Below are positions 1-64,000 of a stretch of 64,000 nt of DNA, one piece after another. The DNA is taken from assembly GCA_002869165.1 (NCBI GenBank), contig PKTK01000013.1, positions 50,124-114,123 on the forward strand, in the 5' to 3' direction. Numbering within the stretch: position 1 is the first letter of the stretch; every line of letters starts with the position of its first letter. This DNA comes from Candidatus Parcubacteria bacterium. Lineage in GTDB: Bacteria; Patescibacteriota; Patescibacteriia; Patescibacteriales; UBA12075. Below the pieces are notes generated by a model. The model had not been told where the DNA came from. It saw nothing but the letters and a program-made list of their open reading frames with translations, and searched no databases. The position numbers were made by a program, and so were the translations under genes.

Positions 1-2
1 TT

Positions 3-380
3 ATAGCTATTAACAAACAAAAGAAGATCATCGGTGCTTATCTTTTTACCGCCATTACATCTTTAACAGCTTATGTGATCTTGATTCCAAAGTTTTCTTA
101 TTTTGCTGCTGCTTGGATAACTATTTATTCAGAAGTTTTCATTGCTCTGGCTAGCTTCTATATTGTCTGGAAATTCACCAAATTTATTCCCAATTTTTTA
201 GTAATGCTTAAAAGCTTACTAGCTTCTACAGCCATGCTTGGTTTAATTTATATACTAGAATACCAAGGGATTTTTAATTTAATCTATCTTATAAGCTCTG
301 CTTTTGTATCTTACTTTGTTTTTCTTTTTCTATTCCGAGGAATAAGCAAAGAAGATATCTTAAGTTTAATCAATAAATAA
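3..380 (+). CDS. C-terminal fragment of a polytopic membrane protein (possibly a MOP/Wzx-type flippase); the ORF is open to the left window edge
   Basis: The frame stays open from base 3 to the TAA at 378-380. The product is a run of hydrophobic helices. It lies 2 nt upstream of a glycosyltransferase gene. The family is guessed from context only. Confidence 0.4.
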   Translation: MAINKQKKIIGAYLFTAITSLTAYVILIPKFSYFAAAWITIYSEVFIALASFYIVWKFTKFIPNFLVMLKSLLASTAMLGLIYILEYQGIFNLIYLISSAFVSYFVFLFLFRGISKEDILSLINK

Positions 381-382
381 AA

Positions 383-1522
383 ATGAAAAATATCCTCATA
401 ATAAATACAAATACAAACAACGATTACTGGCTAGAATATTTTGATTATTTAAAAATAAAAAATTGTCAGCTTTTTTTTCTAAGCTCTGACAAAAAACTTT
501 TAGCATCTTTAAAAAAAAGAGGTTACTGGCACAAAAAAATATTTTGTCTTTTTAAAAACAAGCTAAGTTTTTTTAAAAAAATAATTTTTTGCTTATTGCG
601 TCCCCTTGATTTTTTGAAATCTTTTGTAATACTTTCTTATTTTAAATTATCAAAAAAAATTGATACTCTTATTCTTTTTGCAAATTCAGAAAAAATTTCA
701 TACTCAAGAGCTGCTAAACTTCTTGCTTTAAAAGTTTATTGGATAAATTCTCCAGATGCTGAACTCTCCAATACTGGCTTCTGTCCAAAAAACCTATCCA
801 AGCTTTCTCGCTTAGCTCAAGTTATAGTTATGTTAGACAAGCAAAAGAGCAAACTCTTGGAGCAAGGTTACGACGAAACTAATATCAGCAAAATTAATAT
901 CGGTATAAAAAAGAATAAACTAGCAGAACAAAAAAATATTTTTCAAAGCATTGCTCAAAACACCACCCAAGGAAATTACAAAAAATTCTACACCGTTGGC
1001 ACTATCCAGGAACTATCTGGTGATGTCAGTCACATTGAAAAACTACTTCATTCAACAAAAAACTGTCTGGATGTTATACCTCATATTCAATTAATTATTG
1101 CTGGTGAGGGTCCAGAAAGAAAAAGACTTAGCTGGATGGCTAACAAAATGGAAATCAACAATCTTGTTTGGTTTGTTGGCAACCACCGCCACCCCCAAAA
1201 ATGGCTTAGTAACTTTGATGTTTTTATTTCCACCACGCCTAAACCAAATATCAAAGATATTAGCATCTTGCTTATGGCAATGTGTAATGGCTTGTGTGTA
1301 ATTGCACCAAACAATGCCGGACTAAATGAAATAATCGAAAATAATCACTCAGGTCTATTGGCAGACATACCTGAAGGTGATGATTTAACAAGTAAAATTA
1401 TAAACTCTCAACAAAATTTTCAAAAAAGAAAAAAACTAGGTGAAAATGCCAAGCTTTTTGCCAATGAAAATTTCCGTCTACAGGACAGTTTGGAAAAATT
1501 CTATGCCACACTTGAAAAATAA
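383..1522 (+). CDS. Glycosyltransferase, GT-B fold (family 4-like)
   Basis: The C-terminal half carries a GT4-style donor-binding region: IIAGEGPERKRL ... DVFISTTPKPNIKDISILLMAMCNGLCVIAPNNAGLNEIIENNHSGLL. Confidence 0.75.
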   Translation: MKNILIINTNTNNDYWLEYFDYLKIKNCQLFFLSSDKKLLASLKKRGYWHKKIFCLFKNKLSFFKKIIFCLLRPLDFLKSFVILSYFKLSKKIDTLILFANSEKISYSRAAKLLALKVYWINSPDAELSNTGFCPKNLSKLSRLAQVIVMLDKQKSKLLEQGYDETNISKINIGIKKNKLAEQKNIFQSIAQNTTQGNYKKFYTVGTIQELSGDVSHIEKLLHSTKNCLDVIPHIQLIIAGEGPERKRLSWMANKMEINNLVWFVGNHRHPQKWLSNFDVFISTTPKPNIKDISILLMAMCNGLCVIAPNNAGLNEIIENNHSGLLADIPEGDDLTSKIINSQQNFQKRKKLGENAKLFANENFRLQDSLEKFYATLEK

Positions 1523-1547
1523 TTGTTTTTCTGCTTTAATACTATAA

Positions 1548-2261
1548 ATGAAATACGAACTAATAGACAAAACAAAAGACTATCTAGTTATTAACAAACC
1601 AGCTGGCCTACTCACACACGGGGCTCCTCATATCAAGGAGCCTTCTTTGGTTGACCAACTCATCAAAGATTTCCCCGAGATTATAGGTGTTGGAGAGGAT
1701 CCGGAACGACCTGGTATCATGCATCGACTTGATAAAATGGCTTCTGGAATATTGGTTATAGCTAAAAACATGGACAGTTTTGATTCACTCAAAAAACAAT
1801 TCAAAGAAAGAACAGTAAAAAAAGAATACTCGGCCCTTGTGTTTGGCAAACTTGAAAAAGATGAAGATGATATAAATTTCCCTATCAAACGAAGTAGCAA
1901 AGGCTTCAAAATGGCAGCCCTCCCAGCAACCAAAGATGGCAAAGACAATAAAGACGGGCGAAGAGCCATGACTCATTTCTGGGTCAATAAAAGGTTTTTT
2001 CACTATACCCTTATAAATGTAGCCATCAAAACCGGTAGAACTCACCAAATACGTGTACACATGTCAGCTTATGGACACCCACTTGTTGGTGATGATGTCT
2101 ATGGCACCAAAAAAACTCGCATCAAAAACAAAAAAATTAATCTTGGACGAATTTTCCTAGTTGCTCGTAAACTAGAATTTCAGAACTTAAAAGGAGAAAC
2201 TGTTAAATACGAAATAGATTTACCAACAGAACTAAAAGAATTTTTAGATACTATCAAATAA
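1548..2261 (+). CDS. RluA-family pseudouridine synthase (no S4 domain)
   Basis: Contains the catalytic-Asp motif HRLDKMASGILVIAKN and the motif GRTHQIRVHMSAYGHPLVGDDVYG. Confidence 0.85.
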   Translation: MKYELIDKTKDYLVINKPAGLLTHGAPHIKEPSLVDQLIKDFPEIIGVGEDPERPGIMHRLDKMASGILVIAKNMDSFDSLKKQFKERTVKKEYSALVFGKLEKDEDDINFPIKRSSKGFKMAALPATKDGKDNKDGRRAMTHFWVNKRFFHYTLINVAIKTGRTHQIRVHMSAYGHPLVGDDVYGTKKTRIKNKKINLGRIFLVARKLEFQNLKGETVKYEIDLPTELKEFLDTIK

Positions 2262-2262
2262 T

Positions 2263-2364
2263 CCCCTCTAAAAAGAGGGGTGGCCTAAAAGGCCGGGGTG
2301 TGTCTTGCATTAAACGACTTAACACTCCTCCCCCTTCGGGTACTCCCCTTGCTAGGGGAGAATT
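2263..2364. repeat. Composite G+C-rich hairpin repeat (family B), full copy
   Basis: The unit reads CCCCTC-loop-GAGGGG, GGCC-loop-GGCC, then CTCCCCCTTCGGGTACTCCCCT-loop-AGGGGAGAATT. The same composite occurs inverted at 12073-12172, and half of it at 3611-3665. Confidence 0.7.
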
Positions 2365-2375
2365 ATTCTTACTTT

Positions 2376-2417
2376 TGTCATCCTGGGGCCGAGCAGAGCG
2401 AGGAACCCGGGATCCAG
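2376..2417. repeat. Single arm of the TGTCATYCC...GGAATGACA repeat family (family A)
   Basis: TGTCATCCTGGGGCCGAGCAGAGCGAGGAACCCGGGATCCAG is closely similar to the arms at 4415-4462 and 39809-39858. Confidence 0.6.
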
Positions 2418-2517
2418 AAAAAAAATACCCCGCTTTTCATTCAATTTTTCGTCCCCTTCCTTGTTTGAAGGAGAGGCTAGGGGTGGTTTTAAAAATAAAA
2501 TTCTATACCAAAAAACT

Positions 2518-3081
2518 ATGAAAAACATATTTATAATCTCAGGTCCATCAGGAGTAGGAGAAGATTCAATTATCAAGGGACTCAAAAAAATCCTTCCAAT
2601 TGAAGTTATTATTACTACTACAACGAGAGATTTAAGACCAGGTGAATCACAAGGAAATCCTTATTATTTTATTTCAAAAGAAGAATTTAAAAACGGAATA
2701 GAGAATAATGAGTTTTTTGAATATGCCAAGGAATATAATGATAATTACTACGGGGTTACACACAAGGAAATAGAAAGAATAAAAAACAGTGACAAAATCG
2801 GAATTTGGAAGATTGAATATAAAGGAGTGATATATGCCAAAAAAATGTTTCCAAATATTATTGCTATTTTTATTAATGCACCTCTTGATATACTAGAAAA
2901 AAGAATAAGAAATAGAAGCAATGTTAGCGAAGAATATATAAAAGAAAGACTAGACTATACTAGAGAATGGTTGAAAAATATTGATATTTATAACTACAAA
3001 GTGGAAAATGAAGAAGGGAAACTAAAAGATACTATCAAAAAAGTAGCTAATATTATAGAAAAAAACTATATTGACGACTAG
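2518..3081 (+). CDS. gmk: Guanylate kinase
   Basis: Contains the P-loop ISGPSGVGEDS and the GMP-binding region TTTTRDLRPGESQGNPYYF. I placed the start at the ATG at 2518 because the upstream part of the tracked ORF lies in G+C-rich repeat DNA. Confidence 0.85.
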   Translation: MKNIFIISGPSGVGEDSIIKGLKKILPIEVIITTTTRDLRPGESQGNPYYFISKEEFKNGIENNEFFEYAKEYNDNYYGVTHKEIERIKNSDKIGIWKIEYKGVIYAKKMFPNIIAIFINAPLDILEKRIRNRSNVSEEYIKERLDYTREWLKNIDIYNYKVENEEGKLKDTIKKVANIIEKNYIDD

Positions 3082-3092
3082 CGCAGAAATTA

Positions 3093-3121
3093 TTGACAAA
3101 AAAACTAAAATACGTTAATAT
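3093..3121 (+). promoter_or_regulatory. Sigma-70-type promoter upstream of rplS
   Basis: TTGACA (3093-3098), a 17-nt spacer, then TAATAT (3116-3121). A small hairpin TAGAAC-GCTTGT-GTTCTA lies in the leader. Confidence 0.5.
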
Positions 3122-3180
3122 AACGAAAGATAATTAACGACGAAATAGAACGCTTGTGTTCTATTTTTATATTTAATAAT

Positions 3181-3573
3181 ATGTCAGAAGAAAAGAAAAC
3201 TGAATCAGTAGCCACAGCTGAAGAGGTAAAAACTGAAGAAACAAAGAATATTCCTGAATTAAAATCTGGAATGGTTATTCGTGTTTATCAAAAAATTAAA
3301 GAACTTAATATCAAAGGTGAAGAAAAAGAACGTGTTCAGTATTTTGAAGGAAGGATTATTGCTATAAAACATGGCAAGGAAACTGGTGCAACTATCACAG
3401 TTAGAAAAGTTTCTAACGGAGTTGGAGTAGAAAAAATCTTACCACTAAACCTACCAACAATTGAAAAGATTGAAATCAAAAAAGAAGCTAAAATCAGAAG
3501 ATCAAAACTATATTTCCTAAAACGTGGTTTCAAGAGAAAATTGAAAGAAACAATTTTTGCTAACAAGAAATAA
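3181..3573 (+). CDS. rplS: 50S ribosomal protein L19 with an acidic N-terminal extension
   Basis: The L19 core reads VIRVYQKIKE...RVQYFEGRIIAIKHGKETGATITVRKVSNGVGVEKILPLNLP. The start is taken at the ATG at 3181. Confidence 0.85.
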   Translation: MSEEKKTESVATAEEVKTEETKNIPELKSGMVIRVYQKIKELNIKGEEKERVQYFEGRIIAIKHGKETGATITVRKVSNGVGVEKILPLNLPTIEKIEIKKEAKIRRSKLYFLKRGFKRKLKETIFANKK

Positions 3574-3610
3574 AAACCTCATTCAACTCACATAACAAGT
3601 TTAACAATAT

Positions 3611-3665
3611 AATTCTCCCCTAAGCTAGGGGAGTACCCGAATGGAGTGAGGGGGAGGGGTGTGTA
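3611..3665. repeat. Family B G+C-rich repeat, partial copy
   Basis: AATTCTCCCCTAAGCTAGGGGAGTACCCGAATGGAGTGAGGGGGAGGGGTGTG matches, in reverse complement, 2327-2364 and, directly, 12073-12115. Confidence 0.65.
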
Positions 3666-3725
3666 GCCGTGGAGGTTTCCGCCCAAGGCGGACCAGGTCG
3701 GATGACCTGGCAAGTCCATTTTTAT

Positions 3726-3812
<87 letters not shown>

Positions 3813-3844
3813 AAAAAAGATTTTAAAAACAAAATAAATATCAC

Positions 3845-3918
3845 GGATGCATAGCTCAGTTGGCTAGAGCACCTCGTTTACACCGAGGGGGTCCGGGGTT
3901 CGAGTCCCTGTGCATCCA
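3845..3918 (+). tRNA. tRNA-Val (anticodon TAC)
   Basis: Acceptor stem GGATGCA/TGCATCC. D-arm GCTC...GAGC. The anticodon loop is TTTACAC in stem CCTCG/CGAGG. The T-arm is CGGGG-TTCGAGT-CCCTG. CCA is not encoded. Confidence 0.85.
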
Positions 3919-3929
3919 CAACTAAAAAG

Positions 3930-3955
3930 CTACACCGGAAGGTGTAGTTTTTTTG
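3930..3955 (+). terminator. Intrinsic terminator after tRNA-Val
   Basis: Stem CTACACC-GGAA-GGTGTAG followed by T7. Confidence 0.7.
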
Positions 3956-3982
3956 TTGCGGATGCATTGGGAAATCGAACCC
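3955..3982 (-). repeat. Inverted degenerate copy of the tRNA-Val 3' half
   Basis: The reverse complement, GGTTCGATTTCCCAATGCATCCGCAAC, compares with the tRNA 3' end GGTTCGAGTCCCTGTGCATCCACAAC. Confidence 0.7.
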
Positions 3983-4074
3983 CGGATTTGGATGGATCAA
4001 AAGAAGTTCAAAGTTAGTGGCTTGAAAGAAATAACATAAACTACATAATAAACGTATTCGACTGAAGTCGGTGA

Positions 4075-4095
4075 GAGTCCCTGTGCATCCACAAC
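4075..4095 (+). repeat. Direct 21-nt copy of the tRNA-Val 3' end (att-like)
   Basis: GAGTCCCTGTGCATCCACAAC is identical to 3902-3922. The identity starts inside the T-loop. Confidence 0.8.
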
Positions 4096-4099
4096 AAAA

Positions 4100-4130
4100 A
4101 GAACACTCTGAAAAAAGGGTGTTCTTTTTA
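4100..4130 (+). terminator. Intrinsic terminator-like hairpin after the tRNA-Val 3' copy
   Basis: Stem AGAACAC...GTGTTCT followed by TTTTTA. Confidence 0.55.
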
Positions 4131-4155
4131 TTCAAATCTAAGACCTTATAGACTT

Positions 4156-4320
4156 TTATCTACTCCTCAAATCCTTAATCTCCACTCTTCCTCTTCCCTT
4201 ATCTACAATCTCCATTTTTTGCTTTTCTTTCCAGTTGTACTTTTCTATGATCTCTTTGGGAATTACCAAATAGTAGCTATATTTGGATACTTTTGTTAAT
4301 TTTGATATGTTTTTTTTCAT
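4156..4320 (-). CDS. AbrB/MazE/SpoVT-type small DNA-binding protein (antitoxin-like, no adjacent toxin)
   Basis: The 54-aa product contains YYLVIPKEIIEKYNWKEKQKMEIVDKGRGRVEIKD, the swapped-hairpin pattern (x-IPKEI-x ... G-x-V/I-E-I). I used the ATG at 4320; the tracked start at 4338 is a TTG. Confidence 0.5.
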   Translation of the reverse strand: MKKNISKLTKVSKYSYYLVIPKEIIEKYNWKEKQKMEIVDKGRGRVEIKDLRSR

Positions 4321-4342
4321 GATTTTATTATAACACAAAAAT

Positions 4343-4376
4343 AGTACGTACTATAGTACGTACTATGGTACGTACC
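4343..4376. promoter_or_regulatory. Three tandem 10-bp palindromes (candidate operator) upstream of the AbrB-like gene
   Basis: AGTACGTACT is at 4343 and 4355, and GGTACGTACC at 4367, giving a 12-bp period. They overlap the expected -35 region of a minus-strand TATAAT (4331-4326). That TATAAT lies only 5 nt from the ATG, which implies a leaderless mRNA. Confidence 0.5.
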
Positions 4377-4400
4377 AAACCCTTCTAGTTCTTTAAATAT

Positions 4401-4627
4401 TTAGTGTGACATTTTTGTCATTCCCGGCCGGAGCGAAGCGAAGGGGAAGGGAATCCTAGGGGTGCTAGTAAAAATATCAATAAAGAACAAAAAGTAATTA
4501 AGAGATAAGAAATGTTTTATATTAGTATTTTTATTCCTAGCTCTTGCCCCTAGATTCCCTTCCCCTTCGCCATTTGCTCGCTTCGCTTGCAAGGCTTCGG
4601 CCGGGAATGACAAAAATGTCACACTAA
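4401..4627. mobile_element. MITE-like palindromic element (family A): roughly 65-80-bp inverted arms around an AT-rich core
   Basis: The left arm is TTAGTGTGACATTTTTGTCATTCCCGGCCGGAGCGAAGCGAAGGGGAAGGGAATCCTAGGGG. The right arm is its imperfect reverse complement, ending GGCCGGGAATGACAAAAATGTCACACTAA. It has no coding capacity. Confidence 0.65.
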
Positions 4628-4729
4628 ATGTTACAGAGCCGCCCTTCCTTGCAATATTAAAGCACATATAATATACTAACTTTAATTAAATTTTATACAA
4701 ATAGTTCATTGAAAAAAAGGAGAAAAGTT

Positions 4730-5200
4730 ATGGCTGGAAGTGCTGTAGTAGGATTTCATATGGACGACCTGAATAAACCTCGTTATTGTCGACTCTGTGA
4801 CAAAAACCATTCACCAGAGGAACATCCAGAGGTTCCGCCTAGACTGAAAATGCAAATTGAGTTTGAGGAATACGAAGAAATTCTGAAAAAAATTCCCCTG
4901 ACAATTACCTGCCGGAAACAAATCAAAAAAAATCTAGCAGAACTCAGAAAAACCAAAAACATTACAGAAGAAAAAATTACTATTACAACTAAAAGATTCC
5001 TTGAATTAAGTCAAGCTTTTCACAAAGAAAACAATAGTGTTTTTCAATACTACCATAACGAAATGGCATGTTCTGTGGTATCCAATGCTTATAGCAGGAT
5101 TATCTCAAAAATTATCATTAACTGTCTTGAAAATACACCGGTAACTGAAGGGCAGTCTAGGGTTTTACTAGAAATTATCAATTGGCTAAAAAAATTATAA
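4730..5200 (+). CDS. Hypothetical protein
   Basis: An AGGAG Shine-Dalgarno sequence lies 8 nt before the ATG at 4730, and a strong terminator follows. I recognised no family. The N-terminus contains CRLCDKNH. Confidence 0.5.
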   Translation: MAGSAVVGFHMDDLNKPRYCRLCDKNHSPEEHPEVPPRLKMQIEFEEYEEILKKIPLTITCRKQIKKNLAELRKTKNITEEKITITTKRFLELSQAFHKENNSVFQYYHNEMACSVVSNAYSRIISKIIINCLENTPVTEGQSRVLLEIINWLKKL

Positions 5201-5214
5201 CAATCCCCAAAAAA

Positions 5215-5240
5215 CCGTAAGCAAAAAACTTACGGTTTTA
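5215..5240 (+). terminator. Intrinsic terminator
   Basis: CCGTAAG-CAAAAAA-CTTACGG followed by a T-run. Confidence 0.75.
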
Positions 5241-5316
5241 TATTTAAAATTAGCAAAATCGACCTCTCTTCCCTTTTTTAAAAAAATAATATATAATACA
5301 AGCAACAAACAAAATA

Positions 5317-5417
5317 TAAAACCTGGTAGATATGTGGATGTCACTCTTCATTTTATGCCGATGCTATCCAAAATCCCTCTCTTTCTCTCTCCGACAGATA
5401 CTGTTTACCAGGTTTTA
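5317..5417. repeat. Perfect 12-bp inverted repeat enclosing 77 nt
   Basis: TAAAACCTGGTA (5317-5328) pairs with TACCAGGTTTTA (5406-5417). The interior holds a CT-rich tract and no ORF. Confidence 0.5.
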
Positions 5418-5459
5418 TTTTCAATTTAAAAACCAGGAAAAAATTCATGGTTTCTTTTT

Positions 5460-5933
5460 TTAGGCATATCTTTTCTGTTTTTTTCTTCTGTATAGATGTG
5501 CTAAAGATAATACAATTGCCATTGCTACGACCCATTGAAATAAAGTCAGAAGAAAAAATGGTTTTTCTCTGATTGCTTGTTTGATGAGAAGCTCAATTAC
5601 TATAGCTGAGATTGGAGAAAAAGAAATAACTAGTAATATTCTATCTTCAAAGCAGTAGCCAAACCCAGACTGAAGCAAGGGCGAAGCGGAAATTGTGATC
5701 ATCAAAAATAAGAAAAGAAAAGAAAATATTCCTGAATAATTCTCCAAAGTTATTGGAAAAATAATACCAAACATTAAAGTAACAAGCATTGACATAGCAA
5801 CAAAAGAAATAACAAAAAGCGCTTCCATGCCACTATATTCTGGTCCATGATCCTCAAAGTTTTTGGCTGATATAAACAAAAATATCGCACAGATTGCTAA
5901 CAAAACAATTACACTCGAAATGTTTAAAATCAT
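5460..5933 (-). CDS. Hypothetical polytopic membrane protein
   Basis: About 5 predicted TM helices and a basic C-terminal tail (RRKKQKRYA). It overlaps the upstream gene by 4 nt. Confidence 0.5.
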   Translation of the reverse strand: MILNISSVIVLLAICAIFLFISAKNFEDHGPEYSGMEALFVISFVAMSMLVTLMFGIIFPITLENYSGIFSFLFLFLMITISASPLLQSGFGYCFEDRILLVISFSPISAIVIELLIKQAIREKPFFLLTLFQWVVAMAIVLSLAHLYRRKKQKRYA

Positions 5934-6406
5934 TTCTTCACCCTTTTCCTTTTATTTTTACCAAAATAAATACTCATCTCAAAAGTAATAATAGGTAAAA
6001 ACACGACAAAAAACCAAATAGTTAGAAGTCTTTGAAAATCTGGTGCTAAAGAAAAATAAGAACATCGATAAAACTCAAATAAAGTAAGTAAAAACAATGA
6101 AACAAATCCTGCTTGCGGAAACCTAAGACGAAAGTTAGTTCTTTCCTCGTTTGGGAAAAACAGAATCAACACAAACAAAAGAAAACAAAAAACTATTAAC
6201 GTGTAAGAATACATCTCTTCTGAAAGTATTGGTATTTTTGTGGAAACAAAAAAAGTGCCCACGAATACGAATATAGATATTCCAATTGCCCTAAGCGCTT
6301 CTGAATTTCTAAAATCTAAATCTTTTGCTTGCATTCTTTTTTTTATTATTTCTGAAAAAACACCTAGTAAAACCGCAATAATTGCAATATTTAATAATGA
6401 TTTCAT
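5930..6406 (-). CDS. Hypothetical polytopic membrane protein, similar in size and layout to its neighbour
   Basis: About 5 TM helices and a basic tail (KNKRKRVKK). It is translationally coupled to 5460-5933. Confidence 0.5.
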   Translation of the reverse strand: MKSLLNIAIIAVLLGVFSEIIKKRMQAKDLDFRNSEALRAIGISIFVFVGTFFVSTKIPILSEEMYSYTLIVFCFLLFVLILFFPNEERTNFRLRFPQAGFVSLFLLTLFEFYRCSYFSLAPDFQRLLTIWFFVVFLPIITFEMSIYFGKNKRKRVKK

Positions 6407-6540
6407 GTCTTCCTCCTTTTTTTAATGAACGTGCTTACAGAATATCTAATATTTTAGCTAATGTCAAACAATTATTGACAAATAGCGATTCACAAACTAA
6501 ACTATAATAAATACGTTCTTTTTAAAAAAAGGAGATAGAA

Positions 6541-6738
6541 ATGTTATATAATTTTGCAATAGTTATTATAATTATTGGCATATCAAGCTATATTTACAAC
6601 TTAAAAAATAAGCATTATTACGATGAGGAAAATTGCAGTACCTTCAGGTTTGCTTCAGTGATAATTACTGAAATTGCATGGAAGCTTTGTTTGCTTGGTC
6701 TTTTTGTTTGTTTAATCTTTGCTAGTTTTTATAGGTGA
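6541..6738 (+). CDS. Small two-TM membrane protein
   Basis: A GGAG Shine-Dalgarno sequence precedes the start. The 65-aa product has two hydrophobic helices. Confidence 0.4.
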   Translation: MLYNFAIVIIIIGISSYIYNLKNKHYYDEENCSTFRFASVIITEIAWKLCLLGLFVCLIFASFYR

Positions 6739-6741
6739 GAC

Positions 6742-7134
6742 ATGACTAGAAATATCAATAATTCAACAATTGTAAATTGTTTTGAAGCAGCTAGAAGCTT
6801 GCGTGAATACTTGGTTTATGAGGAATATAATGTTTTCTCATTCCAAGCAGAAACCCAACACAAAAAGCACGAGCCTTTTATAGTAATAAATCTACCGTTT
6901 ATGTGTATATTGGATAACTTGCCGGTAAACTGGGATGGTTTTCATGTAAAATATATATTTTGTGAAGACCCTGAACATCAAATCAACGAATATACGATTA
7001 TTACTTCTACCAAAAAAAATCAAGCTGACAAACTACATCTTAATTTGGAGGATTTTGAAAAAGTTAAAACAATTCAAGAAAAATCTGTCAAAATACTATC
7101 AAGTATAGAAAAAAGTTACCGATTTATAAACTAA
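6742..7134 (+). CDS. Hypothetical protein
   Basis: It is coupled to 6541-6738 by a 3-nt gap and a terminator follows. I recognised no motif. Confidence 0.45.
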   Translation: MTRNINNSTIVNCFEAARSLREYLVYEEYNVFSFQAETQHKKHEPFIVINLPFMCILDNLPVNWDGFHVKYIFCEDPEHQINEYTIITSTKKNQADKLHLNLEDFEKVKTIQEKSVKILSSIEKSYRFIN

Positions 7135-7160
7135 AAACCCGAGAAGCATCGGGTTTTTTA
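7135..7160 (+). terminator. Intrinsic terminator
   Basis: AACCCGA-GAAGCA-TCGGGTT followed by T6. Confidence 0.75.
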
Positions 7161-7202
7161 ATTTGACTGGATTTTTTTCTGATTTTTAGCTAATCTATAA
7201 CT

Positions 7203-7625
7203 ATGAAGATTATTACCAATACAAGTGAAGAAACACAAGATGAGGCCATGAAATTTGCCAAAACTTTAAAAGGTGGGGAAATTTTTGGCCTAATTGGCGA
7301 CCTAGGAGCTGGCAAAACTACCTTTTGCCAAGGAATTGCCAAAGGACTAGGGATAAAGCAAAATGTTAATTCCCCTACTTTTGTTATTATGAAACAATAT
7401 AATATTGAAGGTAATAGCAACATAAGCAAGCTAATCCATGTTGATGCTTATAGACTGGATTCAAGTCAAGGACTGGACGCTATTGGTCTGCCTGAATTTT
7501 TTGCTAGAGATGATGTTGTAATTCTAATTGAATGGCCGCAAAACATAAAAACCTCCCTTCCTGCAAAAACCAAATATATCAGTTTTGATAAAGACAAGAA
7601 AAAAAGAATAATTTCTTATAACTAA
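7203..7625 (+). CDS. tsaE: tRNA t6A37 biosynthesis ATPase TsaE
   Basis: Contains the Walker A region GDLGAGKTTFCQGIAKGLG and the motifs SPTF and HVDAYRL. Confidence 0.85.
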   Translation: MKIITNTSEETQDEAMKFAKTLKGGEIFGLIGDLGAGKTTFCQGIAKGLGIKQNVNSPTFVIMKQYNIEGNSNISKLIHVDAYRLDSSQGLDAIGLPEFFARDDVVILIEWPQNIKTSLPAKTKYISFDKDKKKRIISYN

Positions 7626-7653
7626 AAACTGTCACGATGGTGACAGTTTTTTA
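7624..7653. terminator. Bidirectional terminator between tsaE and lspA
   Basis: ACTGTCAC-GATG-GTGACAGT is flanked by an A-run and a T-run. Confidence 0.7.
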
Positions 7654-7668
7654 AATATTTTAAAAATG

Positions 7669-8130
7669 TTATGTTTTTTGTCTATCATTTTTGATAGACA
7701 CAAATAGAAAAATAATCACTCCACAAACTATCATTGTATCCGCCACATTAAAAACCGTAAAATATTTCAAATCTAAATAATCTACCACATAACCATACTC
7801 CAACCTATCATAAAGATTGCTAATTGCTCCTGCAAAAACACATAAAAGAAGTGAGGATTCTAATATTTTTCTTTCTTTGATCAATTTATAAATAAAATAC
7901 AAAAGTGTTAACAGGATTAACAATATTAATATAAGTAAAAAATTGCCTGACAAAGGAATGGAAAAAGCAATAAAATAGTTTTTTACAAAATTAAACTTAA
8001 AAAAATCAGATACTAGATTAATTTCTTTGCCATCTAGACCCAAGGCCAAATATTTTAAATACCGATCTAAAACAAACAAAAAAACAGCTACTAATAAGAT
8101 ATAAGCTGTTTTTTTTATATGTAAAAACAT
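7669..8130 (-). CDS. lspA: Lipoprotein signal peptidase II
   Basis: Contains NLYDRLEYGYVVDYLD and FNVADTMIVCGVIIF. I placed the start at the ATG at 8130 (MFLHIKK...) because the longer tracked ORF runs into the dksA-like gene. Confidence 0.8.
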   Translation of the reverse strand: MFLHIKKTAYILLVAVFLFVLDRYLKYLALGLDGKEINLVSDFFKFNFVKNYFIAFSIPLSGNFLLILILLILLTLLYFIYKLIKERKILESSLLLCVFAGAISNLYDRLEYGYVVDYLDLKYFTVFNVADTMIVCGVIIFLFVSIKNDRQKT

Positions 8131-8134
8131 TTTT

Positions 8135-8524
8135 TTATACTTGGCTTTGCAATTTTGTTTTACAGGCGATACAAGCAGAAGCAACCGGACGCGCTTGCAT
8201 ACGTTTTTTAGAAATAGGCTCTTTGCAGTATTTACAAATACCGTATTCACCTTTTTCAATTCTATCAAGAGCTGAATCAATATCTCTTAATGTTCCTTCT
8301 AACACCTTGTCAGTGGCAAGATTGGTGGTATATTCACCAATTTCCTGGGCATTTTCATCAGATTTATCACCATATTCAGGAAATTTAACTTTTTTCTTTG
8401 CTTCACCATCTTCACTTGTATCTACAATATCTTCCAAATCTTCTAAAATTTGTTTTTTTCTATCTAGAAGCTCTTCCTTAATTTTTTTGATATCTTCTTT
8501 ATTTAATACATCTGTATTTGTCAT
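8135..8524 (-). CDS. DksA/TraR-family C4 zinc-finger protein
   Basis: An acidic coiled-coil N-terminus is followed by CKYCKEPISKKRMQARPVASACIACK (CxxC-N17-CxxC). Confidence 0.75.
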   Translation of the reverse strand: MTNTDVLNKEDIKKIKEELLDRKKQILEDLEDIVDTSEDGEAKKKVKFPEYGDKSDENAQEIGEYTTNLATDKVLEGTLRDIDSALDRIEKGEYGICKYCKEPISKKRMQARPVASACIACKTKLQSQV

Positions 8525-9092
8525 ATTTTTATTTTTTTAAATAAATAAAATCAGGCCTTCCATTGTCTGAAAGTAATTATATTATATGTCAAAACCTAAT
8601 ATTTGGCAAGATAGTCAATATTTTAGGTATTATAAAAGGGCCCATTAGGCCTCCGTAATTTTTATATTATATATGAGTCCTTTAAATGAGCCCTACCTCT
8701 AAAAAATTGTTATAATATCGCTTTTTATAGCAATATCTATAAATCCCTTTTTCAGAGCTCATTTGACTATTCAACTTCTAGTCAATATTTTTTACCAATC
8801 TAGTGGTTTTTTTCAGAAATTTTTTTGTTTTTTTTATTTTCCAGAAAAAACCTTTGTTTTGTTTTTGTTTTTGATCTTTTTAAAGATTTGTATAAATTGT
8901 GTTGAATCCAATTTTACCGATCAGTAAAAAACAGAAAATTATATCAAATTTTTTGATATACTTTTCTTAATTGTGCAAAGAACATTTAACTATTATTACT
9001 ATACCATATAAATACGACTCGGTCAATCATATATTATCATTTTTTTTATACTAAAGTAAGGCAAAAATATGAACACATTTTTTATACACAAC

Positions 9093-9400
9093 TTAAGTCT
9101 ACACTAATGTAGACTTAAGTCTAAATCTTCAACAAACATATCCCCATTTTTTATGCTTTATCCACATATTAGTGTTGATAAGTCCACAATATTGTGGACT
9201 TAAATCTATTACTTATTTTAAACTGTTTAATTTTCCTCAATTTTCTTTCTATTTTAAGTCTACGCTAGCGTGGACTTAAATTAACTATTTTCTAAACAAC
9301 ATCCACGTTATATCATTAATACATTAATAAAAGGAATTGAAAGATAAAAAAACCATTATAAAATATACCCCAACTTAAGTCTATAATAGCGTGGACTTAA
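9093..9400. repeat. Cluster of four 26-bp palindromes, consensus TTAAGTCYAC-N6-GTRGACTTAA
   Basis: Copies lie at 9093-9118 (perfect), 9178-9203, 9254-9279 and 9375-9400. A fifth copy is at 36543-36568. The spacing is irregular (85, 76 and 121 bp). Confidence 0.8.
9158..9166 (+). promoter_or_regulatory. Perfect DnaA-box consensus TTATCCACA
   Basis: This is an exact 9-mer. Nearby degenerate boxes include TTATACACA (9081-9089) and AGTCCACA/TGTGGACT inside palindrome 2. Function is unproven. Confidence 0.35.
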
Positions 9401-9413
9401 ATTTTGACTTTCT

Positions 9414-9439
9414 AGATTCCTGCTTCCATAGGAATGACA
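9414..9439. repeat. Family A short hairpin unit
   Basis: AGATTCCTGCTTCCATAGGAATGACA. Confidence 0.55.
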
Positions 9440-9484
9440 AAAAAAGGAGTAAGGAATAACAGAGGTAGAAGTATTGTTTTGTGA

Positions 9485-9552
9485 AGGCGGCCACTTGCAG
9501 TGACCTACTCTACCTCACGTTCAAGAGATTCCTCGTTTCACTCGGAATGACA
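9485..9552. repeat. Family A long-form unit
   Basis: GGCGGCCACTTGCAGTGACCTACTCTACCTCACGTTCAAGAGATTCCTCGTTTCACTCGGAATGACA is collinear with 52214-52281. Confidence 0.7.
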
Positions 9553-9617
9553 AAAAAATAAGGTCTGGACCGCCCAGTCATCTGACTGGGCAAGGATTCT
9601 TACATTATTAAGTGATA

Positions 9618-9666
9618 TTTGAGGTCTGGACCGGATTCGAAGAGGCGGAAGCCTCACACCCTCAAG
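9618..9666 (-). repeat. Direct copy of the tRNA-Cys 3' end, fused to a 19-nt arm shared with the tRNA-Lys locus
   Basis: Positions 9618-9641 are identical to 9791-9814 (tRNA-Cys T-loop to 3' end plus flank). Positions 9633-9660 are the reverse complement of GGTGTGAGGCTTCCGCCTCTTCGAATCC, also found at 37532-37559 and 37710-37737. A shorter 12-nt copy is at 9561-9572. Confidence 0.8.
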
Positions 9667-9738
9667 AATTTTAATATGATCTTAAAAAATACTGTTTTAA
9701 CATTGGCATCATTTTTTTATCTATTTTTACATCTCAGG

Positions 9739-9762
9739 CACCGGTTCGAACCGATCCAGACT
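9739..9762 (+). repeat. Inverted degenerate copy of the tRNA-Cys 3' half
   Basis: CACCGGTTCGAACCGATCCAGACT compares with the tRNA sense sequence CACCGGTTCGAATCCGGTCCAGACC. Confidence 0.65.
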
Positions 9763-9786
9763 AAAAAAAGAACCCCATCTGGGGTT
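9763..9786 (-). terminator. Intrinsic terminator after tRNA-Cys
   Basis: The minus-strand sense reads AACCCC-AGAT-GGGGTT followed by CTTTTTTT. Confidence 0.7.
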
Positions 9787-9794
9787 ATTTTTTG

Positions 9795-9866
9795 AGGTCT
9801 GGACCGGATTCGAACCGGTGAATAACGGTTTTGCAAACCGTGGCCTTACCACTTGGCGACCAGACC
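9795..9866 (-). tRNA. tRNA-Cys (anticodon GCA)
   Basis: The reverse complement reads GGTCTGG..ACGGT-TTGCAAA-ACCGT..CCGGTTCGAATCCGG..CCAGACC-T. The cloverleaf is consistent. CCA is not encoded. Confidence 0.85.
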
Positions 9867-10041
9867 AGTATATTTATTTCAAAAATTTTAAATAAAAAAT
9901 TTTGAAATTTTTAACTAATTTTACTTTATAAATAATATCAGAAAGATTGATAAAAGACAAGGTTTTGATATTTTTCCTAAAATTAAAAAGGGGTCAAAAT
10001 TTGCCCCTTTTTATTTTAAAATATTTAGCCGTTATTATATT

Positions 10042-10113
10042 TGTCATTCCTGTGAGGGTAGAGATCTCATAGCCTTCTTATTTTACGAGATTCCTGCCTC
10101 CACAGAAATGACA
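10042..10113. repeat. Family A inverted-arm element
   Basis: TGTCATTCCTGTGAGGGTAGAGATCTC ... GAGATTCCTGCCTCCACAGAAATGACA. Confidence 0.6.
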
Positions 10114-10151
10114 CGAGAATGGATAAAAATTATATTTTTAAGCTTATAATT

Positions 10152-10697
10152 TTATTGATTCAATATCTCAATAGTAGCGTACTGAACACAAAAATCTATA
10201 GCATTTTCATGTGACAACAACCATACATCTACTCTGTCAGTATAACGCTTATTCATTCTATCTCTTACGACAAACACTCTATCTCCAAAAAGTTCTGGAA
10301 TACGTACCTGGGTGCCAAATTTTAGAAAATTTGCAGCAATTGTGTATTCAATGCCATGTTCACAAACATTAAAACCATTAGCTGTAATACAAGGGCTGTC
10401 GTCAGTTTGGCCTGGCTCTGAATTATATGCGGTCATAACCACATTTTTAGTCCAAGCTATATCTGATTCCTCTTCTTCGGCTATCATATTTACTGCTGTA
10501 ATATTAGCTGAAACTTCTGATTTTTGGCTATTACTAGCAAATATTTTTAAATCTGTTTTAATCATCTCTTTCATATTAACACCCTCTTTACTAAAACCAG
10601 CGTATGGAAATAATAATAATTCCATAATCATAGCCATCATAACAAATGGAATAACTGGATTTGTGATAAAACTAGATTTTTGATTTAATGTTAGCAT
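10152..10697 (-). CDS. 3D-domain (DPBB/MltA-like) cell-wall protein with an N-terminal membrane anchor
   Basis: The C-terminal half reads AYNSEPGQTDDSPCITANG...IAANFLKFGTQVRIPELFGDRVFVVRDRMNKRYTDRVDVWL. This carries the 3D-domain aspartates. Confidence 0.65.
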   Translation of the reverse strand: MLTLNQKSSFITNPVIPFVMMAMIMELLLFPYAGFSKEGVNMKEMIKTDLKIFASNSQKSEVSANITAVNMIAEEEESDIAWTKNVVMTAYNSEPGQTDDSPCITANGFNVCEHGIEYTIAANFLKFGTQVRIPELFGDRVFVVRDRMNKRYTDRVDVWLLSHENAIDFCVQYATIEILNQ

Positions 10698-10889
10698 TTT
10701 TTTAAATGTTATAATTATACTGTTATCTAATATTAGCTATTTATCTAAAAATTTTTTTGCCTTATTAAATAACATTAAATAATAACATATTTTTCTATTT
10801 TTGTCAATGGTAATACCTTTTAGTCTTTAAAAAAATAATAAACTCCTCACCTTGTGAAGAGTTTATTATTTAATTTAAAATTCTAAGGA

Positions 10890-12062
10890 CTAGTCTTCTT
10901 TTTTCTCCGTTTTTGTTTCCTCTTTTTTGGCTTTTTCTGTTTTTTCTGTTTTTTCTTCTTTTTTATCAGTTTCTTTTCCGTATGAAAGACCTAATCTGTG
11001 TTCTTTGGCCTCGATAGACACTATAGTAAATTCATATTTTTCCTTGGCTTTGAATAGATCAAATATTTTTTGACCTGGAGCTAAGTTTAGTTGAGATATA
11101 TGAGCTAAACCGTGAATATCATCATCTAAAGAAACAAATAAACCAAATGGATTTACCTTAAGCACAGTTACTTCTACTACTTGTCCAACTTTATATTTTT
11201 CTTCTACACCTGACCATGGATCTTTGATAAGATTTTTGGCTGACAAGAAAATCTTTGAATTATCAAGGTTGATAACCTCAGCTTTGATGGTATCACCAAC
11301 CTTATATAAATCATTTGGATCATCGATTCTTTGCCAAGCTAATTCAGAAATATGAATAAGGCCTTCTAAATTTTCGCCAAAGGAAATAAAAATTCCAAAA
11401 TCAGTAATTGCAGTAATATCACCTTCAACTATTGTTCCTACTTTATATTTTGAAATAATATCTTTTTGCTTTTCGTTCCATGCTTCTTTTTCAGAAAAGA
11501 TTATTTTGTCTTCTTTTTCATCAAGAGTCATAAGTCTTACGGTAAATTCTTTACCTACAAAACTTCTAAGTTTTTCTAGAATTCTACCTTTGTCACCACC
11601 ATTAATCCTAGGATAATTCTCAGGAGCTAGCTGTGAAACTGGTAAAAAGCCTGGAATTTGACGATATTTTACTAGCAAACCACCTTTATTAGCGTCCACT
11701 ACTTTAACCTTAATATTGGTTTTATTGTCTCTAGCATCAAATAAACCTTGCCAAGCACGTTCTTGGCCAGCAAATTTAAATGATAGCTCTAATTCACCGT
11801 TTTCATTTTCACCTTCGATTACTGTAGCTTCAACTTCGTCACCTGGTTTTAAATTTGCGTAATCATCATCTTCTTCATATAATTCTGGGCCTCTAACAAC
11901 ACCTGTTAGAACTCCATCAATATCAAGCTTTACTTCAGCTTTTGAAGCAGTAATAACCTTACCTTTTACTAATTCGCCAATTTGGGGAACTTGAAAGTCC
12001 CAATCATCAAGCATTTTATTAAACTCATCATGAGCTTTTGTTTGTTTTTTTTCTTCTGACAT
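10890..12062 (-). CDS. rpsA: 30S ribosomal protein S1 (four S1 domains, K/E-rich tail)
   Basis: Repeated S1 OB motifs are present: GELVKGKVI.., VEGDITAITDFGIFISF.., GQVVEVTVLKVNPFGLFVSL... Confidence 0.8.
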   Translation of the reverse strand: MSEEKKQTKAHDEFNKMLDDWDFQVPQIGELVKGKVITASKAEVKLDIDGVLTGVVRGPELYEEDDDYANLKPGDEVEATVIEGENENGELELSFKFAGQERAWQGLFDARDNKTNIKVKVVDANKGGLLVKYRQIPGFLPVSQLAPENYPRINGGDKGRILEKLRSFVGKEFTVRLMTLDEKEDKIIFSEKEAWNEKQKDIISKYKVGTIVEGDITAITDFGIFISFGENLEGLIHISELAWQRIDDPNDLYKVGDTIKAEVINLDNSKIFLSAKNLIKDPWSGVEEKYKVGQVVEVTVLKVNPFGLFVSLDDDIHGLAHISQLNLAPGQKIFDLFKAKEKYEFTIVSIEAKEHRLGLSYGKETDKKEEKTEKTEKAKKEETKTEKKED

Positions 12063-12072
12063 ATTATTTTAT

Positions 12073-12172
12073 AATTCTCCCTTTTTTAAGGGGAGTACCA
12101 CGAAGTAGGGAGGGGTTTAGTATATAAAACTCCCCGGCCTTCGGCCACCCCTCTTCAAGAAGAGGGGAATTA
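12073..12172. repeat. Family B composite G+C-rich repeat (inverted relative to 2263-2364) inside the rpsA leader
   Basis: AATTCTCCC..GGGGAGTACCACGAAGTAGGGAGGGG ... CTCCCCGGCCTTCGGCCACCCCTCTTCAAGAAGAGGGGAATTA. Confidence 0.7.
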
Positions 12173-12431
12173 TCTCTTTCTTACACTGTTTTAAATTTAC
12201 CCAATAAAAAACAGCTCTTTTAACCTATCCGTCTGTTTTTTCTACGGAATCAGTTCTTTGGCCGCCTTTATTCACCAAAGAATTATATTATAGGCGCTAA
12301 GTTTTTAATATACTTAGTATACTTGATTTTTAGATTTTGTCAATAATCTATTACAATTCTAAAAATATTCTACAAAAACTACAAATTAGGAATAAAAAAA
12401 CCAAACATTTTTATTAATGTTTGGTGATTAT

Positions 12432-12508
12432 TGGTCGGGACGATAGGATTTGAACCTATGACCTCCGCGTTCCGAACACGGCGCGCTACCAAACTGCGCT
12501 ACGCCCCG
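12432..12508 (-). tRNA. tRNA-Pro (anticodon CGG); CCA is encoded
   Basis: The reverse complement reads CGGGGCG-TA-GCGC..GCGC-G-CCGTG-TTCGGAA-CGCGG-AGGTC-ATAGG-TTCAAAT-CCTAT-CGTCCCG-ACCA. Confidence 0.85.
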
Positions 12509-12610
12509 ACTTAAAATAATGATCAATTAATTATTAAAATATATCAATCATTTTCTTTTGTCAAATAAAATAGGCTGTTTTTCCTTTTTCCTGGAAAAAC
12601 AGCCTTGAAG

Positions 12611-12721
12611 CTATTCTTTTTCAAGCAAGTGTTGATTTTCGACAAATGCCTTTACAACGATAATTGACATTGGAAGGGAAACGATTCCTAGCCAAATTGC
12701 GGGGGTAACATTTTCAAACAT
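12611..12721 (-). CDS. Putative 36-aa single-TM peptide
   Basis: A GAGGAGG Shine-Dalgarno sequence precedes the ATG at 12721. The product is MFENVTPAIWLGIVSLPMSIIVVKAFVENQHLLEKE. The longer tracked ORF (64 aa) has no Shine-Dalgarno sequence. Confidence 0.3.
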   Translation of the reverse strand: MFENVTPAIWLGIVSLPMSIIVVKAFVENQHLLEKE

Positions 12722-12845
12722 TTTCCACCTCCTCAAGTCGCCTGCTTTCTTTTCCGGCTGCTTTACACAAACCCAGTACCAGTGTAAATACAAAAACTGA
12801 TACAATCACAACAACACCAACAACAATACTGACAATTATGTTCAT
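12714..12845 (-). CDS. Putative 43-aa single-TM peptide
   Basis: AAGGAG precedes the ATG at 12845. The product is MNIIVSIVVGVVVIVSVFVFTLVLGLCKAAGKESRRLEEVENV. It overlaps the next small ORF by 8 nt. A TTGACA-17-TATTAT promoter lies upstream. Confidence 0.3.
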   Translation of the reverse strand: MNIIVSIVVGVVVIVSVFVFTLVLGLCKAAGKESRRLEEVENV

Positions 12846-12976
12846 TCTATTTCTCCTTTTTTAAATTACAATATTTTGATAATTTTAATAATAACATATT
12901 ATTTAATATTTGTCAACTAAACCAAAAACAGCTCCTTATAAAAAGAGCTGTTTTTTATTTTAAACCTTATATTCAA

Positions 12977-13960
12977 CTAGCTTCCACACTCAGCTGCGGT
13001 TGCTGACCCAGAGCCGTCAAATCCAAATCCAGGAGCTGGAGATACAGCTGATAGTTCTGTATTACATTCACTTGGGGCATTCTCAAAACCAGCACAAATA
13101 GTTCTAAGAAGAGTTGAAGAATCTCTGCCGCTTGAAATCTTAGTACCATTTATGACCAAAGAAGGTGAACCTGATACAGCGTACTTAGCTGCGTCATCCT
13201 CATATATTGGAAAAGTAGGATATGAACCACCCTTCCAAGTATTTCTATCATTATACATCTCTGTAATCTTGTATTCATTGTCGGTTGCAGTCACACATGA
13301 ATCAAGACTGCTTTTGTTTATACCTACACTAGCCACGCACCGCTCACCATCTGCATCCTCTAAGAAACAATACAAATATTCTTTAAGCTTTTCTGGTTCG
13401 TTCTTTTGAATACAGTATTGGGCAATTTGTTCATCAACTTCCTTTTTATCATGCATAGCATAATCACAGAACTTCAGCTCGAAATCAACCTTATCACCCA
13501 AAGTATCTAATACTTGTAAAATACCTTTTTCCATTTGAGTACCATATAGACAATGACTCATCACAAATAGTTCTACTTTTGGAGTTTTTTGTTTAGAAAC
13601 ATCAGCCAAAGTTGCCTCTTGACTAGCATTTTGCGAACTAGCTGATGCTTCAGCTTCACCCTCTACCTCTGCTATATCTAAAGCACTTGGAAAAAATGTT
13701 TTGCCATCCAGTGACAAATAACTTTCAGTTACTTGTCCGCCTGGAACATTCACTGATGCTCGATACAGACTATTTTCTTTTACTACTTCAGAGATAGACA
13801 CCTCTTGACCTTGTTGCATCAGATATTCATTAATAAAATCTGCTATAATAACTTTAGCTTCTTCCAAAGTAACCTCCTTAGCTTCGTTTTTATCTCCGAC
13901 TAAATTACAGCCGCTTAAAAAAACCAAGAAAAATAAGCTTAACACAAATATTTTTTTCAT
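12977..13960 (-). CDS. Lipoprotein with a thioredoxin/DsbA-like region (degenerate CxxC)
   Basis: The lipobox is FLVFLSGC. The region VELFVMSHCLYGTQMEKG resembles a DsbA-type active-site region but reads C-L-Y-G. Several Cys residues lie downstream. Confidence 0.4.
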   Translation of the reverse strand: MKKIFVLSLFFLVFLSGCNLVGDKNEAKEVTLEEAKVIIADFINEYLMQQGQEVSISEVVKENSLYRASVNVPGGQVTESYLSLDGKTFFPSALDIAEVEGEAEASASSQNASQEATLADVSKQKTPKVELFVMSHCLYGTQMEKGILQVLDTLGDKVDFELKFCDYAMHDKKEVDEQIAQYCIQKNEPEKLKEYLYCFLEDADGERCVASVGINKSSLDSCVTATDNEYKITEMYNDRNTWKGGSYPTFPIYEDDAAKYAVSGSPSLVINGTKISSGRDSSTLLRTICAGFENAPSECNTELSAVSPAPGFGFDGSGSATAAECGS

Positions 13961-14117
13961 GAGTTTTGTTATTTGTTATATTATTAATTATACGTCATGG
14001 AAAATGATAAAATTTCTTGCTTACTAACTCTATCATTTTTTAATACAAAGCGTCAAACAAGCACTCTCCTTGTTTAACGCTTTTTTTTTTTTATTTAAAT
14101 TTTTCTTTAATTCAAGT

Positions 14118-16709
14118 CTAAACCCAAGTTACGCAAGCCACATTATCACCAGGGTTTTTAAAACGCATCAATTTCACACCTTGAGTATCACGTCCAGCTT
14201 GATTAATACTTTTGTAAGGAAGTCTAATAACCTGGCCCTTGGTAGAAATAATAATCATATCCTTTTCTTTCATTCCTTCCGAATTTACTACAAAAGCATT
14301 GACCAATTTTCCTGTTTTGGCTGTCACTTTTGCTGTTTTAATACCTGAACCACCTCGACCCTGTACTTTATAGAGAGCCAAATCGGTTCTTTTGCCAAAG
14401 CCTTGTTCCATTACTGTTAAAACCTGATATTTAACATCTTTTTTGTTTTTAGCGACTCCCATGCCAATAAGCATATCATCAGATTTAAGTCTAATGCCAT
14501 GAACACCAGCCGCATTTCTACCCATTTCCCTCACATCAGCTTCTTTGAAACGTATAGCCTGTCCGTTGGCAGTTACAAGCTGGATATCGTCAGAACCTGA
14601 AGTGGGTTTACACCAAATAAGTTTATCTTCGGGTTTAATCTTGATAGCAATCAACCCTGATCTTCTCACTTTTTCAAATTCTTCAATTCTAACCTTCTTA
14701 ACTAAGCCTTTTTCGGTTGCAAAGAAAAGAAATTTAGCTGAGCCAAGCTTATCTAACGGCAATATTGAAGAGACCTGTTCGCCTGGTGACAATTGAAGGA
14801 AATTAACAATTGCTTGTCCCTTGGCAGTTCTTGCTGCTGCTGGTATCTCATGAGCTTGAAGTTGAAACACTCTTCCACGTGTCGTAAAGAAAAGCACATT
14901 GGAATGGGTCATAGTGGTAAACATAAGCTCCACCATATCTTCTTCTTTGGTAGTTAAACCTATAACACCCTTGCCACCACGCCCTTGTACTTTGAAAGTA
15001 TCTGGTACGGTACGTTTAATATAACCATCACGAGTCATTAATACCAAAACTTCTTCATTTGGCACTAAGTCTTCAAGTGAAAAATCCTTCACACCTCTGG
15101 CCACAACATTTGTTTTTCTGTCATCACCAAACTTTTCAGTTAATTTTTCTAATTCATCTTTTACAATTCCCAAAATCTTTTTAGTTGATTTCAAAATAGT
15201 TTCCAATTCCTTGATAAGCTTCTTTTTATCTTTAAGTTCGTTTTCAATTTTCAATCTTTCTAAATTAGCTAGATTTTGTAATCTCATTTCCAAAATAGCA
15301 GTTGCCTGAATTTCTGATAACTTAAATTTCTTCATCAAATTCTGTCTAGCTGTTTCTTTGTCTTTGGAGGTTTTAATTACTTTAATTACCGCATCAATAT
15401 TGTTTAAAGCAATCATTAAGCCCTCTAAAATATGAGCCCTAGCCAAAGCTTTGTCTAATTCATATTGAGTTCTTCTCCTTACCACCACTTGTCTGTGTTT
15501 AATGTATTCTTCCAAAACCATTTTGAGTGTCAAAACCTTTGGCTGAATACCATCAATTAAAGCAAGCATGTTAACATGGAAAGTAACTTGCAATTGTGTT
15601 GACTTGTACAAACTATTTAGGATCTTTTTTGGATAAGCATCTTTTTTTAGATCAATTACAATCCTCACACCATCTTTATCTGATTCATCACGCAAATCTT
15701 TGATGCCGATCAACTTCTTGTTTTTAATCAAATCGGCAATCTTTTCTACCAAGGTTGCTTTATTTACCTGATAAGGAATTTCAGAAATTACGATTGAAAA
15801 GGCACTATTCTTAAGTTCAACAATCTCAGCCTTACCTCGAAGAACGATACCGCCTTTGCCAGTAGCGTATGCTTGTAAAATATCTTTCTTGTTATAAATT
15901 ACACCACCCGTTGGAAAATCTGGACCAGTTACATGATTCATTAGATCTTCAACGGTTGCATCAGGATTTTCAATTAACAAATTAATGCCAGCAGTTAACT
16001 CTCGCAAATTGTGTGGAGGGATATTCGTTGCCATACCAACTGCAATACCCATAGTACCATTGAGAAGTAAATTAGGAAGCTTGGCTGGCATTACTTGGGG
16101 TTCTTTTTGAGAACCATCAAAGTTTGGTGAAAAATCAACCGTATTCTTTTCGATATCAAATAAAAGTTCCTCAGCAATTGCAGTCATCTTGGCCTCAGTA
16201 TAACGCATAGCAGCAGCACTATCACCATCCATAGAACCAAAGTTACCCTGACCATTAACCAAAGTATATCTCATAGAGAAGTCCTGGGCCAAACGAACCA
16301 TGGACTCATAAACTGCAGAATCTCCATGAGGGTGGTATTTACCAAGCACTTCACCAACTACAGTAGCTGATTTTCTAAATTTAGCGCCTGACCTAAGGCC
16401 CAATTGCCACATAGCGTACAAAATACGCCTATGAACTGGTTTTAAGCCATCGCGTACATCAGGCATAGCACGAGTTACAATTACGCTCATTGCATAATCA
16501 AGATAAGACTTCTTCATCTCCTCAGTGATCGCCAATGGTTCAATCAAACCATACAAAGTTTTTTGCTTACCATTTGTTGTTGTAATATTTCCTCCGTCTG
16601 CCACTACTTCTCCCGCTACAGCCTTATCCTCTTTTTTTTCTACTTTCTCTTCTTTTTTTACCTTTTTATTTGGGGCAGCCTTCTTTTTTGTTTCTTTTTT
16701 CTTTGCCAT
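14118..16709 (-). CDS. gyrA: DNA gyrase subunit A (with a Lys-rich N-terminal extension)
   Basis: Contains [38 protein letters not shown], the active-site AAMRYTE, and C-terminal beta-pinwheel repeats. Confidence 0.95.
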
Positions 16710-16727
16710 GTATTTATATTATTTATC

Positions 16728-17600
16728 TTATAAATTATTTTTATTGATTGATTTAATATTATTATCTTCATCAAGTTCAAATATCACATACTTATCATCC
16801 TCTGAGGCTTCGTTTTCATATTTAGCCGAAGTATAATAAGTTAAAGTTCTAGAGATAAATACGCCTCTCCTGTCCTTATTGATCTGATCTGTATCAGGGA
16901 TATCTAAATTATCAATTATTATTTTTATATCATCTCCAATCTCAATTGCCTCCAGTTTATTTGTAAAATCAAGCATTTCATCCTCGCTTAAGTGTTTGAA
17001 ATATTTAAGCTCTCCAGTTTCCGCTTCCAATTTTTCTTTTAGGGCTTCAATTGTTTCACTTGAACTAGTTGCTTGAAGATACTCAAACTTTTCTTCATCA
17101 CCAATCTCTTCTTCTGAGTCATCAATAGAAAAATTACGAATCTCTTCTAAGTCGTTTTTTAGACCCTCTATTTCACCGCTCAAATCATCAGTCATTTTCT
17201 CCCAAGTTCCCAAAGACCCATCATCTAAATCCTGACTAATTTCATTGATGCTACTTTTCAAGCTAAAACTCCAAACAACAATAACAACTAGCATCGAAAT
17301 AAGCACCAAAGTCCACAGAAGTATAATCCTGTTCTTTTCCTCATTTTTTCTCGCTATCAAAGACTGCTTACTTATCACAAAGTTATCATCTTTCTTAACT
17401 TCTTCGATCTTCTCATTAGTAGTAGCTGGCTTTTTTTTGTTGATTACTTGTTTCTTGCTATCTTTTTTCAAAACAATATCACTGTTTCGTCTTGTTCTTT
17501 TAATCGGTTTCTTTTCTACTTTTAAATCTATCTTAGAAACTCTGGTATTTTTTTTAGCAGTTGTTTTTTTTGATTTTTTTTCTTCTTTACTCCTTGTCAT
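16728..17600 (-). CDS. Hypothetical membrane-anchored protein (basic N-terminus, one TM helix, acidic C-terminal domain)
   Basis: The ORF lies 18 nt downstream of gyrA on the same strand. The TM helix is ILLWTLVLISMLVVIVVWSF. I recognised no family. Confidence 0.5.
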   Translation of the reverse strand: MTRSKEEKKSKKTTAKKNTRVSKIDLKVEKKPIKRTRRNSDIVLKKDSKKQVINKKKPATTNEKIEEVKKDDNFVISKQSLIARKNEEKNRIILLWTLVLISMLVVIVVWSFSLKSSINEISQDLDDGSLGTWEKMTDDLSGEIEGLKNDLEEIRNFSIDDSEEEIGDEEKFEYLQATSSSETIEALKEKLEAETGELKYFKHLSEDEMLDFTNKLEAIEIGDDIKIIIDNLDIPDTDQINKDRRGVFISRTLTYYTSAKYENEASEDDKYVIFELDEDNNIKSINKNNL

Positions 17601-17779
17601 ATTTATTTTAAAAACAAAAAAATAGTCTGATTTTGCAAACCTTTATTACTCAAATCTTATCATAATATTAGCCAAAAGTAAAGGCTTTTTTACTTAATTT
17701 TTGTGGTATTTTTTGGCTAAATTTAGACACAAAAAAACAAGTAATTTATTTATAAAAATACTTGTTTTTTTATTGTTTA

Positions 17780-18424
17780 TTATACGCTAAGTATAACTAA
17801 TTCCATATCCTCTACTGGCAGATCTTTTTTGGTAATTTTAAGTTTTTCTTCTTCTGACGGTTTAATGCCAAGCTCTTTGACAAATTTTTCCACTCCTTCT
17901 ATATCGATTTTATTACCTTTAGTTTTGTAATGCATTGGGATAACTATCCTAGGCTCAATTTGAGATACCGCCTCAACGGCTTTTTTGGCCTCCAGGGTGT
18001 ACTTGCCGCCAACTGGTATAAGTAAAATATCTGTGCCTTCCAAAACTTCAAGTTGTTTATTATCAAGTTCATGTCCCAAATCCCCAAGATGCACAACATT
18101 GATATCATCTACAGTAATACGATAGATTATATTATTGCCCCTATCTTTTCCTTCTTTCGTGTCATGATAGGAGGCTACTCCTCTCACTGCTACCCCCTTC
18201 ACGTCATATTCACCAGCTGAATCAATCACAAATGGCTCACCTCGTAAAGACGCAACATTATTGTGATCAGCGTGATCATGACTAACCGTTACTATATCAG
18301 ATTCAAAATTTGGTACTTTGAGCCCAACTGTTTTATCAAAAGGATCAGTGGTTATAGTTACTCCATCCGGTCCTACCTTGTTTTGAATTTTAAAGCATGA
18401 ATGCCCACACCAAGTTATTATCAT
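17780..18424 (-). CDS. Metallo-beta-lactamase-fold hydrolase (UPF0173-like)
   Basis: Contains ITWCGHSCFKI and VSHDHADHNN (the HxHxDH motif). I chose the ATG at 18424 because the tracked start at 18439 lies inside a repeat element. Confidence 0.75.
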   Translation of the reverse strand: MIITWCGHSCFKIQNKVGPDGVTITTDPFDKTVGLKVPNFESDIVTVSHDHADHNNVASLRGEPFVIDSAGEYDVKGVAVRGVASYHDTKEGKDRGNNIIYRITVDDINVVHLGDLGHELDNKQLEVLEGTDILLIPVGGKYTLEAKKAVEAVSQIEPRIVIPMHYKTKGNKIDIEGVEKFVKELGIKPSEEEKLKITKKDLPVEDMELVILSV

Positions 18425-18433
18425 ACATTTTAC

Positions 18434-18566
18434 TGTCATTCCCGGCTGGAGTAGCGAGCGCTAGCAAGCTACGGAAGGGAAGGGAATCTACGTATTAAAG
18501 AATAGCAACGCGTAGATTCCCTTCTCTTCCGCCCTCGCCTTCGGCGGGCTACAGCCGGGAATGACA
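18434..18566. mobile_element. MITE-like palindromic element (family A)
   Basis: TGTCATTCCCGGCTGGAGTAGCGAGCG...GGAAGGGAAGGGAATCTACG / CGTAGATTCCCTTCTCTTCC...CAGCCGGGAATGACA. The termini and inner GGGAAGGGAATC motif match 4401-4627. Confidence 0.7.
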
Positions 18567-18581
18567 AAACTATTTTTATTA

Positions 18582-21293
18582 TTATTTTGCAAAAAAATTA
18601 TCATCTTCTTCTGAATCGCGTGCGAGCGATTCATCCGCCGCACCGGAGGTGCTTTGGGCGGAATCATCAACCTCCTCGTCATCATCGTCTTCCTCTTCAT
18701 TTTCTTCCTCTTCGTCTTCATCTTCTTCATCTTCATTTTCTTCTTCATCTTCATTTTCCTCATCTTCATCGTATTCTTCATCCTCATCTTCTTCATCATC
18801 TTCATCATTTTCTTCTTCGTCTTCATCATCAGAATCTTCTTCTTCGTTGTCATCTTCTTCATCTTCATTTTCATCTTCATCTTCATTTTCCTCATCTTCA
18901 TCGTATTCTTCATCCTCATCTTCTTCATCATCTTCACTACCTTTTAATACTGGAGGTGAATCAGCTTCTTCGCCTAGATAGTTTTCTCTTGGTTCTTCTT
19001 CGTTCATATTATGCATTGCCACTCCACTAACTCCTTGAGCCTCTAGACCAACTAATTGTTCTTTGGTAATCAAAATATCTCTTGCTTTTGATCCATTAGC
19101 AGGTCCTATCACGCCAGCTTCTTCAAGTTGATCCATAATGCTTGCTGCCCGAGCATAACCAATTCGCAATTTTCTTTGCAAAAATGAAGTAGAGGCTTTG
19201 CCCATGTTTACAACAATCTCTCTAGCCTCACCAAGTAAATCATCTCCTCCATCATCTCCGCCACTATCAAGTCCAGCGCCCCCTATACCACTTACTTTTT
19301 GTGAATCAGTAATTCCACCTAGATACTCTATAGTATCTGCGCTTTTCTTAATATAGCTATTTATTTTTTTTATTTCAAGTTCTGACAAGAATGCCCCTTG
19401 TAGTCTGACTGGTTTGGATATTTCGGCTGTTTGAAAAAGCATATCACCTCTACCTAGTAATTTTTCCGCTCCCAGGGTATCCAAAATCGTTCTAGAGTCA
19501 GTGCTTGAAGCTACTGAGAAAGCAATCCTAGCTGGCATATTGGCCTTGATAAGACCGGTAATTACATCCACCGAAGGACGCTGAGTTGCTAGTATCAAGT
19601 GGATGCCAACCGCCCGAGCCATTTGTGCTAATCTAATAACTGAGGCTTCAATCTCCTTGGAAGCTGCTACCATCAAGTCAGCAAGCTCATCAATAATAAA
19701 CACCAAATATGGCATATTAATTTCGTGTGACTCATTATAAGTTTGAATGTTCTTATTTCCACTTTGTTTAAGCACTTCATAGCGCCTATCCATTTCATTT
19801 AGACACCATTTAAGAGCATTGATGGTTTTCTTTACATCAGTTATCACTGGCGTCAATAGATATGGCGAACCATCATAGGGAGTTAGCTCAACCCGCTTTG
19901 GATCAACCATAATAAAGCGTAAATTATCAGGATTGTTCTGATACATCAAAGAAATAATAATTGTATTTAAACAAACTGATTTACCAGAATTAGTTGCTCC
20001 TGCCACAAGCAAATGAGGCATGCGAGTGATATCAGCCAACCATGATTTGCCAGCTACATCCTTTCCTAAAGCAAGCATTGTATTTTCTTTTCTTTCTTTG
20101 TAAGTTTTGGAATTCAAAATTTCTCTAAGACCTACCATAGCCTTGGTTTGATTGGGAACTTCAACCCCCACCAAAGGCTTGCCAGGAATCGGGGCTTCAA
20201 TTCTAATTGGATGAGCTGCTAGAGCAAGAGCTAAATCATTGCTTAGATTAGTAATCTTTGACAACTTAACTCCCTGCGCTGGCCTAAAAGTATATTGTGT
20301 AACTGTTGGACCTACTGCAATTTCTCCCATTTCCACAGGAATATGAAAATCCTCCAAAGTTCTTCGAATAATTTCTTTGTTTTCTTTGATATCTCCACTG
20401 GTTGGCTTACCTTTCTTGCCATTTAGAAGTTTCATGGGTATATCAATTTCAACTCCAGTTGGTTCCATCCACCAAATAGGCTCAGCTTGAGGAACTACTG
20501 GTTTAAGTGGAGCTGGAGCTGGTCTTGGTTTTTCTTCCTCTTCCTCTTCCTCCTCCTCTTCTTCTTCCTCTTCCTCCTCTTCTTCTTCATCTTCTTCGTC
20601 TTCTTCCTCGTCTTCCTCTTCACCTTCTTCGCCTTCCTCCTCTTCTTCTTCCTCATCCTCATCTTCCTCTTCATCTTCCTCTTCATCTTCTTCTTCCTCA
20701 TCTTCTTTATCTAATCTGAATATTTTTGCAATTAAAAAATGAAATGGATAAAAAAGTTTTCCAATAAATGATTCTTGGCCAATAAGATTTTTAAGCGAAG
20801 TGTCAAATATTATCAAAAATGACATAAGAACAAGGCCAAGAGAAATAAAAAATGAAGCAATAAAACCAAGCCAATCAATAAACAAGGCTGCCAACCAAAA
20901 ACCAAGACTTCCTCCTCCTCGTCCTTCTACCACTGCCATACTCCAAGTATTTCTGTCAATCAATAAAGAAAAGAATAAATGAACAGAAACAATAAAAAGA
21001 ATCATACCAAAATATGATGATCTGCGAATTTCAAATCGCTCATCATCATAAAGCATATAGCCCCAGATAATGAAAACAACTGGCAAAATAAATCTACCCC
21101 AACCAAATGACCACAACATAAAGTGATTGATATAAACACCTGATTTTCCCGCCATATTAAAAAGTCCCAAAAAAGAAATTAACCCAAATGCAAATACTAG
21201 CAATATAAAAATTCCTTTTTTTGTCTCTTCATCAAGATCAATACTAGGTATGGTAAAAAATCTTAATAAACCTCGTTTTTTTCGTCTGGCCAT
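18582..21293 (-). CDS. ftsK: DNA translocase FtsK/SpoIIIE with poly-acidic linker and tail
   Basis: Has N-terminal TM helices, the Walker A GATNSGKSV, IDELADLM, and the gamma winged helix SFLQRKLRIGYARAASIMDQLEEAGVIGP. There are two long D/E tracts. Confidence 0.9.
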   Translation of the reverse strand: MARRKKRGLLRFFTIPSIDLDEETKKGIFILLVFAFGLISFLGLFNMAGKSGVYINHFMLWSFGWGRFILPVVFIIWGYMLYDDERFEIRRSSYFGMILFIVSVHLFFSLLIDRNTWSMAVVEGRGGGSLGFWLAALFIDWLGFIASFFISLGLVLMSFLIIFDTSLKNLIGQESFIGKLFYPFHFLIAKIFRLDKEDEEEEDEEEDEEEDEDEEEEEEEGEEGEEEDEEEDEEDEEEEEEEEEEEEEEEEEEEKPRPAPAPLKPVVPQAEPIWWMEPTGVEIDIPMKLLNGKKGKPTSGDIKENKEIIRRTLEDFHIPVEMGEIAVGPTVTQYTFRPAQGVKLSKITNLSNDLALALAAHPIRIEAPIPGKPLVGVEVPNQTKAMVGLREILNSKTYKERKENTMLALGKDVAGKSWLADITRMPHLLVAGATNSGKSVCLNTIIISLMYQNNPDNLRFIMVDPKRVELTPYDGSPYLLTPVITDVKKTINALKWCLNEMDRRYEVLKQSGNKNIQTYNESHEINMPYLVFIIDELADLMVAASKEIEASVIRLAQMARAVGIHLILATQRPSVDVITGLIKANMPARIAFSVASSTDSRTILDTLGAEKLLGRGDMLFQTAEISKPVRLQGAFLSELEIKKINSYIKKSADTIEYLGGITDSQKVSGIGGAGLDSGGDDGGDDLLGEAREIVVNMGKASTSFLQRKLRIGYARAASIMDQLEEAGVIGPANGSKARDILITKEQLVGLEAQGVSGVAMHNMNEEEPRENYLGEEADSPPVLKGSEDDEEDEDEEYDEDEENEDEDENEDEEDDNEEEDSDDEDEEENDEDDEEDEDEEYDEDEENEDEEENEDEEDEDEEEENEEEDDDDEEVDDSAQSTSGAADESLARDSEEDDNFFAK

Positions 21294-21503
21294 AATATTT
21301 ATTTTTTATATATCGTCATTTTTGACGTAAAACAAAATATATCTTGCGGATTTTTGCAAGATTAAATACTTTTAATATATATTTATTATACTACAAAGTA
21401 ATAAATTAACAAAGAAATTGACAAAATAACTAAAATATGATAAAAAATACTATCAAAACTGTTATTTAACAATCTAAAATAATACCTAAAATGGAGAAAT
21501 TAA

Positions 21504-21974
21504 ATGAGGGCTAGGAAATACACAAATGATGAACTCCTTTTTCTAAAAAAGTTAAAAGGAAGACTCAATCGGATGAAATTAGTAAAAAGAACCAGAAATT
21601 CAGTAATTCGCTGGAGCAGTCCTTTTGATAAAAAAAACGGAAAATATGCTTATCACCACACTGTTATCAGTAAATTTGGCAGAGGCACTGAAATCAGTAT
21701 AATTCTCAGACGCCAATCAGATGAAAAAATGATTGAATTCAGTTGCCCGCATGAAATACGCATCCAAGCAACGAACTTTGCGGTTTACCAAGGAAATAAA
21801 ACTGGTTTTGACAAAACCGTAAATCACGATGATATTGGCACTGATATGTATAACTTGTTCATAGAAATATTTTTCAAGGCTTGTACAAAAGCAATTGACG
21901 AATTTCAACCAAGAGGACTTAGCTACAAACCGCGTGTACTAAAATCAATTATAAAAGATTTGGAGAAAATATAA
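21504..21974 (+). CDS. Hypothetical protein, paralogue 1 of 3
   Basis: A TTGACA-17-TAAAAA promoter and a GGAG Shine-Dalgarno sequence lie upstream. It shares its N-terminal pattern with the next two ORFs. Confidence 0.5.
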   Translation: MRARKYTNDELLFLKKLKGRLNRMKLVKRTRNSVIRWSSPFDKKNGKYAYHHTVISKFGRGTEISIILRRQSDEKMIEFSCPHEIRIQATNFAVYQGNKTGFDKTVNHDDIGTDMYNLFIEIFFKACTKAIDEFQPRGLSYKPRVLKSIIKDLEKI

Positions 21975-22427
21975 GTGAGAAAAATGAATACAGAAGAAAG
22001 TGAATATCTGGCTTTTTTGGAAAATCTTTTGCCCAATATCAATCGCTATAAATGGATTTACAGCAATAGAAAGTTTCCTGATATATCAATAAATGAATGC
22101 AATAATTGTGAGTTTAACAAGTCCTTTACCACCATATCAACCAAACTAAAGAATAATCATCGACTTGTGATTACTTTTATTTATGATAACGATGGATACG
22201 AAAATCCATTCTTAAATGATCATTACATTGTAATCAACCTTATATCATACAACTCTCACGGTGAAAGCATTATCAGACATTCAATATATGTTTTTTCTGA
22301 AGACAAAGAAAAGGAACATTATTTACTTCCTTTTGATATTTTACTCAGCAGTTGGAATATAGCTAAAGAAGAAGATGAAATCGATAACTTATATTCAAAA
22401 ATCATAGACTTACACTCACTTCTATAA
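21975..22427 (+). CDS. Hypothetical protein, paralogue 2 of 3
   Basis: The GTG start abuts the previous stop codon. Shared features are E-x-x-F-L, NRYKW and ENPFLN. Confidence 0.5.
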   Translation: MRKMNTEESEYLAFLENLLPNINRYKWIYSNRKFPDISINECNNCEFNKSFTTISTKLKNNHRLVITFIYDNDGYENPFLNDHYIVINLISYNSHGESIIRHSIYVFSEDKEKEHYLLPFDILLSSWNIAKEEDEIDNLYSKIIDLHSLL

Positions 22428-22441
22428 ATAGGAGTTAAAAA

Positions 22442-22924
22442 ATGAAACTAAATAAAGAAGAGATCAAATTTATCACCAAGATATTTTCAAAAATTGCTGA
22501 TAAATACTCTTGGCGGAAATACATCAGATCAAGAGTTCGACCTGTTTATGATGATTATTTTACTGCCAGTTCCTGTCATGATTTGCATCACTGGGTCTTG
22601 AAAGCCACAGTTGAAATTCCTGAGGGTACATATGAATTCGAATTCCGAGTAACCTGTCAACCTAAAAATTATAATGACAATACAGAAAATCCCTTTAACA
22701 GAAAAAATAAAATTTCTTTGAGTATAAGAGATTTTTATCAAGATACGGGAAGAATTGTTGTCTATGATTTTCAGTTAAAAAGCAGTTCCAAAAATATATA
22801 CTATAATCTTCTTAAAGAAGAATTTATCAAACTCTGGGAATTCGCTGTTTATTGCAGGGAATGTGAAAGAACCAGTAAAAAAGATGCTCAAAAACGCTTC
22901 AATAAATTTATTGTAAATTCCTAA
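22442..22924 (+). CDS. Hypothetical protein, paralogue 3 of 3
   Basis: A GGAG Shine-Dalgarno sequence precedes it. Features are EEIKFI, DKYSWRKY, ENPFNR and a C-terminal CRECE. A terminator follows. Confidence 0.5.
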   Translation: MKLNKEEIKFITKIFSKIADKYSWRKYIRSRVRPVYDDYFTASSCHDLHHWVLKATVEIPEGTYEFEFRVTCQPKNYNDNTENPFNRKNKISLSIRDFYQDTGRIVVYDFQLKSSSKNIYYNLLKEEFIKLWEFAVYCRECERTSKKDAQKRFNKFIVNS

Positions 22925-22989
22925 AAACAAAAAACGCCAAAGCTATAAAAGCTACGGCGTTTTTTCTTTTTTTAATGTATATACATTTG

Positions 22990-24543
22990 TTAATACGTAT
23001 AAGTTGCTATTATTTCATCACTTGGATTTAATAAATATGCTTCATCACCTGAATTGTTCCAAATCGCCGAGTAAGTATGACACCAATACAGCTCTTGGCT
23101 AGTATCCTCTCCACAGCCAGTAAATACTTTAAAAGACTCTCCTGAAGCAATACCAAAATCATCAAATACATACGACTTGCCACTTCCATCTCTAATTTCA
23201 TAATCATCCATACTCAAAGCCTCACCATTGTTTTGTATCTCTATATATTCATCCTCCTCTTTATCACTAGCTACCCCATCATAAAATATATTTACAATTT
23301 CAAGTTCTGACGAACTACTTGCCTTCACCAAACTATTCATTCCACCAAATTCCAAGCAAGCACCATCTGCCCATATACCTTTTTTGTTTTCCTTGGCCCG
23401 AGCTTCGGCTAATTTGTAAATCCCCGCATATTTACTAGCTACATTATAAGTATACTCGTTAGCATATCCTTCTTCTATCATAAGCTCAGCAAAATTTTTC
23501 CCATTAGGCATTATTACGTGCCTGAGAAGTCTGTCGTATTTATCTAAATTTCCTTGTGTTTCATCAAACTCAAGTTCTACATAAGTTCCTTCTAATATTG
23601 TCTTGGCGTATTCACTGGCTTCTTCACCAAAGCACTCTTCTGCTCGATATGAACTCATCACCTCTGGTGTATCCATACCTATTACCCTTACACTAGTCTT
23701 CTTACCATTTTCATAAACCAAAAAGGTGTCACCATCAACCACATAGTCAACATAGTACATTCTATTCTCTATAACTGGCTCTACAATATCCTTAGCTCCC
23801 TTTTGTGACTCAAGAAGATCAATAATTTTTACTCCTGTGGTATCAGCTGTTCCAAAACCCGTGATAGTCTCTCCGCCTATCACTGTGAAGGGCACACCTC
23901 GTATTTCTATACCATAAACTTCTTTAAATTTTTCCAAAATATCTCTATTAGCCTCATCATACCATGTCTCCATCATTACGACTTCGATATCATCTCTAGC
24001 AAGCACCAATTCATCCAAAAAGGCTATTTCATTATGACAATGCGGACAACCAGAACCGTAAAACAAATATAGTTTTTGTTTATCGTTATCAATTATTCGC
24101 TCCTCGCTCACTTGATAACTTGAGTTCATAACTATTTCAGAAAGATCACTTGTTCTGATACCAAGCCCCAGATCACGCATAACCTGAAAGGCATCCACTG
24201 GTTTTCCTAGATAATGCAAATGCAAGTCAAGCGGATTTATATAATAGGCCTCCCCAGAGGCTTCTACTCGCAAAACTATTCTTCCCGATAAACTAGCAGG
24301 AGCAATCATTTTCCAGGAAGAAAAATCCTTTTCATTTACCCCAAGCCCAAGCTCTCGCATTATCCTAAAAGCATCTTGAGGTCGAGACAAAAATATCCTC
24401 TCCTTGGTACTAGGCTCAACATACCATGCTTGCCCTTCGTCCTCAACTTGCAAAAGTATCCGTCCAGCCAAGCGTTCTCCCATATCCTGGGCTAAAACAG
24501 GTAAAGCAAAAAATATAAAAATAAATATTAATACTTTTTTCAT
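22990..24543 (-). CDS. Secreted multidomain protein: tandem N-terminal repeats, thioredoxin-like CPHC domain, staphylococcal-nuclease (SNase) domain, lamin-tail domain
   Basis: Has a signal peptide, then YGSGCPHCHNE. The SNase motif is VVDGDTFLV...VRVIGMDTPE. The lamin-tail-domain motif is EDEYIEIQNNGEALSMDDYEIRDG. Confidence 0.75.
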   Translation of the reverse strand: MKKVLIFIFIFFALPVLAQDMGERLAGRILLQVEDEGQAWYVEPSTKERIFLSRPQDAFRIMRELGLGVNEKDFSSWKMIAPASLSGRIVLRVEASGEAYYINPLDLHLHYLGKPVDAFQVMRDLGLGIRTSDLSEIVMNSSYQVSEERIIDNDKQKLYLFYGSGCPHCHNEIAFLDELVLARDDIEVVMMETWYDEANRDILEKFKEVYGIEIRGVPFTVIGGETITGFGTADTTGVKIIDLLESQKGAKDIVEPVIENRMYYVDYVVDGDTFLVYENGKKTSVRVIGMDTPEVMSSYRAEECFGEEASEYAKTILEGTYVELEFDETQGNLDKYDRLLRHVIMPNGKNFAELMIEEGYANEYTYNVASKYAGIYKLAEARAKENKKGIWADGACLEFGGMNSLVKASSSSELEIVNIFYDGVASDKEEDEYIEIQNNGEALSMDDYEIRDGSGKSYVFDDFGIASGESFKVFTGCGEDTSQELYWCHTYSAIWNNSGDEAYLLNPSDEIIATYTY

Positions 24544-24572
24544 AAATAAATTTATTTACTAACTATTATTTA

Positions 24573-27500
24573 TTATACATTCTTAAAAAATAAAAATCTA
24601 ATTAAATAAATAAAAGCTACTAAAAATATTACCCCCACGATAATCAAACCATAAATTTTCAACCTATTGTCTTTTCTTTTTTTAAGTGTCCATTCTTTTT
24701 TTTCAATACTTTCACCAAGCACTTGTCCTTCATTATCGCCTCGCTCAATTAATTCTATTTCATTTTCATTTCTTAGTTGCAAACGTCTGCCTGAACTAGA
24801 ATTCTGCACTATTCCTCTAGCCAGAACTCTATCTCCCAAAGAAAAAGAAGACAAAAAATCGTTACTAGCATTTTTTAAATACACTTGTGTTTCGCCACTT
24901 TCATCACCCAAATATACTTTATCAGTTTGAATATCAATGATTTCTGCTTCTACCTGTGCCAAGCTTGCTTCTTGAATTTTGTCAATTTCCGAACAATTAC
25001 ATTTTTGAGTCTTTAACTCCAATCCATTTTTTATTACTTGAATATTACTTGCTTCCTTGGTTTTGACCCGCAACTCGCTACCTGTTTTAGACACTTCTCC
25101 ATTCACCTCTATCAAATCTCCAATTTCCAAATCTGGAAAATCTTTGTAATAACTATAAATTTGCAAACCAAGAGAGTCATCAGATATATAAAAATATTGA
25201 CTAGACAATTCTCCAGGCAGAGAGCTTACTATTCCTTGAATAGCTATTTTTTTTGATAAATATTCTTGATTTAAATCCTTAATATTTATATTATTTTTCA
25301 GTTCAAACTGACTTGTACCTTGTGCCAAAAAAACACTTCCTCCTTTTTTTTCTGAAACAGATGAATCAACAAGAATTTTATTCAAATTACTAGGACCATA
25401 GACTTCCCCCTCTTTGGTTTTTCCATATTCTTGAAAATCTATCACTTCACCGTTTGGGGCAATTAGCCTGACCTCATCATCAAAATTATTAAGTGCTATA
25501 CCAGAATCCTCTCGACTAAGATTGTAATATTCACCCGCCTTCAAAAAAACATTATCGGTAAACTTGTATGGCCTTGAACCTCCTTCCATATCATCCACAC
25601 TCCAATTCAAAAGATTAATATCATTTTCACTACTATTAAAAAGTTTGATATATTCTCCTTCTTGGTCACTGCCAACTGGATTAGGCAAGAATTCATCAAT
25701 CTTAATATCAGAAAAATCTATTTGCAGATCAGCGCTAGTTGCTTGACTCAAGTCTAAACTCCAATCAAAAACAACCAGTTCTTTTTCAATTTGTTTATCA
25801 AATTCACCATCATTTACAACCAAAGTGACTAAATATTTTCCTGATTTGCCGAAAATATGATCAGGATTGGGAAATTCAGAATAAAAACCATCATCAAAAT
25901 CCCAGAAATATTTAAGTTCGTCCTGATCAGGATCAATCGTATCACTACTATCAAAAATAACTGGCATGCCAACGAATAAATTCTCAACTACTGAAAAATC
26001 AGGAATTGGTTCTCGATTGGGTAATTCTATCTCATTTGTTTCACCTGGTGTCAAATTCGTACTCCAACTACAATCAAGATTAGGCAACACCCCCAAAAGC
26101 TCTAAATCTTTAGTCAAGCAATTCAGACTCATCCCCTCACTTGAATTTTTGTAATTCAAACTATCAATTGCCTTTTTTTTATCGATCTGAAACAAATAAA
26201 CCGTATCACCAGAATTATTCAAAGCTAAATTCGTCTCATCTTTAAAAAAAACTAAATAATCATGTGAATCAATATAAAGATACCTCTCAATTCTATAATT
26301 ATACTCACTCTCATCACCAAGTTGCCAACCATAAAGGTTGATTGCTTCTTCGCTTCTGTTATAAAGCTCAATATATTCTCTATCTGCATCCACTCCATCT
26401 GGATCAGGATATATCTCGCTTATAAATATAGCATTTTTTATATCTGCACTTGTTTTTAACTCATCTTCGCTAATAACATTACTTTTACCCTTGGTCACCT
26501 GACTGGTAACACAAAAATCAACTGAATCATTGCCAGTATTTCTGCCATCTTCTATACGAGCCAAAGAAAATGGATCCTTGGCTACAATTGCATTGTCACT
26601 AGGGTCCTCATCGCTCCAATCTCCATAACACAAAGAGTCAATATATACTCCACTTGAATCACGAAGAATAACAATATCCCCGGTGTTATTTAAATTTCCT
26701 TTTAGTTTTTCAATAACCAAAAACCTTTCACTCCCACTTCTACCAATAGTTCCTGTAAGGGATGTTTTGGCTCCACTTCCTTCTTCCAAAAACCAACCAC
26801 TCAAATCTATATCCTCTATACTTGTATTAAAAAGCTCGACCCATTCATTCTCACCATCGATCGGGTCGCTTACAATTTCGTTTATTACTACAATCCCAGA
26901 AAAATTTATTTCTTCATCACTCGATTTTATTTTGGTATTTTCTCCATTCTCCTCCCTAACAACTTGGTTGTCTGTACTAGTGGCCTCGTTTTCCTCACTC
27001 TGCTCCAAGTCATTACTAGAGTTATCTTCTTCTTGATTACTTTCATTGTTTGAATTATTAATAATATTTTCTTGACCTGGTGTGCCACCAACATCATCAC
27101 TGGTCACCCAAACACCACCAGAATTTAAAGACATTGTTTGTTTGGTGTCATTGTCTCCAGATGACCACGCGGTGCTAGCATTTATTTCATCAATTATCTC
27201 CCCTGAAGAATTTTTTAAAATTAAATACTCTCCGGTGTTGCCCAAAGCACCGGTATAGATTAACTGGGCCTCAACATCATCTACGCTAAAATCATCTGTT
27301 CGCTCAAGTAAATAATATGAATTGACATCAACAAAACCACTTAACTCAATTTCTGGGCTTCCGTCTTGCGCTACTAGCGTCAACCCGCTTAGATCAATAA
27401 CAACTGAGCCAGGGTTATATAGTTCTATCCATTCATCAGAACTTGAATACTCTGTACCCATCCAGGCAATCTCATTTATTCGTAATGAATCAGAGTTAGC

Positions 27501-27596
27501 CTGAACTATAGCCCCAAAATAAAAAATTCCTGAGATTAAAACCCCAAGAATCATGAATAATTTAATAAAATCAATGTTTCCTCCTTGTTTGTTCAT
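24573..27596 (-). CDS. Large surface protein with four lamin-tail domains, a PKD domain, OB-fold-like modules and a C-terminal TM anchor
   Basis: The lamin-tail motif recurs four times: INEI..DEWIELYN, NEWVELFN, REYIELYN and GEYIKLFN. The PKD motif is YFWDFDDG...GKYLVTLVVNDG. The C-terminal helix is IYGLIIVGVIFLVAFIYLI. Confidence 0.7.
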   Translation of the reverse strand: MNKQGGNIDFIKLFMILGVLISGIFYFGAIVQANSDSLRINEIAWMGTEYSSSDEWIELYNPGSVVIDLSGLTLVAQDGSPEIELSGFVDVNSYYLLERTDDFSVDDVEAQLIYTGALGNTGEYLILKNSSGEIIDEINASTAWSSGDNDTKQTMSLNSGGVWVTSDDVGGTPGQENIINNSNNESNQEEDNSSNDLEQSEENEATSTDNQVVREENGENTKIKSSDEEINFSGIVVINEIVSDPIDGENEWVELFNTSIEDIDLSGWFLEEGSGAKTSLTGTIGRSGSERFLVIEKLKGNLNNTGDIVILRDSSGVYIDSLCYGDWSDEDPSDNAIVAKDPFSLARIEDGRNTGNDSVDFCVTSQVTKGKSNVISEDELKTSADIKNAIFISEIYPDPDGVDADREYIELYNRSEEAINLYGWQLGDESEYNYRIERYLYIDSHDYLVFFKDETNLALNNSGDTVYLFQIDKKKAIDSLNYKNSSEGMSLNCLTKDLELLGVLPNLDCSWSTNLTPGETNEIELPNREPIPDFSVVENLFVGMPVIFDSSDTIDPDQDELKYFWDFDDGFYSEFPNPDHIFGKSGKYLVTLVVNDGEFDKQIEKELVVFDWSLDLSQATSADLQIDFSDIKIDEFLPNPVGSDQEGEYIKLFNSSENDINLLNWSVDDMEGGSRPYKFTDNVFLKAGEYYNLSREDSGIALNNFDDEVRLIAPNGEVIDFQEYGKTKEGEVYGPSNLNKILVDSSVSEKKGGSVFLAQGTSQFELKNNINIKDLNQEYLSKKIAIQGIVSSLPGELSSQYFYISDDSLGLQIYSYYKDFPDLEIGDLIEVNGEVSKTGSELRVKTKEASNIQVIKNGLELKTQKCNCSEIDKIQEASLAQVEAEIIDIQTDKVYLGDESGETQVYLKNASNDFLSSFSLGDRVLARGIVQNSSSGRRLQLRNENEIELIERGDNEGQVLGESIEKKEWTLKKRKDNRLKIYGLIIVGVIFLVAFIYLIRFLFFKNV

Positions 27597-27869
27597 TATT
27601 TTTTTAATTTATTTTTTATGTTTCTTTAATATTATCATTTTTTTATATCTATTTCAATTATTGTTTATCAAGAACATAAATAAAAAACATTTGAATTTTA
27701 TTAATATTATTTTAATATAATTATTATAAGATACAAACCATATATAATAAAATATTTTACCAAACAACTATTGACAAATTAAAAAAATTAATGTAAGGTA
27801 TTTTATTGTCCGCTCTTTTATAACTTAATCAAGCGAAAAATTGCTATTATTAAACAAAAAGGGGATGTA

Positions 27870-28328
27870 ATGGAAAGAGGAAATAAGCGTTCTAATCTAT
27901 TATTTTTGCTTTTATTGTTATTTTTGTTCTGCTTTTCCGGTTGTGCTACCCCCACGGGGTTAAGATACAACTATGGTATCTTTGCGGTTGATCAGACCAT
28001 TAGCGACAGCGATGGTAATGTATACGATATTTATGATGACATCAAGGTGCCAAAGGATAAAAAATGGTTGTCATTGAATTTAGCTGTACACAACCCTGAT
28101 AATCTAAGATTGTTCATTGTAATTCATGATTATGATGGGGAAAAAATTAGCAAAAAGCCTTTGTGGAATGTGGAAGCATTCCAGGAAAAGCCTAAAAGTT
28201 CGGTTGTCAAATTTAGTTTTAGCTGTCCTGATAGAGGATACAAAAACACCTTGATAACCGAGATAGTTAATGATGAGGGGGAAACTTTGAAAGAATTATT
28301 CCCTATAACCTATCAATTTACTAACTGA
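27870..28328 (+). CDS. Lipoprotein, unknown function
   Basis: The signal peptide carries the lipobox CFSGC. A TTGACA-17-TAAGGT promoter and a GGGG Shine-Dalgarno sequence lie upstream. Confidence 0.55.
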   Translation: MERGNKRSNLLFLLLLLFLFCFSGCATPTGLRYNYGIFAVDQTISDSDGNVYDIYDDIKVPKDKKWLSLNLAVHNPDNLRLFIVIHDYDGEKISKKPLWNVEAFQEKPKSSVVKFSFSCPDRGYKNTLITEIVNDEGETLKELFPITYQFTN

Positions 28329-28404
28329 TAGAAAGTGGAGGTCAATGCTATCATTGCAGACACAAAAAAAACAAAAAACAAAAAAAGAAGAAAGGAGGCT
28401 TTAA

Positions 28405-29307
28405 ATGAAAAGTAAGATTCTTGCAATTTTTGGTGCACTTCTGCTCACTTCTGGATCAGCTTTTGCAACAGGTGGACCCGGTGGATGTAATGGTTGTCAG
28501 GATGACTTCGCATTTGTCCAGGTCGGTCAGGATCAGGTTCAGACTTATGACGGCATTTCCTTTGGAACTCCAATGGGTGGGTTAACCATTCATGGTGGAA
28601 TGCAGGCCCAGGAAAACAGTGGTATAGCGTTCAACGGGAATGGTGCAGCCTATCAATCCGAAGAGCAGGGACATGAATATGGCGGATCAGCTTACTCGCC
28701 ATTTGCATTTTCCGAACAAACCGGTAGCAGCCTCATGACTGCCGATAACTTCGGAACAGTTAATAACTGCGGCTCATTTACCTCGAATGCCGAGCAGCTC
28801 TATGATGCAAAAATCGAAAATTTCAACACGATAAACTTTACAGCTTCCGGAATCAAAGAAGGCTTCGGCCAGAACATTTCCGGTTTTGCTACTCCTGGCG
28901 CCGAAGTCGGCAACAGCCTTGGGCTGAATTCCTATAATTCATATTCATCCGGTTCTTATTTTGGCAATGACTATGTCTACAACGATGGCATGGCTTATAC
29001 CAATTCCTATCTCAACGGTGAAGTTGCCAACAGAGGCATGGGAATGTACGAAGGATCGATTTCCGGTTTCCAGGAAGGCAATACAATGACTGCTCAGGAT
29101 GGAAATGGTACTTTCCAGATGGCCGGTCAAACTGCCATAGCTGAACTCAGTCTGGATGCTTGCGCCATGGGGAGAGCCCACATAGAAGGTGGCGCCGATA
29201 TGTTCCAGGGTTACGGATATGAACAGTACAACCAGGGCAAAAACGGCTTCCAGTATCAAACTGGCTCAGTCTCAACCCAGGTGGAAGTAAGCACACACAT
29301 TCACTGA
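28405..29307 (+). CDS. Secreted G/N/Q/S/Y-rich protein, unknown function
   Basis: An AGGAGG Shine-Dalgarno sequence precedes it. The signal peptide ends AFA-TG. The composition is low-complexity and rich in G, N, Q and Y. The DNA is about 50% G+C in the sampled stretch. Confidence 0.55.
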   Translation: MKSKILAIFGALLLTSGSAFATGGPGGCNGCQDDFAFVQVGQDQVQTYDGISFGTPMGGLTIHGGMQAQENSGIAFNGNGAAYQSEEQGHEYGGSAYSPFAFSEQTGSSLMTADNFGTVNNCGSFTSNAEQLYDAKIENFNTINFTASGIKEGFGQNISGFATPGAEVGNSLGLNSYNSYSSGSYFGNDYVYNDGMAYTNSYLNGEVANRGMGMYEGSISGFQEGNTMTAQDGNGTFQMAGQTAIAELSLDACAMGRAHIEGGADMFQGYGYEQYNQGKNGFQYQTGSVSTQVEVSTHIH

Positions 29308-29382
29308 TATTTCAAAATGTTTCGGGGCTCTACCAATCCTGGTAGAGCCCATATATAACCTACCAAAAAGGAGAGAAAAACT

Positions 29383-30249
29383 ATGAAGTATCTCAACACC
29401 CTGTTAGCATTATTCGCAATTTTACTTTTTACAGGAACTGCATTTGCTGGTGATATCTCCAACAATGTTGGTGCTAAATCTGATGCTAGCCAGGGCCAAA
29501 GTCAAGGCCAGACCAGCATGAATGTAAATGCCCCATCGCAAAGCACCTACGTCGACAACAAACCGACATTCGTTCAGTCTTTCGTATCCAAAGGCTCACC
29601 AACCCACCATATTCCAGCTGATATAACCTTTCCTGGTATGGTTGGAAACCTGACTTCCGGAAACGATAAAGGACCGAACTTCACCAGCATGTACGATCTG
29701 CTCAAATACAAATCAGTCGAAGTTGGTGGACCAGCAACTTTTACCCGTGAAGAACTCGAAAACATCGCTGAAGATGCCGAGAACTGGCTCGGAAATGATC
29801 CAGGGCTGGAAGCAAGGTACTATGGAGGGCAAAAACGTGAAGCCGTAGACGAAATCACTGTTCTCTTTTCCCCCACCATTATTGCAAAAACCAAAGACGG
29901 TCGTGTAAACGTATTCGTCGGCAAAAAACTTCCAGGCATGAAAGTCGCCGGCCAAATCCATTCCAGTGCTTGGGATGAGGATATTGTTTCACTTGACGTT
30001 CTAGCAGTTGCTTTGATCGATGCCATGAATAATGGTTGTAACGCAGCAGACGTTACCACTGAAGACGTAGTTGATGTTCTCAAAGTTGGGAGCTGGGGTC
30101 TCGGTTTTAACATGAGCGCAGCAAGTGCAACCATGGACTCTGGTCACAGTGCAATTTCCAGCGCAGGTGGCGGTGGAACAGGCGTTTCAGAAAATGAAGC
30201 CTATCATGCAAAGAAACCTTATCTGCAAATGGCCGTTGGAGTCAAATAA
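29383..30249 (+). CDS. Secreted protein, unknown function
   Basis: An AGGAG Shine-Dalgarno sequence precedes it. The signal peptide ends AFA-GD. The DNA is about 50% G+C. A terminator follows. Confidence 0.55.
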   Translation: MKYLNTLLALFAILLFTGTAFAGDISNNVGAKSDASQGQSQGQTSMNVNAPSQSTYVDNKPTFVQSFVSKGSPTHHIPADITFPGMVGNLTSGNDKGPNFTSMYDLLKYKSVEVGGPATFTREELENIAEDAENWLGNDPGLEARYYGGQKREAVDEITVLFSPTIIAKTKDGRVNVFVGKKLPGMKVAGQIHSSAWDEDIVSLDVLAVALIDAMNNGCNAADVTTEDVVDVLKVGSWGLGFNMSAASATMDSGHSAISSAGGGGTGVSENEAYHAKKPYLQMAVGVK

Positions 30250-30298
30250 ATAAATTTCGCATAATAATTTTAAAAGAAGTAGCCAATCACTACTTTCC

Positions 30299-30329
30299 AA
30301 GAGGTAACAAACAGTTACCTCTTTTTTAT
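30299..30329 (+). terminator. Intrinsic terminator
   Basis: AGAGGTAAC-AAACA-GTTACCTCT followed by T6. Confidence 0.75.
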
Positions 30330-30392
30330 TTTCCCTTGAAAAAATAAACAATCTCCTTTAATATAATAATAAACAATAACAAAGGAGAGAAA

Positions 30393-30719
30393 ATGAGGAA
30401 TATTTTTCCAAGTCTAGAAGAAACAGTTCTTTCTAAAATAAAAGAAATTGATAATTTGATTCAAATCTTAGAAAATATTAAACAACAAGAGGAAGAAATA
30501 AAGAGCATAGCAAGCAAATTATTAAATAGTAAACTGAAAGCTCATAAAAATGAAATTAAAAAGTATTATTTGCATTCCAAAAATACTTACAAAGAACTTC
30601 TTTTAATCTGCATAAAAATACTACTTGACGAAACTAGAAAACAAGGCCAAGTTGCAAAATCAAATATTGATTTTGAAACAAAAATCAAAAAACTTGAAGA
30701 AAAACTTGCAGAAATTTAA
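30393..30719 (+). CDS. Hypothetical coiled-coil protein
   Basis: An AGGAG Shine-Dalgarno sequence precedes it. The sequence is K/E-rich with a heptad character. A terminator follows at about 30729-30757. Confidence 0.4.
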   Translation: MRNIFPSLEETVLSKIKEIDNLIQILENIKQQEEEIKSIASKLLNSKLKAHKNEIKKYYLHSKNTYKELLLICIKILLDETRKQGQVAKSNIDFETKIKKLEEKLAEI

Positions 30720-30930
30720 AATTCAAAAAACCCGTAAAAAAAATTCGGGTTTTTTTATTTCCTTTGTTATTTCTTTAGATATTAACTAATTAAATAACAA
30801 CTCCATTATTGAGGAGACTTGATTGCCAAAAAAATTAATCTTGTGTCAATCTATCGCCTAATAGTTATCTCAAAACAAACATGCTAGGGGTGTGTTATAT
30901 GTCTTAAGAATTGTACTTTTCACAATCTAA

Positions 30931-30978
30931 CACCACTTCCTCCAACAAACTGGAGTACTCTCCTCAAGGGGGTGATTT
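30931..30978. repeat. Degenerate family B repeat copy
   Basis: CACCACTTCCTCCAACAAACTGGAGTACTCTCCTCAAGGGGGTGATTT aligns with the reverse complement of 3611-3665. Confidence 0.4.
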
Positions 30979-31189
30979 TTATTAGTAAATTTTTTAACAC
31001 ATACAAATCTAAATACCGAAAACGATTCAAAGAAAATAAATTTCAAAAAAAAGCAACCAGCTTTTTCAAGCTGATTGCTTTATATTTTTTTCATTTATGT
31101 TTTTAGCTTATTTTTCTTAGTTCCCCACTAATCTTTTATAAGACTAATTCTATTATATACAAAGAAAATTAAAACAATATTAATTTAAG

Positions 31190-31498
31190 CTACTTAATTG
31201 TTGCTTCAACCAAAGAATTCAAGACAAAATTGGCAATAGAATAAGAAGACAGAACTATTATTAGACCAGTCACTGCATTTACAAGTGTTTTTTTAGCCTT
31301 GGTGACTTTCACTACATTACCAGCCGATGTCATCCATACAAAACCGGCATAAATCACCAAACATAAGAAAATTATACCAAGTAAAGACAAAACAACCGCA
31401 ATCAAACCACCTACTATAGCTCCAATTCCTTGAGGTTCACCAAACCCAGCCACTCTGGCGGTTTGCTCTAACATTTCCATTATTAAACTTGTATCCAT
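31190..31498 (-). CDS. TrbC/VirB2-like small pilin-family membrane protein
   Basis: A two-TM hairpin with IYAGFVWMTSAGN..KVTKAKKTLVNAVTGLIIVLSSYSI. This is the pattern of the small type IV secretion pilin-like family common in Patescibacteria. It starts 2 nt after the smc stop codon. Confidence 0.5.
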   Translation of the reverse strand: MDTSLIMEMLEQTARVAGFGEPQGIGAIVGGLIAVVLSLLGIIFLCLVIYAGFVWMTSAGNVVKVTKAKKTLVNAVTGLIIVLSSYSIANFVLNSLVEATIK

Positions 31499-31499
31499 A

Positions 31500-34130
31500 T
31501 TATCTTGTTTTTACTTCATCTAACTTAACTGACAAAAGCTTAGAAATACCATCATCTCCCATAGTAACACCATACAGAATATTTGCCCTTCGCATGCTAG
31601 CACGATTGTGAGTAATCACAATGAACTGAGTTTTGTGAGATAGCTCATCTAGAATCTTAGCTAGCCTTTCTGAATTAGCCTCATCAAGTGCTGCATCCAC
31701 CTCATCCAAAACTACAAACGGAGATGGGTTGGATGAAATAATAGCACAAATCAAAGCAATTGCAGTTAAGGCTCGCTCACCTCCAGAAAGCATAGAAATA
31801 GAAGTAATTTTCTTGCCTGGAGGAGTGGCTTTGATTTCAATTCCAGCTAGACCTGTAGCGTTATGTTTTTGTAAAAACTTAATTTTTTTAAGATCCGTCA
31901 AGTTTACCTGTTCATCTTTTTTCTTTTCTTCAGCTTCAGTCTCTTTTTCTTTAACATTTTGCTCTTCCATTACCTTGTCAATCCGAGCAGATCCTCCATT
32001 GAAAAGAACCTTGAAATATTCCTCAAATTTCTTAGCAATCAATTTAAATTCCTTGTCAAATTTATCCCTGATCACTATATCTAACTCCTTGATCACCTTT
32101 TCAAGTGAATCAATAGTTTTACTCAAGTCACTAGTTTGATTTTCCAAAAAGTCATATCTCTCTTTTGTCGATGTGTATTCATTTTCAATAGCTGGATCAA
32201 TTCCGCCAATTTGCTCAAGTTGTCTTTTGATATAAGTGATTTTTTCCTTAGCTTCTGCTAGATTATCCATTTTCTCGTCTGTGTCTTTTTTTAGGGCCTC
32301 CATACTGCCTAGCTCTTCTCGAATCTCAATTTCCAAATCTTCAAGCTTGGTTTCATGACGAGTTGAATCAATTTTAATAGCTTGTAAATTATTATTCAAA
32401 CCATTGATCTCATTTTGCAGATTTTGCAAATCTTTTTGCAGGGCAAAAAGTTTTTGCTTTTGTTCATCTTCTTTTTGTGATACTTGAGATAGTTTTTCTT
32501 TAACCCCTGCAATCACCTCTTCTTGTTTTGTTAATTCTTTATTTAAGTCTTCTAATTCTTTTTCTTGTTTGCCATCTCCGACCTCACCAGAATAAGTGCT
32601 AATCTTTTGTGTGATAGCTGTTTCTTCGCTTTTTAGACTGGCTAATTTTTCATTTTGTAGTTTGATTCTTTCTCCTTTTGAACCAATTTGCAAATTTAGC
32701 TCGGTTATTCTTGCGCTTAGTCCTTCCTTTTCTTCACTAGCTTTTTCAAGGGAAAGATGAAGCTTGGTCCATTCTTCATTTGGACTTTCATCACTTTCTT
32801 CTTCTTCGGTTAATTTAATAGCTTTTTCAATTTCCTCCTCAAGTTCTCTGGCAACTCTCTTGATCTCCTCAATATCATCAAGACTTACTAATGTTTTTAA
32901 CTTGGCTGAAATTACAGCTAGCTGCTCCTTGATGTCCTCGCTCTCTTCAGTGTCTGCTTCAATCCCAATCTGCCTTAAGTCATTATTTATTTTTTGGATA
33001 TTTTTGTTTATTGTTTCTTTTTCACTATTAAGTTCAGTCATTGCTCTTTTTTCCTTTTCTATTTCTTGCTCAAGAGACTGAACATCGCTGGCGATATCAG
33101 TCATGCTTTGTCTAATATCTTCTTTTTTATTCATAAGGAATGATAAATCAAACTTTCCTTCGGCTTCTAGTTTTACTTCAATTTGTGCTTCAATTTTGGC
33201 AATTTGCCTAGTTAGCTCGTTCCGCTTGCTTTGCTCTCTGGATAGCTCAGCTTGTAATTCCTCAAATTCACTGCTTCCCAAACTCTCATTTTTCATTTTT
33301 TCAAGATCAGCGTTTAGTCCTGCAAGTTTCTTGTCTTTGGCAATTTTATCTTTTTCAATTTCTAGATATTCATCATTAGCCTTTTTAAACTTGGCACGTA
33401 AATCGTTCCATATTTCTGAATAATACGCAGTTTGCAAATCTTCAAGCTCTGTTTCAAGCTCACCTCTTTTTCTTAGTTTATTAACTTGTCTGGTTAAACT
33501 TTTAATTCGTGGCTCAATCTCCTGAACCAACATCTGAGCTTGTAGTAAATTCTCATAGCTGTTGCGCAATTTATTCAAAGCTTCATCACGCTTGATCTGA
33601 TACTGCTTTACTCCAGTGGCTTCATCAAAAAATTCCTTTCTCTCAGCCAGAGAAGTGTTCAAAAATCTCTCCACCATACCCTGACCAATCACTGAGTAAG
33701 TCTTTTGTCCAAAACTAGCCTTGGCAAGTAGCATCTGAATATCAGCCAATCTTACCTTGGAGTTATTGATTAAATATTCAGAATCTCCGTTTCGATACAA
33801 ACGACGAGTCAAAACAATTTGCGAATAATCAATTGGTGCTTTCTTGTCTTCATTATTTAAATGTAAAGAAACCTCGGCCATACCGAGTTTACCTTTCTTG
33901 TCGGAACCAGAAAAAATAACATCTTCGCTTTTTTTACCACGAAGTGTTTTCATACTTTGTTCACCAAGTGCCCAACGAACTGAATCAGCTACATTTGACT
34001 TGCCTGATCCATTTGGTCCAACTACTGCGGTGATTCCCCGCTTGGTTCCATCCAACATTCCAGGAAAAATCAAGGCGTTCTTATTGGCAAATGATTTAAA
34101 TCCTTGTACTTCAAGTTTTTCTAAAAACAT
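31500..34130 (-). CDS. smc: SMC-family chromosome condensation ATPase, short form (876 aa) with no recognisable hinge
   Basis: The N-terminal head is FLEKLEVQGFKSF...VVGPNGSGKSNVADSVRWALGEQS. The C-terminal head is LSGGERALTAIALICAI...VLDEVDAALD. The middle is continuous coiled coil with an acidic loop (TEEEESDESPNEEW). Confidence 0.85.
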   Translation of the reverse strand: MFLEKLEVQGFKSFANKNALIFPGMLDGTKRGITAVVGPNGSGKSNVADSVRWALGEQSMKTLRGKKSEDVIFSGSDKKGKLGMAEVSLHLNNEDKKAPIDYSQIVLTRRLYRNGDSEYLINNSKVRLADIQMLLAKASFGQKTYSVIGQGMVERFLNTSLAERKEFFDEATGVKQYQIKRDEALNKLRNSYENLLQAQMLVQEIEPRIKSLTRQVNKLRKRGELETELEDLQTAYYSEIWNDLRAKFKKANDEYLEIEKDKIAKDKKLAGLNADLEKMKNESLGSSEFEELQAELSREQSKRNELTRQIAKIEAQIEVKLEAEGKFDLSFLMNKKEDIRQSMTDIASDVQSLEQEIEKEKRAMTELNSEKETINKNIQKINNDLRQIGIEADTEESEDIKEQLAVISAKLKTLVSLDDIEEIKRVARELEEEIEKAIKLTEEEESDESPNEEWTKLHLSLEKASEEKEGLSARITELNLQIGSKGERIKLQNEKLASLKSEETAITQKISTYSGEVGDGKQEKELEDLNKELTKQEEVIAGVKEKLSQVSQKEDEQKQKLFALQKDLQNLQNEINGLNNNLQAIKIDSTRHETKLEDLEIEIREELGSMEALKKDTDEKMDNLAEAKEKITYIKRQLEQIGGIDPAIENEYTSTKERYDFLENQTSDLSKTIDSLEKVIKELDIVIRDKFDKEFKLIAKKFEEYFKVLFNGGSARIDKVMEEQNVKEKETEAEEKKKDEQVNLTDLKKIKFLQKHNATGLAGIEIKATPPGKKITSISMLSGGERALTAIALICAIISSNPSPFVVLDEVDAALDEANSERLAKILDELSHKTQFIVITHNRASMRRANILYGVTMGDDGISKLLSVKLDEVKTR

Positions 34131-34311
34131 ATTTCTTTAGCTTTTAGCTTTTAGGTTGTAGCCTTTAGGTAGAATATTAAAATAATTGCCCATAAAAGCT
34201 AACAGCTAATACCTAGAAGCTAATTCTAATTATACAATATTTAAGAAAAAAATAAAAACAAAATAAAAAAACGGTAATTTCTGCAAAGAAATTACCGTTT
34301 ATTGAATTTTT

Positions 34312-35685
34312 TTAGAGTATTGTTGCTCCAAGTTCAGCAAGTTCGGATCTTTCACCCTTTTTAAGCTCAATATGAGCATAAAGCCTTTGGTCTTTCATTT
34401 TATCAATCAAGACACTTAGGCCATTGGAATTAATTCCCAAATATGGATGATCAATTTGACAAATGTCTCCTGTAAAAATAATCTTGGTTCCTTCACCTGC
34501 TCTTGTGACAATTGTTTTAACTTCATGAGGTGTCAGATTTTGCGCTTCATCAACTATCATATACATCTTCACAAGAGACCGGCCTCTAATATAAGCCAGT
34601 GGTTCAATGATTAACTTTTCCTCATCCAACATCTTTTGAAGTCTCTGAAACATTTCGGACTTCTCAGGAAATTGACTCCTTATCACAGCCAGATTGTAAT
34701 ACAAAGGCTGCATATAAGGCTTAATCTTGCTGTTTATATCTCCAGGAAGAAATCCAATGTCTTTGTTTGACAAAGGAACAATTGGACGTGCTAAAACTAT
34801 CTGACGATAGGAGCTCCTAGCTTCAAGCGCCGCTGCCAAGGCCATTAATGTTTTACCTGTGCCGGCTTTCCCACTAATAGTGACCAGCTTAACCTCGGGA
34901 TTTAATAAAGCGTGGACAGCAAATGATTGTTCGGCGTTTTTTGGAATAATCCCATATGCCTGTCTTTTAGAAACATGACGAAAAAAATGTCCTTCCCGCT
35001 CACCATCAGATTTAACAAAAGTTGCCAATGCAGATTTCTTGCCATTTTTCAATACAATAAACTCATTACAAGAAAACGAATTGGATTTTAGATTAAAATC
35101 ATCTACAGGAACACACTTACCTTCTTCATACAGACTATCAATTGCTTGAGAATTTACCCCTTCCTCCAGTCGACTTCCCGAATACAAATGCTCTACATCA
35201 ACATTGTCATTCGAATAATCTTCAGCATTTATCCCAAGCATGCAAGCTTTCATCCTGAGATTCACGTCTTTTGAAACCAAAACAACTTCCTCGTATTCTT
35301 TCTCTTTTGGATCAGCAGAAAAGCAATAAACAAAATTTAATATTTCGTTATCGTCTTTTTTCTTTCTAGGGAATGCCTTACTTAGATCATTATGGTATTC
35401 ATACTTATTGGGTTTGAGACGAATACAACCTCTGCCCTTACCAAGACTTACTCCTCCATTAAACATTGCCTTATCGTCAAAACTAGCAATGCGTCTGGTG
35501 AATGCTCTGGCATTATAGTTGTTTGTTACATTTCCTTTCTTAAAATCATCAAGTTCCTCCAAAACATGAGAACAAATAATAATATCATGCTCTTGAAAAT
35601 GTTCAGTACAAGAACTATCATGAAGGATTACATTTGTGTCAAGGATGAAAACCTTTTTCTTGCTACCACCTTGTTTCTTGGGCAT
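34312..35685 (-). CDS. PIN-domain plus PhoH-like ATPase (PhoH2/YlaK type)
   Basis: The PIN domain is VFILDTNVILHD. The PhoH Walker A is ISGKAGTGKTLMALAAA. Also present are VDEAQN and IIFTGDICQID. Confidence 0.85.
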   Translation of the reverse strand: MPKKQGGSKKKVFILDTNVILHDSSCTEHFQEHDIIICSHVLEELDDFKKGNVTNNYNARAFTRRIASFDDKAMFNGGVSLGKGRGCIRLKPNKYEYHNDLSKAFPRKKKDDNEILNFVYCFSADPKEKEYEEVVLVSKDVNLRMKACMLGINAEDYSNDNVDVEHLYSGSRLEEGVNSQAIDSLYEEGKCVPVDDFNLKSNSFSCNEFIVLKNGKKSALATFVKSDGEREGHFFRHVSKRQAYGIIPKNAEQSFAVHALLNPEVKLVTISGKAGTGKTLMALAAALEARSSYRQIVLARPIVPLSNKDIGFLPGDINSKIKPYMQPLYYNLAVIRSQFPEKSEMFQRLQKMLDEEKLIIEPLAYIRGRSLVKMYMIVDEAQNLTPHEVKTIVTRAGEGTKIIFTGDICQIDHPYLGINSNGLSVLIDKMKDQRLYAHIELKKGERSELAELGATIL

Positions 35686-36172
35686 TTTTCTTCCTTTGGG
35701 CTATAGGTTTTTGATTTTTCAGCCGTTTTATCCTCTATTTAATTGCCCGCTCCCGGCGAGCATTTGTTATCAATGAACTATTTTTTTCTTAATATTAGCA
35801 TAACATAAACATTAAAAAAAATCAATACAAAAACACCGCCCAATTTAAGAGTCCTGGCGGTGTTTTTGTTTCCTGCCTACAGTTCCTAAAAAACGTATAG
35901 GCAGGTTATTATCCCCATGCTCACCTATTTTCAAAGAAAATAGGTAAGAAAGAGAGGGCTTGTGAATGTTTTTCTTTTACGTTCTATCTTCTATTACTTC
36001 TTTTGCTTGTTGTTCGTTTTAGTATCTCCAACTTAAAACAAGCCCTTTTAATAGCTTTTTTAGCTATTTCTTGCTTCCTTTTTTTAAAGAACAGTTTGTT
36101 TTTTAATCTTTTGCGTTCAAATTTTACTGGAACGACTTATTTTTTATTTTATTTTACTAAAATAAGCTAACA

Positions 36173-36514
36173 TTAAACAATTTCTGATTTTTTTTCTATT
36201 ATTAGGGTATTTACTCCAATTTCTGAATGATTTATATAATTTTTAAAATTTCTTGTATTGATATTCTCTAACATATATATCTGAAAACTTCTAGAATTTT
36301 GACTAATTTTAGTACTTTCAAGTGACTGATAGGTAAAACTAAGAACTAAGGCTGAACTTATTACAATAAAAAAAGCAATGGACAAACTAAGGAAAAGTCC
36401 AGACCAACTGAACTCCTGCTCCATTGCTTTCTTTTTTATTGTATTGTAATACTTCCAGCCAATGTGACCAATAACTTCACCTTGGTTTTCAGTAATATTA
36501 GTGTATGCGTTCAT
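36173..36514 (-). CDS. Hypothetical single-TM membrane protein
   Basis: I used the ATG at 36514 (MNAYTNI...) because the promoter and palindrome occupy the upstream part of the tracked ORF. The TM helix is LFLSLSIAFFIVISSALVLSF. Confidence 0.4.
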   Translation of the reverse strand: MNAYTNITENQGEVIGHIGWKYYNTIKKKAMEQEFSWSGLFLSLSIAFFIVISSALVLSFTYQSLESTKISQNSRSFQIYMLENINTRNFKNYINHSEIGVNTLIIEKKSEIV

Positions 36515-36542
36515 TTTTGTGTTTTTGTGTTTATTTTTGCAC

Positions 36543-36568
36543 TTAAATCCACAATACTGTAGACTTAA
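36543..36568. repeat. Fifth copy of the 26-bp palindrome TTAARTCYAC-N6-GTRGACTTAA
   Basis: TTAAATCCAC-AATACT-GTAGACTTAA. It shares the extended flank TAATAGATTTAAGTC with copy 2 (9178-9203). Confidence 0.75.
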
Positions 36569-36578
36569 ATCTATTATA

Positions 36579-36607
36579 ATTGTATCAAATATTAGTATTT
36601 TTGTCAA
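36579..36607 (-). promoter_or_regulatory. Sigma-70-type promoter for 36173-36514
   Basis: The minus-strand sense reads TTGACA (36607-36602), a 17-nt spacer, then TACAAT (36584-36579). The palindrome starts about 4 nt after the predicted transcription start. Confidence 0.55.
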
Positions 36608-36625
36608 TGTGCATAACTTAAATAA

Positions 36626-36654
36626 TTGACATATTTTAAATTATTTATTATAGT
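36626..36654 (+). promoter_or_regulatory. Divergent sigma-70-type promoter for 36667-36909
   Basis: TTGACA (36626-36631), a 17-nt spacer, then TATAGT (36649-36654). The TTG start lies 12 nt downstream, so the mRNA is nearly leaderless. Confidence 0.5.
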
Positions 36655-36666
36655 ATTTACAATAAC

Positions 36667-36909
36667 TTGTTCTTTTTTAATAATAATTTGGAGCTAAAAA
36701 TTAAAATAACAGATGCACTAATTATAGGAATTTTCTTATTTTTTTTAAGCTATGCAACGGCTTATAGTGTTGAAATAATTGTTGAATTCTTTGGAGGGAC
36801 TATAAATTTTAATGGGTTCTTAAAAATGATGATGTTTGTAATATACACACCTTTCTTTTATATATTTGCAATACATAATTCAATAGAACCAAAAAATAAA
36901 GAGCTGTAA
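36667..36909 (+). CDS. Small two/three-TM membrane protein (TTG start)
   Basis: An 80-aa hydrophobic product. A terminator-like hairpin AAAGAGC-TGTAAAAG-GCTCTTTTTT overlaps the stop codon. Confidence 0.35.
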   Translation: MFFFNNNLELKIKITDALIIGIFLFFLSYATAYSVEIIVEFFGGTINFNGFLKMMMFVIYTPFFYIFAIHNSIEPKNKEL

Positions 36910-37061
36910 AAGGCTCTTTTTTATAAAATACATAAAATTTATTTTACTAAATATCCCAAAAAAGCCCTTGAATAGCGTTTTTCAAAAACTTTATTTTCTT
37001 TTAAAAAGGTGATATAGTTTTTGAAAGGAAATTTGTCTCCTTTTTTTGTTTTTCAAAAATT

Positions 37062-37135
37062 GTATCTGTAGCTCAATTGGATAGAGCACTTGGCTTCGGA
37101 CCAAGGGGTTGTGGGTTCGAGTCCTACCAGATACA
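37062..37135 (+). tRNA. tRNA-Arg (anticodon TCG)
   Basis: GTATCTG..GCTC-AATTGGATA-GAGC-A-CTTGG-CTTCGGA-CCAAG..GTGGG-TTCGAGT-CCTAC-CAGATAC-A. Confidence 0.85.
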
Positions 37136-37163
37136 CAAGTTTTTATACTTAAAATTCATAAAA

Positions 37164-37237
37164 GGCTGGGTAGCTCAGATGGTTAGAGCGCGGCACTCAT
37201 AACGCCGAGGTCGAGAGTTCAATCCTCTCCCCAGCCA
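37164..37237 (+). tRNA. tRNA with CAT anticodon (elongator Met, or Ile2 if lysidine-modified)
   Basis: GGCTGGG..GCTC..GAGC-G-CGGCA-CTCATAA-CGCCG-AGGTC-GAGAG-TTCAATC-CTCTC-CCCAGCC-A. It lacks initiator features (positions 1:72 are paired, and there is no GGG/CCC in the anticodon stem). Confidence 0.75.
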
Positions 37238-37318
37238 CATACTTAATTCGGATTTTTGATTGTGGATTGCGGAGCTACAAATTCCGAATTCCAAAATCAG
37301 AAGTCCGAATTTTGATAA

Positions 37319-37391
37319 GCGCCCATAGCTCAGTTGGTAGAGCAGTTGCCTCTTAAGCAAATGGTCGCAGGTTCGAATCCTGCTGGGCGCA
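37319..37391 (+). tRNA. tRNA-Lys (anticodon CTT)
   Basis: GCGCCCA..GCTC-AGTTGGTA-GAGC-A-GTTGC-CTCTTAA-GCAAA-TGGTC-GCAGG-TTCGAAT-CCTGC-TGGGCGC-A. Confidence 0.85.
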
Positions 37392-37785
37392 CAAAATAAA
37401 GCGCCGCCTGAATAGGGCGGTGTTTTATTTTGTGTGACTAGCAGATGAGAACCTGCTCTGAGGTGCAGGGGAAGAATAAAAGACAAGCTATTTGCAAAAA
37501 TATTATCAAAAACTAAACATGTTATTTTGATGGTGTGAGGCTTCCGCCTCTTCGAATCCTGCTGGGCGCACAAAATAAAAGACGTCTCGAAGAGGCGTTT
37601 TTTGTTTTGTGTGACTAGCAGATGAGAACCTGCTCTGAGGTACAGGGGAAGAATAAAAGACAAGTTATTTGCAAAAATATTATCAAAAAACTAAACATGT
37701 TATTTTGATGGTGTGAGGCTTCCGCCTCTTCGAATCCTGCTGGGCGCACAAAATAAAAGACGTCTCGAAGAGGCGTTTTTTGTAT
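37372..37785 (+). repeat. Tandem array of about 179-bp units, each beginning with the tRNA-Lys T-loop-to-3'-end segment (att-like)
   Basis: TTCGAATCCTGCTGGGCGCACAAAATAAA occurs at 37372, 37551 and 37729. The two intervening units are near-identical and end in GGTGTGAGGCTTCCGCCTC. Confidence 0.85.
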
Positions 37786-37799
37786 TTAAAAAAATTTTG

Positions 37800-37838
37800 C
37801 AAAAAAAAAGAAGGGCCGTACATTTTTGTACGACCCTT
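37800..37838 (-). terminator. Strong intrinsic terminator (minus strand)
   Basis: The minus-strand sense reads AGGGTCGTACA-AAAA-TGTACGGCCCT followed by TCTTTTTTTTT. Confidence 0.8.
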
Positions 37839-38408
37839 GCACCAGTTATGTTTTATGTTAGAGTCAGAGCATTTTACCTCCATTTTTCTGGGCAGATTCC
37901 AGGCGCTTTTCGTTTGGCCTGGATTGGATTTATGACATTTTTCTATGACCGCTGCAATGACCTCGTCTTATCGCGGCTCCCTGCTCCAATACCTCTATGG
38001 GTATGGGGGGGAGCAAGCGCATCATTTTTGACGTTCCAGTTCATCGCAGTACTTCCGAAATGGTGCCGAATTTACTTATCGACCGGTGACTTGAGATTTT
38101 CAAAGTTTTTAGATGGTCAGTCGCATCTGTTCTCCTCTTTCGCCGGAAGAATTGTGCCAGAGCAATTCGTTGCTCCCGAGCACAGGAATGAAAGATTACC
38201 GGGACTATCCAAGGTGCTGTATGGAGCAGTTCCATGACAGCGGGCTTAATCCAGTTCTTCTTCAGGTATTGTCTGCTTAAATCTTTACGGCGGGTCTTTG
38301 TTTGGCACGATTGCCTCTTTGTTGAGGTTAAGGTTTTTTGCGGTTTCTTTAAATGTACTTACATCTTTTTCTTATCGCGGCCCTCTTGGCCTGCATCGAT
38401 GCATAATT
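37803..38408 (-). ncRNA. Candidate large (about 600 nt) structured non-coding RNA of unknown class
   Basis: It is bounded by a canonical promoter and terminator. Two hand-counted 60-nt samples gave 45-52% G+C, against about 22% in a flanking sample. All frames are broken and no Shine-Dalgarno-led ORF exists. There are several 5-9-bp local hairpins. The class is not identifiable by eye. Confidence 0.45.
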
Positions 38409-38414
38409 GTTTTC

Positions 38415-38443
38415 ACTATATCATATATAAGTATATTTGTCAA
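38415..38443 (-). promoter_or_regulatory. Sigma-70-type promoter driving the candidate ncRNA
   Basis: The minus-strand sense reads TTGACA (38443-38438), a 17-nt spacer, then TATAGT (38420-38415). This is the same architecture as promoters upstream of several genes in this window. Confidence 0.6.
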
Positions 38444-38480
38444 GTATTTAATTTTTAAATTTAGGTTATTAGCTAAAATT

Positions 38481-38521
38481 AAAGAAAAAATGCCTTGATT
38501 ATTTTATAAATCAAGGCATTT
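38481..38521 (-). terminator. Intrinsic terminator-like hairpin (better T-run on the minus strand)
   Basis: AATGCCTTGAT-N10-ATCAAGGCATT. In minus-strand sense it is followed by TTTTTTCTTT. Confidence 0.5.
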
Positions 38522-38740
38522 TAGTTTGAATCACAAAAAAATAATTCCCTAAAACAAATACTGTCTTTTTGTGAAAAAATAATCTATTTTTTTCATACTC
38601 CTTGTTCAGCACTTTTAAGCTTACTCCCAGAATACTAAAAAATAAAAATATTTGCTTTATTTCCTTATTATTTTGGATTCTTTATTAACAAACCATAACT
38701 AAACCTTATCGAATACTTCCGCCCAGAATAGCTGATTTGT

Positions 38741-38773
38741 TAATAAAACGCGGAAGTTTTTGAAACTTCCGCG
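38741..38773 (-). terminator. Intrinsic terminator (minus strand) inside an ORF-free stretch
   Basis: The minus-strand sense reads CGCGGAAGTT-TCAAAA-AACTTCCGCG followed by TTTTATT. Confidence 0.55.
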
Positions 38774-39093
38774 ACTACGTGATGGATTTAGCCAATAATT
38801 TATCTTGGTATCCGGTCAAGTACCTTGAAAAACTACTGACAGACAGAGGAAATTTTAGCCAAATAAGCTCTTCCGCACTGGTTTGTGTATACGCTTTTCT
38901 ATCATGAATTCTTTTTTTTGTTTAAAATTAACATTTTTTCCTTAACCTCCTCCAAGGTTGTTTTCTCTATTGATATTTTTATTATGTGCGTCAATAGAGC
39001 GCACTTGAATCAGGTAACCATAGTCACTCCCGTTTTTGTTTTGGAAAGAGCTTTTTAATATTTTAGCCGATTTTTTTTATTTTGTAAAGTTAG

Positions 39094-39798
39094 CTATTTT
39101 GTTAAGACTAAATAATAATTGTATTTATCTGTAAAAATCTTTTTTTTCTTAAAACCAGCTTTTTTGGCAATTTTTTTGAGTTGTTTTTTGGAAAAAGCAT
39201 GATAATATCTTTGTGATACTCGCTCACCTGCTTGATTCTTCCAATCCCACAAAATATCTCCAAAATCCATTTTATTTTTTCTAATCAATTTAAGGAAAAA
39301 AAAGCGCCAAATTAGTTTTCCGTATGTTTCATGACGCCAGAGATTCCAAACTGTGACTACCACGGTTCCACCTTTCTTGGTCTTGTTCCACAGCTGTCGC
39401 AGAGCCTGAGTTTGCATTTCCTGCCCTGGCAAATGATGTAAAACAGCAATTGAAAATACAAAGTCAAAGTCATACTCTTTGACTTCGCCCAAATTTAATA
39501 TATCTCCTTTTCGAAAATCTGCATCTTTATAATTTTCCTTAGCATGACTCAATAATTTTTCGCAAGTATCCAGGCCAATATATTTTACTTCTTTCCCTAT
39601 AAAAGCTTCTTGGAGTCTACCATTACCACAACCAACATCAAGAATCTTGTCACCTGATTTAACCTGTTTGGTGATTTTGATAAGCTCATTCCAAAGAGGA
39701 AACATATTCTTCTTTCTAGTTTCGTTGTACTGATCTGCTATACTGTCATAGTTTCTCTCAACAATCTTGAGTAACTCTTTTTGTGTTTGTTTATTCAT
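39094..39798 (-). CDS. Class I SAM-dependent methyltransferase
   Basis: Contains motif I ILDVGCGNGRL, and later the post-I and motif II-like stretch FDFVFSIAVLHHL. Confidence 0.75.
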   Translation of the reverse strand: MNKQTQKELLKIVERNYDSIADQYNETRKKNMFPLWNELIKITKQVKSGDKILDVGCGNGRLQEAFIGKEVKYIGLDTCEKLLSHAKENYKDADFRKGDILNLGEVKEYDFDFVFSIAVLHHLPGQEMQTQALRQLWNKTKKGGTVVVTVWNLWRHETYGKLIWRFFFLKLIRKNKMDFGDILWDWKNQAGERVSQRYYHAFSKKQLKKIAKKAGFKKKKIFTDKYNYYLVLTK

Positions 39799-39808
39799 TT
39801 ATACAATT

Positions 39809-39858
39809 TGTCATCCTGGGGTTACGAAGCGAATACGAAGGAGAGCCTCAAAATGACA
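39809..39858. repeat. Family A repeat unit
   Basis: TGTCATCCTGGGGTTACGAAGCGAATACGAAGGAGAGCCTCAAAATGACA. Confidence 0.6.
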
Positions 39859-39882
39859 AAGAATAATATTTTTTAAATAGTA

Positions 39883-41970
39883 TTATAAATGGAGTATTAA
39901 TTTAATTGTATCATAGTCAACTGTTTCTCCCAATTCTTCATAAATTGGTTTCAACTTTTCGTCTCCTACTTTTTTAATAGCTTTTTTAACTGCCTTGATA
40001 TCAGCATCATTTACTAATTTCTTGATTTCTGTTTTTGGCAATACTTTTTTGTCTACTAAGTAAGAAATATGGTCTACTACAGTAGATTTTTTGATTCCTC
40101 TTTCACTAGCAATCTCATCAAGACTTAGACCGCGGTTATAAAGCTCTAATGTTTCTAATTGAGTTAGCTTGGTGCCAAGCATGGATCCGCCTGATTTGCT
40201 TTCAATTTTTTCTTTTCGTTTTTTTATATATTCACTTCTTTCTTCTGAGTGATAAGAGTTCAAACATACATCACATCTTCCACACTTACCGCTCATTTCT
40301 TCACCAAAATAATCAAGCATATACTTCTGTCGACATATTGTCTCATATACATAATCTTCCATTCGGTCTAACTTCTCATAAGCTTCTCGCAATTTTTTCT
40401 TGAGCCCGAGATCCTCTAATTTTATTTTCTTTGGTTCTTCTTTTTGTAGTATCCTAATCTCACTTCCTCGAAAAGGAGGTTTGTACTCGAACAAATTTTG
40501 CTCAACCATTTTTTTAATAACCCGTAAAAGCGAATCCTTCTTTATTTCCAGGGTATCAGCTGTTAATTCAAGATTGATGTCCCAACCATTTTCTAGTTCA
40601 CTGGTGTATTTATCTTTGAGCTTAGAAAATATTTCTTTTTGTTTTTTTGCTCTGGGACTTATCTGATCCATTATGTAATCAACATTCTTGAGTGCTTTAA
40701 TATAAGCTGAACCTGTTTTTTCACTAGAACGAGAAACCAGACCAAGTTTTTCCAAAATCTTAATACTTGTACCAATCGCCATATCAGGTACTGTTCCCAA
40801 TAACATCTCGGCGATTTCAGCATAAGTGATCATTACGATGTCAGTTTCGTAAGAAAGCAAGATATTATAAATCTCTCTAATTATTTCAGGTGGCGGATTA
40901 TCCCCTTTGATAAAAAATTCATGCAAATGCCTGTCACGCGAATTAAAAAGAAGCATGCACAAACTAGCCTTACCATCTCGACCTGCCCTACCTGCTTCTT
41001 GATAATATGCCTCAACTGTTCCTGGCATATCATAATGCACTACATAACGCACATCCCTCTTGTCAATTCCCAAGCCAAAAGCATTGGTAGCGACGATTAC
41101 TCGAACATCAGACTGAAGAAATCTATTCTGTACCCACTTTCGATCATTTGCTTCCATGCCAGCATGGTATGATACTGCTTCAATATTGTTTTCTAATAAA
41201 ATTTGCGTCAATTCATCTACTCTTGATCTGGTGCTAGCATAAACTATACCCGTTTCCGTAGGAAAAGAATTTACCACATCCATGACTAGTTGTGGTTTTC
41301 TTGCTTCCTTGGCCTGAACTACACCAAACTGCAAATTTGGTCTCCTAAAACCAGTTATTACTCTTTGTGGATTTTTCAAATCAAGTTGTTTTATAATATC
41401 TTCCTTTACTTCAGGTGTAGCAGTAGCTGTAAGTGCTACCACGGTGGGATTGTTTAAGTGATCAATAGCAAATTTGAGCCTGGTGTAACTAGGACGAAAA
41501 TCATGACCCCATTGACTAATACAATGCGCTTCATCAACGGCAAATAAACCAACTTTAATATTTTTCAAACTATCTAAAAAATGCTGATTATAGAATCTTT
41601 CAGGGGCAATATAAAGCAATTTAAAATTTCCCAGTTTAACCCCTTCTAGTCTCTTTCTTGTTTCATCCAGACTGATAGATGAATTAATAAATGTTGCTGG
41701 AATACCAATATCAGTCAGTGAATCGACCTGATCCTTCATGAGAGCGATTAAGGGAGAAATTACAATAGTAACACCTTCCATTACCAAGGCTGGCAGTTGA
41801 TAACAAAGCGACTTTCCACCTCCAGTTGGCATGATCACTAAAGTGTCATTTTGCGTTAACAAATTATCAATAACGTTTTCCTGCCCAGGTCGAAAATCAT
41901 CATAACCCCAATGAAGTTTAAGTAATTCTTTAGCTTGTTGTTTTTTGTCATTTATATTCATAATACTCAT
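39883..41970 (-). CDS. recQ: ATP-dependent DNA helicase RecQ (C-terminal HTH-like module in place of a clear HRDC domain)
   Basis: Contains [37 protein letters not shown], and the zinc-binding CGRCDVC. I placed the start at the ATG at 41970; the tracked GTG at 42003 adds a hydrophobic leader. Confidence 0.85.
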
Positions 41971-42141
41971 ATTAGCAATAATAAAAAATATTAGCAATTT
42001 CACTTGAAATTAGCTAAAATTATTGCTAAAATAGTATAACATTAATTATAGATTCTTGAGACTATTAAGACCATTGGGATCCTTGCTCAATCTTAAGGGT
42101 TCCAAAAATCACAAATATCTCAAGAATCCTAACGCAATTAT

Positions 42142-43800
42142 ATGTCTAGTGATATCCAAATAGCTCAGAGAGCTAAAATGCAAAAAATAAAGGAGATAGC
42201 TAAAAAAATTGGCATTAATGAAGATGAATTAGAGCTTTTTGGTGATTATAAGGCAAAATTGTCTGATAAGCTCTGGAATAGAGTTAAAGACAAACCAGAT
42301 GGGAAACTAGTACTAGTAACAGCTATTAATCCAACTCCAGCTGGAGAAGGAAAATCAACCACTATGGTAGGGCTCGGTCAAGCCATGTGGAAAATAGGTC
42401 AAAAATCAATTGTGGCAATTCGTGAACCAAGCATGGGTCCAGTTTTTGGTATCAAAGGTGGTGCTGCTGGGGGTGGACATGCACAAGTTGTTCCTATGGA
42501 AGATATCAACCTTCACTTTACAGGTGACATGCATGCCATAAGCTCTGCTAACAATCTTCTCTCAGCTATGATTGATAACCATATTCAACAAGGAAATGAA
42601 CTAGGAATTGATACTCGACAAATTACCTGGAAACGTTGCGTTGATTTGAATGACAGAAGCTTGCGTAATGTTGTAGTGGGTCTTGGTGGCAAAATGCAAG
42701 GAGTGCCAAGAGAAGATGGTTTTAATATTACTGTTGCTTCAGAAATCATGGCTATTCTTTGTTTGGCTAATGATTTGGATGATTTAAAAAATCGACTAGC
42801 AAATATTATTGTCGGCTATAATCATGACGGAGAAAAAATTACTGCCAAGGACCTACGCGCTGAAGGTTCTATGGCTGTGATCCTGAAAGATGCTATCAAG
42901 CCCAATCTAGTTCAAACTTTAGAAAATACTCCAGCCATCATGCATGGTGGGCCTTTTGCTAATATTGCTCACGGTTGTAATTCTGTCCAAGCCACACGTC
43001 TAGCGCTCAAATTGTCTGATATTGTCTTAACCGAAGCTGGTTTTGGAGCTGATCTTGGGGCGGAAAAATTCCTAAACATCAAATGCAATCTTGCCAAGCT
43101 AAAACCTAATGCTATAGTTTTGGTAGCCACACTTAGAGCACTTGCTTATAATGGCAAAAACAATGAAGACAAAACCAGACTTGAGTCTATAAAAAAAGGG
43201 ATAGTAAATCTAGAAAGGCATATTGAAAATTTACAAAAATTTGGTGTACCTGTAGTAGTTACTCTAAACGCTTTTACCGAAGACGAATCAGAAGAAATCG
43301 AATTTGTAAAAACTTTTTGCGAAAAACTCGGTGCTGACTTTGAAATATCCGAAGTTTGGGAAAAAGGTGGTGAGGGCGGGGTCAAGCTAGCAAAAAAACT
43401 AGTTACTACGCTTGAAAATAAAACATCAAATTATGCGCCACTTTATGACATTAACTTAAGTATTCAAAATAAAATTGAAATAATTGCAAAAGAAATATAC
43501 CGAGCAGAAAAAGTAAACTTCTCTCAAAAAGCACTTAAAAACATTGAACAAATCAAAAAACTAGAAAAAGACAAGTTACCGATATGTATGGCCAAAACCC
43601 AATATTCTTTTTCTGACGACCCCAAGAAACTAGGTGCTCCTAAAAACTTTGAAATCACCATCAGAGAACTTAGATTATCGGCTGGGGCTGGATTTATTGT
43701 AGCTCTAGCTGGTGATATTATGACCATGCCCGGGCTACCAAAAAAACCAGCCGCTGAAGAAATTGGTATTAACAATGAAATAATTGAAGGATTATTTTAA
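42142..43800 (+). CDS. fhs: Formate--tetrahydrofolate ligase
   Basis: Contains [34 protein letters not shown], and the C-terminal [14 protein letters not shown]. Confidence 0.95.
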
Positions 43801-43813
43801 TTTATTATTTCAT

Positions 43814-43838
43814 CATCCCTGCCTCAACAGGAATGACA
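43814..43838. repeat. Family A short hairpin unit
   Basis: CATCCCTGCCTCAACAGGAATGACA, located between fhs and folD. Confidence 0.5.
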
Positions 43839-43848
43839 AAAAATAATC

Positions 43849-44685
43849 ATGACAAACATAATAGACGGTAAAGCCGTTGCACAAAAAATTAAAGATCAAG
43901 TGAAAAATGAGATAAAAGAAAATAATCTCGACCCAGGACTCGCAGTTGTTTTAGTTGGTGACAATCAAGCTTCTCAGGTATATGTTAAAAATAAAAAAAA
44001 GGCTTGTGAATATGCTGGTATAAAATCTTTTTCTTTTAATCTGCCTAAAGAAACAGACGAAGAAGAACTTTTAAAATTAATTGAAAAATTAAACAAAGAC
44101 AAAGCAATAGATGGTATCTTGGTACAGCTCCCTTTACCAAAACATATCAATAGTACAAAAATATTACTGGCAATCAATCCTGACAAGGATGTCGATGGTT
44201 TTCATCCTGTAAACGTTGGCAAGCTTTACACTGGAGCTAAAGGGCTTAAGCCATGTACACCCGCAGGTATAATAGAACTTCTAAAAAATTATAATATTAA
44301 AATCTCAGGCAAACATGCTGTTGTTTTAGGTAGAAGCAATATTGTAGGTAAACCTGTAGCACAAATGCTACTTGAAAACAATGCTACAGTTACGATTTGT
44401 CATTCCCGCACAAAAGCTCTAGAAAAAATAACCAAAAAAGCGGATATTCTAATAGCTGCTATTGGAAAAGCTAAATTTGTAAAAAAAGAGATGCTAAAAA
44501 AATATGTGATAGTTGTTGATGTTGGCATGAATCGTGATGAAAATAACAAGCTCTGTGGTGATGTTGACTATGAGCAAGTCAAAAAAGTCTCCTCCTACAT
44601 CACACCTGTTCCCGGAGGAGTTGGCCCCATGACAATTGCCATGCTTATAAAAAATTGTTTAGAAGCACACAAAAACCTACATTAA
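43849..44685 (+). CDS. folD: Bifunctional methylenetetrahydrofolate dehydrogenase/methenyl-THF cyclohydrolase
   Basis: Contains [54 protein letters not shown] and [10 protein letters not shown]. Confidence 0.95.
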
Positions 44686-44688
44686 AAA

Positions 44689-44716
44689 AACTCTTGGATG
44701 AACCAAGAGTTTTTTA
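44689..44716. terminator. Bidirectional terminator between convergent folD and the folD-N-like gene
   Basis: ACTCTTGG-ATGAA-CCAAGAGT is flanked by A7 and T5. Confidence 0.7.
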
Positions 44717-44729
44717 TTATTTAAAAATA

Positions 44730-45197
44730 TTATTGACTATTTTTTTCTTTATCTTTCATTATATCTATACAATACCTAAAAAGCTTAGCTATTTTTATTT
44801 CTTCATTATTATTTTCAAGACTAGAATTTAAATTTTTACTTGTCTCAATTGTAGAAATAATTTTTTCATAATCAAATTCTTCTGGGACTTCCTCGTATAG
44901 ATAAATACCATCGATCAACTCATCCTCATTTAAACACTCTGTCATTGCTTCGATTTCTTCCATGTCAGAATCAAGAGGACAAATATAACTATGAATATCA
45001 ATACCCACTTTCTTTGCTTCTTTTTCAAGATTGGCTAATTTGTTTTTGCATTCCATTTCATCTCCAATAATAAGCACTGCCATATTTGGCCTAAGCTGAG
45101 CATCCCCAGCCTTGCCTTTATTTATAGCTACTATGTCTTTTACTATCTCATCTTTTATTATTGTAGCTTCATTAGCTTGGGGATTTTTTTTATTCAT
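44730..45197 (-). CDS. FolD N-terminal (catalytic) domain-like protein lacking the NAD(P)-binding domain
   Basis: PNMAVLIIGDEMECKNKLANLEKEAKKVGIDIHSYICPLDSDMEEIEAMTECLNEDELIDGIYLY parallels FolD LAVILVGD..S.VYV..K.KA.E..GI......L......EL...I..LN.D..V.GILVQ. It ends before the Rossmann domain. Confidence 0.45.
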   Translation of the reverse strand: MNKKNPQANEATIIKDEIVKDIVAINKGKAGDAQLRPNMAVLIIGDEMECKNKLANLEKEAKKVGIDIHSYICPLDSDMEEIEAMTECLNEDELIDGIYLYEEVPEEFDYEKIISTIETSKNLNSSLENNNEEIKIAKLFRYCIDIMKDKEKNSQ

Positions 45198-45825
45198 TTA
45201 TATAAGTTAAAAGTTTGTTAATGATTTTTTCCATTGACTGTGGGTGAGGAAGTAATACAAAATATGAATGAAATAATTTATCAGCTTCTTCCATTTTGGT
45301 ATTAAATATTAAAGCAGTACTAATGTCTTTTACTTTCTCTCTAATTTGCCCAACTACAGATCCTGGTAGGTCTTCTTTGAGTTCTGGAGGAGTTAGCAAC
45401 ACTTTTGATTCAACAAAGTCCCCCAATGCGTTTGCATAAGCAGATACAATAATATTGCCAACCTCCATAATTGCAGATTTCTCCATATCACCAAGCTTCT
45501 TTGAAGATCCAGCCTCTCTACCCATCAAAATATCAGACAAAGCAAGCGCTGATGGTTGAGAAAAAATATAGAGAATAGACCCAGAGAACTCATCGGTTAA
45601 CTCCAAATAAACTCCAGTTGCTTCAATAGAATCATCTATGAAACCAGCTAAATGTAATTTAAAATCATCAATTGGCGCAAAACGAATCTCGGGTACAGAA
45701 ATATTAATACGCTTATTTATCATTTGTGAAACAGCAGTAGCTGCATGACTAGAGCCAATATTACTAGTTTCTTTCAAGATATCAATCTCTAAATCATTTA
45801 GCTTTTTTACAATATCTTTATCCAT
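45190..45825 (-). CDS. cheC: CheC-type CheY-P phosphatase family protein (both active-site motifs intact)
   Basis: There are two exact matches to D/S-x3-E-x2-N-x22-P. The first is DILKETSN followed by 22 aa then P (..INISVP). The second is SAIMEVGN followed by 22 aa then P (..VLLTPP). At 211 aa its size is typical of CheC. Confidence 0.7.
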   Translation of the reverse strand: MDKDIVKKLNDLEIDILKETSNIGSSHAATAVSQMINKRINISVPEIRFAPIDDFKLHLAGFIDDSIEATGVYLELTDEFSGSILYIFSQPSALALSDILMGREAGSSKKLGDMEKSAIMEVGNIIVSAYANALGDFVESKVLLTPPELKEDLPGSVVGQIREKVKDISTALIFNTKMEEADKLFHSYFVLLPHPQSMEKIINKLLTYINE

Positions 45826-45829
45826 ATAT

Positions 45830-47071
45830 TTAATTTATAGGTAAAAGAAATTCCTTACATATTTCCCTAACCTCTTTTTTTATAATATCTATATTATCAT
45901 TATTTAATGCTCTATCAATTAAATCTGCTAATTTTTTAATTTCTTTTTCCTTCATGCCTCTGCTTGTTAGGGCTGGTGTGCCCAAGCGAATTCCACTTGG
46001 ATTCATTGGTGGTTTCAAATCATTGGGAATCGTAGAGCGAGAAACAGAGATACCAACTTTTTCTAGCAAAACCTCAGCATCTTTACCTCCAATATTTTTA
46101 TCTGACAAATCTACTACCACTAAATGGTTGTCTGTTCCACCAGACACTATTTGATAACCTTTTTCAATCAAACATTTACTTAACTCCTGAGCATTCAAAA
46201 TAACTTGCTTGGCGTATTCTACAAAATCATCCTGCAAAGCCTCTCCAAAAGCTACTGCCTTAGCAGCAGTAATATGATCATGCGGTCCACCCTGCATACC
46301 CGGGAAAACTGCCCTATCAACTTGTTTGGAAAATTTTTCTTTACACATTATCATCGCCCCTCTTGGACCTCTTAAAGTTTTGTGAGTTGTTGTTGAAACT
46401 ACATCAAATATTGGTACAGGGTTTTTCATTTGCTTACCAGCTATTAAACCAGCTGTGTGAGCTATATCTGCAAATGTATAAGCTCCTACTTCATCAGCTA
46501 TTTCTTTGAAACGTTCCCACTCAATCTCACGAGAGTAGGCTGAAAATCCAGCAACTATCATTTTTGGTTTTTCTTTACGAGCAATTTCTGCCACCTTGTC
46601 CATATCAATAAAACCTGTTTCTGGGTCTACTTCATATTGAACAAAGTCATACAACATACCTGAAAAATTCACCGGATGACCATGAGACAAATGTCCTCCA
46701 TGATCTAGCTTCAATCCCAACACCTTATCTCCAGGACGCAAAAATGCAAAATATACTGCCGCATTAGCCGGACTACCTGAAAGTGCTTGTACGTTTACAT
46801 GTTCAGCCTGAAAGAGTTTCTTGGCGCGCTTGATTGCTAGCTCTTCAACATCATCAATTAGTGCATTACCACCATAATATCTTTTACCAGGATATCCTTC
46901 TGAATATTTGTTTGTCAAAACCGAAGCCATAGCTTCCATAACAGCACTAGATACATAGTTTTCAGAAGCAATTAACTCAAGTTCGTTCTTCTGTCTTTCC
47001 TCTTCTTTTTGGATTGCTACAAAAACTTCTTTGTCTTGTTTTTCTAAATTTTTATAATCCATATTAGCCAA
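45830..47071 (-). CDS. glyA: Serine hydroxymethyltransferase
   Basis: Contains LIASENYVS, the PLP-lysine region VVSTTTHKTLRGPRGAMI, and GSPANAAVY. Confidence 0.95.
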   Translation of the reverse strand: MANMDYKNLEKQDKEVFVAIQKEEERQKNELELIASENYVSSAVMEAMASVLTNKYSEGYPGKRYYGGNALIDDVEELAIKRAKKLFQAEHVNVQALSGSPANAAVYFAFLRPGDKVLGLKLDHGGHLSHGHPVNFSGMLYDFVQYEVDPETGFIDMDKVAEIARKEKPKMIVAGFSAYSREIEWERFKEIADEVGAYTFADIAHTAGLIAGKQMKNPVPIFDVVSTTTHKTLRGPRGAMIMCKEKFSKQVDRAVFPGMQGGPHDHITAAKAVAFGEALQDDFVEYAKQVILNAQELSKCLIEKGYQIVSGGTDNHLVVVDLSDKNIGGKDAEVLLEKVGISVSRSTIPNDLKPPMNPSGIRLGTPALTSRGMKEKEIKKLADLIDRALNNDNIDIIKKEVREICKEFLLPIN

Positions 47072-47222
47072 TTAATAGCACGAAAACGAGACAAACAAAG
47101 TCCCGTTTATTACTAATATTTTAGCTTTTTTTGAGTTTTGTGTCAAAAGATTTTAAATAACTATATTGTCATATTGCTAAATTGTTATATTTTGTAATCA
47201 CACTCCTCCAGTTAATAAAATA

Positions 47223-47612
47223 TTACTTGATATATTCAAAATATCTTAAAGTTGGAATAATATTTGGGGCTATATCAGTAGGCAAATCATTCACATTAAA
47301 CCACTTCCACTCTATTACTTCTTTTCCTGCTTTTATTTTACCTTCAAAATCTGCTAAATAATGCGCCAACAACACATCTTTTTCCTCGTCTCCAAGTTTT
47401 TTAACATGTATAATAAAAGGTTTTTTGTTTAATATTTTTATTTCCGCTCCCATTTCTTCTCTAAATTCTCTTGTGGCCGTTTCTTCTAAATTTTCATTTT
47501 TCTCTACTTTTCCACCACAAAATTTCCAAAAATCATCACTACCTGATTTATTTAGAAGTACTTTTTTATCTCTAACAATAACAGGCCCTGAGGCAATAAT
47601 TACTTTTTTCAT
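47223..47612 (-). CDS. NUDIX hydrolase
   Basis: The Nudix box is GGKVEKNENLEETATREFREEMG. Confidence 0.8.
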   Translation of the reverse strand: MKKVIIASGPVIVRDKKVLLNKSGSDDFWKFCGGKVEKNENLEETATREFREEMGAEIKILNKKPFIIHVKKLGDEEKDVLLAHYLADFEGKIKAGKEVIEWKWFNVNDLPTDIAPNIIPTLRYFEYIK

Positions 47613-47693
47613 ATTTTTGATTATACTCTATAATAATTATAACAAATAAACATTAAAAAAACACTCGTTTTTTAAAAACGAGTGTTATAGACT

Positions 47694-48635
47694 TTAAATA
47701 AACAGACTGCTTACACTATCCTCCTTATAAATCCTGTCTATTGCTTCAGCCACGATGTCTGAAGCTGAAACAACTTTTATGTTTGGGCACTTCTTTGCTT
47801 TTCCTTTCAAGGGAATGGTGTTTAAGACCATCAAAGATTTTATTTTTGATTTTCTCAATCTTTGAATGGCCGGGCCTGACAAAACAGGATGAGCACAGCA
47901 AGCATGAACTTCTTTGGCGCCACATTTTAACAATTCATTTGCGCCACCACACAAAGTACCTGCTGTATCCACCATATCATCACAGAGTATAGCAATTTTT
48001 CCCTTCACATCACCAACAACATTTATTTCTTCTATTGAATTTGGCTTGTCTCGACGTTTGTCAATGATAGCAAATCCAACATCAAGTGCTTTAGCGAAAT
48101 GTCTTGTACGTTCAACGCCTCCGGCATCAGGAGATACCATAATAATTTTTTTCTTTCGAAATTTCTTTTTAATGTGAGGTATAAATACAGTTGATGAATA
48201 CAAATGATCTACTGGGATATTAAAAAATCCTTGAATCTGGCCAGCATGTAGATCAACGCTTAAAACTCTTCTAACCCCAACTGCGGTTAGCATATCTGCA
48301 ACTGCTTTGGCTGAAATAGGTACTCGAGGGGCTTTCTTTTGGTCCTGTCTAGCATAACCATAGTACGGCATTACAGCCGTAATTCTTCTCGTTGAAGCTC
48401 TCCTTAGGGCATCTACCATAATAAGAAGCTCCATAAGATTGTCATTTACTGGTGAACATGTTGGCTGAACAATAAAAACATCACAACCCCTAACATTTTC
48501 ACCAATTTCTACAAATATCTCACCATCACTGAATTTTTTTACAGTTGCTTTTCCTAAAGGAATTTTTAAATACTCTACAACTTCTTTTGCCATTTCTTTG
48601 TTTGCATTCCCAGAAAAAACTTTAATCTTCTTCAC
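47694..48635 (-). CDS. prs: Ribose-phosphate pyrophosphokinase
   Basis: Contains [10 protein letters not shown], the PRPP loop DDMVDTAGT, and [13 protein letters not shown] chose the GTG at 48635, preceded by AAGGGGGA; the longer tracked ORF overlaps the elp3-like gene. Confidence 0.9.
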
Positions 48636-48663
48636 TGCACAATCCCCCTTTTTTTTAAGATCA

Positions 48664-50235
48664 TTATAATTTCTTTTCCATATAGGTATTTTTAAGCCTG
48701 TATCCAAGCCTTCTATAATACCCTCTAACACCAACTCCAGAAATCACTTTTATCTTACTACAATTGTTATTTTTGGCAAGTTTTTCAGTTTTTTCCATTA
48801 ATTTCCGCCCAATTCCTGTGTGTTGAGTCTTTTTTTTGCCTCCAATACTTGCTAGTTCCCCATAAACATGAAGTTCACGCACATAAGCAGTTTTTTTATC
48901 ACTTGCTAACCTAAGCCGACAAAAACCAAGGAGCTTTCTCTCTTTATTGATAATTTGAATAAAAAATTCCTCACCGCCTGAAGCCTGATACCTAATAATG
49001 TCTAAAATCTGGTTTTTAATATCTATTTTTTCATTCTTCACTTCTCGACAACGAATACAGGAGCATTTCACCCCACGCTGTTGCATTACCTGACGTAGAT
49101 TGGTCACCTTATTTCCTGCTTCAATCGACTCACCAGTAATATCACGAATCAAACGAATTATTCGAACATACTCAGGTGTGTTGGTTTTACAATGTACTAT
49201 CAAATCTTCAAGTTTCTTGGTGGTATAGGGCTTGAAATTTCCTTGTTGCCACCATTTATACATTTCTGATCCTTTGGTAACTACTGTCGGATAGAACTTA
49301 ATCTGATCTGGTTGAAATCTCGCATCACTAAAAAGTTGGTCATACATTTCTTTGTCACGTTTAACCGTTGCTCCAGGAAGTCCTGGCATCAAATGATAGG
49401 TAATCTTAAATCCATATTCCTTCAACAAGCGAGTAGCTTCAACAATTCTATCAACACCATGTCCTCTTTTGTTCTTTTTTAATATTTTATCATCAATTGC
49501 CTGCACACCTATCTCCACTCGAGTACACCCAAGCTCTCTCATCTCTTCTAACTCTTTCTCATCAATATAATCGGGTCTAGTCTCAAGAGTCAGGCCAATA
49601 ATTTTGTATTTGGCTTTTTCATTCTTTTTCTGTTCTGAAATCAATGCCTCTTCTAATTTTTTGATAGACATTGAATATTTATATTTTTCCTTAATTCGTA
49701 ATTCGTAATTTTTAATTGAAAATTGATTTGCTGCCGCAAATAAATTAGTCACATACCACAGTTTATATTTTCTTGGTAATACTGACCATGTTCCGCCAAT
49801 CACAATCAATTCTATTTTAGTTGGTTCATGTCCATTGGCAATTAATGCTCTTAGCCTGTCTTGCACTTGAACATAAGGATTATAAGCACATCTAATCGCT
49901 CTCATTACAGCTGGTTCATTAGATAGGTATGATGTAGGTACATCATTTTCACGAGGACAATAAGCACAAGTTCCTGGACAATCATAAGGCTTGGTGAGAA
50001 CCGCTACTGGGGCAATTCCTGACATTGTTCTAATGGCTCGTTTACGAAGAAGCATAGGAAATCCTGAAATTTCCTTGATTTTACCTTTTTTTAAGGCTTG
50101 ATTATAATATTTCAAAATTTCTGAATTATCAATCAAACCACAAGCAAATTCCCGCGCAATTTTCCTCTTGGCCATCATTAGATCATTACGTGATTTTATC
50201 TTCATTTTTAATAGTTTTTTTATTGCTTCTTGCAT
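48664..50235 (-). CDS. elp3: Elp3-like radical SAM / GNAT acetyltransferase (tRNA wobble-uridine modification family)
   Basis: The radical-SAM cluster motif is CPGTCAYCP. The Elp3-type central region is [20 protein letters not shown]. The C-terminal GNAT region reads RELHVYG...[10 protein letters not shown]. Confidence 0.8.
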
Positions 50236-50299
50236 TTGTTTTATGATATTATTACTAGTATACTATAACTAATATTAATTTATTACAAGTAAAATATAT

Positions 50300-51646
50300 A
50301 TGAAAGTAAATCCTAATATTTTCAAAGCTTATGACATACGAGGAGTTTATAAAGTAGACTTTGGTAGGCGCACGACTTACAAAATCGGTCGAGCTATCGC
50401 TACCTATACCAAAGCTGAAACCATAGTTGTTGGCAAGGATATGCGAACAAGTTCTGATGAAGTAGAAGAACACTTGATCAAAGGTTTGATTGATCAAGGT
50501 TGTAATGTCATAAAAATCGGTATGTCAACTTCACCCATGCTTTATTATGCCAGTGGTTGTTTGCCAGTGGACGCTGGCATCATAATCACAGCTAGTCACA
50601 ATCCCGGCGAATATAATGGCTTCAAGATGTGTAGAAAAAATGCTGTGCCAATCGGTGAAGGAGCGGGCATGGAGGAGATCAAAGCCTTGGCTGTCAATGG
50701 AGTATTTGAAGAACAAAAAGAAAAAGGTAAAATTACTGAAAATGAAGACTTTGTTAACCAATACCGTGATCATATCAAACGTTTCTTTAGTACTAAAACC
50801 AACAAAAGAAAAAAGGTTGTTTTTGACTACGCCAATGGTATGGGCATTCTGGATAAAAAAGTTTTTGATGAATTAGAGGCCTATATCGAGTCAATCCCAA
50901 TGTTTGATGAATACGACGGAAATTTCCCAAATCACGAAGCCAATCCCCTAAAAACCGAAACCCTAAAACCTCTTCAAGAAAAAACAGTTCTAGAAAAAGC
51001 AGACTTTGGTGTTTCTTATGATGGTGATGCTGACCGGGTTGGTTTTGTGGATGAATTGGGCTACGTGGTTCCCATGGACTATATCACTGCTTTGATAGCT
51101 GAAGAAATTCTCAAAAAGTATCCAGGCGGACTAGTGCTAGTTGATCTTAGAAGTTCTAATGCTGTTTTTGAACATATTCATAAGGCTGGTGGCAAAACCA
51201 ATCTTTGTCGAGTAGGGCACTCACTCATCAAAAAACAAATGCGTGACGAGGGTGCGGTCTTTGCTGGCGAACTAAGCGGGCACTACTACTTTGAAGAAAA
51301 TTACCACGCAGAATTATCTAGCCTAGCAATTATTATGATAACGAATCTACTTAATGAAACTGGCAAAACATTGTCTGAACTAACTAAGTCGCTTAAAAAA
51401 TATCATCACTCAGGAGAAATTAACTCACAAGTTGAATCGCGTGAAAAAACTCTAGCTAGAATCAAGCAAAAATATTATGATGGAAAACTAAATGAACTTG
51501 ATGGCGTACGTATCGACTATGATGACTGGTGGTTCAATGTTCGCCAATCCAACACCGAACCAATCATCCGACTAAACCTAGAAGCAAAGACTAAAGAAAA
51601 AATGAGAGAAAAAAGAGATGAACTACTATCTATTATTCGGGCGTAA
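50300..51646 (+). CDS. Phosphomannomutase/phosphoglucomutase (alpha-D-phosphohexomutase)
   Basis: The active-site loop is TASHNPGEYNGFK. The metal loop is DGDADR. The sugar loop is GELSGH. Also present is FKAYDIRG. Confidence 0.85.
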   Translation: MKVNPNIFKAYDIRGVYKVDFGRRTTYKIGRAIATYTKAETIVVGKDMRTSSDEVEEHLIKGLIDQGCNVIKIGMSTSPMLYYASGCLPVDAGIIITASHNPGEYNGFKMCRKNAVPIGEGAGMEEIKALAVNGVFEEQKEKGKITENEDFVNQYRDHIKRFFSTKTNKRKKVVFDYANGMGILDKKVFDELEAYIESIPMFDEYDGNFPNHEANPLKTETLKPLQEKTVLEKADFGVSYDGDADRVGFVDELGYVVPMDYITALIAEEILKKYPGGLVLVDLRSSNAVFEHIHKAGGKTNLCRVGHSLIKKQMRDEGAVFAGELSGHYYFEENYHAELSSLAIIMITNLLNETGKTLSELTKSLKKYHHSGEINSQVESREKTLARIKQKYYDGKLNELDGVRIDYDDWWFNVRQSNTEPIIRLNLEAKTKEKMREKRDELLSIIRA

Positions 51647-51869
51647 ATAAAATAACTTATTTATATAATTAAAACCAGTGAAACTATCACTGGTTTTAAA
51701 TTTTGTAATTTTTAATTTCTTAATTTAAAAAATCACACAGACATCATTTATCTGTTAAGCTTACCTTGAAGATTAAACAAGAATATCTACTATCTTTACA
51801 TCTGTGCAATATTATGATAATTTTCTTTTAATACGTTCTTTTTAAAAAATTACAAAAAGAGGTGAAACA

Positions 51870-52145
51870 ATGTTCCACTTATGGCTAGATATTAAAATAC
51901 TTTTTCTTCTTATTGTTCTGTTTATGATTCCGGCATTTTTCTTTTATGCATTTATGTTTATTTTTCTTAGCTTTTTATCAACCAAACATCGATACCTGCA
52001 CTTTCTTGAAATATCAGATTGCAATTATGCTCGTCCAGGAGATACATACTATGCATTTAAAAAAGAATTTGATATCCTGGTTTATAAATCTCTTAAATTT
52101 TTAGAAACACACCCGAGACTAGAACATCTTGTATATCATTTCTAA
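51870..52145 (+). CDS. Hypothetical small membrane protein
   Basis: A GAGGTG Shine-Dalgarno sequence precedes it. It has one or two N-terminal TM helices. A strong terminator lies at 52150-52181. Confidence 0.4.
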   Translation: MFHLWLDIKILFLLIVLFMIPAFFFYAFMFIFLSFLSTKHRYLHFLEISDCNYARPGDTYYAFKKEFDILVYKSLKFLETHPRLEHLVYHF

Positions 52146-52202
52146 AACAAAACCCTTGTCAGATAAGACAAGGGTTTTTTAATATAATATTTTGTTTGGC
52201 TT

Positions 52203-52281
52203 ACCATTCCAGATGGCGATCACCTGCGGTGACCTACCTCTTTCCACATTTAAGGGATTCCTCGCTTCGCTCGGAATGACA
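52203..52281. repeat. Family A long-form unit
   Basis: ACCATTCCAGATGGCGATCACCTGCGGTGACCTACCTCTTTCCACATTTAAGGGATTCCTCGCTTCGCTCGGAATGACA. It is collinear with 9485-9552. Confidence 0.7.
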
Positions 52282-52319
52282 CTTAAAGTGAGACATTCTT
52301 AATTCTTAATTCTTAATTC

Positions 52320-53306
52320 TTATCTCACTCCAATCTTCTTCTTCACATCTCCCATAACCCTCTCAGCAATAGGTTTAATTTTTTTCGCACCATCGTCAAG
52401 AATCTTTCTCACTTCTTCGTCGGTTATTGCATTGTACTTTTCCTGAAAGTTAATCAAAAATTTCTCAACTGCTTCTGCTACGCCTTTTTTGAAGTCACCA
52501 TACATCTTGCCTTCGTATTTCTTTTCCAAGTCTTCTATGGAAGTTTTGGTCAGCAGTGATTCGATCACTAGTAGATTGGACACGCCTGGCTTTTCTTCTG
52601 GATCGTATTTAACTTCAGCACCTGAATCAGTGGTTGCTTTCATAATCTTCTTCTTGGCAACAGCTGGATCATCTGTTAGGGCGATGAAGTTGGCTTCTGA
52701 GCTAGCGGACTTACTCATCTTCTTGGTCGGATCATCTAGCCCCATGATACGAGCTCCCTCCTTTCTGATACGAGCTTCTGGTATAACTAACACATCACCG
52801 AATCTACTATTAAATCTTCTAGCTAGATCACGAGCAAGTTCTACATGTTGTAACTGATCATCTCCCACAGGTACCACTTCAGTGTCATAAAGTATAATAT
52901 CAGCAGCCATTAAAACTGGATAATCAAACAAACCAACTGATACATTTTCTTGATTATCCCCTGACTTATCTTTGAACTGAGTCATTTTATTCAAGTCACT
53001 CATTCTAGCAGTAGTGCAATTCAATACCCAGGCAAATTCTGTATGTTCTTGGATGCTTGATTGTTGAAATATTACCGACTTTTCTCGATCAATTCCTGAA
53101 GCTAAATAAATTTTAGCAATTTCAATTATCTTCTTTTTTAATTCTTCTGGATCTTGTTCAACGGTAATCGCATGATAGTCAACTACACAAAAAATACTCT
53201 CAAATTCATCCTGCATGTCCACCCATTGGCTAATTGCCCCTAAATAATTACCAATATGCAAGTTTCCACTTGGCTGTACTCCAGAAAAGATTTTCTTTTT
53301 GCTCAT
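52320..53306 (-). CDS. trpS: Tryptophan--tRNA ligase
   Basis: The HIGH-type motif is GNLHIGNYLG. Also present are KMSKS and VPVGDDQLQHVEL. Confidence 0.95.
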   Translation of the reverse strand: MSKKKIFSGVQPSGNLHIGNYLGAISQWVDMQDEFESIFCVVDYHAITVEQDPEELKKKIIEIAKIYLASGIDREKSVIFQQSSIQEHTEFAWVLNCTTARMSDLNKMTQFKDKSGDNQENVSVGLFDYPVLMAADIILYDTEVVPVGDDQLQHVELARDLARRFNSRFGDVLVIPEARIRKEGARIMGLDDPTKKMSKSASSEANFIALTDDPAVAKKKIMKATTDSGAEVKYDPEEKPGVSNLLVIESLLTKTSIEDLEKKYEGKMYGDFKKGVAEAVEKFLINFQEKYNAITDEEVRKILDDGAKKIKPIAERVMGDVKKKIGVR

Positions 53307-53504
53307 ATTTTTAAAACAATAAATAATAATAACTATAGTATAGCCCTAAAAATAGATAAATTCAAGTTATTACCCTAAAAATAGCCAAAAACTAGTCTAT
53401 ATCATTGACAAAAATACATAAATATGCTATTATATAAGAGAGTGAAAGATACACTTTTTAAAAATGACATTTAAATACAATAAAAATAGAAGGAGATAAT
53501 TATT

Positions 53505-53705
53505 ATGAATGAAAATGGAATGGCAGTAAAATGTGAAAAAAGCGAAAACATTTATTCCCAATGGGGATGGTTGAAAATTTTTCGCCGCTATGTAACAACA
53601 AAAGTTATTTGCGGTAACTGCGGTAAAGTTTTCGCTTCAGACAAATCAAAAAAAGAAATGTATGTGATTTGCCCCGGTTGTAAAATCAGCAACAAAATCC
53701 AATAG
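53505..53705 (+). CDS. Small zinc-ribbon protein
   Basis: Contains CGNCGK...CPGCK (two CxxC pairs). An AGGAG Shine-Dalgarno sequence and a TTGACA-17-TATTAT promoter (53406-53434) lie upstream. Confidence 0.45.
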   Translation: MNENGMAVKCEKSENIYSQWGWLKIFRRYVTTKVICGNCGKVFASDKSKKEMYVICPGCKISNKIQ

Positions 53706-53714
53706 AGGTAAGAT

Positions 53715-54116
53715 ATGTCTGATATAAATAAAGTTAGTGATGAAATTATGATTTGTCATGTATGCGACGAGTTGCACTTCCTTACATTTAAACCAGGTGA
53801 AACAGCTAAAAAGCTTAAGTGTCATGGAATAACAATGTATGCACGGAGAGGAAGTGAAACTCTCCAGTTCCATTATCAAGAAATAATCAGCAAAAAGAAC
53901 ATGGTTTTCGGAAGGTGGAATGACTACAAAATGATCAAAGTAGAGTTTGCTGAAGAGGATCGTGCTGCCGGAGGAAAGGTTGTTTATATTGACAACCAGC
54001 CCTACTGGGCTGCGTTCAACAAGTCGATACGCCTGATATCGACTCTCAAAAGCGCTGGAAAATCTGATCCAAGAGGCAATCTCAAATCCCTGGATCAACA
54101 AACTTCCTTTTGCTGA
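53715..54116 (+). CDS. Hypothetical protein with an N-terminal CxxC...CH motif
   Basis: It starts 9 nt after the previous stop codon. It contains CHVCDE..KCHG. A 60-nt sample is about 47% G+C. A terminator lies at about 54124-54159. Confidence 0.45.
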   Translation: MSDINKVSDEIMICHVCDELHFLTFKPGETAKKLKCHGITMYARRGSETLQFHYQEIISKKNMVFGRWNDYKMIKVEFAEEDRAAGGKVVYIDNQPYWAAFNKSIRLISTLKSAGKSDPRGNLKSLDQQTSFC

Positions 54117-54280
54117 TTCTTCAAACCGCAGTAAGATATATATCCTACTGCGGTTTTTAAATAACAATTAAAATCAAAAAACATACTTTCAAACATTTAA
54201 AATACCTGAATTTACATTATCTAAGCTAAAACATTGACTAAATTGAAAAAATATCTAATAATACATATAAATAAAGATAT

Positions 54281-55114
54281 ATGAATTTTTTACATACATT
54301 TACACCAAATTCAGTTCTAATCTCATTTGGGCCATTTACCATTTACTTTTATGGCTTTTTTATTGTTTGTGGAATATTACTTGGATCTACCATTGTTTTA
54401 AAACTGGCCGAAAAATACCATATAGAAAAAAATACTATTATTGATATGGCTTTTTGGGTAATTATTGTCTCAATTGCTGGTGGTCGTTTATATCATATAT
54501 TTCTAGAACTTCCTTATTATCTTGAGCATCCTTTGCAAACCGTTATGATCTGGCGTGGGGGCCTAGCCATTCATGGAGCTATAATTGCTGGATTTTTTAC
54601 TACCTATTTTTTGGCTAAAAAAAACCAGGTCAATCCCATACAACTACTAGCAATGTTTGCTCCAGCCTTGGCTTTGGGACAGGCTCTGGGGAGATGGGGA
54701 AATTATTTCAATCAAGAACTTTTTGGTTTGCCAACTAACCTACCTTGGGGTATCCCAATTGAATACCAAAAAAGAGTAGCTGGTTTTGAATTTTATGAAT
54801 ATTTTCACACTACTTTTTTGTATGAATCTATTGGTAGTGTTTTCATAGTAATATTTCTATTATATTTACATAGAGTATTTATTAAAAACAAAATTGATAA
54901 ATACGAAATAATCGTTGCCTTTTACTTGTTATTATATTCTATACTGAGATTTAGCCTTGAGTTTGTTCGAATCGACAAAACACCTGAACTTTTAGGTCTG
55001 CGCTTTCCGCAAATTGCCAGTATTATTTTAGCAATCATTTCTTTATACGTAATTTTTAAGAATAAAAAAACACTTTGCTCTTTAATCAAAACCAAGGAGA
55101 GAAAAAATGCCTGA
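54281..55114 (+). CDS. lgt: Prolipoprotein diacylglyceryl transferase
   Basis: Contains GRLYHIF, WRGGLAIHGA and GRWGNYFNQELFG. Confidence 0.9.
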   Translation: MNFLHTFTPNSVLISFGPFTIYFYGFFIVCGILLGSTIVLKLAEKYHIEKNTIIDMAFWVIIVSIAGGRLYHIFLELPYYLEHPLQTVMIWRGGLAIHGAIIAGFFTTYFLAKKNQVNPIQLLAMFAPALALGQALGRWGNYFNQELFGLPTNLPWGIPIEYQKRVAGFEFYEYFHTTFLYESIGSVFIVIFLLYLHRVFIKNKIDKYEIIVAFYLLLYSILRFSLEFVRIDKTPELLGLRFPQIASIILAIISLYVIFKNKKTLCSLIKTKERKNA

Positions 55115-55367
55115 TTATGACTACCTGGTTGAGTATGTTGACAATTCCAGCCTACCCTCTTCAATGCCTCACTCTTACCCGTTTTCCTTTTCTGCCTCAG
55201 AGGATTTAGATCCTGACGAAACGGCTAAACACATCATTGAAGAATTTTTTAGAGTCGAAGGCAAGCTTACTTCTGATAACTGTGGAAAATTTGGAATTAT
55301 AAATCTCTACAGAGTTGAAGAAAAGCTGAATAAAGTTTTTCCAAACAATGACCAATCAACAAACTAG
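55107..55367 (+). CDS. Hypothetical acidic protein
   Basis: An AAGGAG Shine-Dalgarno sequence lies inside the lgt 3' end, giving an 8-nt overlap. A terminator lies at about 55374-55401. Confidence 0.4.
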   Translation: MPDYDYLVEYVDNSSLPSSMPHSYPFSFSASEDLDPDETAKHIIEEFFRVEGKLTSDNCGKFGIINLYRVEEKLNKVFPNNDQSTN

Positions 55368-55489
55368 AGTAAAAAGCCCTGTAAAATTCAGGGCTTTTTT
55401 ATTACAAAGGGGACTTGCCAAAAACAAAAAAACATGTTAGTATTTTCTAGTAACTCTCACACCTATTTTATTAAATATATTAGTAGAAT

Positions 55490-55759
55490 ATGCCAAATAT
55501 CAAATCAGCAAAAAAAGAGCTAAGAAAAAGTAAAAAAAAGGCTCTAGAAAATAAAAAAGTAAAGGATAGCATGAAGTCTTTTATCAAAAAGACCACGAAA
55601 GCAATTGAGGCTAAAGACAAAAACGCCAAAGAACTTTTAGATAAAACTCTAAAAACTATTGATAAAGCTGCCCAAAAAGGCATTATCAAAAAAAATACTA
55701 GAGACAGAAAAAAGTCTAGACTTCATACCAAATACAACAAATCAGAGGCCAAGGCCTAA
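55490..55759 (+). CDS. rpsT: 30S ribosomal protein S20
   Basis: MPNIKSAKKELRKSKKKALENKKVK... is a basic helical protein typical of S20. Confidence 0.85.
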   Translation: MPNIKSAKKELRKSKKKALENKKVKDSMKSFIKKTTKAIEAKDKNAKELLDKTLKTIDKAAQKGIIKKNTRDRKKSRLHTKYNKSEAKA

Positions 55760-55930
55760 AACAAAAAACTGTAATACCTGTTTTTATTTTTCGTATTACA
55801 GTTTTTTGTTTGCTCACATTTTCATTAATGCGAGCTATTAGCTCTTTGATTCCCTTGCTCTTTTTTTAAAATATTAATTGCAATTATAATACAAAAGCCT
55901 CATCGAATAAATATGATTGAGGCTTTTGTA

Positions 55931-56914
55931 TTATAATTTCATAAATAATAGATCAATAGTGATTTTAAAATCACTTTGGCCGGTTTTTAATTCTTTATCC
56001 AATTTAAGTAATTTAGAAAAGATTATTTTAAGTTTTTGCTCTGTGAAATTACCAGCTTGTTGAATGCTCTTTTGCACTACATAAGGATGCAATTTAAGCT
56101 CAGTAGATATTTTTCTTTGACTGAGCCCGTCATCAAGTGCTCTTCTGACTTGAATAAGAATACGAAACTGTCTTGTTATCATGTGCATCAAATAAGTAGG
56201 CGCTACTCCAGCTTCAAGTTCATTTTCTAGTAACATCACTGCTTGGCTTTTGTTTTTGTTAGCAATCGCATCCGAAAAAGCAAAAATATTTTCATCCACA
56301 TTCCCTCTACACATAAGTTCTATATCATCATCCTTTATTTCTGTTACGGAGTCTAGTAGCTTTGATACTTTGGCATTTTTATAGTTGATTAACTTATTTA
56401 ACTCACTATCCAGCTTCCACAGATCACTACCAAATAAAGCAGTAAGTTTTAGACTAGCGTTCCTGCTTATATGTGCCTGCTTATTTTTTGCTCGTTCAAC
56501 CACCCAAGCACTAGCCGCAGTGGCACTGAGTAATTCAAATTCCTGAACAAACTTCTGACTACTTAAATATTTCCACAACACACTACGTTTATCAATATTT
56601 CCTGAATGTATGATAACAAATATATTTGAATTCTCATCTTGTTTTTTTTCTTGTTCTTCAAAATAAGTTTTGAGCTCTTTTAAAATTTCCTTATTTTTAT
56701 TTTCAAAAATATTTTCAATTATTATCAGTCTTTTTTTAGAAAATAAAGAACCCGCTCCGCTAGCTTCATTTATCTCGTTTATATCCGCTTTTTCACCATC
56801 AATAAACATAATAGCAGAACCAGTTTTATCAACCTCTCGCTCGAATTTGTTCTTTATTTCATTTAGTTTTTCCTTACACCTAAATGTATCTTGTCCGTGT
56901 ATAAAAAATAACAT
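55931..56914 (-). CDS. holA: DNA polymerase III delta subunit
   Basis: It has the length and pattern of HolA: FIHGQD.F....L..I.......D......F.G......EI......GSLFS.KRLIII.N. It lies 1 nt downstream of murD. Confidence 0.75.
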   Translation of the reverse strand: MLFFIHGQDTFRCKEKLNEIKNKFEREVDKTGSAIMFIDGEKADINEINEASGAGSLFSKKRLIIIENIFENKNKEILKELKTYFEEQEKKQDENSNIFVIIHSGNIDKRSVLWKYLSSQKFVQEFELLSATAASAWVVERAKNKQAHISRNASLKLTALFGSDLWKLDSELNKLINYKNAKVSKLLDSVTEIKDDDIELMCRGNVDENIFAFSDAIANKNKSQAVMLLENELEAGVAPTYLMHMITRQFRILIQVRRALDDGLSQRKISTELKLHPYVVQKSIQQAGNFTEQKLKIIFSKLLKLDKELKTGQSDFKITIDLLFMKL

Positions 56915-56915
56915 C

Positions 56916-58262
56916 TTACAATTTTTTTACTTCTTCTTGAAACTTATCTCCTCGTTCTTTATAGTTATTAAACATTCCAAAACTAGCACAAGCAGTAGAC
57001 AAAAGTACTACAAAACCTGCTTTTGAAATAGCTTGGGCTTTTTTCACAGCTTCAGTCATAGACTTTACTTTATAAATCTTGTGAGACGGGAAACCAGCCG
57101 ACAAAAGCTCCTGGTTGATGTGTGGACTTGCTTCTCCTAATAATAAAATTACTGAATCAACATTTTTCTTGGCTGTTTCTTTACCTAAATTTTTAAAACT
57201 TGATCCCTTGTCTGCTCCACCAAGAATTAATATTATAGGCTCTACAAAACAATTTATATCATTAATAGTAGCTACGGGAGTTGTAGCAAAACTATTGTCA
57301 TAATATTTTACACCTGCCACCTCTTTTACGTACTCGATTCTATGAGGAAGACCGTGAAAATTTGCCACTGCTTTTTTGGTCAGACTTGGTTTGATCTTCA
57401 AAATTTTTGCTACTTCTGTAGCTGCGCCAATATTTTCCTTATTGTAAGCCCCGATTAATTTTGAACTATACTCAGATTTGGAAAAATATATTCGTTTAGC
57501 ATTACCTAATTTATTCTCTTTACCTCGATAGAAAAATGGCGCCTTATCCTTTAAATTTTCATTTATTACTGCCCAATCGCCTTTTACTTGATGTCTTAGA
57601 ATAGTTAATTTAGCTCTAGCGTAATCATCGATTGATTTATGATAATTAGGATTCATTGGATCAGCTGGACGTAAATGCTCTTCGGTAATATTGGTTATAA
57701 CTGCTATGTGTGGAGAGTTCTCTAAATCCTCCAACTGAAAACTGGAAAGCTCAAGCACCACCCAACTATCTTCTCTAATCTCATCTATAAATGAAAATGG
57801 TGCCACGCCAATATTTCCACCTAATAAAACAGGAATTTCTGCTTGTTCTAATATATTAGCAATTAACGACGAAGTAGTTCCCTTGCCCTTTGAGCCAGTC
57901 ACTCCGATCGTATTCTTGCTTGGACAAAGTTCAAAAAATAATTTCATTGCTGAACTAATAATCACCCCTGCTTCTTTTGCTTGAACTAAGTTTTCTTTAA
58001 AAAGTGGAAAGCCTGGAGAACGGAAAATAATATCATAGGTAGAAAAATTATTTTCATCACTCTGTTTGATTAGTTTATACTTTTCGTTTTTCTCAAGGTT
58101 TTTTATTCTACCATTTAATTCTTTTTCTGGGCGCATATCAAAAATATCAATTCTAGCCTCTAAGCCTTGTTTTTCAAAATATTCAAGCATAGCCAAATTC
58201 TCAATCCCAAGCCCCAGAATCGCTATTTTTTTCTTATTTAATTTGGCTAATATTTCATTCAT
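56916..58262 (-). CDS. murD: UDP-N-acetylmuramoyl-L-alanine--D-glutamate ligase
   Basis: Contains IAILGLGIEN, the P-loop GVTGSKGKGTT, and GLPHRIE. Confidence 0.9.
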   Translation of the reverse strand: MNEILAKLNKKKIAILGLGIENLAMLEYFEKQGLEARIDIFDMRPEKELNGRIKNLEKNEKYKLIKQSDENNFSTYDIIFRSPGFPLFKENLVQAKEAGVIISSAMKLFFELCPSKNTIGVTGSKGKGTTSSLIANILEQAEIPVLLGGNIGVAPFSFIDEIREDSWVVLELSSFQLEDLENSPHIAVITNITEEHLRPADPMNPNYHKSIDDYARAKLTILRHQVKGDWAVINENLKDKAPFFYRGKENKLGNAKRIYFSKSEYSSKLIGAYNKENIGAATEVAKILKIKPSLTKKAVANFHGLPHRIEYVKEVAGVKYYDNSFATTPVATINDINCFVEPIILILGGADKGSSFKNLGKETAKKNVDSVILLLGEASPHINQELLSAGFPSHKIYKVKSMTEAVKKAQAISKAGFVVLLSTACASFGMFNNYKERGDKFQEEVKKL

Positions 58263-58296
58263 AAATATTTATAAATACATAAAATTTTATTTAAAA

Positions 58297-61095
58297 TTAG
58301 CTAAAATCCTCCATTTCATTCCAGTTTTTACCGATTTTCACATCAACTTTCATTTCTACATCTAATGCAACTATATTTTCCATTATTTTTTTAATTTTGG
58401 CAATACATTCCTTTTCCTTGTTCTTTTTTATCTCAAACACCAATTCATCATGTACTTGAAGTAACATTTTGGCATTTTCTCCAAAATCCTCTTCTGAAAC
58501 TTTTATCATAGCCATTTTTATAATATCAGCAGCCGTTCCCTGAAGCGGTGTATTAATCGCTACTCTCTCCGCTGCTTTTTTTACCATGACTACACTAGAA
58601 TTTATATCAGGAAGATTTCTTACTCGACCAAACATAGTCTTGATATACCCATGCTCACGAGCAAAATCAATATTTGAATCCAAATATTTTTTAACCCCAG
58701 AATAAACAGTAAAATATTGATCAATGAATTGCCTAGCTTCAAAATACGAAATATCTGCTGTTTGTGACAAGCCATGTGGACCCTGACCGTAAAGAATTCC
58801 AAAATTTATTGCCTTGGCCTCTCTTCTTTTATTTTTATCTACTTCATCAATTGGGATATCATTTATATTAGCTGCTGTTGAGGCATGAATATCTTCTCCA
58901 TTTTTAAATGCAGCAATCATTTTTTTATCTCCTGACATATGAGCAGCTAATCTAAGCTCGATCTGTGAATAATCAAGTGACACAAGAGAATAGCCACGTT
59001 TAGCTACAAATGCTTTTCTTACTAATCTGCCTAGTTCGGTTCGAATTGGAATATTTTGAAGATTCGGATCTGTACTTGAAAGTCTGCCAGTAGCGGCAAT
59101 AGTTTGATTAAAACTAGTATGAATACGCTTAGTTTTTTTGTTTACCAGCTTAGGCAAGGCTTCAATATATGTACTCTGAAGTTTAGTAAGCTCTCGATAT
59201 TCCTGAATAAACTTAATGACTTTATGCTTGTCTTTGATTTTTTCTAATTCATCAAATGCAGTTGAAAAGCCAGTTTTGTTTTTCTTGATCCCTGCTGTAG
59301 AAATTCCCAAGTCTTCAAAAAGCACTTGAGATAATTGCTGAGTTGATTTAATATTAAACTCTTTATTTGCAAGCTCGAATATTTTCTTTTCATGTTTGTT
59401 AATATTGGTTTGCACCTTTTTCTGAAGATCTTTCAAAAAACCTGTATCAAGTTCTATGCCCTCATTCTCCATCTTAGCTAAAACCAAAATCAAAGGAACT
59501 TCTATTTCTTCAAATATCTTATCAAGTCCTTCCTCTTTTAATCTTGGTTTGAGTTTCTGATATAAACGTTCAGTAAAATCAGCATCTTCACAGCTATATA
59601 TATACATTCTCTCTGTTTCAACCTGAGAAAAAACTAGTTTGTTTTTGCCCGTGCCTAGCAAATCGTCTTTGTTAATCTTTTCGAAAGCAAATTCTGTAAA
59701 AGTCATAGCATCCAAGCTATTTTGTCTAGCGCCTGGATTGAGTAAATATCCTGCAATCATTGTATCAAATTCAAGTCCTTTAAGCTCAATATTATTAGCT
59801 GCTAAAACCTTGATATCAAATTTGGCATTGTGAGCATTTTTTTTGATTTTTTCATCTTTAAAAATTGGTGCTAATCTAGTTAGCCAGGGATGAGTTTGTA
59901 GTTTTTTAGTATCATCCGCAAAATCAAATAAATTGCCTTGTTCTTGGGTTGGAACTTTTTCCTCGAGCTTGTTTTTGAAATTTAAATAATATGCCTCACC
60001 CTCATTCCAAGAAAATGAAATACCAAGTAAGCTACATGTAAAAAAATCAAAGCCAGTGGTTTCAGTGTCAAAGGAAAAATGTTTTTGTTTTTTAAGTTTT
60101 GTAAAAAATTTTTCAAAAGCCTTATCGTCATCAATTAAAACATATTTAAAATCTTTTTTGTTGCGTTCAAATTTATTTATCTTTTCACTAACATCAAGTC
60201 TCTCATCCGCTTTGCCAAAAAGCTCATGTGCTCGTGTTAGTAAAGACCTGAATTCATATTTAGAAAGAGTAGAAATAATTTTTTCTTTATCAAAATCATG
60301 AATCTGAGCTTTTTTTATATCAAAATCAAGCGGAACATCACATTTGATAGTTGCTAGATCTTGCGATATATAAGCCTCTTTTTTGTGTTCAAGTAATAAA
60401 TTTCGAATTCGATCTTTTATCTTGTCTGAATTTATATTTTTATAAACTCCATCCAAATCCTTGAAATTAATAAGCAAATCAGTAGCTGTTTTTTCACCTA
60501 CTCCTTTGACACCTGGAATATTATCTGATGGATCGCCTCGCAAGGCTTTGTAATCAATTACTTGATCAGGAGAAAAAGAATATTTTTCCTTAACCTTCTT
60601 AGTGTCATAAATCACTGAGTCTGACATGCCCCTACTCATGGTATAGACATGAGTATGAGAATTTACCAGTTGCAAAGTATCCATATCACCGGTCACCACA
60701 ACTTTTTCGATATCTTCGGGTACCAATTTAGTAATCGTACCAATTAAATCATCTGCCTCGAAACCATCCTGTTCAAAAATTGGAATATTAAAAGCCTTTA
60801 CTATTTCCTTAACTGCCGGAATTTGCATATACAGTTCATCTGGAGCTTTGGTTCTAGTAGCTTTGTATTCCTTATATTTTTTATGCCTAAAAGTAGGCCC
60901 CTTCTTATCAAATGTTACCACTATATAATCAGGTTTCAAATCCTTGATAGAACGAAGCAAAACTGAAGTAAAGCCAAAAACAGCATTTACAGGACTTCCG
61001 TCTTTAGTAGTCATAGTTGGAGGTAAAGCATGAAATGACCTATGGATTAGGGCATTTCCATCAATTATGGCTAATTTTTCTTTTTTCTTTGTCAT
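58297..61095 (-). CDS. polA: DNA polymerase I (5'-nuclease, 3'-5' exonuclease-like and polymerase domains)
   Basis: Contains LAIIDGNALIHRSFHA, GVKGVGEKTA, FSFDTETTG, DYSQIELR, RREAKAINFGILYG and QVHDELVFE. Confidence 0.95.
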   Translation of the reverse strand: MTKKKEKLAIIDGNALIHRSFHALPPTMTTKDGSPVNAVFGFTSVLLRSIKDLKPDYIVVTFDKKGPTFRHKKYKEYKATRTKAPDELYMQIPAVKEIVKAFNIPIFEQDGFEADDLIGTITKLVPEDIEKVVVTGDMDTLQLVNSHTHVYTMSRGMSDSVIYDTKKVKEKYSFSPDQVIDYKALRGDPSDNIPGVKGVGEKTATDLLINFKDLDGVYKNINSDKIKDRIRNLLLEHKKEAYISQDLATIKCDVPLDFDIKKAQIHDFDKEKIISTLSKYEFRSLLTRAHELFGKADERLDVSEKINKFERNKKDFKYVLIDDDKAFEKFFTKLKKQKHFSFDTETTGFDFFTCSLLGISFSWNEGEAYYLNFKNKLEEKVPTQEQGNLFDFADDTKKLQTHPWLTRLAPIFKDEKIKKNAHNAKFDIKVLAANNIELKGLEFDTMIAGYLLNPGARQNSLDAMTFTEFAFEKINKDDLLGTGKNKLVFSQVETERMYIYSCEDADFTERLYQKLKPRLKEEGLDKIFEEIEVPLILVLAKMENEGIELDTGFLKDLQKKVQTNINKHEKKIFELANKEFNIKSTQQLSQVLFEDLGISTAGIKKNKTGFSTAFDELEKIKDKHKVIKFIQEYRELTKLQSTYIEALPKLVNKKTKRIHTSFNQTIAATGRLSSTDPNLQNIPIRTELGRLVRKAFVAKRGYSLVSLDYSQIELRLAAHMSGDKKMIAAFKNGEDIHASTAANINDIPIDEVDKNKRREAKAINFGILYGQGPHGLSQTADISYFEARQFIDQYFTVYSGVKKYLDSNIDFAREHGYIKTMFGRVRNLPDINSSVVMVKKAAERVAINTPLQGTAADIIKMAMIKVSEEDFGENAKMLLQVHDELVFEIKKNKEKECIAKIKKIMENIVALDVEMKVDVKIGKNWNEMEDFS

Positions 61096-61195
61096 GCTTA
61101 TATTACATCATATTGGCTGTTTTTAAGCAAATTGACTCATTCTTTTTGTTATTATAAAATTCATATAAGAAATATTAATAAAAATGGAGGGGAAA

Positions 61196-61540
61196 ATGGC
61201 AAAACAACCAATCAGCACAGAACTTGGTGAGCTTAATTTAAATTGTGATATAAGGGCAATTGACGACTACGGAAGAGAAATTATAATTGAATCTAAAAAA
61301 GCTCTAAGAGTTTTTGGCGCTAGAGATGTTTCAAAGTTTGGAACTGTACTTTTAGCTAAAGTTAAAAATAACTGCATTGCTATTGGTTGTCCAATTTTTA
61401 TTCGCTCAAACAACAAAGAAATCCAAGATGAAATTGCCAGTCTAGAAATTGAAAGAGAAAGAATAAACATTGCTCTAGCTAATGAAAAAGTTGGTATTTG
61501 TCTGCGAAACACTGACATTTATTACCTGCAAAATCTCTAA
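61196..61540 (+). CDS. Hypothetical protein
   Basis: A GGAGGGG Shine-Dalgarno sequence precedes the ATG at 61196. A terminator-like hairpin GGTCAACT..AGTTGACC follows. Confidence 0.4.
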   Translation: MAKQPISTELGELNLNCDIRAIDDYGREIIIESKKALRVFGARDVSKFGTVLLAKVKNNCIAIGCPIFIRSNNKEIQDEIASLEIERERINIALANEKVGICLRNTDIYYLQNL

Positions 61541-61593
61541 ATCAAAAAAGGTCAACTCTAAAAAGTTGACCTCTTTTTTATATTTTGGTGCTA

Positions 61594-62568
61594 CTATATT
61601 TTTTTTACAAAATCCTTCATAAATTTCAAATATTTCTTAGCAAGTTCGGCTTTTTTACTATCTGCTTCGCCTAATTTAAACAAAGTCGGAATTGACACAA
61701 GCCCACCATACAAAAGATAGAAATTTTCATTATCCTTGTTTAATTTAAAATTAGAAATATTCTCAAAAGTTCTTTTAAGCTCTTCGTAATTTGCTTTACC
61801 CGACAAAGCCAGTATATCTATCGCACATCGATAAAAATTTAAATTCATATCAGCTACAACCCATTCTTTTTTGGGCATATAGGAGTCAATGATCAATAAT
61901 TGCCCATCAGTATAAATTAGATTTTCTAAATGAATATCCAAACAAGGGCCAAAAGCCTGATTTTTATGAATAGTTTTTGCGTACACCTTGTATAATTCTT
62001 CAAATTTCTTTTTGAATGAACTTAAGGTTTTACCTTTTACATGTTCGGGCACTGAAGATATCCAATCCAAAGTGGTTTGTCTTCTGACTTCCATAGCCTC
62101 AGCAAAACTAAGCTCTGCCTGAACCTCAGGTAAACGATTTAATTGAATAGCCAATTGGCTACCAATATCTCCTGCTTTACTTTCATCAATTTTATCATTA
62201 TAAAGAAGTGCGGCTAGACCGTTCTCGGTGTCAATCTTGTTCATTACCACTACCAATTCTTCAGCGATTTCATGATTTACAAAAACGATCTCACCGTCTT
62301 TGAGTTTGCACCCAAACAAATCAGTGTAAACATTTGGAGTAAAAAAATTATTCCAATCAAAATCTCTTTTGGAAAAATCAAAACGATTATCTTTCTTAGA
62401 AAGATCAAAAAATAACTCATTAAAAAATTCACAATCATCCTTGTAAATTTTATAAACTTGGGTTTCAAAAATAAAAACATTGGAAATAGTTGTTTCTACG
62501 TGCTTTGGCTTAGATTTTTCACTTTCCAATTTTCCATCTTTAAAAGCCTTAATTAATTCTTTTTGCAT
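61594..62568 (-). CDS. Kinase-like (aminoglycoside/choline-kinase fold) protein, tentative
   Basis: LDIHLENLIYTDGQLLIIDSY resembles the H-x-D-x4-N ... IDf catalytic and metal loops of APH-fold kinases. The rest is unrecognised. Confidence 0.35.
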   Translation of the reverse strand: MQKELIKAFKDGKLESEKSKPKHVETTISNVFIFETQVYKIYKDDCEFFNELFFDLSKKDNRFDFSKRDFDWNNFFTPNVYTDLFGCKLKDGEIVFVNHEIAEELVVVMNKIDTENGLAALLYNDKIDESKAGDIGSQLAIQLNRLPEVQAELSFAEAMEVRRQTTLDWISSVPEHVKGKTLSSFKKKFEELYKVYAKTIHKNQAFGPCLDIHLENLIYTDGQLLIIDSYMPKKEWVVADMNLNFYRCAIDILALSGKANYEELKRTFENISNFKLNKDNENFYLLYGGLVSIPTLFKLGEADSKKAELAKKYLKFMKDFVKKI

Positions 62569-62569
62569 A

Positions 62570-63307
62570 TTAAAAATTTATTTCTCTTGTATCACGATCA
62601 AAAACCACTTGTCTTTTTTCTCCCCGAAAACTCACAGTCATTGGCACTTTACTCTTGTCGAGTGAGTATTCAAAATCAATATCAACGTCTTCTACATAAT
62701 CTAAAATATTATCCTTAGTAATTTCCAAATCAAATATCTCAAACACCAAAGGACTAATCACTTCAAAATGACTAGCAGCAAAAACATGTGGAATTTTATT
62801 AGTTAAATTCTTATCAAATGACCTAATCAAAAACTCTATAGCTCTGGATGCTCTTTTTCTTACATTGCTTTGTGGTTCAACTACATCTGGTCTGTTTTCA
62901 AATCTTTCATCCTCTTTTACTATTTTAGCAAAATTTTCTGGATTTTGATAATTATTGCTAATTTCTACAAACCACTCTTTGACCAACTCCTTATTATTCA
63001 AGTCAAACGCTCTAATAGAGTCACTAAAATGCGTTTCTTTGCCTTCACCAAATGAATCTTTGACTTGATCTAGGGTAGCTTCAGCTCTTGGTCTGGGAGA
63101 AGAAACAAAGAATAATTCCTCTTCACCCTTGGAACTTTTATGCTTTTCGGTGATTTCTTTGGCTCTTTTTTGAGCTAATTCCATGCCCTCATCAGTCAAA
63201 TCTGGATATTTTTCTGTATATTTAGTCTTAGAATGCCGTAAAACAGTAAGTCGTCCGAGCAGTACCCGAGGATTCTCCTTTTTTTCAAAACTTATTTGTT
63301 CTTTCAT
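62570..63307 (-). CDS. Histidine phosphatase superfamily (phosphoglycerate-mutase-like) protein
   Basis: The N-terminal LTVLRHSKT matches the RHG-type motif. The later FAASHFEVI supplies the second His. It lies 1 nt upstream of the kinase-like gene. Confidence 0.55.
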   Translation of the reverse strand: MKEQISFEKKENPRVLLGRLTVLRHSKTKYTEKYPDLTDEGMELAQKRAKEITEKHKSSKGEEELFFVSSPRPRAEATLDQVKDSFGEGKETHFSDSIRAFDLNNKELVKEWFVEISNNYQNPENFAKIVKEDERFENRPDVVEPQSNVRKRASRAIEFLIRSFDKNLTNKIPHVFAASHFEVISPLVFEIFDLEITKDNILDYVEDVDIDFEYSLDKSKVPMTVSFRGEKRQVVFDRDTREINF

Positions 63308-63565
63308 ACTTTAATTGTAGAGAAATATTAGAAATTAGGCAAATAAAAAAATACCTAATTTAAAATAGGTATTTTTGTACATTTTTTTATATTTTTTAAT
63401 TATTATAATTCCATTATAACAAAAATCGCCATTTCTGACGATTTTAAATTTGCATATTTATAGTGCATGTTACTCTGAATAAACCAAATATGACAAATAA
63501 ACAATAAAAAGATATAATAAAATAAGAAAATTATATTCAATGCTAAAATAATTATAAAGCAATAT

Positions 63566-63940
63566 ATGATTAAAAAAAATTCCGATTATATTTTAATTTT
63601 AGTAAACTTAGCTCCAGTTTCCTGGGCATTATACAAAATTGTTTTGTCTGTCAAAATCACATTATTTGCCATAGTATTTTTTATCATATTTTCAATTATC
63701 TTTGCCCTCTTCATAAAAGCAGACCATGATCCAAAACTTTACAAAGCAAAAAACTGGGAAAAGGTATACCTCTCACTTTTTGTGATTCTGATAATACTAA
63801 ATAGCAATTATATCCAAGAACAATTCATTCATCAAAACTTCAAAGACTGGCTAATGATCTTCAACTCCTTCTTCATCACTATCGGTATGTATGTTCTATT
63901 TTTAAGAACAGGAGATACTCTAACTAAAAGAATTAAGTAG
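63566..63940 (+). CDS. Hypothetical four-TM membrane protein
   Basis: The hydrophobic helices span the ORF. I recognised no family. Confidence 0.4.
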   Translation: MIKKNSDYILILVNLAPVSWALYKIVLSVKITLFAIVFFIIFSIIFALFIKADHDPKLYKAKNWEKVYLSLFVILIILNSNYIQEQFIHQNFKDWLMIFNSFFITIGMYVLFLRTGDTLTKRIK

Positions 63941-64000
63941 TCACACACAACTCTTAAATACAAACAAAAAAACACTGATTTACTGTCAGCGTTTTTTTAA

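Follow-up and report, generated by a model that had tools for sequence, protein, structure and literature searches.

In an uncultured Parcubacteria bacterium (candidate phyla radiation, CPR), several tRNA genes have a noncoding cassette of ~175 bases downstream, as a single copy or as two, in which the end of the tRNA is repeated. The cassette behaves like a very small mobile element, not like a product of chance or a simple scar, since its copy number varies among near-identical strains and it recurs in related genomes. In the 64,000-nt stretch of DNA analyzed here (the window), such units, 173 to 179 bp long, follow tRNA-Val, tRNA-Cys, and tRNA-Lys; another follows tRNA-Ala just past the right end of the window. 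We favor the interpretation that each unit is a miniature non-autonomous integrative cassette (~170 to 185 bp) recombining at the repeated tRNA 3′ end, with a probability of roughly 45%.

The order of parts is the tRNA from the T-loop to the 3′ end, the unit’s own terminator, an inverted degenerate copy of the T-arm and the acceptor-stem 3′ strand, an AT-rich spacer of ~90 nt, a 5-bp hairpin, and an exact direct repeat that begins in the T-loop. The initial annotation, made from the bare sequence, had proposed one order of parts at tRNA-Val, tRNA-Cys (positions 9866 down to 9561, minus strand), and tRNA-Lys; all elements are present there, no more than 1 to 4 bases from where it had placed them. 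The units fall into two families: type 1, which occupies Cys and Lys here and Val and Arg in other genomes, and type 2, which occupies Val and Ala. The features of the tRNA-Val locus are as follows:

3845–3918, plus strand: intact tRNA-Val(TAC) (ARAGORN, Rfam)
3902–3922, plus strand: left direct repeat, the last 17 nt of the tRNA and 4 nt of trailer (repeat family D14, exact match)
3923–3955, plus strand: unit terminator, with an A-tract, a hairpin (3930–3947), and a T-run (sequence, terminator scan)
3956–3986, plus strand: degenerate copy in inverted orientation, covering T-arm, acceptor 3′ strand, and trailer (shuffle z = 10.8, alignment, fold z = −12.8)
3987–4058, plus strand: AT-rich spacer of the type-2 unit (alignment with the Ala unit, promoter scans)
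4059–4070, plus strand: small hairpin CGACT-GA-AGTCG, immediately 5′ of the direct repeat (sequence, RNA fold)
4075–4095, plus strand: right direct repeat, an exact 21-nt copy of 3902–3922 that starts inside the T-loop (exact match, shuffle test)
4096–4129, plus strand: second terminator (fold)

The perfect 21-nt direct copy and the second terminator-like hairpin at this locus had both been called correctly. The inverted copy had also been seen, but its end was drawn too short: it extends to 3986 and includes the 5′ strand of the T-stem. In the terminator scan, the unit terminator received a score on the minus strand alone; its A-tract, hairpin, and T-run make it nearly symmetric. In L008, the unit terminator is duplicated along with the unit, and the second terminator remains single; the latter is probably the original terminator of tRNA-Val. 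RNA folding forms four of the five possible pairs of the small hairpin. A small peptide encoded in the spacer was considered and rejected, the 15-codon open reading frame (ORF) not being conserved in the Ala unit in a by-eye comparison. Downstream, a 237-bp foldback at 4396–4632, previously noted as a “MITE-like element,” is separate from the Val unit.

The tRNA-Cys locus carries a single type-1 unit:

9795–9866, minus strand: intact tRNA-Cys(GCA), with the left direct repeat at 9814–9794 (ARAGORN, Rfam, exact match)
9642–9793, minus strand: interior of the type-1 unit (sequence, shuffle z = 10.4, shared 28-mer)
9786–9771, minus strand: unit terminator, bidirectional in the terminator scan
9762–9739, minus strand: inverted copy (shuffle z = 10.4)
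9737–9733, minus strand: CTGAG, followed by the AT-rich spacer
9660–9642, minus strand: GGTGTG and the hairpin GAGGC-TTCC-GCCTC
9621–9641, minus strand: right direct repeat, 21 nt, exact, from the first T-loop base (exact match, shuffle test)
9561–9590, minus strand: hairpin CCCAGTCAGATGACTGGG, then an 11-nt third copy of the tRNA-Cys end (GGTCCAGACCT, 9571–9561) and a T-run (sequence, fold)

The hairpin and third tRNA-end copy at 9561–9590 are possibly the remnant of an older insertion. At tRNA-Lys, the order of parts is that of the other two loci, as had been proposed; the locus is not a single unit, however, but holds two in tandem:

37319–37391, plus strand: intact tRNA-Lys(CTT), the last gene of an Arg-Met-Lys cluster (ARAGORN, Rfam)
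37372–37400, plus strand: left direct repeat, 29 nt (repeat family D4, exact match)
37401–37550, plus strand: interior of unit 1, with terminator A (~37401–37423), inverted copy (37432–37456), CTGAG (37458–37462), spacer, and hairpin (37537–37550) (shuffle test, alignment)
37551–37728, plus strand: direct repeat 2 (37551–37579) and interior of unit 2, with terminator B, inverted copy (~37610–37634), spacer, and hairpin (37715–37728) (repeat families D5/D6)
37729–37785, plus strand: direct repeat 3 (37729–37757) and terminator B

Except for the terminator, Lys unit 2 is 96 to 99% identical to unit 1, and the segment 37729–37785 is likely to be the original 3′ flank of tRNA-Lys. The unit period is 173 at Val and Cys and 179 and 178 at Lys. 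A search for orthologous Lys loci through the neighboring PhoH gene failed; the nearest homologs of this gene are from Desulfobulbaceae (67% identity), and it therefore looks horizontally acquired.

Unit size was 169 to 186 bp in 11 of the 13 units measured, the exceptions being L016 (~150 bp) and the Gly unit of L003 (~219 bp). The first T-loop base is where the direct repeat begins in each of the eight type-1 units and in the type-2 Ala unit; in the Val unit of the window and the L003 Gly unit, it begins 3 to 4 nt deeper inside the T-loop. The tRNAs that bear units are intact (64 to 75 bits with Rfam), and of five cluster-terminal tRNA loci sampled from the genome, four bear one. Simple tandem duplication was rejected because single-unit loci repeat just 21 to 29 nt and have different terminators on either side. 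The idea that the inverted copy is a primer-binding site complementary to the mature tRNA 3′ end was likewise rejected because inverted copies include the gene trailer and not CCA.

To assess the copies statistically, we used 300 dinucleotide shuffles of the 400 nt downstream of each tRNA. The inverted copies exceeded the shuffled controls, as predicted, with z = 10.8 (Val), 10.4 (Cys), and 3.6 (Lys), and the direct copies did so with z = 13 to 14.4. Each inverted copy matched its own tRNA best, the scores being 32, 36, 19, and 25 compared to at most 18 for any other tRNA. Sequence drift is seen in the inverted copy, whereas the direct repeat keeps in step with the tRNA beside it. At tRNA-Pro, tRNA-Leu, tRNA-Arg, and tRNA-Met, which had been listed as lacking the pattern, the shuffle test was indeed empty, z values near 3 at Arg and Met reflecting matches to neighboring tRNA genes. 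Thus, the earlier argument against chance and for a mechanism held up in the shuffle and specificity tests, and the pattern extends to a fourth tRNA (Ala) and to several other Parcubacteria genomes. Within the 64 kb, no further copies of the Val, Cys, or Lys tRNA ends were found that could be att marks of larger islands.

The tRNA 3′ half and the inverted copy had been described as one long imperfect palindrome around the terminator. Together, the three segments fold into hairpins with arms of ~40 to 45 nt (z from −6 to −12.8). The exact center of the palindrome is the terminator loop, from which it continues outward without a break across the A and T tracts; its imperfection includes a 1- to 3-nt indel near the T-loop in most of nine aligned loci. 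The centering is what would be expected if nothing mobile were involved and each tRNA had separately undergone local replication errors, namely, template switching at the terminator hairpin, giving the inverted copy, and slippage, giving the direct repeat. The inverted copy, moreover, holds the 5′ strand of the T-stem and was therefore templated from an intact gene. We nevertheless consider such an origin highly improbable: it explains neither the non-tRNA blocks common to units at different tRNAs and genomes nor the same junction position at most loci, and a purely local origin is already contradicted by the two shared sequences described next.

In type 1, the 28-mer GGTGTGAGGCTTCCGCCTCTTCGAATCC is exact in the Cys and Lys units of the window; it is also present in the Val(CAC) unit of L003 and, with one T-loop difference, in the Arg unit of L006. 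In type 2, the Val and Ala units have in common a 21-nt block (20 of 21 positions identical) and further blocks; positions 4010–4030 of the Val spacer are common to the tRNA-Ala unit. The type-1 hairpin is kept in sequence in three genomes and, via compensatory changes, in structure in two more. Analysis of its covariation revealed that 100% of cells are paired and that four of five pairs changed on both sides; none of 500 shuffles was as good. In type 2, promoter scans of the Val and Ala units gave matches that coincide when the two are aligned. At Val, the match consists of a promoter-like TTGAAA (4022–4027) and CATAAT (4044–4049) separated by 16 nt and directed at the hairpin and direct repeat, and this block probably transcribes the hairpin and the tRNA 3′ remnant.

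These features could also belong to a functional small-RNA or regulatory module kept by selection, in which a promoter in the spacer would produce an RNA composed of a 5′ hairpin, the T-loop-to-3′-end segment, and a terminator. Such an RNA might act as a mimic, decoy, or regulator of a reader of tRNA 3′ halves, the opposite strand might give a second tRNA-half-like RNA, and copy-number change would be a by-product of unequal exchange. In the Val and Ala units, the −35-like block, an aligned −10-like hexamer, and the surroundings of the predicted start are kept while the rest of the spacer diverges. The conserved type-1 hairpin points in the same direction, as does the direct repeat, which has kept matching the adjacent tRNA exactly despite a change in the tRNA sequence between L015 and L027. 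In addition, the Cys units of the window and L015 and the Val units of L015 and L027 look inherited across family-level divergence. On the other hand, no consistent promoter was seen in type-1 units, and the predicted hairpin-plus-repeat RNAs had no significant or tRNA-like fold except for the small hairpin and terminator, so a minihelix is unsupported. Scans of Rfam 15, both gathering and permissive (E up to 10), matched only tRNAs and gave no credible match in units. Since units are also missing at the same tRNAs in relatives and at tRNA-Pro here, and the two families are unrelated and have the architecture alone in common, we consider the module unlikely.

The integrative-cassette reading draws on variation among strains. 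Same-population assemblies are 99.87 to 99.9% identical and differ only in units, with breakpoints within the direct repeats. Val and Cys have one unit each in the window and L009 and two in L008; Lys has both units in the window, only unit 2 in L012, and only unit 1 in L013. These differences are exactly the products of exchange within repeats. The doubled identical units of L008 may be a short-read assembly artifact, and only the Lys alleles are guarded by sequence differences between units. Presence or absence in relatives had been named as a check: at the same tRNAs, empty sites with conserved synteny were found in L025 (Val and Cys), L019/L020, and L023, and near-identical strains vary by whole units. 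More distant relatives have homologous units, different units, or empty sites at these tRNAs. At Val(TAC), for example, the unit is of type 2 in the window, of type 1 in L015 and L027, and of a third form in L016.

The initial annotation had left the choice between a scar and a small non-autonomous element. This was borne out, with the small element fitting better than a passive scar because of the constant unit size, the internal blocks common across tRNAs, and the compensatory hairpin changes. Passive scars would be inactive leftovers (two ends with their att repeats) of a larger tRNA-integrated island or prophage that was internally deleted. Fragments of tRNA genes flanking integrated elements are common, and the DNA downstream of tRNA-Val is wholly different among the window, L015, L019, and L016, as in an island hot spot; decayed partial units also lie beyond the last repeat in L015 (Cys) and L027 (Val). 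Yet independent deletions would not yield equal sizes and the same internal order across loci and genomes. Identical tandem units, unit-by-unit polymorphism within one population, and a hairpin with compensatory evolution also argue against this origin, and scans of genomes, metagenomes, and viruses revealed no larger element bounded by unit ends. We therefore regard passive scars as quite improbable.

In the mechanism that we propose for the integrative cassette, cassettes occupy tRNA 3′ ends in a group of Parcubacteria (CPR) bacteria. Each carries a terminator and a copy of the tRNA 3′ part, beginning in the T-loop, and would therefore leave the tRNA intact after insertion. The displaced original 3′ end would stay downstream as the direct repeat, with the original terminator, and recombination between direct repeats would take away, add, or stack cassettes. 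Movement would be catalyzed by a recombinase, most plausibly a site-specific enzyme whose gene lies at another place in the genome or on a helper element, and homologous exchange between repeats would also contribute. A circular or single-stranded intermediate would exist; in assemblies, a circle and a tandem array have an identical junction. The junction-side hairpin and the inverted T-arm copy are candidate recognition structures, as the palindrome would fold in single-stranded DNA in the manner of integron attC sites and the CTX phage attachment site.

Several points weigh against this mechanism. A 173-bp double-stranded circle is very small for conventional integrase chemistry, and the model does not explain why every cassette has an inverted copy with the 5′ T-stem strand, which lies outside the repeat, nor how one family acquired matching direct and inverted copies for five tRNAs, nor the junction hairpin. 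Homologous or slipped-strand exchange between the 21- to 29-nt repeats, without a dedicated enzyme, could be the source of all gains and losses seen. A bolder and rather doubtful reading is that the cassettes form a novel class of miniature mobile elements in CPR bacteria that target tRNAs, with structure-guided insertion that copies the tRNA 3′ half both ways. Insertion would then be guided by the folded palindrome and by the hairpins of the T-arm and the junction, not by a sequence-specific att site, and could proceed, for instance, through a single-strand or RNA-templated intermediate with snap-back synthesis at the terminator; cassettes may also express RNAs that mimic tRNA 3′ halves.

Mobility could alternatively rely on single-strand chemistry (HUH-type or folded-hairpin, attC/CTX-like) or be RNA-templated from the junction hairpin, with the cassette copied and the inverted tRNA half made by snap-back synthesis at the terminator. 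This is the sole model class that would account for target-matched copies in both orientations. The structure-conserved hairpin that abuts the junction, the long palindrome with its small indel near the T-loop, and tandem stacking like that of CTX/RS1 arrays are in line with it. The argument, however, proceeds wholly by analogy, HUH transposases are not known to make repeats of at least 21 nt, and no gene for an HUH enzyme, integron integrase, or reverse transcriptase was present in any sampled flank. Such chemistry thus appears very improbable.

No recombinase was found in 20 window ORFs (Pfam) or in the precomputed annotations of all fetched flanks, and no integrase, transposase, or reverse transcriptase in units, tested window ORFs, or annotated flanks of related loci. 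Exact-pattern scans with the junction motif in species-representative genomes and metagenome contigs yielded small units only; of this genome itself, ~90 kb was read. The virus collection yielded neither an autonomous parent nor a phage that carries this junction motif or these tRNA cores. Phage origin is likewise unsupported: neither unit type had a blastn match among 50,697 phage records, and six IMG/VR pattern scans, two for versions of the junction motif, three for tRNA cores, and one for the type-2 block, returned nothing but one chance match within a phage coding region.

Among known systems, P4-type integrase islands reportedly belong to the T-loop class of tRNA integration (Williams, 2002). 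As expected for islands of this class, the cassettes show an intact tRNA with a direct repeat starting in the T-loop (within it at Val) and presence/absence polymorphism with precise repeat boundaries; no integrase lies beside the attachment site, the units being 170 to 185 bp without an ORF. Mycobacteriophage Ms6 is a case of class II tRNA integration with T-loop sublocation, and small changes of its attP core retarget it to other tRNAs (PMC1762012). The cassettes resemble Ms6 and P4-type islands in the identity block from the T-arm to the tRNA 3′ end and in the regeneration of the tRNA by the element. Ms6 and P4-type islands, in contrast, are autonomous, have a tyrosine integrase beside attP, and carry no inverted tRNA-half copy.

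By analogy, the closest known systems appear to be integrase-less cis-mobilizable islands at tRNA/tmRNA genes, such as the ssrA islands of Dehalococcoides and the CIMEs of streptococci. Like CIMEs, cassettes keep attL and attR without recombination or transfer genes. The ssrA islands have a ~20-bp direct repeat of the RNA gene 3′ end and a T-loop junction, with a conserved motif immediately preceding every repeat; they form tandem arrays, some lack integration genes, and they are kilobases long and gene-bearing, and related islands in an array encode the recombinase (PMC3146451). The cassettes are alike in the tRNA-end direct repeat, T-loop junction, upstream element-borne motif, stacking, and lack of integration genes. 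They differ in being 170 to 185 bp and gene-less, with no cognate recombinase or parent found in the sampled data, and their tRNA-specific inverted copy and junction hairpin are not described for the ssrA islands.

Integron attC sites and CTX phage attP are recombination sites that act as folded single strands. The cassettes share with them a long imperfect palindrome with small bulges, cassette-like units, and tandem arrays at one site. Assignment as integron cassettes fails nonetheless: the palindrome arms have no common sequence, one arm being the host tRNA gene itself, neither attC core motifs nor a nearby integron integrase was identified, and the repeat is at least 21 nt and not 7. Palindrome-associated elements derived from IS200/IS605 have subterminal hairpins at their two ends and a fixed target of 4 to 5 nt, and no repeat flanks them. 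The cassettes do have hairpins, but this assignment was rejected, as the left-end hairpins (the terminators) differ among units and a repeat of at least 21 nt flanks each. MITEs and REPIN-type repeats are also small, noncoding, hairpin-forming, multicopy, and variable among strains in number and presence. In the cassettes, by contrast, each locus has its own inverted arms, which match the tRNA next to them; tRNA 3′ ends are the only insertion sites, no terminal repeat is common to the copies, and the flanking duplication is 21 to 95 nt and not short. A MITE was therefore rejected.

Literature searches found no prior description of such cassettes in CPR. If mobile, they would be far smaller than any att-flanked integrative element described to date, and no repeat or mobile-element family would have been characterized before them at tRNA genes in CPR bacteria, a group with poorly known mobile DNA. 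Both the hairpin conserved in structure and the inverted copy matched to its target point to a recognition mechanism outside current integrase models. Cassettes alter tRNA 3′ flanks, terminators, and possibly local transcription and are a source of strain-level structural variation. Short-read assemblies break at cassette-bearing tRNA genes, and two contigs end inside cassettes.

Seven tRNA genes lie in the window. Three of them, each the sole or final tRNA gene of its cluster, are followed by a ~175-bp non-coding cassette (hereafter, unit):

tRNA-Val(TAC), 3845–3918, plus strand, unit-bearing
tRNA-Cys(GCA), 9795–9866, minus strand, unit-bearing
tRNA-Lys(CTT), 37319–37391, plus strand, unit-bearing

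As the initial annotation had proposed, the parts come in the same order at all three loci. After the tRNA sequence from T-loop to 3′ end come several A-rich bases, a G+C hairpin that leads into a T-run, and a degenerate copy of the tRNA 3′ half in inverted orientation. AT-rich DNA of ~90 nt then separates this copy from a 5-bp hairpin, which is followed by an exact repeat of the tRNA, running from the T-loop to slightly beyond the 3′ end, and by a second terminator-like hairpin. The pattern described there stands, but the inverted copies are longer than stated and include the T-stem 5′ strand, and at Lys two units stand in tandem (U1 and U2). The repeats recur at a nearly constant period of 173 bp (Val), 173 bp (Cys), and 179 and 178 bp (Lys).

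For each tRNA, copies of its sequence were sought in the 400 nt downstream and compared with 300 dinucleotide-preserving shuffles of that segment.

Copies of the tRNA downstream of unit-bearing genes, shuffle test
Val: inverted copy, z = 10.8; direct copy, z = 13.0
Cys: inverted copy, z = 10.4; direct copy, z = 13.8
Lys: inverted copy, z = 3.6; direct copy, z = 14.4

All inverted copies exceeded their shuffled controls (z of 3.6 to 10.8), and each matched its own tRNA far better than any other tRNA. The same test found no copies in the 400 nt downstream of the Pro, Leu, Arg, and Met tRNAs, in agreement with the annotation; z values near 3 at Arg and Met reflect matches to adjacent tRNA genes only. 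Folded as a single strand, the tRNA half together with its terminator and the inverted copy forms hairpins with arms of ~40 to 45 nt (z of −6 to −12.8), which bears out the long imperfect palindrome claimed earlier. Across nine aligned loci, the inverted copy starts at the T-stem 5′ base or a few bases upstream, its T-stem 5′ strand and first half of the T-loop are best kept, and most copies carry a 1- to 3-nt indel near the T-loop 3′ side. A third, 11-nt copy of the tRNA-Cys end at 9571–9561 may be a relic of an older, eroded unit.

The Cys and Lys units have in common an exact 28-mer, GGTGTGAGGCTTCCGCCTCTTCGAATCC (a GGTGTG motif, the hairpin GAGGC-TTCC-GCCTC, and the T-loop), with 0 expected by chance. 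Exact-pattern scans for this motif in one genome per species and a metagenome collection matched the same architecture only: in a Candidatus Falkowbacteria genome (L003, with L007 a duplicate) at tRNA-Val(CAC), and in metagenome contig L006 at tRNA-Arg(GCG). The adjoining tRNA-Gly in L003 has a unit of the same layout with a different interior. Just beyond the right end of the window, tRNA-Ala(TGC) (L029) is the fourth unit-bearing locus of this genome, and its unit interior is homologous to that of Val, with a common 21-nt block (20/21 identical; AAGTTAGTGGCTTGAWAGAA plus the preceding base) and a second block, TAAACGTRTTCGAST. By their interiors, the units can be assigned to at least two families:

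Type 1: window Cys and Lys; L003 Val(CAC); L006 Arg; Val(TAC) and Cys of the related genome L015; Val(TAC) of the related genome L027
Type 2: Val(TAC) and Ala of the window's genome

Each family is found at several different tRNAs, and the direct and inverted tRNA-derived parts fit the local tRNA in every case. On this comparison, the units are homologous elements and not look-alikes. Purely local replication errors would leave the interiors common to different tRNAs and genomes unaccounted for.

Three further assemblies of the same population match the window at 99.87 to 99.9% identity across tens of kilobases, and the structural differences among these assemblies involve whole units only.

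Units per locus in assemblies of one population
Window: Val, one; Cys, one; Lys, U1 and U2
ENA contig (L008/L012): Val, two identical; Cys, two identical; Lys, U2 only (the doubling in L008 is putative)
JGI contig (L009/L013): Val, one; Cys, one; Lys, U1 only

Several substitutions separate U1 from U2, and their terminators are not the same. In the L012 allele, the tRNA is joined straight to the U2 terminator across the 29-nt repeat; since collapse of the two-unit allele could not create this joint at the k-mer sizes normal in assembly, the Lys polymorphism is real. Short-read contigs L010 and L014 end inside units, as repeats would predict. All alleles are what exchange within the direct repeats would be expected to produce.

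The ribosomal protein L19 gene adjoins tRNA-Leu-Val in the window and marks the source as an uncultured Parcubacteria (CPR) bacterium. Its syntenic block was compared in six further genomes (5- to 20-kb pieces of the relatives and ~90 kb of the source genome) that share 47 to 67% amino acid identity in two neighboring proteins, about family level. Occupied and empty sites were both found; the initial annotation had suggested a check for such presence/absence polymorphism. L025 has plain terminators 3′ of both tRNA-Val and tRNA-Cys with gene order kept, and tRNA-Val is also empty in L019/L020 and L023/L024. L015 carries type 1 units at Val and at Cys, L027 carries one at Val, and L016 has a third unit form, with a repeat that begins inside the acceptor stem. 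Since their inverted copies share derived substitutions, the L015 and L027 Val units come from one insertion. L019 is empty yet closer to L015 than L027 is, which argues for clean loss, and the Val unit of the window belongs to the other family, which argues for replacement.

In both L015 and L027, the direct repeat equals the genome's own tRNA-Val exactly, though the tRNAs of the two genomes have different acceptor stems; this change is not mirrored in the inverted copies. The direct repeat thus tracks its own tRNA: the repeats are being homogenized, which implies that recombination recurs, whereas the inverted copy is left to drift. Past the last repeat in L015 (Cys) and L027 (Val), there is again a terminator and then a partial or decayed inverted copy, an arrangement suggestive of outward displacement of older units, which then erode.

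Genes directly downstream of tRNA-Val differ in every genome compared (window 3919–7200 versus L015, L019, L016, L025, and L027), including the following:

Window: MazE/AbrB-like gene and orphans
L015: peptidase and histidine kinase
L019: radical-SAM and restriction-modification genes
L025: nothing

By gene content, the region is a hot spot of variation in addition to the cassettes. The “MITE-like element” annotated after Val is a 237-bp foldback (4396–4632; 39-nt arms, 95% complementary, and two nested inverted repeats) and is unrelated to the tRNA cassettes. It contains the GTCATTCC motif of small hairpin repeats, TTTTTGTCATTCC...GGAATC, located at 9415–9551, 10071–10118, and 43796–43843.

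Within type 1, the sole conserved block is TGAGGGTGTG-hairpin-TTCGA; the spacer is not alignable. The hairpin exists in three versions (GAGGC/GCCTC, GCCTT/AAGGC, and GCCCT/AGGGC), one per genome across tRNAs (window Cys = Lys; L015 Val = Cys). All cells of the comparison pair, both sides are changed in four of five pairs, and 0 of 500 shuffles reached the covariation score. This is suggestive of a structure kept by compensatory change, with ~3 independent variants behind the result. The short motif CTGAG follows most type 1 inverted copies. Passive deletion scars would leave unexplained these compensatory changes as well as the constant size, common interiors, and identical tandem units.

Both type 2 members have a predicted sigma-70–like promoter at the same aligned position, aimed at the hairpin and repeat:

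Val unit, 4022–4049: TTGAAA-16-CATAAT
Ala unit (L029): TTGATA-17-AAAAAT, preceded by TG

A selected small-RNA module would fit this conserved predicted promoter, the hairpin, and the fact that units persist for long. Against it count their patchy distribution, the absence of any such promoter from scans of type 1 units, and the want of a defined fold; the predicted RNAs show no tRNA-like fold.

The units are best read as non-autonomous, miniature integrative cassettes that would rely on functions provided in trans. The observed part of this reading comprises anatomy, family relationships, and population and evolutionary dynamics; we infer that a recombinase catalyzes unit movement. A unit would insert with its junction in the T-loop (at the first base in most loci) and supply the tRNA 3′ end and terminator, which would regenerate the tRNA; the original 3′ end would be displaced and retained as the direct repeat. 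The T-loop junction, regenerated tRNA, displaced repeat, tandem stacking, clean loss, and empty sites in relatives are together the hallmark of elements that integrate site-specifically at tRNA genes. Among described systems, the nearest is the Dehalococcoides tmRNA-gene island array, with its T-loop insertion site, 20-bp repeats, and a conserved motif immediately before each repeat; many of its islands lack integration genes and were interpreted as cis-mobilizable elements (PMC3146451). The units would fall among att-flanked integrative elements without their own integrase, with an architecture of which no account turned up in Rfam or the literature searched.

The contrary evidence is substantial. 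No linked recombinase was found among the window open reading frames (ORFs) tested or in annotated flanks, and no parent element or phage with unit ends was found in genome, metagenome, and viral collections (exact-pattern scans; blastn for phages). For a conventional reaction on double strands, a circle of 173 bp is small, and homologous or slipped exchange alone could yield the observed changes. The integrative-cassette model also leaves unexplained the parts of one family matched to five tRNAs and the target-matched inverted copy, which, because it includes sequence left of the junction, must have been templated by the intact gene or been selected against it. These two gaps and the structure-conserved junction hairpin make a templated mechanism, or one that acts on folded single strands, conceivable, though we consider it unlikely.

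Convergent with the tRNA-Lys cassettes, a minus-strand segment (37840–38330) has 47 to 48% G+C in a 33% G+C genome, an RNA fold z of −3.9, and a strong minus-strand terminator at its end (37838–37811). It has neither a credible ORF nor an Rfam hit at E ≤ 0.01 and is a candidate gene for an unknown structured RNA. The palindrome TAAGTCYAC-N6-GTRGACTTA (~0.05 expected by chance) occurs four times in the 1.3-kb non-coding stretch from a DksA-like gene to tRNA-Cys (9094–9399) and once upstream of the Arg-Met-Lys cluster (36544–36567). It is kept in place across family-level divergence (L015, 15350–15480; L025, downstream of tRNA-Cys); one half is DnaA-box–like, and gene orientation converges in the region.

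Segments 3608–3653, upstream of tRNA-Leu-Val, and 12070–12115, at the head of a ~130-nt non-coding stretch facing tRNA-Pro, share a TATAAT box followed by the hairpin TCTCCC...GGGGAG and GTACC..GAGGGG, and may supply two RNA transcripts with the same promoter and leader. Upstream of tRNA-Leu, a weak tRNA-Leu–like segment (3646–3715; z of ~3.4) ends in GTGGAGGTT and is followed by two hairpins and CAAGTCC. Just 3′ of tRNA-Leu in L027 (8273–8340) and L019 (6471–6560), the hairpin GGTCCGCCTTGGGCGGA precedes an incomplete repeat of the tRNA-Leu 3′ end; together, these segments may represent a much shorter hairpin-plus-repeat architecture. Last, a PIN/PhoH-like ATPase gene (34312–35685, minus strand), for which the homologue search returned no close Parcubacteria homologue, looks horizontally acquired, its nearest homologues outside the same population being from Desulfobulbaceae (67% identity).

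Follow-up and report, generated by a model that had tools for sequence, protein, structure and literature searches.

Palindromic sites and DnaA boxes ahead of a conserved small RNA gene as a putative regulatory region in Patescibacteria

Patescibacteria (the candidate phyla radiation, CPR) make up a large and mostly uncultured share of the bacteria, with tiny genomes, very few recognisable regulators and almost nothing known about gene control. One stretch of 64,000 nucleotides from a Candidatus Parcubacteria bacterium, referred to here as the window, raises the question of what a seemingly blank region of such a genome holds. No open reading frame (ORF) of 60 aa or more lies between positions 8540 and 10152, as was stated in a preliminary description made from the letters alone; the longest is 58 aa. 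The same description located four copies of a 26-bp palindrome (PAL) at 9093, 9178, 9254 and 9375, an exact DnaA box between the first two of them and a T-rich tract at 8815-8880, all of which are present, and it offered three readings of the region: a replication-related locus, a multi-site regulator landing pad, or a set of small RNA (sRNA) hairpins. The landing pad is the reading that the evidence supports. The gap is most likely a control region, conserved across many Patescibacteria, and not a replication origin; as a whole, the model in which PAL operators and DnaA boxes would control the promoter of a conserved sRNA is given a probability of about 0.6, judged from sequence comparison. 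An 'ORF-free gap' in such genomes can thus be densely functional.

Table 1. Positions of the features discussed, in window coordinates
Feature	Position	Strand	Details
lspA	7669-8280	minus	gene just left of the gap
dksA/traR-type zinc-finger gene	8135-8524	minus	Pfam PF01258, NCBIfam DksA-like/yteA
Separate promoter of the dksA/traR-like gene	8581-8609	minus	TTGCCA, 17 nt, TATAAT; 11/12 matches
Structured non-coding RNA, ~360 nt	8632-8991	minus	alignments, covariation; ends inferred from promoter and terminator
Putative sRNA promoter, sigma-70-type	8998-9026	minus	-35 TTGACC (9026-9021), 17-nt spacer, TG-extended -10 TATAGT (9003-8998)
Degenerate copy GCCTTACTTTAGTA of the conserved GCTAATATTAG(T/C)A element	9049-9062	minus	between last PAL and promoter
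Near DnaA box adjoining PAL1	9082-9090	minus	TTATACACA, = TGTGTATAA on minus strand
PAL1, putative operator, promoter-proximal	9093-9118	.	TTAAGTCTAC-ACTAAT-GTAGACTTAA, 26 bp, 0 mismatches
Degenerate second DnaA box, weak	9138-9146	minus	ATATCCCCA, = TGGGGATAT on minus strand; 20 bp start-to-start from exact box
Exact DnaA box	9158-9166	minus	TGTGGATAA on minus strand, oriented to sRNA promoter
PAL2, palindrome	9178-9203	.	1 mismatch; with PAL1 flanks DnaA boxes
PAL3, palindrome	9254-9279	.	0 mismatches
PAL4, palindrome	9375-9400	.	1 mismatch
Duplicated tRNA-Cys 3'-end fragments (two)	9561-9641	minus	24 nt at 9618-9641, 12 nt at 9561-9572
tRNA-Cys(GCA)	9794-9866	minus	conserved neighbour upstream of palindrome module
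PAL5, palindrome in divergent promoter region	36543-36568	.	1 mismatch

Genes and a structured RNA in the gap

The gap had been taken to be empty of genes and to receive converging genes from its two sides, neither of which holds. It contains the tRNA-Cys(GCA) gene and a conserved RNA gene, both on the minus strand (Table 1), and the dksA/traR-like gene and lspA at its left edge are minus-strand genes like those to the right. Genes lie on this strand continuously from 21.3 kb to 7.67 kb, through the palindrome module, and the local strand switch falls at about 7.65 kb, not at the gap. When the gap was compared across relatives, the synteny of the PAL and box module, the RNA, the tRNA-Cys and the dksA-like gene proved to be conserved. 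The tRNA-Cys, which is followed by a bidirectional hairpin terminator (9771-9786), precedes PAL in 11 of the 13 syntenic loci, and about two dozen loci show this order when all are counted, while the dksA/traR-like gene, syntenic in 13 loci, is the conserved neighbour downstream of the sRNA and keeps its separate promoter in relatives, after the sRNA terminator, as CTTGCAAAAAAGC...TATAtT. The duplicated tRNA-Cys fragments are scars that displace the tRNA by some 370 nt from the palindromes; similar fragments occur at loci L027, L052, L075, L085, L100 and L120, and one further 173-bp unit is found there in a second assembly of the same organism. The palindrome module sits on the chromosomal side of these scars and stays syntenic with housekeeping genes. 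Within the window, Rfam at the gathering threshold returned tRNAs only, and ARAGORN found no tmRNA.

Copies of the sRNA were found by nhmmer at 32 loci including the window. Its putative promoter has 10 of 12 matches and the TG, aligning with a TTGACTT...TGGTATAtT block that is conserved across loci. The fold comprises a hairpin at the 5' end, a multi-branch domain whose closing helix is 8930-8922/8797-8789, a long hairpin (8852-8841/8816-8805), a helix (8758-8750/8705-8697) and, at the 3' end, a compound terminator stem (8694-8686/8645-8637) with a T-run behind it. An invariant single-stranded AAACAAAAACAAA lies at about 8871-8859, and the T-rich tract is the antisense of this motif. RNAalifold gave 45 pairs for the alignment, 37 of them compensatory, with 90.8% of cells paired against 79.3% in shuffles; the covariation score of 0.458, compared with 0.241 in shuffles, was reached by 0 of 500 shuffles, slid controls scored 0.09-0.22, and the single-sequence fold has a z of -7.7.

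Similarity in the RNA region extends over several frames and both strands, which places the conservation at the nucleotide level, and the indels are not multiples of three; a protein-coding role was rejected on these grounds, and no conserved small ORF was found between the palindromes and dksA. Having what appear to be its own promoter and terminator, together with intergenic conservation and covariation beyond controls, the region is best described as a putative structured small RNA gene. This ~360-nt RNA gene is previously undescribed. None of the 4227 Rfam families matches it: the gap and 8 homologous loci, searched with relaxed E-value cut-offs too, gave nothing beyond tRNAs and isolated chance hits, and in the literature nothing was found on the PAL motif, the ~360-nt RNA or CPR DnaA-box modules. 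The earlier suggestion of sRNA hairpins therefore fails for the palindromes, whose stems do not covary, and comes near the truth by accident, given the structured sRNA gene that lies under the T-rich tract.

Replication and the position of the module

DnaA boxes and repeated elements in AT-rich DNA beside a promoter could indicate a chromosomal oriC, and the boxes do form a cluster with conserved positions; alternatively, the gap could represent an integrated element's origin or iterons, with insertion at the tRNA-Cys, a tRNA whose past use by integrative elements is evident from its 3'-end duplications. An origin of either kind is nevertheless extremely improbable. In plus-strand terms, GC3 skew is -0.236 (plus-strand genes) and -0.282 (minus-strand genes) to the left of the locus, and -0.250 and -0.235, respectively, to its right. 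It is about -0.24 on both sides and for both gene orientations, and cumulative skew falls monotonically through 9 kb without a switch at the locus. Skew and strand bias, by which the preliminary description had proposed to place origin and terminus, thus give no change of sign here in the window, where the genes are co-directional throughout the module. The same genomes have such arrays at their trx and HTH loci, and the repeats are inverted-repeat dyads of irregular spacing (76-121 bp in the gap) and so differ from direct iterons. The window's ORF map and the 20-kb context contain no rep, dnaA or dnaN gene, in agreement with the earlier remark that dnaA and dnaN are not nearby. The synteny with housekeeping genes and the position on the chromosomal side of the tRNA scars also speak against an origin.

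A terminus, towards which the preliminary description had leaned, fails the same test, and fork-trap (Ter) sites were rejected because GC3 skew is uniform and the palindromes are distributed with promoters. A single-copy oriC was rejected because the genes are co-directional and because individual assemblies have the arrays at several loci, accompanied by DnaA boxes where trxB is the neighbour. A plasmid or phage iteron origin was likewise rejected, on the irregular dyads, the gap free of ORFs of at least 60 aa, and the housekeeping flanks; among the viral contigs scanned only 2 carry the palindrome, which is therefore not a phage motif.

The palindromes as operators and their candidate binding protein

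With mismatches counted against the consensus TTAAGTCYAC-N6-GTRGACTTAA, five palindromes are found in the 64 kb where shuffles of the window predict 0, the preliminary description having missed the fifth. Its account of the first copy as a perfect palindrome is correct for the 10-nt arms, which are perfectly complementary, and incorrect for the asymmetric 6-nt centre, ACTAAT. PAL1 aligns with the invariant last palindrome in the 13 syntenic loci and forms with PAL2 a PAL-box-box-PAL sandwich that is conserved in relatives; a third, upstream palindrome like PAL3 is also present in L004, L027, L032, L039 and L041. On the minus strand, the TAGACT half of PAL4 doubles as the -35 of a sequence resembling a promoter (9383 to 9355), a match that may be due to chance. 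At PAL5, the transcript from a minus-strand promoter (36607 to 36579), which would cover a 113-aa ORF (ATG 36514), would include the palindrome at about +4 to +29, and the plus strand continues after the palindrome with AATATTAGTA (36586-36597), a TGTGCATAA near-box (36608-36616) and a promoter TTGACA-17-TATAGT (36626-36654).

Beyond the window, PAL was found in more than 118 loci of at least 83 assemblies, nearly all from Patescibacteria/Falkowbacteria/Parcubacteria, in arrays of 2 to 11; these genome-scan counts, like those of the neighbours, come from a sample and are lower bounds. Among the loci listed, the neighbours are HTH_17 (at least 36), ECF sigma (at least 32), trxB (at least 24), trxA (at least 18) and the set of a 181-aa protein, tRNA-Cys and the dksA-like gene (at least 20 and at least 13), and an anti-sigma-like gene, a bactofilin and a methyltransferase recur as well. 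The arrays lie where a small HTH_17 gene diverges from an ECF sigma/anti-sigma pair, at trxA-trxB, and between tRNA-Cys and the dksA-like gene. At least 13 assemblies carry them at both HTH and sRNA loci, and at least 5 at HTH, sRNA and trx loci. The wider search that the preliminary description had recommended therefore reveals intergenic recurrence beside a consistent gene set, the pattern of a regulon, and a link to promoters. The side of the promoter on which PAL lies is not uniform: it is the downstream side for HTH loci and PAL5 and the upstream side for the sRNA and the anti-sigma-like gene; PAL was not seen within an over-long -35/-10 spacer in the manner of MerR.

The information profile of PAL is symmetric over 30 bp. 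Its only variable arm position, Y/R, takes the combinations TA (33), TG (25), CA (19) and CG (13) in the HTH class, which equal the product of the marginals, and the C..A combination, which RNA cannot pair, shows no depletion on the transcribed strand. A dyad whose half-sites vary independently in this way fits a DNA site for a dimer and not an RNA hairpin. The palindromes do have 10-bp stems and are transcribable 5 nt past tRNA-Cys, 2-10 nt past the stop codon of trxA and within the 5' leader of HTH, where they might serve as terminators, as processing or stabiliser hairpins of the tRNA-Cys or trxA transcripts, or as REP-like elements. Such a role at the RNA level is very improbable when the variable stem position shows no covariation, C..A being as frequent as independence predicts, when the stem sequence itself is conserved across classes beyond pairing, and when the palindromes are neither followed by a T-run nor found among terminator-like sites. 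With no compensatory changes and no T-run, intrinsic terminators and REP-like hairpins were rejected as candidates, as were NrdR, CIRCE, CtrA, parS and LexA sites, which differ in half-site sequence and spacing and whose usual target genes are not found as neighbours.

If the palindromes are operators, the most constant of their neighbours may also encode their binding protein. In a sample of 80 metagenome loci that were fetched by HTH_17 homology alone, the palindrome not being consulted, PAL lies within -330 to +60 of the HTH_17 gene in 68 of 74, while in another 4 the arrays lie 400-650 nt upstream; in 47/47 the sigma gene is oriented divergently from HTH_17. The association of 72 out of 74 HTH_17 loci with upstream arrays points to this protein, of a MerR-superfamily fold, as the likely binder of PAL, a DNA-binding gene being linked to the sites in the sense of linkage only. 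At HTH loci a promoter TTGCAA-17-AAAAAT stands ahead of the array, the last PAL of which ends 4-10 nt before the ATG, in what appears to be the geometry of autorepression, an arrangement that PAL5 shares. A model of HTH_17 (pLDDT 83) has a winged HTH and a short helical tail. Its nearest solved folds in Foldseek are CbpM, Xis, BldC, GlnR-DNA, RacA-DNA and MtaN, all weaker than E = 0.001 and, with a best E of 0.018, matches to the MerR-like or excisionase-like class only; the HTH_17 profile had no significant match among PDB sequences (E > 0.06). An 8-6-8 dyad is within the size range of MerR-type operators. On the 64-kb window, tblastn found no match to HTH_17, ECF sigma, trxA, trxB, the anti-sigma-like protein, bactofilin, methyltransferase or RNase HII. 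The regulator and most of the regulon therefore lie outside the 64 kb, and the pairing with PAL is assumed here from relatives.

HTH_17 could also be a target itself, the most constant one of a different regulator, together with the sigma/anti-sigma cassette. The figure of 72/74 describes linkage and not binding, and HTH_17 has no cysteine and no evident sensor domain, although the regulon, with trxA/trxB and ECF sigma, has the look of a redox or stress response. A different binder is nonetheless unlikely: the genes of autoregulated repressors are as a rule preceded by their own operator array, the arrangement seen at HTH_17, whose fold is DNA-binding and of the right class, and no other DNA-binding gene recurs beside PAL among the loci listed.

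DnaA boxes and the proposed control of the small RNA

The box TTATCCACA at 9158-9166 is the sole exact DnaA box in the 64 kb, and the near-box reported beside PAL1 was also found. Boxes with at most one mismatch number 15 in the window against 20 expected, which is not above chance, and the significance of the exact box comes from comparison with other genomes only, not from window statistics. In that comparison it belongs to what is conserved in the module, and the preliminary description was right to single it out. The density of exact boxes is 0.90 per kb up to 200 nt from PAL and 0.031 per kb elsewhere, a 29-fold difference; the most enriched 8-mers near PAL, TGTGGATA and GTGGATAA, are each enriched about 27-fold. 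Near PAL, CTAATATT, which goes with the conserved element between the last PAL and the promoter (Table 1), is enriched 8-fold. Exact boxes are present at 24/26 sRNA loci and boxes with at most one mismatch at 23/24 trxB loci, while none of 36 HTH loci has any. Two exact boxes between two PALs, found at 14 loci, are co-oriented in all of them, with a box-box spacing of 20 bp in 12 and a gap of 9 nt to the next PAL in 13. The order at the tRNA-Cys locus is rigid (PAL, box, 11 nt, box, 9 nt, PAL), with a weak box inside the 11-nt spacer, and in about ten related loci shown, including L004, L027, L032, L036, L041, L095 and L107, a box with at most one mismatch (TGTGGAAAA or TGTGTATAA) follows the last PAL at the same place. 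The window differs in having one exact and two degenerate boxes where relatives carry two or three exact ones, the promoter-proximal box being degenerate and 19 nt, not 9, from PAL1. It keeps the 20-bp phase, so that the boxes form a phased, non-origin cluster beside a promoter.

The proposed mechanism takes the four palindromes to be operators on double-stranded DNA for a dimeric regulator conserved in many Patescibacteria, most likely the small (~90 aa) winged-helix protein of the HTH_17/'excisionase' family within the MerR superfamily. Its gene would lie elsewhere in the genome, downstream of its own PAL array and divergent from the ECF sigma/anti-sigma pair. At this locus the putative operators flank two DnaA boxes in phase, a third box adjoining the last of them, and this module stands 65-90 bp upstream of the sigma-70 promoter of the ~360-nt sRNA, itself presumably transcribed on the minus strand toward the dksA-like gene and stopping at its own terminator. 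Given operators and DnaA boxes upstream of the sRNA promoter, the module most likely sets transcription of the sRNA and insulates it from tRNA-Cys read-through, responding to two putative inputs, the palindrome-binding regulator and the replication initiator DnaA as a transcription factor. We infer the binding of DnaA to the boxes, as well as the identity of the PAL-binding protein, the direction of regulation and the function of the RNA. At the sRNA locus, about 115 bp separate the centre of the nearest operator from the start site downstream of it, a long distance for direct repression or class I/II activation.

Regulation or titration is a more likely use of the boxes than initiation. A locus dedicated to DnaA control, in which the sandwich is mainly a chromosomal site of DnaA titration or re-charging, datA/DARS- or DBC-like, with the palindrome-binding protein as an accessory factor and the sRNA promoter incidental, would account for the rigid co-oriented architecture, the two-turn spacing of the box pair, the weak box in the 11-nt spacer, the strong enrichment of boxes and the position outside any skew switch. 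We consider this improbable. The module always faces a promoter (of the sRNA, trxB, the methyltransferase or the PAL5 gene) with its boxes oriented to the gene, which fits promoter control; palindromes occur without boxes at 36 HTH loci, and each site has merely 2-3 boxes. Further elaboration of promoter control is speculative, and rather unlikely in the following form: the sandwich would be a nucleoprotein switch that reads the state of DnaA and a CPR-specific MerR-like factor tied to the ECF sigma/anti-sigma module, and that couples replication or cell-cycle state to the thioredoxin system and the new ~360-nt RNA. The RNA would, for example, sequester a protein via its invariant A-rich tract, beside a DksA homologue that binds RNA polymerase. 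Were this true, the switch would be among the few global regulatory circuits defined in Patescibacteria.

The locus provides a sharply defined putative operator of 26-30 bp with a candidate cognate protein family, whose more than 2300 sequence clusters are all annotated 'hypothetical' or 'excisionase'. It also provides a small regulon, recurrent in the sampled assemblies, that includes thioredoxin/thioredoxin reductase and an ECF sigma/anti-sigma pair, and a new structured RNA family with strong covariation, with a rigid cassette of DnaA boxes and operators ahead of its promoter. If the link to DnaA is functional, this would be a compact case of replication-coupled gene control in genetically intractable organisms.

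Among known systems, HTH_17 resembles GlnR/TnrA, RacA, MtaN and BldC in the winged-HTH fold and short C-terminal helical tail of its model, and the small dimers of the MerR superfamily in measuring ~90 aa without a large sensor domain; it has no significant sequence or fold match to MerR-superfamily proteins, and its binding is that of a candidate. Operators of this superfamily are dyads, like the 8-6-8 bp of PAL extended to 26-30 bp, and PAL arrays also precede the regulator's gene, whereas the PAL sequence is unlike TnrA/GlnR sites (TGTNA-N7-TNACA) and MerR spacer operators, and PAL does not lie inside an over-long -35/-10 spacer. The ~360-nt RNA shares with sRNAs of 300-400 nt, such as CrcZ-type sponge RNAs and 6S-class regulators, an intergenic location, its own sigma-70 promoter and an intrinsic terminator, along with a multi-helix structure supported by covariation and an invariant single-stranded A-rich tract (AAnAAnAA-like). 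The likeness to CrcZ lies in the A-rich tract only, and the topology is unlike that of 6S, tmRNA, RNase P or SRP RNA. Origins of the oriC or iteron type likewise combine DnaA boxes with repeats and AT-rich DNA, but here there is no skew switch and no initiator gene, the arrays are not unique, the repeats are dyads and genes read through. Closer parallels are the B. subtilis DBCs, E. coli datA and DARS1/2, and the nrdAB and dnaA promoters, at which consensus boxes also occur outside the origin. DnaA-regulated promoters have co-oriented, phased boxes beside the sites of a second protein, upstream of the promoter, as is the case here with putative binding, and the association with thioredoxin reductase is reminiscent of the control of nucleotide reduction by DnaA. 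In contrast to the DBCs, datA and DARS, the boxes described here, 2-3 only, lie at a fixed distance between two 26-bp palindromes, in a cassette that recurs at the tRNA-Cys/sRNA locus across a whole candidate phylum.

The ORF-free gap and its surroundings

All four copies of TTAAGTCYAC-N6-GTRGACTTAA in the preliminary description (PAL1 to PAL4) are present in the window, which has a G+C content of ~33%; a scan adds a fifth copy (PAL5), and dinucleotide-preserving shuffles of the window gave 0 matches. The gap holding the first four (8540-10152) is indeed without long ORFs, the longest having 58 aa, but it is not empty, as tRNA-Cys lies inside it. Flanking genes were also said to converge on the gap, which is wrong because the dksA/traR-type gene and lspA to its left are on the minus strand as well, every gene between 21.3 and 7.67 kb pointing leftward through the gap. 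The mechanical lspA ORF (TTG start, 203 aa) shares ~145 nt with the dksA-like ORF, an ORF-listing artefact, since public gene calls give a 153-aa LspA starting 4 nt past the dksA stop codon.

Features of the gap region and of the fifth palindrome in window coordinates
Feature	Position	Strand	Remark
lspA, mechanical ORF	7669-8280	minus	left of gap
dksA/traR-type zinc-finger gene	8135-8524	minus	immediately left of gap
Second promoter, for dksA	8609-8581	minus	after sRNA terminator
sRNA terminator		minus	GC-rich, with T-run, 3' of sRNA body
sRNA body		minus	~360 nt conserved sequence, downstream of promoter
sRNA promoter, sigma-70	9026-9021, 9003-8998	minus	TTGACC, TG-extended TATAGT
GCTAATATTAG(T/C)A	9049-9062, 36586-36597		second palindromic element
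TGTGTATAA	9090-9082	minus	after PAL1
PAL1	9093
TGGGGATAT	9146-9138	minus	20 bp from TGTGGATAA
TGTGGATAA	9166-9158	minus	after PAL2
PAL2, PAL3, PAL4	9178, 9254, 9375
tRNA-Cys 3'-end duplicates	9618-9641, 9561-9572		24 nt, 12 nt
Inverted T-arm-like fragment	9722-9753
Terminator	9771-9786
tRNA-Cys(GCA)	9794-9866	minus	ARAGORN and Rfam agree
MITE/REP-like repeat	4416-4612, 9415-9439, 9526-9552, 10040-10113, 18434-18566, 43830, 44398, 52273
113-aa ORF	ATG 36514	minus	beside PAL5
PAL5	36543
PAL5 promoter	36607 to 36579		PAL5 at ~+4 to +29
~80-aa ORF	from 36667	plus	beside PAL5

In many relatives the first palindrome lies 5 nt past tRNA-Cys, whereas in the window ~370 nt intervene, containing a terminator, duplicates of the tRNA 3' end and dispersed-repeat ends. 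Similar tRNA-fragment scars precede palindromes in other genomes, and a second (ENA) assembly of the window organism has one extra 173-bp unit at window ~9815, a copy-number variation matching the spacing of the 24-nt repeats; given the shared scars and the extra unit, tRNA-Cys is apparently a hotspot used repeatedly for integration or recombination. Relative to the scars, the palindromes are on the chromosomal side. The dispersed MITE/REP-like repeat has the termini TGTCATTCC...GGAATGACA, and GGAATGACA occurs 10 times in the window where 0.45 would be expected; the gap itself contains three copies or ends, and similar 'gtcattcc...ggaatgac' hairpins are seen at four other Patescibacteria loci.

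Palindromes and DnaA boxes across genomes

When one genome per species was scanned, the matches listed covered more than 118 palindrome-bearing stretches; their 83 assemblies carry labels such as Patescibacteria, Falkowbacteria and Parcubacteria. They also included many bins labelled 'uncultured Gammaproteobacteria', with identical gene contexts. A separate scan of viral contigs gave only 2 matches. Arrays are intergenic and comprise 2-11 sites at favoured spacings of ~46, 62-66 and 76-77 bp, and the information profile is symmetric across ~30 bp (A-N-TTAAGTCYACA-N4-TGTRGACTTAA-N-T). The palindromes had been proposed as sRNA hairpins, in which case selection on an RNA stem would couple the two arms. 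The opposite is found: at the sole variable arm position, with each site read in the direction of its downstream gene, the combinations T..A (33), T..G (25), C..A (19) and C..G (13) are the exact product of the marginals, and C..A, unpairable in RNA, is not avoided. Such independence is expected if a dimeric protein binds the DNA and tolerates degeneracy at one position of its half-site, and the palindrome, a conserved Patescibacteria motif, is best read as acting as DNA, not RNA.

The exact DnaA box TTATCCACA at 9158-9166 is the only one in the 64 kb, and boxes with one mismatch are not over-represented there (15 found, 20 expected). In the fetched loci, by comparison, TGTGGATA and GTGGATAA are the most enriched 8-mers up to 160 nt from palindromes (each ~27-fold), and the density of exact DnaA 9-mers is 0.90 per kb up to 200 nt from a palindrome and 0.031 per kb in the remaining sequence. 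The order at tRNA-Cys loci is nearly invariant: palindrome, 12-16 nt, TGTGGATAA, an 11-nt spacer that is itself a weak box, TGTGGATAA, 9 nt, palindrome, often followed by a third box (TGTGGAAAA or TGTGTATAA), ~35 nt, GCTAATATTAG, ~25 nt and the promoter. At 14 loci with two exact boxes between two palindromes, the boxes are co-oriented in 14/14 and 20 bp apart in 12/14, with a gap of 9 nt before the following palindrome in 13/14. The window repeats this order of parts on its minus strand, and thus both the exact box and the near-box noticed earlier are conserved elements; on this arrangement the window's DnaA box is evidently no accident. Boxes accompany palindromes at 24 of 26 sRNA loci (exact) and 23 of 24 trxB loci (at most one mismatch) and at none of 36 HTH loci, and the two are therefore separable inputs. 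The second conserved palindromic element, GCTAATATTAG(T/C)A, is found at many other loci; it follows the last palindrome at a distance of 12-40 nt, and precedes the promoter, at PAL5 and at the sRNA, trxB and methyltransferase loci.

An origin with iterons, or a terminus, had been considered for the gap. GC3 skew in plus-strand terms is, for plus- and minus-strand genes respectively, -0.236 and -0.282 to the left of 7.65 kb, with -0.250 and -0.235 to its right, and therefore shows no replication-associated sign change near the locus; cumulative GC skew over the window simply falls through it. Neither rep, dnaA nor dnaN was found nearby in the window ORF map and 20-kb context. Together with the multi-locus spread, dyads that are not iterons and read-through gene orientation, the uniform skew rejects both readings.

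A structured RNA under the T-rich tract

An alignment of the 500-650 nt from the last palindrome to dksA at 13 syntenic loci contains a conserved body between a promoter and a terminator. Its similarity extends over several frames and both strands, and its indel lengths are not divisible by three, so the region is not coding. With nhmmer the element was found in 32 loci including the window, palindromes being present in every one, and RNAalifold on a 27-sequence alignment gave 45 pairs in 7 helices, with compensatory changes in 37/45. Paired cells amount to 90.8% against 79.3% in shuffles, and the covariation score of 0.458 (0.241 in shuffles) was equalled by 0/500 shuffles, slid registers giving 0.09-0.22. 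Two independent double changes, G-C to C-G in the group of loci L039/L054/L087 and G-C to A-U in locus L117, favour a long-range 3' helix over a simple terminator hairpin. Folded by itself, the window copy reaches -83.5 kcal/mol (z = -7.7) and reproduces these helices. The T-rich tract noticed at 8815-8880 is the antisense of an invariant single-stranded AAACAAAAACAAA motif plus a long hairpin (8852-8841/8816-8805), and is predicted to belong to a new structured RNA; no Rfam match was obtained at permissive thresholds or with homologues. Speculatively, the invariant A-rich tract may be a protein-binding or pairing platform.

Neighbouring genes, regulation and the candidate regulator

Clustering of the ORFs flanking arrays, followed by a Pfam scan, gave recurrent neighbours among the matches listed: a ~90-aa HTH_17/'excisionase-family' protein (at least 36 loci), a divergent ECF sigma factor (at least 32), trxB and trxA around the palindromes (at least 24 and 18), and the window's set of 181-aa protein, tRNA-Cys, palindromes and dksA-like gene (at least 20 and at least 13), besides bactofilin, methyltransferase and RNase HII; together these neighbours would make up a regulon. 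Arrays occur at both HTH and tRNA-Cys loci in at least 13 assemblies and also at trx in at least 5. Three assemblies have tRNA-Cys/sRNA and trxA-trxB loci, each with palindromes and DnaA boxes, ~15-20 kb apart on one contig (JAQVNC010000001.1, loci L100/L065; CAZGKM010000012.1, L117/L043; JBAZFW010000010.1, L052/L006). An anti-sigma-like DUF5667 membrane protein gene is preceded by one palindrome and then a textbook ECF promoter, TGTAAC-N16-CGTAT, conserved ~40-50 nt downstream of the palindrome at eight loci; this succession points to the DUF5667 promoter as a likely joint target of sigma autoregulation and the palindrome factor.

As a control for ascertainment bias, 80 metagenome loci were fetched by HTH_17 protein homology alone. 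Upstream DNA was sufficient in 74, of which 68 show one palindrome or more between -330 and +60 and a further 4 carry arrays at 400-650 nt upstream; elsewhere these loci contain almost no palindromes, and the ECF sigma gene is divergent in 47/47. No HTH_17, ECF sigma or trx gene was found in the 64-kb window, and we therefore infer from linkage and geometry, at somewhat better than even odds (roughly 0.55-0.6), that HTH_17 binds the palindrome. An exact TGTGGATAA box within the 3' end of the HTH_17 CDS, encoding the conserved C-terminal ...YVDKW at eight loci, may have arisen by chance or may serve a double purpose.

The multi-site regulator landing pad once proposed for the gap remains the best-supported picture, as a composite upstream control region in which MerR-like dimer operators, probably bound by HTH_17, would bracket a phased DnaA-box array; this region would control the sRNA promoter and might also stop tRNA-Cys read-through. 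At HTH loci the last palindrome ends 4-10 nt ahead of the HTH_17 ATG with the promoter upstream of the array, a geometry that, with that of PAL5, is predicted to be of the repression type. PAL5 (region 36543-36660) lies between two strong divergent sigma-70-like promoters (11/12 matches each) serving two small uncharacterised ORFs, both without a Pfam match. Operators ~-115 from the sRNA promoter are too distant to act by simple occlusion; looping, insulation or control by DnaA oligomers would be needed, the weakest step of the model. No prior description of the motif, the RNA or CPR DnaA-box modules was found in the literature searched.

The HTH_17 family comprises more than 2300 sequence clusters, every one annotated 'hypothetical' or 'excisionase family'. 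AlphaFold models it (pLDDT 83) as a winged HTH carrying a short helical tail and, none passing E = 0.001, the nearest solved folds are MerR-superfamily/excisionase-like DNA binders: CbpM, Xis, BldC, GlnR-DNA, RacA-DNA and MtaN.

Follow-up and report, generated by a model that had tools for sequence, protein, structure and literature searches.

Why should an identical stretch of 28 nucleotides abut the T-loop of two different tRNA genes? The question arises from 64,000 nucleotides of DNA (hereafter referred to as the window) of a Candidatus Parcubacteria bacterium, a groundwater organism with a tiny genome (assembly GCA_002869165.1, contig PKTK01000013.1, positions 50,124 to 114,123 of the forward strand). 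The original prediction placed the 28-mer, GGTGTGAGGCTTCCGCCTCTTCGAATCC, at three sites, and all three were recovered without a mismatch, at 9633-9660 on the minus strand and at 37532-37559 and 37710-37737 on the plus strand. None of 100 shuffled sequences contained it, the chance expectation being 0 against the three copies observed. Each copy continues, as had been proposed, into the 3′ end of its own tRNA, tRNA-Cys or tRNA-Lys. The 19-nt arm of the 28-mer, when searched for alone, returned the same three sites, and no further near-match with up to three mismatches was found in the window. The T-loop sequence TTCGAATCC, which had been assigned to the constant arm, belongs instead to the tRNA copy. 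At one further locus (L005), the T-loop of tRNA-Arg reads TTCGATT and so does that of the downstream copy; because this copy follows the local tRNA, the constant part comprises 19 nt, extending to 24 nt when the TTGAK flank is counted.

The Cys locus, read on the minus strand, displays the parts of the arrangement in full. The tRNA-Cys(GCA) gene (9794-9866; ARAGORN; 63.7 bits in Rfam) ends in the first copy of a direct repeat detected by repeat analysis, consisting of tRNA-Cys positions 54-73 plus CAAA (9791-9814). It is followed by a hairpin, AACCCCAGATGGGGTT (9771-9786), which is terminator-like on both strands and forms the apex of a long hairpin, in which the 3′ part of tRNA-Cys is paired with an inverted copy of itself. 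This degenerate inverted copy of positions 48-73, TAGTCTGGATCGGTTCGAACCGGTG, is present as the original prediction stated, except that the inverted-repeat analysis extends it by one nucleotide, to 9739-9763 rather than 9739-9762. Directly after it come CCTGAGATG (9730-9738) and an AT-rich spacer (9666-9729), which is not conserved between modules having this type of arm (arm A) and contains only weak promoter-like hexamers. The conserved right arm (9642-9665) consists of a TTGAG flank, GGTGT and the hairpin GAGGC-TTCC-GCCTC, and ends exactly at T54 of the second repeat copy (9618-9641; again positions 54-73 plus CAAA), which is 100% identical to 9791-9814, so that the 24-nt direct repeat reported earlier is exact. 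The further 12-nt copy reported at 9561-9572 is exact as well. It lies within a partial copy, the third, of the 3′ end of tRNA-Cys (AGAATCC ... GGTCCAGACCT; 9552-9600); a 22-nt hairpin, TTGCCCAGTCAGATGACTGGGC, interrupts this copy, and a T-run comes after it. This segment acts as the terminator of the Cys unit and may be the remnant of an older one.

At the Lys locus, which lies on the plus strand and likewise carries inverted copies, two units are arranged in tandem with a period of 178 bp. They follow tRNA-Lys(CTT) (37319-37392; ARAGORN), the last gene of an Arg-Met-Lys cluster, and are delimited by three exact copies of a direct repeat (37372-37400, 37551-37579 and 37729-37757). The left part of unit 1 (37401-37464) consists of terminator 1 (37401-37431), an inverted copy of positions 49-73 (37433-37456) and TCTGAGGT (37457-37464); its arm, TTGAT-GGTGT-hairpin (37527-37550), leads into the second repeat copy, the two together spanning 37527-37579. 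The left part of unit 2 (37581-37641) is composed similarly of terminator 2 (37581-37603), an inverted copy (37610-37633) and TCTGAGGT (37634-37641), and its right part (37705-37781) of the arm (37705-37728), the third repeat copy and terminator 2 once more (37759-37781). A third module of the window, at 3845-4129 on the plus strand, was missed at the first reading; it follows tRNA-Val(TAC) (3845-3919) and has a different arm, defining a second family. Its terminator (3924-3954) and inverted copy (3958-3986) are followed by a conserved core, AAGTTAGTGGCTTGAAAGAA (4011-4030), with the promoter-like TTGAAA-16-CATAAT, a leader (4051-4074), a copy of tRNA positions 57-73 with its trailer (4075-4095) and a second terminator (4096-4129).

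In total, nine such modules were found at nine tRNA loci, representing eight tRNA species in four Parcubacteria/Falkowbacteria genomes. Their parts come in one order. The tRNA and its terminator precede an inverted copy of tRNA positions 49-73 that contains mismatches, after which stands a YTGAG/arm-like motif (TGAGGTG...); the AT-rich spacer then leads to the arm, to which an exact copy beginning at T54 is joined, with a further terminator behind it. All nine units measure 169-219 bp, with 146-198 bp of non-coding DNA between the copies of the tRNA segment, and none contains an ORF, an integrase, an integrase fragment or cargo. Direct repeats also flank the insert at L004, L005, L010 and L043. 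The block of identity starts at T54 in eight of the nine modules and runs on through the end of the tRNA for 21-95 nt, and the inverted copy of each unit matches that unit's own tRNA, ending at positions 47-50 in every case. Apart from the arm, the interiors of arm-A units are unrelated between loci. In the second family, one spacer is common to the Val(TAC) and Ala(TGC) loci, which lie about 60 kb from each other; this shows that interiors move between tRNA loci.

The joint between arm and tRNA is equally regular. The arm, TTGAK-GGTGT followed by a hairpin with a 5-bp stem and a 4-nt loop, abuts T54 of the second copy identically at four tRNA species (Cys, Lys, Val-CAC and Arg) in three genomes. 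Across these genomes it is 100% identical, beside a spacer that cannot be aligned. From the sequence, the junction is placed at tRNA position 53/54 or somewhere inside the shared TTCGA. The T-loop reads TTCGA in all nine module-bearing tRNAs, and modules follow tRNA genes that end a transcription unit; in tRNA-Pro, the only terminal tRNA of the window with no module, the corresponding sequence is TTCAAAT.

The check for unoccupied tRNA sites in relatives, which had been suggested at the outset, was rewarded. Modules occupy sites in the window lineage and in L010, and syntenic comparison revealed empty sites in six related genomes (L011/L012, L014, L016, L032, L035 and L037). A terminator directly follows both tRNA-Cys and tRNA-Val(TAC) in L011/L012, L014 and L032, and tRNA-Cys in L016. 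Besides the window's own genome, carriers of modules include GCA_054039075.1 and MFGN01 (RIFOXYD12_FULL_34_57), whereas GCA_964539005.1, GCA_964564755.1, GCA_054005455.1 and GCA_001778165.1 are relatives free of them. Occupancy is all-or-none per genome, four of five terminal tRNAs carrying a module in the window lineage as against none in the six other genomes. Copy number varies: besides the Lys pair of the window, L007 has two units each at Cys and Val, compared with one each in L008, which is 99.98% identical to it. The arm type is specific to the genome and common to the tRNAs within it, with arm A in the window and arm B at both L010 loci.

Searches beyond the window led us to reject a generic dispersed repeat, since the matches of the arm are either modules or chance-level hits in GC-rich DNA. 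Across 596 Gb of genomes, the 19-mer had four matches, against about four expected by chance; three lay in unrelated DNA of 52-61% GC with no tRNA sequence following, and the fourth was a Falkowbacteria locus with the architecture of the window modules. Both matches in metagenomes were modules, and the literature yielded one irrelevant primer only. In IMG/VR, arm A, arm B and the core of the second family gave 0 matches, and relaxed structural patterns retrieved only ordinary class I/II tRNAs and ORFs. No phage or plasmid sequence matched the modules. The anticipated full element, with integrase and cargo bounded by the arm and a tRNA segment, did not appear in genome, metagenome, viral, phage or plasmid searches, nor did a free attP or circular form; no full-length element was seen at about 50 tRNA gene calls either, many of which are the same gene in overlapping assemblies. 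One contig, L058, had no tRNA. The window has 44 ORFs of at least 150 aa; 40 of them and two shorter ones were scanned against Pfam, and no recombinase, transposase, reverse transcriptase or cas domain was detected; the ORFs left out were two over the Lys module and those at 55931-56914 and 61594-62568. There was no integrase in the 64 kb and about 20 kb of its flanks, or among the called genes around modules elsewhere. With Rfam 15 at the gathering score, seven tRNAs were the only matches in the window, and E-value scans of three module regions gave sub-threshold noise (CRISPR-DR9 at E=0.12, the chance level).

Our best explanation, which we advance tentatively and at somewhat under even confidence, is that the modules form a family of miniature, attP-sized cassettes that are products of site-specific recombination in the T-loop, carried out by a recombinase acting in trans. 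The 28-mer would then be the right-hand junction of protein-less cassettes of 169-219 bp lying between two tRNA segments that run from the T-loop to the 3′ end; in effect, each cassette would be an attL and an attR with nothing between. The first part of a cassette comprises positions 54-73 of the tRNA itself with trailer and terminator, so that the gene stays intact. A recombinase encoded elsewhere in the genome would make and multiply the cassettes by recombination at the shared core TTCGA, and the conserved arm and the second, arm-like motif would be its putative binding sites. We infer the making of the junction by a recombinase, the role of the arm motifs and the mobility of the units, now or in the recent past, from several features. 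The start at T54 and the variable run through the tRNA end fit integrases that exchange strands within the 7-nt T-loop. The arm on four tRNA species, the invariant TTCGA, the pattern of occupancy and the tandems all count in favor, as do the genome-specific arm, the spacer common to two tRNA loci in the second family, and the arm-like motif, whose reappearance behind the inverted copy would be expected of arm-type sites. The typical size of an attP site is about that of the units, which counts in the same direction. The uniformly small units, with their unrelated interiors and inverted copies of their own tRNA, suggest that the small unit itself, rather than a decayed island, is the entity. 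Counting against the cassettes are the failure to find a recombinase, a free attP or a full-length relative, and the inverted copies, since simple hopping between tRNA species would not predict a match to the own tRNA. In addition, a hop into a new tRNA would first leave a chimeric, broken tRNA.

Mycobacteriophage Ms6 integrates at tRNA-Ala by means of a tyrosine integrase, with strand exchange in the 7-nt T-loop and a 26-bp core (PMC1762012). The modules resemble T-loop tyrosine-integrase elements of this kind in having their insert flanked by two copies of a tRNA 3′ segment, in placing the junction, or strand-exchange region, in the 7-nt T-loop (TTCGAA/TTCGAG), and in that different tRNAs could be targeted where the core matches, the tRNA being rebuilt by an element-borne copy and terminator. 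They differ from them in that the unique DNA of the insert amounts to about 150 bp and encodes neither integrase nor excisionase nor cargo, that each module has an inverted, wobble-paired copy of its own tRNA and that no free attP was found; moreover, the identity starts at T54, whereas the core of Ms6 starts in the 5′ strand of the T-stem. Another comparison is with the cis-mobilizable elements (CIMEs) and the tandem accretion seen at the att sites of integrative conjugative elements, as in the ICESt1/ICESt3 system of Streptococcus thermophilus. CIMEs depend on an integrase provided in trans, are kilobases long and derive recognizably from a parent element of the same species. Like CIMEs, the modules are bounded by attL/attR-type sites, occur in tandem and lack recombination genes, dependence on an integrase in trans being our proposal here; unlike CIMEs, they are about 0.2 kb long, have no known parent and occupy several tRNA species in one genome. 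MITEs, which like CIMEs rely on a protein acting in trans, and ORF-less integron cassettes are non-autonomous units of about 100-300 bp; conservation in them is confined to what the recombination enzyme requires, and their interiors may vary freely. The modules share with them small size, non-autonomy, a variable interior and presence in arrays or in multiple copies per genome. They are not MITEs or PATEs, since they lack terminal inverted repeats and the length of the duplication is not fixed but varies from 21 to 95 nt, nor are they integron cassettes, since there is no attC-type R″/L″-L′/R′ hairpin spanning the junction and no attI or intI.

The structure of the arm complicates the interpretation as cassettes. 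Arm B, from a close relative, folds into the same 5-bp/4-nt hairpin as arm A through compensatory changes: the hairpin is 100% paired although four of its five pairs are changed on both sides, with the proviso that there are only two variants, effectively one event. The loop (UUYC) and the 5′ flank are unchanged between the two arms, and the base of the hairpin adjoins T54 exactly in both. Four double changes with a constant loop and flank would be expected of a folded nucleic acid more than of a protein site on duplex DNA. In the long hairpin formed by the tRNA 3′ part and its inverted copy, G-U pairs outnumber A-C mismatches by 43 to 5, a ratio that strand-biased mutation could also give; the changes in the inverted copies are strand-asymmetric (C>T 17 and A>G 6 versus G>A 2 and T>C 1). 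Since the inverted copy stops at the base of the T-stem and its pairing is kept by G-U pairs, a constraint at the RNA level is indicated. Both types of pairing count against the cassettes.

The main rival, which we regard as possible though rather unlikely, is that each module is a small-RNA gene made up of the 19-nt handle, tRNA positions 54-73 and a terminator. A promoter in the AT-rich spacer would start transcription at or near GGUGU; the transcript would begin with a 5′ handle of 5 nt plus the 5-bp/4-nt-loop hairpin, to be bound by a hypothetical protein, and continue into a single-stranded 20-nt tRNA segment, in a layout like that of a Cas12a-type crRNA or an encoded tRF-3. The covariation of the hairpin, with its conserved loop and flank, and its exact placement at T54 in both arm types fit such a gene, and the identical arm beside an unalignable spacer argues for selection on about 24 nt. 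A terminator-like hairpin with a T-run follows every copy, the predicted folds comprise the handle hairpin, an open tRNA-derived segment and the terminator, and the all-or-none distribution among genomes is compatible with a partner protein acting in trans. In the second family, a promoter that matches well (10/12 and 9/12) is positioned for transcription to begin at the leader, but the promoter-like sequences of the arm-A/B family match poorly and vary in position. The strand is also ambiguous, since the opposite-strand loops, GGAA/GAAA, are of the GNRA type, and the independent hairpin variants number only two. No Rfam family matches, no cas-like or other candidate partner was detected in the window, and an RNA reading alone leaves the joining of the arm to T54 at many tRNAs, and the tandem units, without explanation.

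Solitary or delocalized crRNAs of type V-K CRISPR transposons match tRNA genes; the tRF-3s are small RNAs of eukaryotes. The modules resemble these RNAs and the Cas12a-type crRNAs in having a constant 19-nt hairpin handle directly 5′ of a 20-nt variable segment, which in the modules spans the tRNA from T-loop to discriminator and is encoded beside that tRNA. Unlike crRNA loci, they have one handle per unit with no second intact repeat, and no repeat-spacer array, cas or tnp genes or transposon. The segment has the sense of the tRNA and thus cannot pair with the tRNA itself; its targets would be complements of the tRNA 3′ end, such as the inverted copy, read-through RNA, or the attP sites and transcripts of tRNA-integrating elements. 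The conserved handle, the exact junction, the wobble-kept antisense partner and the all-or-none distribution are compatible with a more specific version, which we consider unlikely: hairpin-capped RNAs carrying tRNA positions 54-73 might serve as tRF-3-like guides, one per tRNA, for a hypothetical effector. Such guides could possibly keep tRNA-integrating elements in check or steer them. Alternatively, the modules could be a repair kit for tRNAs cut in the T-loop, with the inverted copy of positions 49-73, which bridges the 53/54 junction, as a splint and the downstream copy as the replacement.

The original prediction itself, in which the modules are attL/attR scars of once-large islands or prophages that have been almost entirely deleted, now seems improbable. 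A direct repeat of the tRNA 3′ end beside a foreign arm is the classical scar of integration at a tRNA site, these streamlined genomes are prone to deletion, and the broken third Cys copy (9552-9600) implies that old copies do decay. Against this, the nine independent units share one narrow size range and an identical order of parts with no coding fragment, which contradicts the expectation of at most a remnant; an arm 100% conserved beside unrelated DNA is incompatible with neutral decay; the tandem duplications differ between assemblies 99.98% identical; and viral, phage, plasmid, genome and metagenome searches revealed no full-length relative. The part of the prediction that finds support is recombination at the T-loop, which the arm at four tRNA species, its absence as a dispersed repeat, the empty sites and the tandems fit; the large element finds none.

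An origin through RNA and template switching is very improbable in our estimate. With the snapped-back terminator as primer, a polymerase or reverse transcriptase would copy the tRNA 3′ domain up to the base of the T-stem, creating the inverted copy, and a chimera of a hairpin-ended leader RNA with a tRNA fragment from T54 would then be recombined in through tRNA 3′ homology. Both boundaries do fall on landmarks of RNA structure (positions 47-50 in 9/9 and the direct copy from 54), the A-rich trailers could pair with the terminator U-tracts to give a primable 3′ end, and the changes in the inverted copies are strand-asymmetric as noted above. The route needs several unproven steps, however, and leaves the conservation of the arm without explanation unless a function is added; the scanned window ORFs include no reverse transcriptase, and group II introns are reported to be absent from Patescibacteria (PMC13011429).

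Several other candidates were tried and rejected. The modules are not a retron or DGR, with no reverse transcriptase and no adenine-specific mismatch pattern, nor an integron attC, with no pairing across the junction. A group I or T-loop intron is contradicted by the intact upstream tRNA and the absence of an intron core; that tRNA introns of Patescibacteria lie at 35/36, in the anticodon loop (PMC13011429), also counts against an intron. For a split or permuted tRNA there is no matching 5′ half, and the full gene is present. The leader of a downstream gene was dismissed in that no consistent gene lies downstream. A Box C/D-like RNA (UGAUGG ... CUGA by the antisense copy) would have its boxes in order in tandems only, and it lacks the second GA of box C. 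The variable arm of tRNA-Leu(GAG) was considered as a source of the arm, given the common CTTGAGGG and TGTGAG, but the hairpins mismatch in both genomes. Finally, chance similarity or an assembly artefact almost certainly does not account for the modules: part of the differences between one and two units may reflect collapsed repeats, and Logan contigs break exactly at modules, leaving copy numbers alone uncertain, but the zero matches in shuffled sequences and the same architecture in independent assemblies of four genomes (NCBI, ENA, JGI and Logan) effectively refute this explanation.

If the modules are trans-mobilized, attP-sized cassettes, no smaller members of the world of tRNA-integrating elements would be known. 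They would live as MITE-like parasites on a site-specific recombinase in genomes regarded as almost devoid of mobile DNA, and would illustrate how one recombination system can colonize many tRNA species by way of their shared T-loop. If they are RNA genes, they would constitute a new class of bacterial small RNAs built from tRNA 3′ ends, with a link to defense against, or control of, elements that target tRNA genes. For annotation, a partial tRNA copy that follows a tRNA gene in genomes of the candidate phyla radiation should not automatically be taken as the edge of an island.

Behind both tRNA-Cys(GCA) (9794–9866, minus strand) and tRNA-Lys(CTT) (37319–37392, plus strand, the last gene of a tRNA-Arg/Met/Lys cluster), identified with ARAGORN and Rfam, we found a module whose parts occur in a constant order: the tRNA, its A-rich trailer and a terminator hairpin; an inverted tRNA copy with mismatches, which runs from the trailer back to the T-stem base and leads into the short motif YTGAG(R)TG; 60–90 nt of AT-rich spacer and then the arm; and a perfect repeat of the tRNA starting at T54, with its trailer and terminator. 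The Lys locus contains two such units with a period of 178–179 bp. As originally predicted, the 28-mer GGTGTGAGGCTTCCGCCTCTTCGAATCC is present at three sites (9633–9660 on the minus strand, 37532–37559 and 37710–37737), with no match in 100 dinucleotide-preserving shuffles, and each copy at the Cys and Lys loci reads through into the 3′ end of its own tRNA. The 24-nt repeat at the Cys locus (9618–9641 equals 9791–9814) and its third, 12-nt copy (9561–9572) are likewise exact, and the predicted inverted copy (9739–9762) extends to 9763. A third module, which the prediction had missed, lies at tRNA-Val(TAC) (3845–4129); it has the same part order and a different spacer and leader. The tRNA-Pro in the window has no module.

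Two local features accompany these loci. At 9552–9600, part of the tRNA-Cys 3′ end occurs a third time; a 22-nt hairpin (TTGCCCAGTCAGATGACTGGGC) separates its AATCC from its GGTCCAGACC, and a T-run comes after it. This segment may be an older, rearranged unit. The arm/T-loop junction of the Lys units, CGCCTCTTCGA, forms an 11-nt perfect complement to the 3′ half of the downstream terminator (37545–37555 versus 37587–37597; 37723–37733 versus 37765–37775), giving three mutually exclusive, attenuator-like hairpins, an arrangement not seen at the other loci.

The original prediction included the T-loop core in the shared junction. The junction is indeed at the T-loop, but the T-loop is not part of the constant arm: at a metagenomic tRNA-Arg(GCG) locus (L005), the T-loop and the downstream copy both read TTCGATT. 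This places the T-loop within the tRNA-derived copy and leaves a constant arm of 19 nt (24 nt with its flank). This arm A, composed of TTGAK, GGTGT and the hairpin GAGGC-TTCC-GCCTC, adjoins the tRNA copy starting at T54, as does arm B, (TTGAG)GGTGT-GCCTT-TTTC-AAGGC, of the related locus L010. Five copies of arm A, drawn from three genomes, are 100% identical, and the spacers next to the arms of the arm-A and arm-B modules resemble one another no more than shuffled sequence does. Within the window, the 19-nt part is identical at the three sites, with no further near-match at ≤3 mismatches. Between the two arm types the 5-bp stem and 4-nt loop are kept, with four of the five pairs altered on both sides and the loop (TTYC) and 5′ flank (TGAGGGTGT) unchanged. 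This covariation amounts to effectively one compensatory event in two arm types and is suggestive but not conclusive. On the opposite strand the loops read GGAA/GAAA (GNRA), so the hairpin could belong to either strand.

The 5′ part of the arm (CTTGAGGG..TGTGAG; 9660–9666 / 37527–37536) matches the anticodon loop and variable-arm start of tRNA-Leu(GAG) (3726–3812); the hairpins of the arm and of this tRNA fail to match up in both genomes compared. A GC-rich, hairpin-rich stretch without an Rfam match (3620–3725; …GGGGTGTGTAGCCGTGGAGGTTTCCGCCCAAGGCGGACCAGGTCGGATGACCTGG…) immediately precedes tRNA-Leu(GAG); within it, 3672–3685 is a relative of the arm hairpin with three mismatches.

A search of 596 Gb of species-representative genomes for the 19-mer gave four matches, against about four expected by chance. 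Three of them, at this chance level, lie in unrelated DNA of 52–61% GC with no tRNA sequence after them; the remaining one is a complete module that follows tRNA-Val(CAC) in Candidatus Falkowbacteria RIFOXYD12_FULL_34_57 (L004). A metagenome scan recovered this locus again (L006) and the tRNA-Arg(GCG) module of L005. We also used S1 homologues to reach syntenic loci and looked behind each tRNA for a repeat of its 3′ end. L010 (80% S1 identity) has modules at tRNA-Cys and tRNA-Val(TAC), with arm B at both; in the window's own lineage, just past its right end, a module follows tRNA-Ala(TGC) (L043, 8459–8810). L004 has a second, degenerate or divergent module at tRNA-Gly(CCC) (2763–3010): its 150-nt spacer is rich in purines, an arm-like GATGTGAGGCGGAA comes immediately behind the inverted copy, the junction lacks a hairpin, and the tRNA copy begins at about position 59. 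The total is nine modules at nine tRNA loci, representing eight tRNA species and four genomes, with unit lengths of 169–219 bp.

Six other related genomes had no module at any scanned tRNA. The module-free loci differ in the tRNAs they cover: the orthologous tRNA-Cys and tRNA-Val(TAC) are present and unoccupied in L011/L012, L014 and L032, as is tRNA-Cys in L016; L035 covers tRNA-Leu and tRNA-Val(TAC), and L037–L042 only tRNA-His and tRNA-Arg. Occupancy per genome is close to all-or-none.

Unit number varies within the window's lineage. Over 21 kb, L007 and L008 are separated by two mismatches and one gap; even so, tRNA-Cys and tRNA-Val(TAC) are each followed by two 173-bp units in tandem in L007 and by a single unit in L008 and in the window. 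Logan contigs end exactly at modules, and part of the difference may reflect repeat collapse in assembly; tandem copies are nonetheless real, because the two Lys units of the window are slightly diverged.

In this lineage, the modules at Val(TAC) and Ala(TGC), about 60 kb apart, have clearly homologous spacers with the common cores AAGTTAGTGGCTTGAWAGAA and AACGTRTTCGAST, the former with a good −35/−10 match. By sequence, they form a second cassette family. This homology indicates that different tRNA loci can carry a common cassette interior between two flanks that are each tRNA-specific.

The inverted copy ends at the T-stem base (positions 47–50) in all nine modules. Its pairing with the tRNA 3′ part and terminator comprises 306 Watson-Crick, 43 G-U and 5 A-C pairs (binomial p = 1.4e-8); the tRNA part alone has 23 pair-keeping changes (C>T 17, A>G 6) versus three pair-breaking transitions. 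Either selection on the tRNA-sense strand, as RNA or single-stranded DNA, or a transcription-linked strand bias could produce this, and both imply sense-direction transcription beyond the terminator. Inverted copies of three arm-A modules at different tRNAs (37433–37456, L004 and L005) have a common T-loop deviation, TGAGAA/CAAGAA for TTCGAA, which sets G-A/A-G mismatches opposite G57-A58 and may reflect shared ancestry of the piece or a selected internal loop.

The window is otherwise ordinary chromosome (GyrA, FtsK, PolA, S1, LspA, TsaE, SMC, RecQ, SHMT and TrpRS/TyrRS-type genes). Domain scanning of 40 of its 44 ORFs of at least 150 aa detected no recombinase, transposase, reverse transcriptase or Cas domains; the other four are two overlying the Lys module, 61594–62568, and 55931–56914, whose L043 counterpart has DNA polymerase III delta domains. 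At 34312–35685, some 1.4 kb upstream of the Arg-Met-Lys tRNA genes, the window encodes a fusion of a PIN-domain nuclease with a PhoH-like ATPase, with no established link to the modules. The Cys module borders a gene-free region of ~1 kb (8540–9400) with four spaced palindromes TTAAGTCCAC-N-GTRGACTTAA and one perfect DnaA-box 9-mer (9158–9166). The flanking genes converge and GC and AT skew flip sign at ~6–10 kb; the region resembles a replication terminus more than it does an origin. Hairpin repeats TTTTTTTGTCATTCC-N-GGAATCT flank the Cys locus (9414–9445, 9526–9558 and ~10030–10110, the last at 11945–12020 in L007) and appear to be a separate small repeat family.

Like tRNA-integrating elements, the modules show a repeated tRNA segment, a junction at the T-loop and unoccupied sites in relatives, but they lack integrase and cargo; no free attP form was found. 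Their logic is that of CIMEs, at roughly a tenth of the size and with no parent element known. They fit no MITE, integron cassette, CRISPR locus or Rfam family.

We tentatively read the modules, at somewhat under an even chance, as miniature trans-mobilised att cassettes. Each unit would be a protein-less attL plus attR with nothing between, generated and multiplied by a recombinase acting in trans, and the arm would be conserved for the same reason as MITE ends. Unit length is that of a typical attP. This reading draws on that size, on a second arm-like motif across the spacer, at the place expected for arm-type sites, and on att-type features (duplicated tRNA 3′ end, T-loop junction, empty sites in relatives, tandem stacking, and one arm joined to several tRNAs, all with a TTCGA T-loop) that match T-loop integrase recombination as in Ms6, whose strand exchange probably takes place in the 7-bp T-loop and which an altered core redirects to other tRNAs (PMC1762012). 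It explains poorly the tRNA-specific inverted copy, the hairpin covariation and the hop to a new tRNA without breaking it, and no recombinase turned up among the ORFs scanned. The conserved handle and exact junction would be accounted for by the main rival reading, in which each unit is a small-RNA gene with a hairpin handle, tRNA 54–73 and a terminator; predicted folds show the handle hairpin, an open tRNA-derived stretch and a terminator. This rival is somewhat less probable and leaves the origin of the modules without an account. That the modules are guide or repair RNAs of a new, tRNA-derived type is improbable, though a real possibility. Neutral scars of large islands, the original prediction's view that at most a remnant is left, do not fit, as nine remnants would not have one size, one part order and a perfectly conserved 24-mer beside unrelated DNA. 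The cassette and small-RNA readings are compatible with each other.
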